Source of the DNA: Candidatus Iainarchaeum sp. | Lineage (GTDB): Archaea; Iainarchaeota; Iainarchaeia; Iainarchaeales; DTGL01 | Direction of reading: 5' to 3' | Assembly: GCA_038736825.1 (NCBI GenBank) | Contig: JAVYME010000047.1 | Location: 1-6,010 of the forward strand | DNA length: 6,010 nucleotides | Shown: piece by piece, positions 1 through 6,010 of the stretch | How positions within the stretch are numbered: position 1 is the stretch's first letter | Layout: each line of letters starts with the position of its first letter | The notes under the pieces: generated by a model | Database searches by the model: none | Seen by the model: the letters and a program-made list of their open reading frames with translations, nothing else | What the model was told of the DNA's origin: nothing | Translations under genes and position numbers: made by a program

Positions 1-649
1 CCCATACTCCGACTCCAAGGCCCCAGGCCTCTTCAGGACTGCAATTTTGTTTATATGTGCAGGGCTGGATTTGGTTGATTTCAGCCTCAGTATAAGTGTC
101 GCATGAAACGTTTGGAAGATAGCATTTTCCTCCGAGAAAGGATGCCGGGCTTGACCTCAAGCCGTGAATGTAAAACCGAACCATTTTGCCTGTCTTGTTG
201 TTTATGTAGTCTATTGTGTTGCCGATTTTTGTAAAGTCGTCGTCCATGCTTCCAGAAGTGTCCATGATGAAGTGGATTTCCACATTGGGCTGTGCCGTCA
301 CTTTAAGGTCGGGAATGTTCAAGTAATAGTTTTTTTCTCCATAAAAACCGTCAAACAATTCTTTCAATATGTTGTAGTCGTCAACTGTGTGGGGGCCGTA
401 CTGCCTTGAGCCGGCCCCGTAATAGGAATAGTTTGCGATTATTTCCCCGATTGTTTCCCCTGTTTGTGGTTCAACGATTTCGAGCAAGGCGTCAAAGCTT
501 TGCTCTAGGCGTTTTTCTTCAGCAAAGGTTTCCATGTCCCTGGTTGCCTGTGCAGCCTGGTTGAGCCTGTCCACTTCCACAAAAATCAGGGCTGCAAGGA
601 ACAAGCCCACAATGAATAATGCTGAAAGGATGTTTGATGTTTCAGCCAT
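1..649 (-). CDS. von Willebrand factor type A (vWA/MIDAS) domain protein with an N-terminal transmembrane helix; partial, C-terminus runs off the left edge
   Basis: This ORF is absent from the supplied track because it has no in-window stop. My manual minus-strand translation from the ATG at 647-649 stays open through nt 2 (216 codons): MAETSNILSALFIVGLFLAALIFVEVDRLNQAAQATRDMETFAEEKRLEQSFDALLEIVEPQTGETIGEIIANYSYYGAGSRQYGPHTVDDYNILKELFDGFYGEKNYYLNIPDLKVTAQPNVEIHFIMDTSGSMDDDFTKIGNTIDYINNKTGKMVRFYIHGLRSSPASFLGGKCYLPNVSCDTYTEAEINQIQPCTYKQNCSPEEAWGLGVGVW... A hydrophobic helix spans aa 7-24. A hydrophobic strand is followed by the DxSxS MIDAS motif (D130-T-S-G-S134, nt 248-262), an amphipathic helix, and a second hydrophobic strand (MVRFYIHGL). 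This is the canonical opening of a vWA fold. The ATG directly abuts the upstream TGA (TGAATG), and GTGA lies 7 nt upstream. Confidence 0.8.
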   Translation of the reverse strand, partial: MAETSNILSALFIVGLFLAALIFVEVDRLNQAAQATRDMETFAEEKRLEQSFDALLEIVEPQTGETIGEIIANYSYYGAGSRQYGPHTVDDYNILKELFDGFYGEKNYYLNIPDLKVTAQPNVEIHFIMDTSGSMDDDFTKIGNTIDYINNKTGKMVRFYIHGLRSSPASFLGGKCYLPNVSCDTYTEAEINQIQPCTYKQNCSPEEAWGLGVGVW

Positions 650-1417
650 TCATTTTTCACGCCCTGATTTGACAAAATAAAATATTATGAGAATTATGAA
701 AACTGCCGCGATGCCACCAATCAAGAGATAGTTGGTGTTGCCTTCAGGTTGCGGTGTTGGCGTGGGCTGTACTGTTTTTCCCGGGAAAACAGTTTCCTGT
801 CCTTGAATTGTTTGGGTTGGCTGTGGTGTCATGGTTTTCAGGCAGTCCGGGTCAACACCTCGCGCGCAGTCTGGGTCGCAATAAGTGTCTTCAAGCCAGA
901 CACATATTCCGTCCTCTTTGTCCATCGGGCAGTCCTTGCAGGAAAGAGCTGTTTCGTCTGGGTCACAGGCATTGTTTTGATTGCAAAGCCTTTCCTTTAC
1001 ATTGAATTCGAACGGCTTTTCAATTCCGTCGACTTTGACTGAAACCTTTTCTATTTCTTCTTTGTAGGGCATGAAGACATCCTTGGTTCCGGTGTCAGGC
1101 GGCTTTATTTCGTTATAGGGAAGGTTTTCGTCGAGAATGGAATAACTGTACAATATTTGTGGGGGAAAAAGGGCCAGCCTCACACTGTCAAGTTTTTGGC
1201 CTGAAGCGGAAAGAGTGGAGAGCGTGGCGTTTCCCGGCAATTCGTTCTGCGAGGCATAATCGTATAGGGTTTTGATGCCGGTTAGGTTCAAGCGATCAAA
1301 GTTCGTGTCGTAAGTGATTGTGAACCTTACCACCTTGATTTCGTCCTGCGCGAAAGCTACTGCAGTAAGGCAGAGCAGGAGTGCAATCAAAATCGCTTTA
1401 AATTTTTTTTTGTTCAA
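650..1417 (-). CDS. secreted, C-terminally membrane-anchored surface protein with an 8-Cys module and a Pro/Thr-rich stalk (hypothetical)
   Basis: The track ORF is 650-1480, but its first codon at 1478-1480 is GTG and it overlaps the upstream gene by 38 nt. An in-frame TTG at 1415-1417 lies 6 nt downstream of GGAGGG (1424-1429). It yields a textbook Sec signal, (M)NKKKFKAILIALLLCLTAVAFA|QDE. The mature protein starts with a beta-rich region. Next comes C-x5-C-x8-C-x2-C-x8-C-x7-C-x3-C-x7-C with repeated DPD(C/E) (nt 842-985). A P/T/Q-rich linker follows, TMTPQPTQTIQGQETVFPGKTVQPTPTPQPEG (nt 740-835). The protein ends with a TM helix, LLIGGIAAVFIILIIFYFV, and a basic tail, KSGREK. Confidence 0.75.
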   Translation of the reverse strand: MNKKKFKAILIALLLCLTAVAFAQDEIKVVRFTITYDTNFDRLNLTGIKTLYDYASQNELPGNATLSTLSASGQKLDSVRLALFPPQILYSYSILDENLPYNEIKPPDTGTKDVFMPYKEEIEKVSVKVDGIEKPFEFNVKERLCNQNNACDPDETALSCKDCPMDKEDGICVWLEDTYCDPDCARGVDPDCLKTMTPQPTQTIQGQETVFPGKTVQPTPTPQPEGNTNYLLIGGIAAVFIILIIFYFVKSGREK

Positions 1418-1423
1418 ATCCAA

Positions 1424-1429
1424 CCCTCC
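1424..1429 (-). promoter_or_regulatory. Shine-Dalgarno-like ribosome-binding site (GGAGGG) for the 650-1417 gene
   Basis: The minus-strand mRNA reads TAAAAAAAATTTGAATGGAGGGTTGGATTTGAAC. GGAGGG lies 6 nt upstream of the TTG at 1415-1417. It falls in the short gap after the TAA (1443-1445) of the upstream gene. Confidence 0.6.
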
Positions 1430-1442
1430 ATTCAAATTTTTT

Positions 1443-1874
1443 TTAGCCTTCAATTCTAATGGCTTTTGTAGCCTTGTCACACCTCACCTTTAGCGTGCTT
1501 GGAATCGTTAGGTTTGCTGGTGAAACCATTAAATTGCAGGTTTCACAGACATTGAATTTGTTGAAATCTGTTTCCAGGGAAAGCTTTGTTATTGGTTTCC
1601 CATAGTCTTTTTCTTCTGCATTCACTACGTGCACTATTCCGCAGTCCCTGTCCTCGCGCCCGAAATTGCAAGAGCGCCAGCAGTCTGAAACCATTCCCAG
1701 GAATGCATTGTAATTGATTTTTTGAAAGGTGTTTTGGTCCGCAGGCTTTCCACCCAGCAGTTGTGTGAGGTTTTCCTGCATTTTTTGAAAGTCAAAGCCG
1801 CCTATGAAGCCAATCACCAAAAAGCCAGCTATCACTGCAAAAAAGAAGAACACCAGCACTTCTATTACCTGCAT
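1443..1874 (-). CDS. small membrane or pilin-like protein: N-terminal hydrophobic helix plus a 6-Cys globular domain (hypothetical)
   Basis: The track ORF is 1443-1898, but its first codon is TTG and it overlaps the micro-ORF. The ATG at 1872-1874 is preceded by GGTGA (1879-1883) plus AAAA, which favours the shorter 143-aa form: MQVIEVLVFFFFAVIAGFLVIGFIGGFDFQKMQ... It has a single N-terminal hydrophobic helix. The soluble domain carries Cys residues in the pattern C-x3-C-x8-C ... C-x2-C ... C. The stop is TAA at 1443-1445. Confidence 0.7.
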   Translation of the reverse strand: MQVIEVLVFFFFAVIAGFLVIGFIGGFDFQKMQENLTQLLGGKPADQNTFQKINYNAFLGMVSDCWRSCNFGREDRDCGIVHVVNAEEKDYGKPITKLSLETDFNKFNVCETCNLMVSPANLTIPSTLKVRCDKATKAIRIEG

Positions 1875-1878
1875 TTTT

Positions 1879-1974
1879 TCACCATTTAAGCGCGCCAAGC
1901 GCGTAAATTATCAAGAGCGAGAGCGCAGCAAGCCCTATCAGTATTTCAATGATCTGCCAGGTCGTCCTGCTCAT
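1879..1974 (-). CDS. 31-aa hydrophobic micro-protein (candidate minimal pilin-like or Flp-like subunit, or a small membrane subunit)
   Basis: This ORF is not in the track. My manual translation gives ATG(1972-1974) AGC AGG ACG ACC TGG CAG ATC ATT GAA ... TGA(1879-1881), which encodes MSRTTWQIIEILIGLAALSLLIIYALGALKW. The ATG overlaps the FlaJ-like stop as ATGA. A strong SD, GGAGTGAT (1981-1988), lies 6 nt upstream. The next gene's RBS begins at this ORF's stop codon, so it fills the gap exactly. Confidence 0.6.
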   Translation of the reverse strand: MSRTTWQIIEILIGLAALSLLIIYALGALKW

Positions 1975-3866
1975 CCGCCCATCACTCCAGAGAAAACATA
2001 GTTTGTAAAAACAAATATTCCTAACAATAGCATTGAGCTGAAAACACCAAAGCCTGTCAAAAGAGTGCTGAAAATTGTTTTTCCAATTTTGTGCCTGTCT
2101 GAGCCGTATTTTATGTTTGCAAGGAAGGTTCCAAGGACCACAAGGGTCAAGATTATGTATACGCCAACTATTGCGAGCACAATGGTTGGCGGGATTATGG
2201 TTGAAGGATCAACAAGTTGCAGCGAGAAGTCTTTTAAGCCCACGCTTCTTGCAATGCCTTCTATTTCCTTGCTTATGAATTCAAGCGACATTACTATGGC
2301 TACTGCCATTATCACTGCAGTGGATGCAAGGATTGGTGCAAGCGCTTTGACTGAAACGCTTACAGTTGCAAATGTGTCGTTCAAGAGCGTTCTCAGGTAA
2401 TTATCAAGCCTGAAAATTGAAAGAGTTTGCGAGCGTATCATTTTCGCTGATTTTGCCGCACTCGCTATATCTATGTCTGCAAAGTGCACTATTCTGCGCA
2501 TTATTTGAACAAGCCTTTTTGAGGCAATTATTTCAGGCAGTTTTGTTTCAACAATTTCACCCAATGTTTTCTTGGTGTTATACAGTTCTTTGGTTATTTC
2601 ATTTAAGATTTTTACTACAGCGTGCTTTTTGAAGCCATGCCTAATATAATCGCTTTTCACATCCTGTATTATGCTTTCCATTGGCCTGTTCAATACAAGA
2701 TAACTGCTTATTATTTGGAGCAAGTGTGGAACATCTTCCTCTACCTCGTTCATTTCCTGCCAGGTTTTTTCATTCAAGGTAATGTACCTGAAAAGGTAAA
2801 TGGATATTCCTGCAACTATGCCAAAGAGCATGAGCCATACATTGAAGAGTGATTCAAAAGCATATTCTCTTGCCACCCCTGTTGGCGTGGACATATCAAC
2901 TTGCATGAAGTGAATTATTGCAGGTATTGCAAGTATTATCATAAACCCTGCACAAAGATAGGCAAAGCCTGGCGGCATTTTCTTGAATTTTGGTGACATT
3001 GAAAGGTCTATTGTGTTAACCTGAACTCTGTTCAATGCAAACTGCATTGCAAAAAGCATTAGCAGTGCCGGGCAGGAAACATTGTAAATGAAGATTAGCA
3101 TTGGCACATTTATCATATTGGGTAAAAAAATTGAAATTAGGGGAAGCATTATTAGCGACATCATTGGCAGCATTACCCCTATTGAAATCAGGCTTTTGGC
3201 TTGGTTTGAAAGGGTTTCAGTGGAACGCTTGCCGATATTGTAATAGCTTTGAATTATGGTTTTAATGCATTCCCTGAGCATTGGCTCCCTTTCCTTCAAT
3301 GGTGCCAAGGATGCTGTTTGAATCATGTTTAAGCCTTTCACGAATTCTGGGTTTATTTCCATCCATTTTGGAATGTATTCCTCAAAGGCTTCCCCCAAAG
3401 TGGAATATTTTTTGTTCTCCAGCTTTTGCTGGATGTCCCTGAATTGTTTTCCCATAGTGCCAGTAAGTCCTTTAGTGGTTTCAATGAAGGCAAATTCAAG
3501 GCTTGTGTTTAGGCTCAAATAATTGGCTATTTCAAGCAATGCTTGTAGCATTTCTTCTTTTTGCTTTAGAATGCTTTGAGTGTAATAAATGTTTGCACCG
3601 TAAAGGTAGGCGGCAAGCGGGATTAAGACAGAACCAAAAAAGAAAAGGTATGCCAAGAGCTCTAGCAAAGGATGCCCTGTCATGGCGTTCAATATATAGA
3701 AAAAAAAGCCTGTTAATCCCAGCCCTAAAAACCAGATTGTCAAACCTGAAATGAATTCTCCAGAAGTATAAGGAAATTCCACTTGCTGGAATTTTTTTTC
3801 CACCATAGAGGATTTCTTGAAGATTTTGAATTTTCTGCCTGTTTCGTAAACGAAATCAAAGTACAT
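1971..3866 (-). CDS. type IV filament platform protein, FlaJ/ArlJ / TadC / PilC (T2SS-F) family, polytopic membrane protein
   Basis: I count about 9 hydrophobic TM segments arranged as 2 TM, a roughly 130-aa cytoplasmic helical domain, 4 TM, a second roughly 135-aa helical domain, then 3 TM. The internal duplication typical of T2SS-F proteins is visible: IANYLSLNTSLEFAF (nt 3486-3530) aligns with ISSYLVLNRPMESII (nt 2670-2714). The gene sits immediately downstream of the secretion ATPase. The track start at 3920 is a TTG that overlaps the ATPase by 32 nt. The ATG at 3864-3866 (MYFDFVYETG...) follows the ATPase TAG (3889-3891) and is preceded by AGTGA plus AAAAA, so I prefer it (631 aa). The 630-650 aa fused two-domain size matches archaeal FlaJ-type proteins rather than the split bacterial TadB and TadC. 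Confidence 0.85.
   Translation of the reverse strand: MYFDFVYETGRKFKIFKKSSMVEKKFQQVEFPYTSGEFISGLTIWFLGLGLTGFFFYILNAMTGHPLLELLAYLFFFGSVLIPLAAYLYGANIYYTQSILKQKEEMLQALLEIANYLSLNTSLEFAFIETTKGLTGTMGKQFRDIQQKLENKKYSTLGEAFEEYIPKWMEINPEFVKGLNMIQTASLAPLKEREPMLRECIKTIIQSYYNIGKRSTETLSNQAKSLISIGVMLPMMSLIMLPLISIFLPNMINVPMLIFIYNVSCPALLMLFAMQFALNRVQVNTIDLSMSPKFKKMPPGFAYLCAGFMIILAIPAIIHFMQVDMSTPTGVAREYAFESLFNVWLMLFGIVAGISIYLFRYITLNEKTWQEMNEVEEDVPHLLQIISSYLVLNRPMESIIQDVKSDYIRHGFKKHAVVKILNEITKELYNTKKTLGEIVETKLPEIIASKRLVQIMRRIVHFADIDIASAAKSAKMIRSQTLSIFRLDNYLRTLLNDTFATVSVSVKALAPILASTAVIMAVAIVMSLEFISKEIEGIARSVGLKDFSLQLVDPSTIIPPTIVLAIVGVYIILTLVVLGTFLANIKYGSDRHKIGKTIFSTLLTGFGVFSSMLLLGIFVFTNYVFSGVMGG
1981..1988 (-). 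promoter_or_regulatory. Shine-Dalgarno-like site (GGAGTGAT) embedded in the last codons of the FlaJ-like gene, serving the 31-aa ORF
   Basis: The mRNA reads TCT GGA GTG ATG GGC GGA TGA, which is S G V M G G stop. GGAGTGAT is complementary to the conserved 16S 3' end AUCACCUCC. A 6-nt spacer (GGGCGG) separates it from the ATG at 1974. Confidence 0.6.
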
Positions 3867-3888
3867 TTTTTTCACTTTTCTTTTAAAA

Positions 3889-5553
3889 CTATTTTGAGGC
3901 AAGCTGGATTGTTCTGTCAAATGCTTCTTTGAATTCTTTTTCTGCTTTAGGGCTTTCCAATGGCTCTATTTGTTCAAACAAGTCTGCAAAAATCATGTTG
4001 GCTTTGAGAACGCTTGCTCCTTCGAGTCTTTCCGGAAAAACCGATGAAAGCCCAACAAATTTTTGTTTTGCCCAAGCCCTGAGCTCAATGTCCTTTATGG
4101 CAGCATCATATGACTTGTATGCAAGGGTTGTTTGCAGTATGTTTTTTATTATTTCAGATTTTCCATTCAACAGCTCTTTTGTTGGCTCAAGTGAATCGTT
4201 TTCTTTGTTGTAGAGCATCAAGTCTTGGAATTTTGGCTCTTTTTCCCAGTCCTTTAGCACTTCAGTTACCTGCGTTACTCTTCTCACATGATGCATTCCA
4301 GTGGCAGACTTAATTTGTTTTATGATTATTATGAGGTCTGTTACTTTGAACGAACCCCTTGGAACACCTAAGTCGTTGACAACGCGATCAAATACCCCGT
4401 ATGGAGTGTCAGCATGAATTGTTCCAGCAACAGTATTGGACATTGCACCAACACGCATTGCCTCATATAACACTCTTGCCTCTCCAGACCTGACTTCGCC
4501 CAAAATCAGGCAGGAATTTCCAAGCCTTAAACAGGTTCTCAAGCCTTTTTCTGGGGAAATCTCCAATCCTTCAGGGGAAAGCGCAGACTTTACTTTAAAG
4601 CAAAGAATGTCATAACCAAAATCTTTGTAAGCGTTTATTGGCAGTTCCTGAGTGTCTTCAATTGTTATAATCCTGTATTTGGGCAATATTTCCAGAATAG
4701 TTGCCCCCAAAAGGGATGTTTTACCAGAACCCCTTGGCCCAGTAAACATCATTGTTCTGCCGTGTGTCACCATGAAAGACATTAGCCCGGCAAAGAACGG
4801 AGAGAGCGTATTGTTTGAAATGAACAATGGCAGAGTCCAAGGCTTTTCCCTATGACGCCTGATAGAATAGCCTATGCCGTGTATTGAGAAAGGTTGCACT
4901 ACAGCTGCAACCCTTGCCCTTTGTTTTTCCACTATTAGTTCAGCATCAAGCTGGGGTTGTGCTTTGTTCAACGGCCTTCCTGACTCTATTTTCAGGAAAG
5001 TGGCAAGATAGTTGAGCAAGTCTATTGATGGATAAATGTTGGAGCGGCATTCATCGAATTCTTCGTGGACTATTCTGAAAGAGCTTTGGAATTCTGGGGG
5101 GTTAATGTTTATTTCTTGTATTTTGGGGTCGTTCATCAAGTAATCCAGGATGCCGTGCTGTTTTATCCATCTTACAAGCAATGGTGTTTTCATTTCGCTT
5201 GACTCGTATTCTTTGTGCAATTCCAGTAATTGTTTTAAGTTCAAGTCAAGGTTTGGAATTTCTATTGTGTAAGTTGGCTCCAGGTTTTGTTTTTCTTGCA
5301 CTATTTTCACACTGCTGTCTTTTATGGTGTAAGATTTCAATACTTTGCCTTTCACTGGTTTTATAAGGCAGTCAACAAAAAAAGGATATAACACATAAGA
5401 GTCATCCGTTAAATAGTGTTGTTTTGTGAAAAGCTTGTTTTTGTAAACTATCAAGTCTGTTTCTTTTGATGGTTTCACGCACTTGCTGCATACTGCAAAG
5501 GAGATGTCTCCCAACCCCATGCAATTGTTGCAATCCCTTGTAATATAGTTCAC
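3889..5553 (-). CDS. type II/IV secretion-superfamily ATPase, archaeal FlaI/ArlI / PilB-like (VirB11/GspE/TadA family), with an N-terminal Cys4 zinc ribbon
   Basis: All family motifs appear in order. Walker A is FTGPRGSGKTSLL (G272-T279, nt 4717-4740). The Asp box is RIITIEDTQEL (nt 4642-4671). Walker B is SCLILGEVRSGEA (about nt 4480-4512). The His box is VAGTIHADTP. The upstream N-domain signatures are DPKIQEININ and RVAAVVQPFSIHGIGYSIRRH. The Walker A lysine is at aa 278, as expected from my recollection of FlaI-type proteins. The N-terminus carries C8-x2-C11-x10-C22-x2-C25. The start codon is GTG at 5551-5553, forming a GTGA overlap with the upstream stop. AAGAGG (5564-5569) lies 10 nt upstream. 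The stop is TAG at 3889-3891. Confidence 0.93.
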   Translation of the reverse strand: MNYITRDCNNCMGLGDISFAVCSKCVKPSKETDLIVYKNKLFTKQHYLTDDSYVLYPFFVDCLIKPVKGKVLKSYTIKDSSVKIVQEKQNLEPTYTIEIPNLDLNLKQLLELHKEYESSEMKTPLLVRWIKQHGILDYLMNDPKIQEININPPEFQSSFRIVHEEFDECRSNIYPSIDLLNYLATFLKIESGRPLNKAQPQLDAELIVEKQRARVAAVVQPFSIHGIGYSIRRHREKPWTLPLFISNNTLSPFFAGLMSFMVTHGRTMMFTGPRGSGKTSLLGATILEILPKYRIITIEDTQELPINAYKDFGYDILCFKVKSALSPEGLEISPEKGLRTCLRLGNSCLILGEVRSGEARVLYEAMRVGAMSNTVAGTIHADTPYGVFDRVVNDLGVPRGSFKVTDLIIIIKQIKSATGMHHVRRVTQVTEVLKDWEKEPKFQDLMLYNKENDSLEPTKELLNGKSEIIKNILQTTLAYKSYDAAIKDIELRAWAKQKFVGLSSVFPERLEGASVLKANMIFADLFEQIEPLESPKAEKEFKEAFDRTIQLASK

Positions 5554-5978
5554 TTGTTGGTCGCCTCTTTTTCTGTTTTCATGGAGCGCTCGTATTCTTT
5601 CAAATACTGCCTTGTCCTTTGCAGTCTTGAAACAAGAAGAGCATCCGCAGTGCTACCCATTTTTTTCTCTAAGACTTGAACACGACGGTCTATTTCCTCT
5701 GTCTCGCTTGTGAGATAGTTGAACAGTTCTGGTGCTCTAATACTGGCAAGCTTTCCAAAGCTTTTTTCAACTTCAGCCATTTCTTTTTTTAGCCTTTGAT
5801 AGTTTTTCATTGTTATATCTGAAGCTGAAAGCCCTTGCGCTATAGAGAAAACCTGCTTTATTTCTTTGGTTGAATTTGATACAAGAGTGAGCTTTGACGA
5901 AACAAGAGCAATCCTTTTCTCAAACTCTGCAATTTTTTCCTCTGCTTCCAGAGAAGAATAGGATTCGCCTGCAATCAT
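5550..5978 (-). CDS. hypothetical coiled-coil protein, translationally coupled to the ATPase; may extend beyond the right edge
   Basis: The 142-aa ORF is rich in E, K, L, R and Q with heptad-like stretches (EAEEKIAEFEKRIALVSSKL; RLKKEMAEVEKSFGKLAS; EEIDRRVQVLEKKMG; RLQRTRQYLKEYERSMKTEKE). It has no TM segment. The TGA at 5550-5552 overlaps the ATPase GTG. The reading frame upstream of the ATG at 5976-5978 stays open to nt 6008 (...RSKLKKIIAA-M), and no SD precedes that ATG. The true N-terminus may therefore lie outside the window. Confidence 0.6.
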   Translation of the reverse strand: MIAGESYSSLEAEEKIAEFEKRIALVSSKLTLVSNSTKEIKQVFSIAQGLSASDITMKNYQRLKKEMAEVEKSFGKLASIRAPELFNYLTSETEEIDRRVQVLEKKMGSTADALLVSRLQRTRQYLKEYERSMKTEKEATNK

Positions 5979-6010
5979 TGCTGCAATTATTTTTTTTAGT
6001 TTGGACCTTG

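Follow-up and report, generated by a model that had tools for sequence, protein, structure and literature searches.

Fragment of a probable adhesive type IV filament locus encoding leaderless pilin-like proteins in Diapherotrites

Published genome surveys have described ATPase/platform loci with pilins that 'could not be identified' (PMC4858521; PMC9563170). Makarova et al. 2016 reported a clade in which the ATPase has a Cys-rich N-terminal domain and is accompanied by a coiled-coil protein; in their survey, subclade 4F of the archaeal type IV pili comprises haloarchaea and 'nanoarchaea', and the pilins of its nanoarchaeal members could not be identified. The locus described here resembles subclade 4F in the N-terminal Cys motif of its ATPase (CxxC...CxxC, residues 8-25), in the coiled-coil partner G1 and in having a haloarchaeal nearest relative, likenesses that are leads only. 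That relative, the nearest to the ATPase G2 in the plasmid collection, is encoded by Haloterrigena turkmenica plasmid pHTUR04; its ATPase core is 34% identical (210 bits, compared with ~100 for other haloarchaeal and CpaF matches) and it adjoins a 604-aa 'secretion system protein' homologous to the platform protein G3 (hhalign 99.4%). The two loci differ in other respects: in Haloterrigena the ATPase is preceded by a DUF7311 protein, which was compared with G1 as a candidate relative and is not homologous to it, there are no detectable counterparts of G4-G7, and the Haloterrigena locus is plasmid-borne, with genes for helicase, ParA and DUF87 proteins around it. The locus type is conserved among DPANN archaea, with ATPase identities above 50% between proteins labelled from several lineages, and it has this haloarchaeal cousin.

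The window, by which we mean the whole stretch of DNA that was analysed, spans an entire Diapherotrites contig of 6,010 bp, and both of its outermost genes are cut by the contig edges (Table 1). The seven ORFs are all encoded on the minus strand, and the co-directional arrangement and each of the junctions listed in an earlier note made from the DNA letters were found again as given there. The G1 stop overlaps the ATPase start in the GTGA at 5550-5553, and the platform stop overlaps the G4 start in the ATGA at 1971-1974; G2 and G3 are separated by 22 nt (3867-3888), G4 and G5 by 4 nt (1875-1878), and G5 and G6 by 25 nt (1418-1442), with GGAGG preceding the TTG start of G6, while G6 and G7 meet in a TGAATG at 647-652. 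Homologue N-termini agree with the starts at GTG 5553 (ATPase), ATG 3866 (platform) and ATG 1874 (G5). Nothing relevant turned up when the window was scanned against Rfam and for repeats.

Table 1. Genes of the window, with their positions and strand
Gene	Product	Position	Strand	Remarks
G1	Cytoplasmic coiled-coil protein	5550..6010	-	5'-cut by contig edge; C-terminal ~152 of ~190 aa
G2	T2SSE (PilB/FlaI/TadA-type) assembly ATPase, 554 aa, GTG start	3889..5553	-	Pfam PF00437
G3	Polytopic membrane platform, 631 aa, resembling FlaJ/PilC/GspF only in fold and architecture	1971..3866	-	
G4	Single-helix membrane protein, 31 aa, MSRTTWQIIEIL	1879..1974	-	Same ORF, same position in relatives
G5	Leaderless pilin-like protein, 143 aa	1443..1874	-	Met1-Gln-Val-Ile-Glu5; TM helix (2-24); second helix (29-41)
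G6	Protein with Sec-type signal peptide and C-terminal TM anchor, 255 aa, TTG start	650..1417	-	
G7	Protein with pilin-like N-terminal TM helix and MIDAS-like DTSGS, 216 aa present	1..649	-	3'-cut

The earlier note had taken these ORFs for a compact seven-gene module, a reading that is abandoned here, since the seven-gene appearance is due to truncation of the contig: the close relatives L084 and L085 carry the same genes within a locus of at least 14 genes that includes many additional pilin-like genes. Its guess at a host-dependent small archaeon was right insofar as the contig belongs to Diapherotrites. Loci of relatives were recovered by an alignment-based scan, a single-protein contig scan having given none, and in related DPANN genomes the ORFs downstream of the ATPase and platform are conserved beside that pair, so that on this point the earlier note withstands the refutation it had itself proposed. 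The order G4-G5-G6-G7 is identical in L085 and L084, and a search across loci found G5 in nine other loci and G7 in 11. Apart from the ATPase, the locus type consists almost wholly of unannotated 'dark' proteins; among the pilin-like neighbours, the homologues of G6 and G7 and a 407-aa protein, the only above-threshold Pfam/NCBIfam matches are to PKD and LamG. With a probability that we put at roughly 60%, the window represents part of an adhesive type IV filament locus whose pilin-like subunits are leaderless.

The assembly ATPase is the one readily recognized component, with a PF00437 score of 57.2 bits (Pfam cut-off 24.9), a Walker A motif of GPRGSGKTS and conserved downstream motifs. Its best PDB profile matches are afGspE (2oap), CpaF and FlaI, and it is more than 50% identical to proteins labelled Woese-, Nano-, Micr-, Diaphero- and Altiarchaeota. 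By these matches G2 is a T2SSE-family ATPase of the hexameric type, belonging to a distinct, highly conserved DPANN-wide clade outside the archaellum clade. The presence of FlaI among the PDB matches, together with the label 'archaeal flagellar protein FlaI' that JGI pipelines attach to some homologues, would suit an archaellum (motility) locus with archaellins and FlaF/G/H just beyond the window. This reading is extremely improbable, however, as the ATPase scores 102.5 bits against the NCBIfam FlaI equivalog NF058587, far below its cut-off of 550, and in sequence the platform bears no relation to T2SSF/FlaJ models. Pfam matches to archaellins, FlaF/G or KaiC-like proteins are absent from the window and, in relatives on longer contigs, from the flanks within ~10 kb (less at contig ends), and we concur with the earlier conclusion that this is not an archaellum.

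The second part of the presumed engine, G3, is platform-like by its predicted structure. It has no T2SSF (PF00482) or NCBIfam match, a weak Spore_III_AB match being the sole return from Pfam and NCBIfam, and its sequence profile gave only noise against the PDB. In the AF2 model (pLDDT 81.5) the cytoplasmic domains match those of OutF/EpsF (GspF) at the domain level, with Foldseek probabilities of 0.92-0.97 and TM scores of 0.65-0.68, and there are further matches to SpoIIIAB and to the PilC model 3jc8. Full-length Foldseek comparison retrieves mostly unrelated transporters, and its E-values are not significant; the only convincing matches are those to GspF at the level of single domains. The protein is internally duplicated, its N-terminal half matching its C-terminal half at 91% (hhalign), and a platform of this type adjoins the ATPase in 73 of the 84 loci. 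The model, the duplication and the place beside the ATPase favour a platform-like protein, probably the cognate partner of the ATPase; it has two cytoplasmic bundles of helices that resemble GspF but does not match T2SSF in sequence. The proposal that the core consists of a type IV filament ATPase and a polytopic platform is supported by Pfam T2SSE, by the PDB profiles and by the AF2/Foldseek results and repeat architecture of the platform.

Upstream of this pair, G1 had been taken for a complete 142-aa gene, which it is not: the frame is open up to the window edge, and the product aligns with residues ~48-189 of homologues that are 189-194 aa long, so the ATG at 5978 is an internal Met. G1 is 53% identical to the product of L084:1068-1637 and also aligns to L085:7730-8314. 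Its Pfam matches are weak and of coiled-coil type only, and jackhmmer searches with it across the loci gave no matches, its conservation being seen only by position and by pairwise comparison with close relatives.

Directly after the platform lies G4, which is missing from the NCBI annotation. An ORF occupies the same position in L084 (5183-5278) and L085 (11890-11982), where it is the sole open frame and shows conservative substitutions; in L087 (2005-2100) it was predicted by the JGI gene caller, and positional analogues of 30-37 aa are found in L001, L006, L008 and L009. Jackhmmer searches with G4 across the loci likewise returned nothing and its conservation is evident by position and pairwise comparison only, but on that footing G4 is a real conserved gene. 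At the N-termini of both G4 and G7, five extra residues precede the pilin-like stretch.

A small helix-only protein at this position recalls the bacterial Tad/Flp systems, an analogy drawn in the earlier note, and there is a loose likeness: the ATPase falls in the CpaF/TadA-FlaI branch, the platform is followed by a tiny protein comprising only a helix, and a large pilin-like protein (G7) with a possible vWA/MIDAS module would correspond to TadG. The analogy does not extend further, however. The locus has one fused 631-aa platform where Tad systems have TadB plus TadC, the Flp G/xxxxEY motif is absent from the G4 sequence, and the ATPase scores 101 bits against the TadA HMM TIGR03819, with a cut-off of 373; there are no TadE/TadG Pfam matches here, and the vWA of G7 is putative. 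The earlier description of two tiny helix proteins suits G4, whereas G5 has an N-terminal helix followed by a globular, Cys-containing domain and is far longer.

The most unusual feature of the locus, which the earlier note had overlooked, is the presence of pilin-like proteins without a leader peptide. A word-index search with G5 retrieved only three proteins; the family emerged through exhaustive HMMER searching, which raised it to 72 representatives. In an alignment of 48 sequences E5, C69 and C132 show no variation and M1 almost none; the helices are followed by an alpha/beta domain with conserved Cys. An M-x-x-x-E start is present in 61 of the 74 family sequences examined. In 11 of the 15 locus copies an upstream in-frame start is impossible, several copies having an in-frame stop 0-4 codons upstream. 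By these alignments and start sites, translation of G5 begins at Met1, Glu5 does not vary and a leader peptide is excluded. No canonical class III leader is present on any window ORF; in relatives, canonical KG|/RG| class III signal peptides occur on paralogues in the same locus.

Bacterial type IVa pilins carry the N-terminal motif F-T-L-I-E-L, which the G5 consensus M-[EQ]-[TA]-[IV]-E-[IV]-[IV]-[VI]-[FY] resembles. Like PilA/PilE, G5 has an N-terminal hydrophobic helix with a Glu at mature position 5 and, towards its C-terminus, a small globular domain in which cysteines are conserved. It differs from them in lacking a leader or G|F cleavage site, so that a prepilin peptidase step is unneeded, in a globular domain that matches no solved pilin, and in its setting in an archaeal host beside an archaeal-type ATPase. 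The AF2 model of G5 is of high quality (pLDDT 91), and Foldseek found no pilin fold match for it in PDB (best E 0.84) or BFVD; recurrent weak matches to the C-type lectin LOX-1, with probabilities of at most 0.18, were disregarded. In the absence of a match to a solved pilin, the pilin status of G5 rests on its N-terminus, its genomic context and a profile link to a second leaderless family, 'MELP' (hhalign 90.7%). MELP in turn matches a KG|-leadered prepilin-like family at 98.9% (hhalign), with its Met1 aligned with the +1 residue after KG|. By these profile comparisons G5 is remotely homologous to locus paralogues bearing canonical class III (KG|) signal peptides.

Tentatively, and at somewhat below even odds, we propose that G5 and the related leaderless families are genuine filament subunits translated in the 'mature' form (Met1...Glu5), bypassing prepilin-peptidase cleavage; a literature search on leaderless pilins found no relevant paper. 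Leaderless subunits do not amount to a peptidase-free system, as the canonical class III signal peptides in the relatives' loci imply a peptidase, although no A24 prepilin peptidase is present in the window or recorded in the flanks of L001-L003, L084 and L085. Those same leadered proteins lend some weight to an alternative, in which G5 (with G4) would be a membrane-anchored accessory part (a stator, a collar or an alignment complex, for instance) comparable to FlaF/FlaG or PilN/PilO, and the filament would be built only from KG|-leadered pilins encoded outside the window. FlaF and FlaG are uncleaved pilin-like (archaellin-like) proteins of an archaeal type IV filament (TFF) machine, the archaellum, and this precedent, along with a G5 fold that matches no known pilin, speaks for such an accessory role. 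We nevertheless regard it as unlikely: a Glu5 that never varies, always equally far from Met1, is a filament-core packing signature that would be unexpected in a stator, G5-like genes are duplicated in tandem (in L008 and L009), as is often the case with pilins, and Met1 of MELP falls exactly on the +1 residue of its leadered paralogue.

The last two genes of the window encode candidate surface proteins. G6 consists of a signal peptide, a variable domain, a module with eight invariant Cys, a Pro/Thr linker and a TM anchor, in keeping with its earlier description as a Cys-rich anchored protein. It has no Pfam match and only a weak GG_III-CTERM match in NCBIfam; homologues adjoin G7-like genes in L085 (12491-13240) and L003 (4723-5490), and another is found in L081. 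G7 had been described as a vWA/MIDAS protein, of which the motif stands: the DTSGS is present, D130 and S132 of the DxSxS are invariant among nine sequences of the family, and SDELS and TGG motifs are conserved downstream of it in full-length homologues. The domain assignment is less secure, as no full-length homologue reaches the threshold of a VWA HMM; among 11 family members no VWA Pfam family reached threshold, the best scores being those of Integrin_beta (E=0.071) and TssR_VWA (0.037), and the PDB profile matches are weak (E ~0.2), every one of them on integrin MIDAS segments. Full-length relatives of G7 are 467-723 aa long, and PKD or LamG domains occur among the relatives; in close ones the protein extends into PKD and a Cys-rich domain with an HExxH motif, the 723-aa homologue in L085 having PKD and SAHELGH.

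By these features G7 is a putative filament-borne adhesin. Streptococcus sanguinis PilB is reportedly a bacterial modular pilin with a canonical leader and a grafted vWA module, and the placing of an adhesive MIDAS domain on a pilin N-terminal helix is what we propose for G7 with its putative vWA; the two differ in that G7 relatives add PKD and HExxH-motif domains. [quoted passage not shown] They raise another interpretation, in which the locus would encode not a long pilus but a bindosome- or pseudopilus-like surface-display or secretion device, a short G5/G4 stalk holding G7 and the 407-923-aa relatives at the cell surface or pushing them out. TFF machines functionalised with binding proteins have been proposed to be widespread (2026 survey, bioRxiv 10.64898/2026.04.22.720090), and the NCBIfam bindosome BasE model does match the ATPase, although at 66 bits against a cut-off of 1000, less than with the FlaI and TadA models. 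ABC-transporter and substrate-binding-protein domains are absent from the examined loci, the numerous small pilin-like paralogues resemble a set of major and minor pilins, and a display device is accordingly quite improbable.

Filament assembly, which is predicted from the genes, profiles and models, would under the favoured reading of an adhesive type IV filament proceed by docking of the ATPase onto the cytoplasmic domains of the platform, with ATP-driven lifting of pilin-like subunits from the membrane into the growing filament. G5, and possibly also G4, would serve as core subunits or as initiating ones and would bypass the prepilin peptidase, with the amine of Met1 (unformylated in archaea, and so free) pairing with Glu5 of the neighbouring subunit as in bacterial pilins. 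G1, a coiled-coil protein of the cytoplasm, may serve the ATPase as a scaffold or regulate it. G7, with its pilin-like helix and its MIDAS-like, PKD and HExxH-motif domains, would be borne by the filament and act in host or surface contact, as adhesin or effector, and G6 may be its Sec-exported, C-terminally anchored, disulfide-rich surface partner.

DPANN archaea need contact with host cells, and pili have repeatedly been invoked for such contact. If true, the occurrence of leaderless subunits would explain the failure of signal-peptide-based methods on DPANN/'nanoarchaeal' TFF pilins, and FlaFind and PilFind would systematically miss pilins of the Met1/Glu5 type. If Met1/Glu5 proteins are indeed filament subunits, the definition of type IV filaments would need an exception. 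The locus also offers concrete candidates for adhesins or effectors at the host interface, namely G7, with its MIDAS-like motif, PKD and HExxH-motif domain, and G6.

All real genes of the window lie on its minus strand, with only short antisense ORFs on the plus strand, and the gene junctions that the earlier note had listed were all borne out on reading the reverse strand. Scans of the window revealed no Rfam family and no notable repeat. The window is one complete 6,010-bp contig, whose ends truncate both terminal genes: the frame of G1, which encodes a coiled-coil protein, is open up to the contig edge and aligns with residues about 48-189 of 189-194-aa homologues, which makes the ATG at 5978 a codon for an internal methionine; G7 ends at 216 aa in the window, and its full-length relatives are 467-723 aa long.

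Junctions and small features of the window
Feature	Description	Position	Strand	Basis
G1/G2 junction	GTGA	5550-5553	-	reverse-strand reading
G2 N-terminal motif	CxxC...CxxC, residues 8-25	5479-5532	-	
G2/G3 junction	22-nt gap	3867-3888	-	reverse-strand reading
G3/G4 junction	ATGA	1971-1974	-	reverse-strand reading
G4	31-aa ORF, MSRTTWQIIEILIGLAALSLLIIYALGALKW	1879-1974	-	conserved position and open frame
G4/G5 junction	4-nt gap	1875-1878	-	reverse-strand reading
G5/G6 junction	25-nt gap, GGAGG ahead of TTG start	1418-1442	-	reverse-strand reading
G6 C-terminus	LLIGGIAAVFIILIIFYFVKSGREK	653-745	-	
G6/G7 junction	TGAATG	647-652	-	reverse-strand reading

Related loci on longer contigs place these genes in a larger setting. 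L085 (162-kb contig, platform 66% identical to G3) and L084 (23-kb contig, platform 74% identical) keep the order 209-aa protein, G1 (194 aa), ATPase, platform, G4, G5, G6 and G7, followed by a 407-466-aa protein with a class III-like N-terminus (QKG/N; here and below a slash marks the position of interest, in KG/ the cleavage site). Four additional pilin-like genes form a divergent block, placed upstream in L085 but downstream in L084, and in the Woesearchaeota-type loci L006, L008 and L009 eight to ten pilin-like genes stand in a row behind the platform. The flanks fetched for relatives on longer contigs had no Pfam record of an archaellin, FlaF/G or KaiC-like family. The reading as a non-archaellum type IV filament locus therefore stands, since these families are missing from the fetched flanks and the G4-G7 order is kept beside the ATPase and platform in L084 and L085; the label of a 'compact' seven-gene module describes the contig and not the biology, as the window is a fragment of the larger locus seen in these two relatives. 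The same system has a second and more numerous clade in DPANN archaea (L017-L083; e.g. L035:278-2566, L082:9086-11359), whose ATPases carry a long N-terminal extension and measure about 760 aa and whose platforms measure about 720 aa; few M-x-x-x-E proteins were seen near its loci. Behind the G7-like gene of L006 lies a 923-aa protein (L006:17959-20730) with weak Hint/intein-type Pfam matches (E 0.001-0.01).

The ATPase G2 (554 aa) matches Pfam T2SSE at 57 bits (threshold 24.9) and falls far below the NCBIfam equivalogs for archaellum FlaI (102 versus 550 bits), TadA (101 versus 373) and bindosome BasE (66 versus 1000). The PDB matches of its 30-member family profile are afGspE (2oap), CpaF and FlaI, with E values of 1e-28 to 1e-19. 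Sequence conservation within the family is striking, with more than 50% identity to G2 in proteins labelled Woese-, Nano-, Micr-, Diaphero- and Altiarchaeota, and a pattern scan with one genome per species confirmed at least 588 relatives. The N-terminal CxxC...CxxC, which looks like a zinc ribbon, is kept in most, not all, family members. Two genes are broken up in L084, the ATPase into ORFs of 397 and 93 aa (L084:1649-3098) and G6 into ORFs of 103 and 93 aa (L084:5787-6553), which could be pseudogenisation or assembly frameshifts.

G3 (631 aa) is 'hypothetical' in every annotation, and Pfam, NCBIfam and PDB profile searches gave neither a T2SSF model match nor a PDB sequence match. Foldseek pairs helical bundles in its AF2 model (pLDDT 81.5) with cytoplasmic domains of the GspF family (OutF 5nbg, EpsF 2vmb/3c1q/2vma; probability 0.92-0.97, TM 0.65-0.68), with further matches to SpoIIIAB and a PilC model of the T4aP machine. 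An hhalign comparison relates its N- and C-terminal halves at 91%; PilC, GspF and FlaJ are likewise two-repeat proteins. The platform directly follows the ATPase in 73 of the 84 loci examined, and G3 is homologous to a 'secretion system protein' of Haloterrigena turkmenica plasmid pHTUR04 (hhalign 99.4% over 527 columns), encoded there behind the G2-like ATPase. The fold matches, related halves, gene position and plasmid homologue together mark G3 as the probable platform, despite the missing T2SSF sequence match.

The G5 family, with 72 representatives in an exhaustive HMMER search, appears to begin at the mature pilin N-terminus. Glu5 is invariant and Met1 nearly so in a 48-sequence alignment, M-x-x-x-E opens 61 of 74 family sequences examined, and the N-terminal consensus is M-[EQ]-[TA]-[IV]-E-[IV]-[IV]-[VI]-[FY]. 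In 11 of 15 genomic copies the stretch from the preceding stop to Met1 contains no in-frame ATG, GTG or TTG, and in several copies the stop lies a mere 0-4 codons ahead. With Met1 and Glu5 conserved and no in-frame upstream start in these 11 copies, a leader peptide is excluded for the family, barring a non-canonical upstream start codon. Related loci hold both a class III signal peptide family (...KKG/TEKPIEIF..., ...EKG/MEMAIQVF...) and a leaderless one (MEMPIRVIITLFV...); the two are homologous over their full length (hhalign 98.9%), with Met1 of the leaderless proteins aligned to the +1 residue behind KG/, and G5 matches the leaderless family at 90.7%. L008 and L009 contain tandem duplicates of G5-like genes. 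The AF2 model (pLDDT 91) comprises helix 2-24, a kink, helix 29-41 and a small alpha/beta domain, and W66, C69, C110, C113 and C132 are conserved. Foldseek returned no solved pilin and no other significant match for this model, which counts against a pilin assignment; several top PDB rows were the LOX-1 C-type lectin-like domain (non-significant, probability 0.18 or less), a faint hint that the modelled head may be lectin-like. In bacterial pilus cores a free N-terminal amine pairs with Glu5. As the archaeal initiator methionine is not formylated, Met1 of G5 would supply such an amine, and we infer that G5 is a pilin-like subunit made already 'mature'. Full-text searches of the literature brought up no description of leaderless pilins.

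NCBI's annotation of the window contig, where the flanking locus tags are consecutive, lacks G4, as do its annotations of L084 and L085. Its counterparts there (L084:5183-5278, L085:11890-11982) occupy the same place as the sole open frame and share with it the N-terminus MS[KR][TS][TS]WQ[IV]IE[IV]; the JGI pipeline did call G4 in another related locus (L087, 2005-2100), and one-helix ORFs of 30-37 aa fill the slot in L001, L006, L008 and L009. G4 is a real small membrane protein, a candidate minimal pilin or platform accessory, and annotation of small genes in this slot is probably incomplete across DPANN MAGs. Both G4 (MSRTT/WQIIE) and the G7 family (MSVTE/NV..., MAETS/NIL...) have exactly five residues ahead of a mature-pilin-like stretch, without the usual basic/Gly cleavage context.

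G6 combines a Sec-type signal peptide, a variable domain, a module of eight invariant cysteines, a Pro/Thr linker and a C-terminal anchor, and its homologues adjoin G7-like genes in L085 and L003. The C-terminus weakly matches NCBIfam GG_III-CTERM (E 0.03) and may be an anchor of the sorting-signal type, similar to PGF-CTERM. G7 opens with a short stretch and a TM helix, as do its homologues (MSVTENV..., MGVVENV...). The vWA/MIDAS claim made for it is sustained by motifs, DxSxS being invariant across the nine sequences first aligned and full-length homologues also having the SDELS and TGG typical of vWA domains, but not by models: none of the VWA models reached threshold in 11 members (best Integrin_beta, E 0.07; TssR_VWA, 0.037). 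PDB profile matches were weak (E about 0.2), all on integrin MIDAS segments, and the L084 copy, a close relative added later, lacks the whole DxSxS segment. Relatives carry added PKD or LamG domains, and in two homologues (L085:13233-15404, L084:6612-8303) the PKD is followed by a Cys-rich C-terminal domain, detected by no Pfam or NCBIfam model, whose HExxH (SAHE[LT]GH; SAHELGHQF and SAHETGHTF) suggests that a pilin-anchored protein bears a metalloprotease-like module. It is reasonable, if unproven, to read G7 as an adhesin or effector carried on the filament.

Makarova et al. (2016) describe in their subclade 4F ATPases that frequently have an N-terminal Cys-rich domain and are accompanied by an intracellular coiled-coil protein. 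The window locus fits this description through its CxxC motifs, coiled-coil G1 and haloarchaeal nearest relative, features that make it a candidate member. The closest G2 relative in the plasmid collection is the pHTUR04 ATPase (34% identity, 210 bits). This haloarchaeal ATPase/platform pair (L086, NC_013747.1 9255-28292) comes after a DUF7311 protein, which likewise has a hydrophobic helix right at its start, adjoins a DEAD/DEAH helicase, ParA, an AAA ATPase and a DUF87 protein, and may be linked to DNA transfer.

The window captures part of a type IV filament locus that is genuine, conserved and not an archaellum, and for which we infer a filament role of G5, a vWA fold of G7 and a function in host attachment. 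The machine itself is already known in kind; what is new are its leaderless Met1/Glu5 pilin-like proteins and its sequence-dark platform.

Follow-up and report, generated by a model that had tools for sequence, protein, structure and literature searches.

A predicted vWA-domain protein encoded in a type IV filament operon of DPANN archaea is a candidate modular pilin-like subunit

Introduction

In bacteria, vWA domains are known from several kinds of surface filament. PilB of Streptococcus sanguinis (PDB 7ba2; PMC8179133), a type IV minor pilin of modular build, includes a vWA module. It resembles the archaeal protein described here in its pilin-type N-terminal helix and in a small head bearing a vWA domain in which the DxSxS and Asp residues of a MIDAS occur, in being encoded within a pilus operon, and in its proposed role, in which the filament would present the module for adhesion, probably at its tip. 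Tad pili and their TadG/TadE-F-G tip complexes (PMC12075869, PMC4858521) offer a second parallel, with a large, N-terminally hydrophobic, pseudopilin-like vWA protein whose gene lies late in the operon, an ATPase and platform of the TadA/TadC-FlaI/FlaJ type, and further minor pilins alongside. For TadG, the nearest analogue in bacteria, it has been suggested that the protein remains in the membrane (PMC4858521), and its location, membrane versus tip, is debated (PMC12075869, PMC4858521). The sortase-pilus tip adhesins RrgA and PitA (PDB 7w6b) likewise adhere through a vWA/MIDAS domain that has inserted arms and is displayed at the pilus tip, but sortase pili belong to Gram-positive bacteria, are polymerised covalently by sortase through LPXTG motifs and are unrelated in assembly.

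In archaea, ArnB is a vWA protein functionally tied to type IV filaments; it is a cytoplasmic, phospho-regulated repressor that lacks a TM helix, and its gene is never part of a T4P locus (PMC4858521). In that source, the archaeal vWA proteins with links to type IV filament systems appear solely as cytoplasmic regulators (PMC4858521), vWA is not mentioned in 10.64898/2026.04.22.720090, and neither source describes an adhesin for DPANN host contact. Here we describe a gene fragment from a DPANN archaeon that we judge, with fair though far from complete confidence, to encode the first 216 residues of a ~700-aa modular pilin-like accessory subunit of a type IV filament system.

Results

A truncated gene at the contig edge

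The window, that is, the whole stretch of DNA analysed, is an entire 6010-nt contig of a Candidatus Diapherotrites MAG, so that the leftward extension proposed in the preliminary description is impossible, and the frame was followed beyond the contig edge via orthologous contigs. On the minus strand, positions 649..2 translate into 216 codons with zero stops, codon 217 opening with nt 1 as its first base, and the ATG at 649-647 abuts the TGA at 652-650 that terminates the upstream 276-aa ORF. The translation thus agrees with the preliminary description, which had singled out an overlooked ORF, open for 216 codons and lying right behind the preceding stop. That this ORF is a gene is borne out by its deposition as 'hypothetical protein QXK06_05875, partial [Candidatus Diapherotrites archaeon]' and by homologues that align with residues 1 to 216 w/o frameshift, namely P0002 (E 3.9e-47) and P0039 (tblastn E 6.9e-69).

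The opposing view, that there is no separate gene but either a chance frame or a continuation of the 276-aa ORF by read-through of TGA 650-652, draws on the adjoining of TGA and ATG in one frame. We regard it as practically out of the question: given the window base composition, 216 open codons would arise by chance with a probability of ~9e-7; homologues reach about E 1e-47; some 30 of them share both the starting Met and the N-terminal motif; and two other genes in the window also end in TGA. A read-through fusion with the upstream ORF was discarded because, in the orthologous locus L004, the counterparts of the two ORFs lie 2 nt apart in different frames. On this sequence evidence, frame 649..2(-) is a real gene rather than a chance frame. 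The window carries only the first third of one family member and is valuable in that it points to the family. Features of the fragment and its neighbours are listed in Table 1.

Table 1. Features of the gene fragment and of the neighbouring genes in the window
Feature	Coordinates	Strand	Basis
5' part (216 codons) of large modular surface protein gene	2..649	-	Translation, deposited partial protein, P0002 and P0039
N-terminal hydrophobic helix, residues 7-25 (membrane anchor or pilin-type alpha1-N)	575..631	-	Hydropathy, P0039 model
N-module, residues 26-115 (amphipathic remainder of long helix and small alpha/beta unit)	305..574	-	Family alignments
vWA-fold domain, predicted, first half, residues 122-216; remainder beyond contig end	2..286	-	P0039 models, Foldseek
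DxSxS MIDAS motif D130-T-S132-G-S134, beta1/alpha1 junction	248..262	-	Sequence, conservation, PDB profile search
C176-x6-C183, Cys pair of the beta2-beta3 loop	101..124	-	Family conservation, 23/28 and 24/28
E206-E207, then A-W; family acidic E/D-D-W motif before helix	29..34	-	Column counts
cys276, upstream gene: secreted Cys-rich protein, PT-rich linker, C-terminal TM anchor	650..1480	-	ORF, TM segments
Small pilin-like protein; probable true start nt 1874 (MQVIEVLVFF...)	1443..1898	-	ORF, single N-terminal TM score 3.03
Polytopic platform protein, FlaJ/TadC/PilC-like; probable start nt 3866	1971..3920	-	Eight hydrophobic segments
Type IV filament assembly ATPase, FlaI/TadA family; N-terminal CxxC-x10-CxxC	3889..5553	-	Pfam T2SSE, E 1.5e-15
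Soluble coiled-coil protein upstream of ATPase, conserved in L004	5550..5978	-	ORF, homology

A protein family of DPANN archaea

An exhaustive HMMER search yielded 38 matches at E <= 1e-3 and a family of ~35 members from Diapherotrites, Woesearchaeota and Micrarchaeota, which, as judged from these matches, is restricted to DPANN archaea. The nearest full-length relatives comprise 713-722 aa and are 44-49% identical to the query over the whole fragment, P0039 reaching 49% across residues 1-216. Family members are annotated only as 'hypothetical' or 'PKD domain-containing', and PKD domains are indeed found among them. The family is undetected by Pfam and NCBIfam models. Searches of the fragment against Pfam, NCBIfam, PHROGs and PDB sequences gave no significant match; a word-indexed protein search returned the query itself and nothing else with the fragment, and P0039 and P0033 but no others with the family profile; and genome-contig scans using the fragment, then the ATPase, found zero relatives.

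Linkage to a type IV filament operon

The gene had been placed in a pilus operon, and related loci bear this out: in 6/6 long loci, the family gene is linked to a type IV filament set of ATPase, platform and pilin-like genes, and in every long contig examined it sits downstream of a T2SSE ATPase, a platform gene and several pilin-like genes. ATPase and platform were seen together in the window and in loci L004, L005, L006 and L007, and the platform in L002. The L004 locus is orthologous with the same gene order, at identities of 74.7% (ATPase), 68.7% (platform protein, encoded beside the ATPase), 41% (small pilin-like protein, whose orthologue starts MQVIEVVVFF), 39% (cys276, E 3e-41) and 44%; the coiled-coil protein is 37% identical to an L004 protein of 194 aa (E 3e-27). 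Further small pilin-like proteins of L004 measure 142, 191, 135, 132 and 126 aa. Loci L005, L006 and L007 each combine ATPase, platform and family gene with 4-8 small genes for N-terminally hydrophobic proteins, and L002 contains the platform, many pilin-like genes with KA↓, KG↓ or RG↓ leaders and two vWA paralogues.

By NCBIfam, the ATPase of the window matches FlaI (2.4e-29) and TadA (8e-29), both under the equivalog cut-offs. The platform protein has a weak Spore_III_AB match (E 5e-4) and is 21.8% identical (E 7e-33) to a 718-aa protein of L002. A further homologue of cys276 occurs in L002 (E 5e-11), making this gene a conserved neighbour of the family, and an exact-protein look-up of the 276-aa ORF gave no match. 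Most neighbouring proteins in L001, L002 and L004 lack a significant domain in Pfam.

The proposal that the gene stands last, at the distal end of its operon, did not survive the comparison. The contig merely ends there, and in L004, L001 and L006 one or two co-directional genes follow, encoding a pilin-like protein of 404-466 aa and then a protein of 1240 aa; it is because of the 404-aa pilin-like gene that the family gene is not last in its closest relatives. The final place is held by the family gene in L005 and L007 alone, two loci that are more distantly related. The conserved pilin-like partner downstream has a KKG↓N or QKG↓D leader.

Modular architecture and a predicted vWA fold

The fold was assessed on P0039, the 49%-identical relative, rather than on the truncated sequence of the window itself. 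AF2 models were obtained for the full-length protein (pLDDT 81.9) and for residues 1-319 (pLDDT 82.1, pTM 0.70). From N to C terminus, they place a 56-residue helix, a small alpha/beta module, a vWA fold, a beta-hairpin module, PKD and a zincin-like HExxH domain. The N-module is marked by the family motifs L56, (T/V)EP59-61 and FDxxYGxxNYY99-109, with L56 conserved in 27/28, E60 in 24/28 and G104 in 27/28 sequences. Some members are much smaller. At 160 aa these short forms consist of the N-module and beta-hairpin module alone, P0007 for instance aligning to P0039 residues 5-121 and 322-361; on these alignments, the scaffold is therefore the size of a pilin, and the vWA domain is inserted into it.

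As vWA fold we took a Rossmann-like arrangement of a central sheet with flanking helices in the order beta1-alpha1-beta2-beta3-alpha-beta4-alpha-beta5-alpha-beta6-alpha, and the P0039 model has the expected order of elements across residues 123-318. For the part covered by the fragment, residues 122-216, the models give beta1, DxSxS, alpha1, beta2, the Cys loop, beta3 and the start of the next helix. The strand-loop-helix context that had been claimed for DxSxS is reproduced as strand 123-130 and helix 133-153. When the 1-319 model was compared with the PDB by Foldseek, 13/14 top matches were vWA proteins (probability 0.98-1.00), among them BatB, C2a, factor B, ANTXR1, NorD, integrin beta3, PilB and CMG2. 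The E-values are modest (1.7e-4 to 4.5e-3), TM-scores normalised to the single-domain vWA targets are 0.51-0.59, and RMSDs are large because of insertions. PilB aligns over 297/319 columns (E 2e-3), in keeping with the comparison with vWA-bearing filament proteins drawn in the preliminary description, and the full-length model matches the sortase-pilus tip adhesin PitA (E 4e-5). Structure prediction thus supports a vWA fold for this domain of P0039.

Profile methods detect the domain at best marginally. The preliminary description had pointed to PF00092 and PF13519; both went unmatched on the fragment, staying below threshold as did every other curated vWA HMM, and the best Pfam model was Integrin_beta with 13.3 bits against a cut-off of 24.8 bits (E 0.071). 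Among 17 family members scanned, all vWA matches were sub-threshold (TssR_VWA in 4 members, Integrin_beta in 4, VWA_4 in 2 and VWA in 1), the best being VWA_4 at E 1.2e-3. Searching PDB sequences with the family profile returned integrin I or beta-I domains as all of the top 26 matches, at marginal E-values of 0.014-0.45, the alignments centring on beta1-DxSxS-alpha1.

A putative MIDAS-like site and its resemblance to integrin beta

Conservation was counted in a 28-sequence family alignment. Within DxSxS, D130 is kept in 25/27, S132 in 24/27 and S/T134 in 25/27 members. Of the remaining MIDAS residues that the preliminary description had looked for further along the fold, the Asp after strand 4 stood and the Thr did not. 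The former corresponds to D230 of P0039, in PASDELS straight after strand 222-229, and is present in 26/26 homologues, the window's own position falling past the contig end. The canonical Thr column, after the conserved W, holds T/S in some members, L in the query, P0002 and P0039, and N, R or A elsewhere. The loop is occupied instead by an acidic E/D-D-W motif (E 17/27, D 22/27, W/Y 27/27), for which reason a required Thr was the wrong test; by analogy with E220 of integrin beta3, the acidic residue could serve as a metal ligand.

The integrin beta I-like domain (PF00362; beta3 residues 109-359) is the best likeness at the sequence level. Residues 123-138, VEIHFIMDTSGSMDDD, compare with VDIYYLMDLSYSMKDD of integrin beta3, and a Cys-x6-Cys loop follows strand 2 in both, CYLPNVSC in the window and CYDMKTTC in beta3, such that the family's C176-x6-C183 resembles the C177-C184 loop of beta3. 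Pro-Glu ahead of the next helix is likewise common to both, with the MIDAS ligand E220 of beta3 replacing Thr there, and the string DAPE is identical in P0039. The CY-x5-C and P-E resemblances were judged by eye. By hhalign, the family aligned with verified integrin beta3 residues 109-359 at E 0.0044 but only 7.8% probability, over 58 columns to the first Cys, C176-x6-C183 being set onto NPCYDMK; the PF00362 match on the fragment is sub-threshold and spans profile positions 6-47 only. Integrin beta differs in its hybrid/PSI context and alpha-subunit partner, both absent from the archaeal family, and the resemblance may reflect convergence or a remnant of very old vWA ancestry.

Four Cys had been noted in this region. 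All four are present, at residues 176, 183, 197 and 203, but only the pair 176/183 is conserved in the family (23/28 and 24/28), and the pair 197/203 is not. A C176-C183 disulfide is probable.

These counts bear on whether the fold has a working MIDAS at all. Without one, the domain would be a protein-protein interaction or assembly module rather than a metal-mediated ligand binder, for example priming or capping filament assembly, or sensing force as in PilY1. Such a reading would fit the unconserved Thr position, the degenerate DxSxS of P0030 and P0036, in which the fold-defining motifs are intact, and the lack of the vWA domain in P0003 and the short forms, whose loci are otherwise similar. 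We nevertheless think it very unlikely: D130, S132, S134 and the strand-4 Asp each occur in >=24/27 members, a pattern not easily accounted for unless the members share a metal site, and the Thr loop nearly always has an acidic residue, as in integrin beta I-like domains.

N-terminal helix and membrane topology

The query begins MAETSNIL, so that only MAETSN precedes the hydrophobic helix, with 0 K/R before the helix and 2 after it. The hydrophobic stretch of residues 7-25 has a Kyte-Doolittle value of 2.6, and both P0039 models show a continuous helix over residues 2-57 (pLDDT 72-92); together they provide the ~20-25 hydrophobic residues opening a ~50-residue helix that are expected of a pilin. 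Class-III-like leaders, KG↓Q or KA↓Q at the aligned site, occur in 6-7 family members (P0018, P0021-23, P0032 and P0033), Woesearchaeota among the carriers. A class III leader is short and basic, ends in G/A and is cut by a PibD, FlaK or EppA peptidase; the query has none, and it also lacks a G/A-1 cleavage context of the kind that prepilin peptidase is known to need. Nor does it match Pfam pilin models of the PF04021 or PF07790 type; no pilin HMM reached threshold on the fragment or any family member, and the TadE/Tad models (PF07811, PF13400) had no match at E <= 1 on the fragment or the 17 members scanned. For leaderless members, the charge count under the positive-inside rule is either uninformative or slightly adverse. 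Of the earlier claim that the protein is membrane-anchored, the hydrophobic helix is upheld, but because the query lacks a basic leader, the assumed topology is not directly backed by a class III signal peptide or the positive-inside rule.

An external location is indicated by the PKD domains, the conserved Cys pair and four N-x-S/T sequons within 216 aa. A cytoplasmic regulator like ArnB was rejected, because the family carries PKD domains, the Cys pair and N-glycosylation sequons; the ArnB_C match (E 0.1) lies in the helical N-module, a non-vWA region.

A leaderless helix may also be a plain uncleaved signal anchor, so that the protein would stay in the cytoplasmic membrane and merely be co-expressed with the pilus; there it might tether the filament base or the S-layer, or else serve at the cell surface in adhesion or proteolysis, as proposed for bacterial TadG. 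The missing leader and cleavage motif of the query clade and the absence of pilin HMM matches are what such an anchor would predict. So too are an N-module that is alpha/beta, unlike the all-beta head typical of archaeal pilins, and the membrane anchor of cys276, from which it follows that the operon does encode non-filament surface proteins. Set against these points are the pilin-type leaders of the Woesearchaeota members at the aligned site, the pilin size of the smallest family members (160 aa) and a 56-residue helix that far exceeds the needs of a TM anchor. The leaderless M-E-x-x-hydrophobic start, moreover, recurs in other small proteins of the same operons, which points to a pilin format common to the lineage and not to an anchor of a special kind. 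On balance, we consider a plain anchor possible but rather unlikely.

Discussion

The pilin-like reading is the one we favour. As every long contig examined has the family gene in a type IV pilus operon, the gene product is a good candidate for the filament component that holds on to a target, and a tip-adhesin role is plausible. In such a scheme, the N-terminal hydrophobic helix would first keep the protein in the membrane with the remainder outside; the ATPase/platform machine would then pull the helix into the filament, where the protein would most likely sit at the tip or else be a low-abundance subunit, and the 404-aa pilin-like partner would probably enter together with the vWA protein. 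The vWA domain would bind a carboxylate of its ligand via a metal held by D130, S132, S134, the strand-4 Asp and probably an acidic residue of E-E-A-W, in an integrin-beta-like variant of the MIDAS. The PKD spacer and the zincin-like domain of the full protein could extend its reach and might also allow it to cleave the surface it has bound, such as a host S-layer.

A bolder version would have a Diapherotrites-type filament built of leaderless pilins and bearing a composite MIDAS/PKD/zinc-protease tip subunit that binds and then cuts the host S-layer for episymbiotic contact. The leaderless M-x-x-x-(E/D) start with its hydrophobic helix resembles an already-processed pilin, so that on such a reading prepilin peptidase would not be needed. 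We think this version distinctly unlikely.

Sequence identity to PilB is ~10%. PilB is bacterial, with a class III signal peptide bearing the IPR012902 motif and a canonical MIDAS Thr291 (PMC8179133), whereas the present protein is archaeal, is leaderless in the query clade, has an acidic motif for Thr and carries PKD and HExxH domains. The vWA domain of PilB is appended after the pilin module; that of the archaeal protein is inserted between the N-module and the C-terminal beta-hairpin module. Tad systems likewise differ in lineage, in lacking the fused PKD and zincin-like domains and in their TadE/Tad models, which the archaeal proteins do not match; the counterpart of the further Tad minor pilins would be the 404-aa pilin-like protein.

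If the pilin-like reading is right, archaea too would follow the 'modular pilin' principle that has been documented to date in bacteria (PMC8179133), with insertion as the archaeal grafting route versus the C-terminal fusion of bacterial modular pilins. Family members, encoded in a filament operon, would combine a pilin-sized scaffold with a conserved adhesion domain that has a metal site and, often, with a zincin-like domain as well. This scaffold-plus-vWA arrangement spans at least three DPANN phyla, and the family gives a concrete candidate for the element by which DPANN archaea may recognise their hosts.

The query ORF and its family

The 216-codon open reading frame (ORF) noted in the preliminary description is stop-free on the minus strand from nt 649 to nt 2, and its ATG (649-647) adjoins the stop codon of the upstream 276-aa ORF, a TGA at 652-650. 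Given the window composition, an open run of 216 codons has a probability of ~9e-7. Translation also returned the DxSxS motif (VEIHFIMDTSGSMDDD, with D130, S132 and S134 encoded at nt 262-248) and the four Cys residues (176, 183, 197 and 203) of that description, together with four N-x-S/T sequons and strong hydrophobicity at residues 7-25. The TGA and the ATG share one frame, so that the two ORFs form a single frame with one stop. Recoding of this TGA was rejected: in L004, a 62-kb JGI contig, the orthologues lie 2 nt apart in different frames (L004:9978-9985), and the in-frame TGA is therefore a coincidence. Because the window is an entire contig of exactly 6010 nt, the assembly truncates the gene; its public record reads 'hypothetical protein QXK06_05875, partial [Candidatus Diapherotrites archaeon]'.

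Against Pfam (including the vWA profiles PF00092 and PF13519), NCBIfam, PHROGs and PDB sequences, the query fragment gave no significant match, the best Pfam score being 13.3 bits for Integrin_beta VWA against a cut-off of 24.8 bits. A word-indexed protein search returned the query alone, and scanning 185,579 species genomes twice yielded zero relatives. Exhaustive HMMER comparison with 1.84 billion representatives retrieved 38 proteins at E <= 1e-3; four repetitive, unrelated hits were dropped, and the rest form one family. By record name its members derive from Diapherotrites, Woesearchaeota and Micrarchaeota; the assignment of one 2.85-kb contig to Aquificota is, we suspect, a binning error. 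The family failed every threshold against curated HMMs, and its existing annotation is hypothetical or PKD-containing only. The nearest full-length members are P0039 (722 aa, 49% identity to the query over residues 1-216) and P0002 (713 aa as called, 44% identity, E 3.9e-47); the 90%-identity cluster of P0002 has a member named Candidatus Diapherotrites. The query is thus a real gene of a DPANN family, although the result for the window itself is modest, as it holds the truncated first third of one member.

Alignments divide the family into ten elements: (a) an N-terminus M-x-x-x-(E/D/S)-(N/D)-(I/V/L) followed by ~20 hydrophobic residues, replaced at the aligned position by a basic leader (KG|Q..E or KA|Q..E) in a Woesearchaeota-type subgroup; (b) a module with L56, (T)EP and FDxxYGxxNYY (G104 in 27/28); (c) a hydrophobic strand and DGSxS(M/L)xDD (D130 in 25/27, S132 in 24/27, S/T134 in 25/27); (d) a strand and a conserved Cys pair (23/28 and 24/28); (e) (Y)-E-D-W-(A/G)-x-G (E 17/27, D 22/27, W/Y 27/27); (f) (I/F)-P-x-S-D-E-L-S (D in 26/26); (g) more strand-helix units, terminating in M..LA..T.G..(I/V).(D/N)L; (h) a module patterned F.IG..K...ERY..R..PLP......W.Y; (i) a PKD domain, with significant Pfam matches, in many members; and (j) in about one-third, a C-terminal domain with HE(L/T/A)GH-x5-(D/E). 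The query spans (a) to (e).

A divergent vWA fold

An AF2 model of P0039 built on the family alignment has a mean pLDDT of 81.9 (domains in the table), and a second one, restricted to residues 1-319, reaches pLDDT 82.1 and pTM 0.70. When the latter was compared with the PDB by Foldseek, 13 of the 14 best matches were vWA proteins: BatB, C2a (several entries), ANTXR1, factor B, NorD, C4b2a, integrin beta3, PilB and CMG2. These top 14 have E-values of 1.7e-4 to 4.5e-3 and probabilities of 0.98-1.00; TM-scores, normalised to single-domain vWA targets, are 0.51-0.59. Further matches of the full-length model were to PKD domains (E 6e-7), to the zinc peptidases BF3526 and archaemetzincin, and to PitA, a tip adhesin of sortase pili. 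When a family profile was searched against PDB sequences, the best 26 matches were all integrin I or beta-I domains, aligned on strand-DxSxS-helix at E-values of just 0.014-0.45. We conclude that the query domain from residue 122 adopts a divergent vWA fold, as first proposed; because the query ends in the helix after strand 3, this assignment rests on the 49%-identical P0039.

The putative metal-site residues are conserved in the family, with DxSxS lost in P0030 and P0036. The two further MIDAS residues expected beyond the motif fared differently: the Asp after strand 4, which for the query lies past the contig end, is invariant in the homologues, but the Thr is not conserved, its loop carrying an acidic E/D-D-W motif instead (E206-E207-A-W in the query, D-A-P-E-A-Y in P0039). 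In integrin beta I-like domains, Glu replaces Thr at the MIDAS (E220 of beta3, in DAPEGG) and a C-x6-C disulfide loop follows strand 2 (CYDMKTTC). The query has SPEEAW and CYLPNVSC where beta3, whose sequence was an exact match to the PDB, has DAPEGG and CYDMKTTC. As the family profile matches beta3 only weakly (E 0.0044, just 7.8% probability, 58 columns), we regard this resemblance as a lead rather than a result.

Filament loci of the window and its relatives

The genes of the window make up an archaeal/Tad-type locus for a type IV filament. L004, which encodes P0002, is orthologous, with identical gene order (identities: coiled-coil protein 37%, ATPase 74.7%, platform 68.7%, small pilin-like protein 41%, Cys-rich anchor protein 39%, vWA protein 44%). 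L005 and L007 encode the ATPase, the platform and between six and eight small proteins with hydrophobic N-termini, then the family gene. The woesearchaeotal L002, which encodes P0033, has a platform homologue (E 7e-33), nine proteins whose N-termini are of pilin type (KA|, KG| or RG|) and a homologue of the Cys-rich anchor protein. Linkage to filament machinery, the proposed pilus context, is thus constant across loci (the window, L002 and L004-L007). L002 divides functions differently among its proteins: it encodes a second, pilin-like vWA-type paralogue of 664 aa (DLVMILDTSISM ... FPISDSD) and, in another gene, a Cys-rich pilin-like protein of 671 aa with an HEMGH zincin-like domain at its C-terminus.

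The preliminary description called the fold and the context correctly; its argument from an operon-terminal position was wrong. The family gene is the last co-directional one only in the more distant L005 (P0006) and L007 (P0028). In L004 two co-directional genes follow (406 and 1240 aa), in L001 a 404-aa gene overlaps the 3' end of the P0039 gene, and in L006 genes for 466 and 225 aa lie downstream of P0003; most likely, the position does not hold for the window organism either. In five loci the family gene is followed by that of a protein of 404-466 aa whose N-terminus is class-III-like (KKG|NVVAIV, QKG|DTVSVV, RRG|NIWAFL; 22-48% identity among the pairs compared). This protein is probably a partner subunit, and its gene the next one past nt 1 of the window.

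Several features of these loci deserve mention. The first 30 codons of the ATPase hold a CxxC-x10-CxxC motif (RDCNNCMGLGDISFAVCSKC), likely a zinc ribbon, kept in L004, L005 and L006 and missing from L007. The 32-nt ATPase/platform overlap is only apparent and arises from an upstream TTG; the orthologue start MYFDFVYETGRK places the platform start at nt 3866, with a 22-nt spacer. The Cys-rich neighbour, conserved in L004 and L002, is a secreted protein in which a CDPD-rich cluster of Cys residues and a linker rich in Pro and Thr are combined with a TM anchor at the C-terminus; it is similar to 'S-layer-like' proteins, Cys-rich and anchored at the C-terminus, that have been noted in other archaeal T4P loci (PMC4858521). 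In L006 (Diapherotrites MAG GCA_026396995.1), both the ATPase (397 + 93 aa) and the Cys-rich neighbour (103 + 93 aa) are split, and P0003 is without the vWA insertion; the locus looks decayed, either truly or through assembly errors.

Features of the window, of the modelled homologue P0039 and of related loci
Feature	Sequence	Position	Strand	Remark
Coiled-coil protein	window		-	142 aa; first in gene order
FlaI/TadA-type secretion ATPase	window	5553-3889	-	Pfam T2SSE E 1.5e-15; NCBIfam FlaI 2.4e-29, TadA 8e-29, both below equivalog cut-offs
Platform protein	window	1971-3920	-	649 aa; eight hydrophobic segments, weak SpoIIIAB-type match
151-aa protein	window	1443-1898	-	single N-terminal TM helix; internal Met at nt 1874; leaderless type
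Cys-rich secreted protein	window	650-1480	-	276 aa; C-terminal anchor
Query ORF	window	649..2	-	last in gene order
Cys-rich neighbour	L004	9216-9980
Cys-rich neighbour	L002	3982-4803
671-aa protein	L002	1976-3991
664-aa protein	L002	8925-10919	-
P0039 gene	L001	56-2224
Helix	P0039	2-56		AF2 model
Small alpha/beta unit	P0039	67-113		AF2 model
Alternating strand/helix domain	P0039	123-318		AF2 model
Beta module	P0039	324-358		AF2 model
PKD domain	P0039	380-458		AF2 model
Alpha/beta domain	P0039	489-722		AF2 model; includes HELGH helix
404-466-aa partner	L001	2218-3432		adjoins family gene
404-466-aa partner	L004	12133-13353		adjoins family gene
404-466-aa partner	L008	4698-5933		one gene further on
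404-466-aa partner	L009	739-1506		adjoins family gene
404-466-aa partner	L006	8321-9721		adjoins family gene
Split genes and P0003	L006	1649-3098, 5787-6553, 6612-8303
P0007 gene	L008	3271-3753
P0012 gene	L009	173-673
Leaderless-type small genes	L004	8718-9146
Leaderless-type small genes	L004	2669-3244, 2230-2637, 3256-3654	-
Leaderless-type small genes	L005	7210-9191
Leaderless-type small genes	L007	6623-9194

A pilin-sized scaffold with an inserted domain

Two complete short members, P0007 and P0012 (160-166 aa), consist of the N-module and the beta-hairpin module only. Because P0007 aligns to P0039 solely on both sides of the vWA domain (residues 5-121 and 322-361), this domain (~residues 122-321) has been inserted into a scaffold of pilin size and is no C-terminal add-on. 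The insertion is also missing from P0003, which shares 58% identity with the query across residues 1-116. Pilin-likeness is further favoured by the 56-residue N-terminal helix of the P0039 models, the class-III-like leaders of some members, the clear KKG|N or QKG|D leaders of the conserved 404-411-aa downstream partner, and the Foldseek alignment of PilB over 297 of 319 columns.

The main rival is that the protein is a membrane-retained adhesin or anchor, as proposed for TadG (PMC4858521). Against pilin-likeness, the query clade has no basic leader, its would-be -1 residue is variable and pilin HMMs gave no match; the charge distribution around the helix is by itself no argument for an N-in topology. 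Many small proteins of these operons, however, also start M-E/Q-x-x-(E)-hydrophobic without a basic leader, as called (MQVIEVLVFF at the internal Met of the window 151-aa protein; MEMAIQVFIV in L004), and orthologues elsewhere have short KG| or KKA| leaders (MNQKG|MEMAIQIFIV in L005 versus MEMAIQVFIV in L004). Since several proteins of the same operons share it, the leaderless start looks, from sequence, like a lineage habit, and the small proteins may be 'leaderless' pilins.

The closest functional analogue is the bimodular minor pilin PilB of Streptococcus sanguinis, in which a vWA module engages host proteins via its MIDAS (PMC8179133); by operon type, TadG and TadE/F/G-like tip complexes are closest (PMC12075869). 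Surveys of archaeal type IV filaments report PilY-like adhesins and cytoplasmic vWA regulators (ArnB) and no vWA-bearing pilin-like proteins (PMC4858521), and vWA is unmentioned in 10.64898/2026.04.22.720090. PKD domains, the Cys pair, sequons and leader-bearing homologues suggest that the protein body would be extracellular; the N-terminal helix would be extracted into the filament, placing the protein at the tip or as a minor subunit alongside the 404-aa partner. There it would bind a ligand in a metal-dependent manner, and the C-terminal zincin domain, with its third ligand (D/E) six residues past the second His, would perhaps be proteolytic.

Follow-up and report, generated by a model that had tools for sequence, protein, structure and literature searches.

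Two consecutive small genes in this archaeal locus encode membrane proteins that begin alike, which raises the question of whether both belong to a type IV filament and, if so, how they reach a pilin-like form lacking a prepilin leader. The window, i.e., the whole stretch of DNA analysed (6,010 nucleotides), is an entire 6-kb contig from a Diapherotrites (DPANN) MAG. In a first-pass annotation, the N-termini of a 31-aa micro-ORF and of the 143-aa protein that follows it had been noted to share the motif Q-[IV]-I-E-[IV]-L-[IV], resembling mature type IV pilins. The features considered here are given in their reading order:

5550..5978, minus strand: coiled-coil protein, 142 aa as read (ORF list), opening the conserved block
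3889..5553, minus strand: type IV filament assembly ATPase of the FlaI/TadA/CpaF/GspE2 type (Pfam T2SSE, 1.5e-15)
1971..3866, minus strand: polytopic platform protein, 631 aa (NCBI product P0004), divergent FlaJ/TadC/T2SSF-like
1982..1988, minus strand: Shine-Dalgarno-like GGAGTGA, within the end of the platform gene and 7 nt ahead of the micro-ORF ATG
1879..1974, minus strand: micro-ORF, 31 aa, MSRTTWQIIEILIGLAALSLLIIYALGALKW (ATG 1974-1972, stop 1881-1879)
1936..1956, minus strand: QIIEILI motif, micro-ORF residues 7-13 (Q7 codon 1956-1954, Glu10 codon 1947-1945)
1879..1883, minus strand: Shine-Dalgarno-like GGTGA, formed by the last micro-ORF codons and the stop, 4 nt upstream of the ATG of the 143-aa protein
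1443..1874, minus strand: leaderless pilin-like protein, 143 aa (ATG 1874-1872; identical to NCBI product P0001; N-terminus MQVIEVLVFFFF..)
1851..1871, minus strand: QVIEVLV motif, residues 2-8 of the 143-aa protein (Q2 1871-1869, Glu5 1862-1860, V8 ending at 1851)
650..1480, minus strand: accessory surface protein, 276-aa ORF (ORF list)
2..649, minus strand: large pilin-like adhesin, first 216 aa, truncated by the contig end (translation)

The operon order is conserved: a coiled-coil protein, a FlaI/TadA-type ATPase, a FlaJ/T2SSF-like platform, the micro-ORF, the 143-aa protein, and then surface or pilin-like proteins. This order is kept across approximately 30 loci in MAGs of Iainarchaeia, Micrarchaeota, and Woesearchaeota, which were recovered by genome scans with an alignment of the platform protein; a scan with the single platform sequence recovered no relative. 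The coiled-coil protein gave no significant Pfam match and is probably truncated by the contig end, because its homologues, which precede the ATPase gene in 13 related loci, are 186-253 aa long and only 142 aa were read here. Its stop codon overlaps the GTG start of the ATPase gene (GTGA). The ATPase is a secretion ATPase of the GspE/FlaI/TadA family. When compared to NCBIfam models, it matched FlaI (2.4e-29) and TadA (8e-29), both below the equivalog cut-offs, and its closest solved structures were 2OAP (afGspE2), FlaI 4II7, and CpaF. It also bears an N-terminal extension with a CxxC...CxxC motif that is kept across loci. The platform gene invariably comes after the ATPase gene, and its position and size fit a platform role. 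Weak matches to the related model Spore_III_AB were obtained for 13 of 31 family members (best 5.3e-7, none reaching the curated cut-off), a distant homologue (P0039) matched Pfam T2SSF at 1.4e-4, under the curated cut-off, and the platform alignment found no relative among PDB sequences. A scan of the window for bacterial promoters and terminators gave counts no higher than those from shuffled sequence. The longer loci hold 6-10 further pilin-like genes, a mixed set in which canonical [KR]-G class III leaders are present on some and absent from others. With an ATPase, a FlaJ/T2SSF-like platform protein, and many pilin-like genes at the locus, a type IV filament context is supported, and the whole is predicted to be a type IV filament (TFF) operon specific to DPANN archaea.

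Two surface genes follow downstream in the window. The 276-aa ORF, whose true start is probably internal, has a Sec-type signal peptide at one end and a membrane anchor at its C-terminus, between which lie a Cys-rich middle and a Thr/Pro-rich linker, and it gave a weak match to GG_III-CTERM (E 0.035); homologues occupy the equivalent position in seven loci (L001, L011, L015, L017, L025, L019, and L021). The adhesin begins with a hydrophobic, leaderless N-terminus (MAETSNILSALFIVGLFLAAL..) and contains a DTSGS (MIDAS-like) motif. Its homologues are 560-950 aa long, with a PKD domain in the full-length ones, and an upstream start is absent in 10 of the 11 family members.

Both shared motifs are present in the sequence exactly as they had been described. 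They have 14 of 21 bases in common, the differences being mostly third-codon or I/V changes, so the likeness is indeed held at the protein level and a recent duplication between the two was rejected. Among the 400,267 residues of the six-frame ORFs from the window and 35 related loci, the strict pattern Q[IV]IE[IV]L[IV] occurred four times, always in these two families, so that chance does not account for the match between the two proteins. Across orthologues the motif holds in part: the Glu is conserved in both families and the Gln in neither, alternating with Glu or Asp in the 143-aa family and kept in 8 of 23 micro-ORFs. Specific homology of the two helices in the register that had been claimed was not recovered, since hhalign between the families gave 38% in a different register and did not place Glu on Glu. 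This result, the variable Gln of the micro-ORF family, and the trivial likeness of I/V/L-rich helices to one another would be expected if two unrelated hydrophobic helices had merely converged, or matched by accident, in which case the motif would say nothing about pilins. We regard such an explanation as very improbable, given that the strict motif is confined to two families, that the Glu has been kept in both over deep divergence, and that both genes are fixed in a TFF operon rich in pilin-like genes.

The 143-aa protein belongs to a large, previously unannotated DPANN family, represented by at least 225 clusters at 50% identity. Its gene begins 4 nt past the micro-ORF stop, and the GGTGA/GAAGTGA arrangement at this junction recurs in L001, L002, L003, L011, L014, L016, L025, and L029; the close spacing with the upstream genes suggests coupled translation. 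Although identity falls to 20%, residues M1, E5, C110, C113, and P125 are invariant in the 27 locus copies. The family N-terminus follows the pattern Met1, [Glu/Gln/Asp]2, x, [Val/Ile/Leu]4, Glu5, and then approximately 20 hydrophobic residues, with E at position 5 in 129 of 152 representatives and E/Q/D/N at position 2 in 138 of them (E in 83, Q in 39, D in 11). Profile position 1 coincides with the protein's own residue 1 in 145 of 157 sequences (best 150 of the 225 representatives). Upstream of the Met, no ATG, GTG, or TTG occurs back to the preceding in-frame stop in 23 of 32 copies; this stop lies within 1-5 codons of the Met in 19 of the 32 and abuts the ATG in five loci. Because an in-frame stop is so often this close, the family is predicted to be made without a leader peptide, and of the options raised earlier, that of leaderless subunits is the one that fits this protein. 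Met aminopeptidase is not expected to remove a Met that precedes Q or E. Since position 2 is mostly E and Met1 should be retained, the conserved register is Met1...Glu5 and not Gln1...Glu4, and the analogy once drawn to the Gln(+1) of EppA-processed pilins does not suit the 143-aa protein.

Sister families of the same loci were compared with this leaderless family. Profile comparison (hhalign) of the 143-aa family with a pilin-like family, here called MEMPI, gave 92.9% (E 3.8e-7, 98 columns), and the MEMPI family in turn matched the canonical [KR]G/MEMAIQIFIVLFVLLAV family at 98.2% (E 3e-14). Through MEMPI, the 143-aa family is thus connected by homology to proteins with canonical class III signal peptides, and it appears to be a paralogue of the pilin-like families in its own loci, some of which bear leaders. 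Within MEMPI itself, the members in L004, L023, and L024 carry a leader of the form M(x)N[EA]KG (MNEKG/MEMPI..), whereas in no fewer than 12 further loci the reading frame opens directly on the +1 Met, with no leader encodable. For example, residues 6-149 of the L004 protein align by BLASTP with residues 1-127 of the L005 protein (E 1e-34). For the 143-aa protein, the profile homology to MEMPI largely refutes a convergent or chance origin of the motif. As the first-pass annotation had stated, neither protein shows a [KR]-[GA] site and the window holds no peptidase gene; a [KR]-[GA(S)] leader before the helix is missing from the 143-aa family (23 of 32 copies) and from the micro-ORF family. The search for a prepilin peptidase was also negative among the polytopic ORFs within +-10 kb of about 30 loci, none of which has a GxGD motif. 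Those flanking polytopic ORFs encode an Rce1-like protease, an ABC-2 permease, a Na/H exchanger, and proteins of unclear type. A class III signal peptidase is nevertheless implied somewhere in the genome, since these operons also contain genes with canonical [KR]-G leaders.

The AF2 model of the 143-aa protein, built from 118 sequences, reached a pLDDT of 92.2 and consists of a helix spanning residues 2-26 (pLDDT >95), its continuation at 29-40, and an alpha/beta head. A hydrophobic N-terminal helix of about 20 residues is accordingly present in both proteins, according to AF2 for this one and to hydrophobicity for the micro-ORF. Foldseek found no PDB match for the model (best E 0.84), solved pilins included; an earlier, mediocre model from 11 sequences (pLDDT 74.8) had no PDB match either. 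Searches of Pfam and NCBIfam assigned no pilin family to the small proteins of the window or of L021, the fullest related locus, and the 143-aa protein likewise matched no pilin among PDB sequences. Because pilin heads are very diverse, the absent fold match was not taken as evidence against a pilin.

The head carries four near-invariant cysteines (C69, C110, C113, and C132). The spacing of the central two varies in the family (CxxC, as in the window protein, Cx4C, or about Cx9C), and the cysteine number is even in 98% of the representatives, which would fit extracellular disulfides. The N-terminus is acidic, residues 1-5 containing 0 Lys/Arg and 1.7 Asp/Glu, and the flank after the helix averages 1.5 Lys/Arg. 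A pilin requires an N-in topology, which the positive-inside rule therefore does not predict from this distribution of charges. Such charges, together with the four cysteines and their CxxC, are what one would expect of a reverse signal anchor (N-out/C-in) whose four-Cys domain lies in the cytoplasm, where it would bind a metal and touch the ATPase or the platform, the pilin-like N-terminus serving as a membrane anchor only. We judge this improbable: a metal site is harder to reconcile with the variable central spacing than are disulfide-closed loops, mature pilins likewise have no N-terminal positive charge, and homologous MEMPI members possess a basic class III leader, which fixes their topology as N-in.

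The micro-ORF starts within the platform stop codon (ATGA), and GGGGGTG or GGAG motifs are found similarly upstream of it in related loci. At least 23 distinct versions of it occur, none with another possible start further upstream, and dN/dS ranges from 0.06 to 0.25 in comparisons with unsaturated dS; the micro-ORF is a real gene under purifying selection, and the 143-aa gene is real as well. Its product is made up of a short basic N-terminal tail (M-S-R-T in the window), Glu10, and one hydrophobic helix, hydrophobicity extending across residues 8-26. The 23 distinct orthologues share the consensus M-[NS]-[RK]-[TSA]-x3-[IV]-[IV]-E, with a basic tail of 4-5 residues followed, another five to six residues on, by a Glu. 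Glu10 occurs in 19 of them, W6 in 14, and Q7 in 8, so that a cleavage site between W6 and Q7, as first considered, falls in a variable stretch and was rejected, and it is residues 1-4, M-[NS]-[RK]-[TSA], that are conserved. Residues 3-4 read [RKQ]-[T19/S3/A1], with Gly never and Ala once. The usual class III cleavage context is [KR]-[GA] and does not include Thr, which places the Thr at the would-be -1 position outside it. An alignment with the canonical pilin family (hhalign 35%, weak) sets K3-T4 against K(-2)-G(-1) and E10 against Q/E(+6). Pfam returned no match, including none to Flp_Fap. In L009/L012/L022/L026 and L020, the micro-ORF N-terminus is fused to 93-aa or 270-aa extensions; such modular fusion to C-terminal domains of 93-270 aa is a pilin-like habit. 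We read the micro-ORF product as a putative headless prepilin-like mini-subunit or small machine component. To our knowledge, no pilin precursor characterised so far is as short as this 31-aa product. PibD has been reported to process leaders down to 3 residues (PMC10117864).

Taken together, both small proteins are somewhat more likely than otherwise, with a rough probability of 0.55, to be part of a DPANN type IV filament machine, whether as subunits or as components, made in part already mature. The 143-aa protein would insert into the membrane as a "born-mature" pilin-like subunit needing no prepilin peptidase, the ATPase-platform motor would handle it through its N-terminal helix, and its buried Glu5 may play the charge-pairing role of Glu5 in bacterial type IV pilins. 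Its gene occurs in two copies in three loci and in one copy in most. Since this gene is mostly single-copy, fixed beside the platform gene, and set close to its upstream neighbours, a minor or priming subunit is the most likely role for its product, ahead of a bulk pilin. The micro-ORF product would be a headless prepilin-like helix, N-in to judge from its basic tail, and might either be used unprocessed or be cut after residue 4 ([RK]-[TSA]); the cut would put its Glu at +6, the site of the Gln/Glu in the canonical pilins of the same loci.

Much of this arrangement would also suit a pair of fixed bitopic machine components that do not polymerise, like FlaF/FlaG or the bacterial PilN/PilO and GspL/GspM, with the conserved Glu pairing with a charged platform residue inside the membrane. 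Genes that are usually single-copy, invariably beside the platform gene, and joined by overlapping or close start and stop codons fit such a role equally well; proteins without a leader would not need the pilin maturation pathway, and the 143-aa head fold matches no solved pilin. Fixed components would leave unexplained why the whole 143-aa protein is profile-homologous to the MEMPI family, some orthologues of which bear a canonical class III leader, why its Met1...Glu5 register mimics that of mature type IV pilins, and why the micro-ORF N-terminus is reused as a module before variable, extracellular-looking domains, and neither protein matches the FlaF/FlaG, PilN, or PilO families in sequence. 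We therefore consider fixed components unlikely, though still a serious candidate, and retain filament subunits as the preferred reading.

As far as we know, in all type IV filament systems studied so far the subunits are made as precursors trimmed by a dedicated A24 peptidase, and the class III leader with its peptidase is regarded as a universal hallmark of the TFF superfamily. A 2026 survey counts the A24 peptidase among the four core parts of archaeal systems (Sivabalasarma and Albers preprint). Against this background, we put forward tentatively, at less than even odds, that a widespread DPANN family of at least 225 clusters and several sister families from its operons comprise filament subunits with Met1 and an invariant Glu5 that are translated "mature", bypassing the peptidase, and are accompanied by a mini-pilin, some 30 aa long and in essence a bare alpha1 helix. 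If so, neither membrane insertion nor hand-over to the platform would require the leader, which would have been lost repeatedly through shifts of the start codon to the +1 Met. The leader-bearing and leaderless orthologues within one sister family offer a natural experiment on what the leader does (topology, timing, or quality control), and the micro-ORF bears on the minimum size of a subunit (31 aa). Physical contact with hosts or surfaces is essential to DPANN archaea; a candidate for mediating it is the filament made by this operon, which includes a large vWA/PKD adhesin-like subunit. The signatures M-[EQD]-x-x-E, MEMPI, MEQxVW, and M-[NS]-[RK]-T could serve to annotate about 10 "hypothetical" families.

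Regarding previously described systems, archaeal TFF "system 2" (clade 2 of Makarova et al. 2016) has been described for Euryarchaeota (Sivabalasarma and Albers 2026 preprint); that preprint mentions neither Diapherotrites/Iainarchaeia nor a conserved N-terminal signature, Makarova 2016 does not cover DPANN, and a literature search for leaderless pilins and related terms found nothing relevant. Like the genes studied here, those of archaeal type IV pilins and other class III signal peptide proteins (PibD/FlaK/EppA substrates, FlaFind-positive) lie beside a FlaI-like ATPase and a FlaJ/TadC-like platform, and their products share the hydrophobic N-terminal helix of about 20 residues, a variable head, and several paralogues per locus. 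In contrast, archaeal pilins bear a leader, whereas the 143-aa protein has none and the micro-ORF shows [RK]-[TSA] at residues 3-4 instead of [KR]-[GA]. Glu at +5 is missing from many archaeal substrates (PMC3387779). In the locus copies of the 143-aa protein, Glu5 is invariant although it is not general in archaeal pilins.

FlaF/FlaG (ArlF/ArlG) are archaellin-like proteins with an uncleaved helix, encoded in an operon with the ATPase and platform, and are membrane-anchored machine parts. Their gene order differs from that of the present locus and the Met1...Glu5 signature is not theirs; membership in the FlaF/FlaG/archaellin group was rejected, as no Pfam, NCBIfam, or Foldseek PDB match was found. 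In Flp pilins the leader is long and terminates in Gly, and positions +5/+6 hold an E-Y pair. The micro-ORF was not assigned to them, since it has no Flp_Fap match, its Glu is followed by V/I/L and never by Tyr, and no Gly precedes the helix. EppA-processed Epd pilins carry a conserved Gln directly after the cleavage site. With Q7 in the minority of micro-ORFs, and with position 2 of the 143-aa family mostly E, leaderless, and preceded by the initiator Met, an EppA/Epd-type membership was likewise rejected. What the micro-ORF has in common with the Flp/Tad and Epd pilins is that all are very small, headless subunits: as in Tad pilins, the C-terminal domain is absent from the Methanococcus Epd major pilin (arCOG06620), according to the 2026 preprint of Sivabalasarma and Albers. 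The window ATPase, for its part, scores equally as TadA and as FlaI.

The mature N-terminus of TcpA, a type IVb pilin with Met at +1, reads MTLLEVIIVLGIMG. With bacterial type IV pilins, and type IVb pilins especially, the 143-aa family shares the pattern Met1, polar 2, aliphatic 4, Glu5, and hydrophobic helix, to which MQVIEVLVFFFFAV conforms. Bacterial type IV pilins have no sequence or fold match to the 143-aa head domain, and their N-terminus is produced by PilD cleavage and N-methylation, while that of the 143-aa protein is the primary translation product. The bacterial-type signature consists of Gly at -1, Phe or Met at +1, and Glu at +5; its Gly(-1)/cleavage part is absent from the 143-aa protein by construction, and Met1 and Glu5 are present and invariant in the locus copies.

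The 6010-nt window makes up one complete contig, and according to the ORF listing all of its genes lie on the minus strand.

Genes predicted in the window
5978-5550, minus strand: coiled-coil protein (ORF listing)
5553-3889, minus strand: FlaI/TadA-type ATPase (Pfam T2SSE 1.5e-15; NCBIfam FlaI 2.4e-29, TadA 8e-29)
3866-1971, minus strand: polytopic protein of 631 aa, predicted platform protein (identical to NCBI QXK06_05890)
1974-1879, minus strand: micro-ORF of 31 aa, MSRTTWQIIEILIGLAALSLLIIYALGALKW
1874-1443, minus strand: 143-aa protein, N-terminus MQVIEVLVFFFFAV... (identical to NCBI QXK06_05885)
1480-650, minus strand: Cys-rich protein, secreted and anchored, 276-aa ORF
649-2, minus strand: large protein, initial 216 aa, gene cut by the contig end

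The closest solved structures to the ATPase were afGspE2, FlaI, and CpaF. Its N-terminus (5470-5553, minus strand) carries a CxxC...CxxC pattern (RDCNNC...CSKC), also kept in the related loci L011, L015-L023, L027-L029, and L035, which looks like a zinc-ribbon extension specific to this ATPase clade. Judged by sequence, the polytopic protein appears to be a divergent platform protein; weak Spore_III_AB matches were found in 13/31 members of its family, and one distant homologue matched T2SSF at 1.4e-4. Between a Sec-type signal peptide and a membrane anchor at the C-terminus, the 276-aa ORF carries a Cys-rich segment (CDPDETALSCKDCP...CDPDCARGVDPDC) and a linker rich in Thr and Pro; it gives a weak GG_III-CTERM match (E 0.035) and keeps its position in closer relatives only. 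An antisense 65-aa ORF (1804-2001, plus strand) lies opposite the micro-ORF and the start of the 143-aa gene; comparable ORFs in related loci have no conserved sequence of their own, and it was treated as an artefact of A/T-rich third positions.

A search of the word-indexed database gave just two close relatives for the 143-aa protein, and both of their contigs carry the same micro-ORF. An alignment of 31 platform homologues led us to 33 related loci, found in metagenomes as well as in MAGs of Iainarchaeum, Micrarchaeota, and Woesearchaeota; the genes there follow a conserved order (coiled-coil, ATPase, platform, micro-ORF, and then the 143-aa gene). The same DPANN-type operon occurs on contigs labelled Chloroflexi bacterium (L023) and Methanosarcinales (L028, L030), with platform identities of 39-46%; these are probably mis-binned DPANN contigs. 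The N-terminal motif that the first-pass annotation had noticed in the two small proteins is real, and the coordinates given for it reach exactly from Q7 of the micro-ORF to V8 of the 143-aa protein. When the window and 35 related loci are translated in all six frames (400,267 residues in ORFs), its strict form, Q[IV]IE[IV]L[IV], occurs 4 times, always within these two gene families, so it is not a chance resemblance.

An exhaustive profile search (E <= 1e-3) gave 225 cluster representatives of the 143-aa family, most of which, among the matches listed, align starting at their own residue 1. Glu occupies position 5 in 129/152 full-length representatives, while residue 2 is most often E (83), followed by Q (39), D (11), and N (5), together 138/152; the Gln noted at first is a subclade preference. 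Only M1, E5, C110, C113, and P125 are invariant in 27 aligned locus copies, whose identity falls to about 20%. An in-frame stop lies 1-5 codons upstream of the Met in 19/32 copies, immediately preceding the ATG in L004, L011, L022, L023, and L035, and in 23/32 copies the frame offers no start codon (ATG/GTG/TTG) from the nearest upstream stop to the Met. The upstream stops, the alignment from residue 1, and the Glu5 counts together indicate a truly leaderless family with the signature Met1-[E/Q/D]-x-[V/I/L]-Glu5, as one of the options raised earlier had it. A Met followed by Gln or Glu should be retained, so the register would be Glu5, which is shared with mature bacterial type IV pilins, and the Gln1/Glu4 register proposed at first is not borne out. 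Met-Asp/Glu/Asn/Gln N-termini are the class modified by NatB-type N-terminal acetyltransferases in eukaryotes; residue 2 (1869-1871) falls in this substrate class, and one may speculate that acetylation would remove the charge of the N-terminus. Two or three tandem paralogues are present in Woesearchaeota-type loci (L027 5143-6433, L028 12127-13699, L035 9810-10679), and one database representative, P0048, is a tandem fusion.

The pilin-like MEMPI family, named from its N-terminus, has M(x)N[EA]KG ahead of its Met in three loci (L004 3778-4236, L023 11668-12120, L024 12726-13181), and no leader is encodable in at least 12 loci (leaderless orthologues: L005 12524-12913, L006 7938-8333, L021 12430-12816). 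BLASTP aligned residues 6-149 of the L004 protein with residues 1-127 of that in L005 (39% identity, E 1e-34). This offset and the leader counts show that the orthologues differ solely in the leader, the first residue of the leaderless form corresponding to the +1 Met of the leader-bearing proteins. In hhalign comparisons, the 143-aa family was linked to MEMPI (92.9%, E 3.8e-7, 98 columns, head domain included) and MEMPI to the canonical pilin family of these loci (98.2%, E 3e-14), forming a chain. In longer loci, the interval from the 143-aa gene to a large adhesin-like gene holds 6-10 extra genes whose products have pilin-type N-termini; some operon families have canonical class III leaders ([KR]G before MEMAIQIFIVLFVLLAV, IYS.., or N[VA]..), and others begin with the helix itself (MEMPI.., MEQ[AT]VW.., and the family of large proteins with MxxV[S/E]N.., to which the last gene of the window belongs). 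No A24 peptidase is encoded in the window, in agreement with the first-pass annotation, and none turned up among the polytopic ORFs up to 10 kb on either side of the related loci; the canonical [KR]-G genes of these operons imply one elsewhere in the genome. The N-terminus encoded by the last gene (2-649, minus strand) is pilin-like and leaderless (MAETSNILSALFIVGLFLAAL), and the protein contains a DTSGS motif that resembles a MIDAS; its full-length homologues (L011 13316-15484, L021 14589-17093, L019 15125-17983) have 560-950 aa and a PKD domain. The large protein could serve as a tip adhesin, conceptually similar to PilY1 or TadG.

The start of the micro-ORF and the stop of the platform gene overlap in ATGA, with GGAGTGA 7 nt upstream of the start. 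Only AAAA separates the micro-ORF stop from the ATG of the 143-aa gene, which places GGTGA just upstream of that ATG. The 23 distinct versions of the micro-ORF, none with an alternative upstream start, have the consensus M-[N/S]-[R14/K6]-[T19/S3/A1]-x-[W14]-x-[I/V]-[I/V]-E(19/23)-[V/I/L]-[I/L/V]-I-[A/G], and Q7 is present in only 8/23; across orthologues of both proteins, the Glu of the proposed motif is thus conserved and the Gln is not. Most measurable pairs gave a dN/dS of 0.06-0.25 (one pair 0.41), with dN low although synonymous sites are near saturation; the micro-ORF is a real gene. Like pilin N-terminal modules, this N-terminus heads different proteins, namely a 93-aa protein in L009/L026 and L012/L022 and one of at least 270 aa in L020. 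Gly replaces Glu at position 10 in the Woesearchaeota-type loci L027, L028, and L035. Cleavage between W6 and Q7, as first suggested, is rejected, as this site falls within the variable part of the peptide. Should any processing of the peptide occur, the sole candidate site would be the conserved [RK]-[TSA] at residues 3-4; hhalign against the canonical family aligned K3-T4 with K(-2)-G(-1), and E10 with Q/E(+6), with a probability of only 35%, and Thr at -1 is non-canonical for a class III site. PibD reportedly tolerates leaders of no more than three residues (PMC10117864).

The AF2 model of the 143-aa protein, built from 118 sequences (pLDDT 92.2), comprises a helix (2-26, continued at 29-40) and a beta-alpha-beta-alpha-beta-beta-beta head. 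The lollipop-like order of its elements would fit a pilin; Foldseek found no relative of the model in the PDB (best E 0.84), hence no match to a solved pilin fold. Disulfides would fit the cysteines better than a metal site, because their number is even in 98% of representatives, mostly four, and their spacing is variable. The N-terminus is acidic and has no Lys or Arg, which leaves the topology ambiguous and sustains an improbable reading in which the protein is N-out with a cytoplasmic Cys domain. We favour, with a probability of roughly 0.55, a type IV filament machine of DPANN archaea in which processed prepilins and "born-mature" pilin-like proteins together form the subunit set. Given its invariant Met1/Glu5 and fixed place beside the platform gene, the 143-aa protein is best read as a putative minor or priming subunit that would need no peptidase, and the micro-ORF as a possible headless, prepilin-like helix. 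The main rival, in which both are fixed bitopic machine parts, FlaF/FlaG-like, seems unlikely, although less so than the N-out arrangement.

The micro-ORF/143-aa feature is real, and our literature search found no description of the invariant Met1...Glu5 signature, of an upstream-stop proof of a leaderless family, of a leader-bearing and leaderless orthologue pair, or of a 31-aa member. DPANN archaea were outside the coverage of Makarova et al. 2016. The general idea is already known and not new; the 2026 preprint by Sivabalasarma and Albers on archaeal type IV filament systems describes the Epd pilin as having no head, like Tad pilins.

Follow-up and report, generated by a model that had tools for sequence, protein, structure and literature searches.

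A conserved micro-ORF between the platform gene and a leaderless pilin-like gene encodes a putative membrane component of a type-IV-filament-like machine in DPANN archaea

Comparison of homologous loci indicates that a 31-codon open reading frame (hereafter micro-ORF), located between a membrane platform gene and a pilin-like gene of a DPANN archaeon, is a genuine protein-coding gene under purifying selection. Its product represents a new, unnamed family, and it probably adds to a machine of known type a small component that had not been described before, rather than being a Flp-type pilin. No such component was found described in the literature, including the 2016 and 2019 Makarova surveys and a 2026 preprint that reclassifies the archaeal type-IV-filament systems. 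The reading that we put forward, to which we give an even chance, is that of a pilin-helix-like, membrane-resident partner of the neighbouring leaderless pilin-like protein and of the platform.

The window, that is the whole stretch of DNA analysed here, is a contig of 6,010 nt belonging to a Candidatus Diapherotrites (Iainarchaeia, DPANN) MAG, in which every gene lies on the minus strand. In the order of transcription, a 142-aa coiled-coil-like protein is followed by a 554-aa ATPase, a 631-aa membrane protein, the 31-codon ORF and a 143-aa protein; the gene of a 276-aa protein and the start of the gene of a larger protein lie 3' of the 143-aa gene (Table 1). The homologue of the 276-aa protein in locus L029 (6491-7240) gave a weak match to the LPXTG-anchor model (E = 0.008), and the C-terminal anchor of this protein could be a sorting signal. 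In the same locus, a PKD domain was detected in the homologue of the ~680-aa protein (7356-9404; E = 5.6e-15). We also considered that the ~680-aa protein might be TadG-like with a vWA domain, given a DTSGS motif resembling a MIDAS site, and rejected this assignment as Pfam gave PKD only.

Table 1. Features of the micro-ORF locus and their positions in the window
Feature	Position	Strand	Description
Platform gene, 631 aa as annotated (P0003)	1971..3866	-	polytopic membrane protein, highly divergent, GspF/PilC/TadC/FlaJ type
Micro-ORF CDS, 31 codons + TGA	1879..1974	-	MSRTTWQIIEILIGLAALSLLIIYALGALKW; putative single-pass membrane microprotein
SD-like GGAGTGAT	1981..1988	-	6 nt before the micro-ORF ATG, within the last platform codons (..S-G-V-M..)
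ATGA overlap	1971..1974	-	micro-ORF ATG and platform TGA, two bases in common
GGTGA	1879..1883	-	micro-ORF stop within the SD-like motif of the 143-aa gene
143-aa protein, N-terminus MQVIEVLVFFFF	1443..1874	-	pilin-like sequence features, no leader peptide
Secretion or type-IV-filament ATPase	3889..5553	-	Pfam T2SSE and N-terminal four-Cys cluster
Protein of about 250-276 aa	650-1480	-	Sec-type signal peptide, Pro/Thr-rich linker, C-terminal hydrophobic anchor followed by basic residues
Last gene, incomplete in the window	1-649	-	N-terminus MAETSNILSALFIVGLFLAAL.. of a ~680-aa protein

The signals that an earlier note had read around the micro-ORF were all recovered. The frame runs on the minus strand from the ATG at 1974-1972 to the TGA at 1881-1879 and encodes the peptide given in Table 1; the motif GGAGTGAT at 1988-1981 is separated from the ATG by the 6-nt spacer gggcgg. 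The ATG has its TG in common with the platform TGA (1973-1971), and the micro-ORF TGA closes the GGTGA (1883-1879), with the ATG of the 143-aa gene (1874) 4 nt later. The same note had ranked this ribosome-binding site as the best in the window. With -8.4 kcal/mol for the anti-SD duplex it is indeed tied for the best, a rank that is not unique to it, since three other starts reach -8.0 to -8.6.

The micro-ORF had also been considered unannotated, and it is indeed missing from the annotation of the Diapherotrites MAG record; the exact peptide is absent from a collection of 15 billion proteins. The flanking genes are numbered consecutively, QXK06_05885 for the 143-aa protein and QXK06_05890 for the platform, and the protein accessions MEM0360833 and MEM0360835 flank one accession. 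An exact look-up and a search of encoding contigs returned neither the exact micro-ORF peptide nor the exact platform. The expectation that automated callers would miss the gene holds for the NCBI annotation of the contig. Elsewhere, homologues without a name have been called, by JGI, ENA and Logan as well as in one NCBI entry, and database homologues measure 28-41 aa.

To follow the micro-ORF across genomes, metagenome and genome collections were scanned, yielding 60 syntenic loci, 58 of which have sequence downstream of the platform gene. A family HMM was run against every stop-to-stop ORF in all loci; each locus has exactly one matching ORF, which without exception lies downstream of the platform and shares its strand. 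Homologues are present in 41 of the 58 loci, with a length of 28-37 aa in 35 and a longer form in 6. The frame is open in all 29 distinct nucleotide versions, and the +1 frame of these 29 copies contains 158 stops in 841 codons. Within clades, the differences at codon positions 1, 2 and 3 amount to 214, 126 and 551, respectively, and the Nei-Gojobori dN/dS ranges from 0.04 to 0.4 for the pairs in which dS is not saturated. Taken together, the conserved open frame, the codon-position bias and the low dN/dS indicate that the micro-ORF is a protein-coding gene. Two of the observations on which the earlier note had made its claim depend, a reading frame kept in syntenic loci and a signal of purifying selection, are thus both borne out.

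The same data bear on whether the peptide itself matters. Spacing is very tight on both sides of the micro-ORF, so that coupled translation seems to be important, and longer forms occur in some lineages, both of which would suit a peptide of little function, either a degenerate remnant kept as a translational-coupling relay or a chance ORF. We consider this highly improbable: a chance ORF is excluded by the 29 open frames, and conservation of a transmembrane sequence would be superfluous in a mere relay. The dN/dS values argue against it as well, and Thr4, Ile9, Ile13, Val25 and Leu29 are near-invariant while the platforms are ~38-45 % identical; moreover, the length is kept at 28-37 codons. 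Two further origins were tried and rejected. A fusion of the micro-ORF to one of its neighbours, by read-through or frameshift, does not agree with offsets that vary in frame among loci, and a frameshifted C-terminal helix of the platform is countered by the recurrence of the overlap across many independent assemblies, as well as by loci L003, L023, L041, L056 and L060, in which the gene is detached from the platform.

The family consensus reads M-[N/S]-[R/K]-T-[I/L]-x-x-I-I-[E/G]-V-V-I-A-L-A-A-x-A-L-I-I-x-Y-V-x-S-A-L-K. All members have a hydrophobic stretch of ~22 residues, followed by 3-9 residues. Of 38 members, 29 have Lys or Arg at position 3; the next residue is Thr in 32, Ser in 4 and Ala in 2. 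Glu10 is found in 22 of the 38, which form an Iainarchaeia-like clade, whereas the 16 members of a Woesearchaeota-like clade have Gly, Ser, Phe or Ala at this position. The best-conserved positions (T4, I9, I13, A17, V25 and L29) form a stripe on one face of the helix, with a period of ~4 residues along its whole length, as expected of a specific helix-helix interface.

The window peptide has no match in Pfam at E <= 1. Among 28 family members compared with Pfam, no match to Flp_Fap, TadE or archaeal pilin families was found, and N_methyl matches were obtained for 3 of the 28 with E >= 0.17. An exhaustive profile search of 1.84 billion representative proteins returned 14 clusters at E < 1e-3, of which 13 are 30-41 aa long, the remaining one being of 81 aa with a Cys-rich tail. 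Long forms with the same N-terminus are Cys-rich and 93-95 aa long in loci L013, L019, L034 and L039 (proteins P0039-P0044). The long form of L032 carries a thrombospondin type 3 repeat (TSP3; Pfam E = 4.7e-6), and that of L017 has a 995-aa body on the same N-terminus. Since Cys-rich tails and calcium-binding tails of the adhesion type are extracytoplasmic, the microprotein is predicted by homology with these long forms to have an N-in, C-out topology.

The MAGs whose loci contain the platform, the microprotein and the leaderless protein are labelled Iainarchaeia, Woesearchaeota and Micrarchaeota. It should be noted that the record of L035 is labelled Chloroflexi, and those of L041, L043, L045, L046, L048, L051, L054 and L055 Methanosarcinales; these labels probably reflect mis-binning or mis-classification and not the true distribution.

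The protein encoded after the micro-ORF is ~140 aa long and always begins with M-[Q/E]-x-x-E, with Met1 and Glu5 invariant in 28 sequences of this family. No in-frame leader upstream of it is conserved across loci. Given this start and the lack of a conserved leader, the N-terminus resembles that of an already processed bacterial-type pilin. In the window, the 143-aa protein starts with MQVIEVLV and has an N-terminal hydrophobic helix followed by a Cys-containing domain, and the family has conserved cysteines at C65, C69, C78, C110, C113 and C132 (numbering of the window protein). The family has no match in Pfam, a search with the 143-aa protein returned 3 proteins, and the AlphaFold2 model built from 3 sequences is poor (pLDDT 55.6). 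We therefore call this protein pilin-like because of what its sequence looks like. In locus L060, two genes of the ~140-aa family are arranged in tandem.

We then compared the linkage of the micro-ORF to its two neighbours. An ATGA or GTGA overlap between the micro-ORF start and the platform stop is present in 19 of 29 distinct loci, and in relatives the SD-like GGGGGTG sits within the conserved K-G-V codons of the platform C-terminus. The distance from platform to micro-ORF ranges from -8 to +1031 nt, and that from micro-ORF to the next gene from -1 to +13 nt in all 30 distinct loci. The tight coupling to the platform that had been claimed previously is supported, with the refinement that the micro-ORF is bound most closely of all to the leaderless pilin-like gene downstream of it. 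For example, a 206-aa gene on the opposite strand parts the platform from the micro-ORF in L060, and the micro-ORF still adjoins the gene whose product begins with METVE. Platform homologues without the M[Q/E]xxE protein family are also without the microprotein. In most loci, the codons for the conserved platform C-terminus F-K-G-V-L double as the SD-like motif, which reads GGGGGTG or GGAGTG (1975-1990 in the window), and the conservation of this C-terminus may in part stem from constraint on the RNA. In L026 (5009-5184), the closest relative in the genome collections, the platform ORF runs ~58 codons beyond the usual C-terminus before a GTGA overlap with a GTG-initiated micro-ORF; this extension may be an insertion that happens to be read through.

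Moreover, the microprotein segment W6-Q-I-I-E10-I-L-I aligns in register with the start of its neighbour, M1-Q-V-I-E5-V-L-V. Glu10 is paired with Gln2 of the neighbour in 14 loci, and residues other than Glu at position 10 with Glu2 in 13 loci, with 3 exceptions. This covariation is suggestive of a shared environment of the two positions; it follows the two main clades, and shared ancestry may account for it. Within the transmembrane segments of the platform, no column changes charge together with Glu10/Gly10 of the microprotein. Eight platform columns discriminate Glu10 from Gly10 microproteins, and these are probably clade markers.

These linkage data also allow us to weigh a generic stabiliser of the platform, comparable to KdpF, AcrZ or CydX, for which the pilin-like features would be coincidental in a short signal-anchor helix. 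Such a function would agree with the ATGA overlap found in most loci and with a Shine-Dalgarno motif placed within conserved platform codons, with the conserved stripe on one helix face and with the lack of a pilin family match; in addition, identity of the microprotein tracks that of the platform and not that of the whole 140-aa protein (61/74/49 % for L026). We nevertheless judge it improbable, since the gene stays beside the pilin-like gene where the linkage to the platform is broken (L060, L003, L023, L041 and L056), and since the microprotein co-occurs with the M[Q/E]xxE family in every examined locus and is absent without that family. The extracellular adhesin-type tails of the long forms are also hard to reconcile with a platform stabiliser.

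The nature of the machine was assessed from its ATPase and its platform. The 554-aa ATPase matches Pfam T2SSE (1.5e-15), and its closest solved structures are GspE2 of A. fulgidus (2OAP), FlaI and CpaF. Its N-terminus contains a four-Cys cluster (5470-5553, minus strand; CNNC..12 residues..CSKC) located before the T2SSE core, which also occurs in L029 (2314-2400; CSNC..CAQC) and L012 (1270-1400) and may be a zinc ribbon; the matches to FlaI, GspE2 and CpaF begin at residue 127 or later. For the platform, 35 homologues with 41-84 % identity were found. Comparison of the platform family with Pfam gave sub-threshold matches for 18 of 30 members to the domain Spore_III_AB, which is GspF-like, and for 2 of 30 to T2SSF, and the profile had no significant match among PDB sequences. 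The AlphaFold2 model obtained with 30 homologues reached a pLDDT of 80.5 and a pTM of 0.75. When this model was searched with Foldseek, its cytoplasmic helical domain locally matched the cytoplasmic domains of OutF and EpsF with a probability of 0.94-0.96 and a target TM-score of ~0.67, and a PilC model was also matched; these are local matches to GspF domains, the global E-values being non-significant. The relatives of the ATPase and the GspF-type platform model together indicate that the locus is a divergent type-IV-filament-like machine, an assignment that relies on the predicted structure of the platform, for which the sequence evidence is weak.

We then asked how far the microprotein agrees with a Flp-type pilin, to which the earlier note had seen a loose resemblance. 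Five defining features were compared, and agreement is confined to the locus context, with GspF-type domains in the platform and an ATPase whose closest structures are 2OAP, FlaI and CpaF. As regards the G/XXXXEY leader, position 5 would be -1 if Glu10 is to be at +5; it is Ile in 19 members, Leu in 9, Thr, Ser and Val in 3 each and Met in 1, with no Gly or Ala in the 38. In place of the Tyr of the Glu-Tyr motif (PMC10710030), position 11 is Val, Ile, Leu, Thr, Phe or Met in the 38 members and never Tyr. No match to Flp_Fap (PF04964) was obtained for any of 28 members at E <= 10. Mature Flp pilins have 40-60 aa with a polar C-terminal half (PMC10710030), whereas the whole microprotein has 28-37 aa with 3-9 residues after the helix. 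Membership of the microprotein in the Flp family is thus not supported. The other possibility raised in the earlier note, a small integral-membrane accessory subunit, fits better: the predicted product has fewer than 50 aa and one helix, and its gene lies within the operon and would be co-translated.

The main rival reading is that of a true minimal pilin. In such a case, the MSRT or MSRTT leader would be cut or kept and a helix of ~26 residues would be polymerised as a major or minor subunit; platform and ATPase would extract the helix, which would polymerise by itself or in a 1:1 ratio with the 140-aa leaderless protein, as an extreme version of the Flp pilins or of the two-gene pilin of Geobacter. 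In type IV pilins (IPR012902, Pfam N_methyl), the leader is followed by 20-25 hydrophobic residues, of which the fifth is often Glu. The N-terminus of the microprotein is like a class III signal peptide in having Lys/Arg3, a small residue at position 4 and then a hydrophobic stretch; where Glu10 is present, as it is for 22 of the 38 members, it would fall at +5 or at +6 according to where cleavage is placed. The register with M1..E5 of the next protein points in the same direction, and the long forms resemble modular pilins that bear adhesin-like modules. Furthermore, in the Woesearchaeota-like loci L051 and L054, a canonical prepilin (MRKKG/TEKPIEIF; MVRSRKG/TEQPIEIFVALFVILAVAL.., 190 aa) is encoded ~46-90 nt after the platform stop and fills the slot of the microprotein and leaderless protein pair. 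Pilins made of a helix only are known, the mature Flp pilin of Caulobacter having 45 aa (PMC10710030).

Against a minimal pilin, the hydrophilic leaders of class III, which a prepilin peptidase cleaves, "invariably" have Gly or Ala as their last residue (PMC10191384). At the candidate -1 positions of the microprotein, almost every member has Thr, Ser, Ile, Leu or Val; the one pair of Lys/Arg and a small residue is at positions 3-4, with Thr mostly at position 4. Glu10 is absent from the Woesearchaeota-like clade, and the Pfam comparisons described above gave no pilin family match beyond the marginal N_methyl ones. In addition, the surface of the Tad pilus is formed by the polar C-terminal half of a 45-residue helix (PMC10710030), whereas with only 3-9 non-hydrophobic C-terminal residues a filament made of this peptide alone would be hydrophobic outside. 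A major pilin would also not be expected to be translationally coupled to the platform gene. In the loci inspected, no prepilin peptidase gene was found within 4 kb. On balance we regard a minimal pilin as somewhat unlikely.

We therefore return to the partner of the leaderless pilin-like protein and of the platform, and propose how it might work; both the partner and the role are what we infer from patterns of sequence and gene order. The ~30-residue single-pass microprotein would be a dedicated part of a type-IV-filament-like machine specific to DPANN archaea. Its helix would correspond to a "headless" pilin N-terminal helix, with a short polar N-terminus, Lys/Arg3, the near-invariant Thr4 and ~22 hydrophobic residues, and, in the Iainarchaeia-like clade, a Glu about five residues into the helix that may lie in register with Glu5 of the neighbour (WQIIEILI and MQVIEVLV). 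The microprotein would stay in the membrane at roughly 1:1 with its neighbours and probably at a low level, both deduced from translational coupling. There, the stripe of I9, I13, A17, V25 and L29 would pack on the N-terminal helix of the pilin-like protein and/or on transmembrane helices of the platform. As an adaptor or primer, the microprotein may orient, shield or hand over a pilin-like subunit that has no leader of its own, and it would not form the bulk of the filament. Incorporation into the filament could explain the pilin-like features equally well, namely the Lys/Arg-Thr pair, the Glu, the adhesin-like long forms and the prepilin of L051 and L054. A bolder extension, which we hold to be quite improbable, is that the leaderless pilin-like subunit and the microprotein form a 1:1 two-helix filament unit, or that the microprotein provides the leader function in trans, in both cases without prepilin processing.

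Most DPANN archaea depend on a host, and the machines on their surface are foremost among the candidates for contact with it. Their type-IV-filament-like loci, proposed in general terms by Makarova and colleagues, are largely "dark matter" (PMC6393860). The present analysis defines a conserved three-gene core in such loci, consisting of the platform, the ~30-aa microprotein and the leaderless pilin-like protein. The microprotein is below the size kept by most annotation pipelines and is nameless everywhere; its family would be worth adding to the detection models for archaeal type-IV-filament systems. A class III leader and a prepilin peptidase are regarded as common to all type IV filaments; if the microprotein pairs with the leaderless subunit, filament subunits could here be made and handled without either of them.

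Among known systems, KdpF, AcrZ and CydX are small single-helix accessory subunits, which represent a functional kind and not a homologous family. The microprotein has in common with them a size below 50 aa, one transmembrane helix and a gene that lies within the operon of the complex and is often missed by annotation. It differs in having no sequence relation to them, in being tied to a pilin-like gene and in having longer homologues with extracellular domains.

The Flp or type IVc (Tad) pilins are likewise very small and consist essentially of a single hydrophobic helix, with an early Glu that part of the microprotein family shares, and their loci also combine a CpaF/FlaI-type ATPase with a platform of the TadB/C or FlaJ type. 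For the Tad system, an archaeal origin is assumed (PMC10710030). Unlike these pilins, the microprotein has no Gly-ended leader, no Glu-Tyr motif, no Pfam match and no polar C-terminal half, and it is about half their mature length; its gene follows the platform gene and is coupled to it, whereas the Flp gene is a separately expressed first gene.

PilA-N and PilA-C of Geobacter sulfurreducens provide another parallel, in that the gene of a short helix-only polypeptide lies directly upstream of that of a larger partner, with a strict adjacency that suggests a two-polypeptide unit. PilA-N has 65 aa, a canonical class III signal peptide, Phe1 and Pro22, and PilA-C is a globular domain only (PMC10710030). 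The microprotein, in contrast, is half the size of PilA-N and non-canonical. A split pilin of the Geobacter type was rejected for our locus: the two genes are adjacent, but a hydrophobic N-terminal helix, in which M1 and E5 are invariant, is already part of the downstream protein.

Finally, ArlF/ArlG (FlaF/FlaG), pilin-like membrane proteins of archaeal type-IV-filament systems that are not cleaved, and the Tad pseudopilins TadE/TadF, all of them low-copy machine or minor components (PMC4858521, PMC10191384), also have a pilin-type N-terminal hydrophobic helix and are encoded with an ATPase and a platform. They differ from the microprotein in their folded extracellular domains of at least 100 aa, and no sequence similarity between them and the microprotein was detected. 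By analogy with these systems, the microprotein would work most like the helix of a minor or pseudo-pilin, or like a small accessory subunit.
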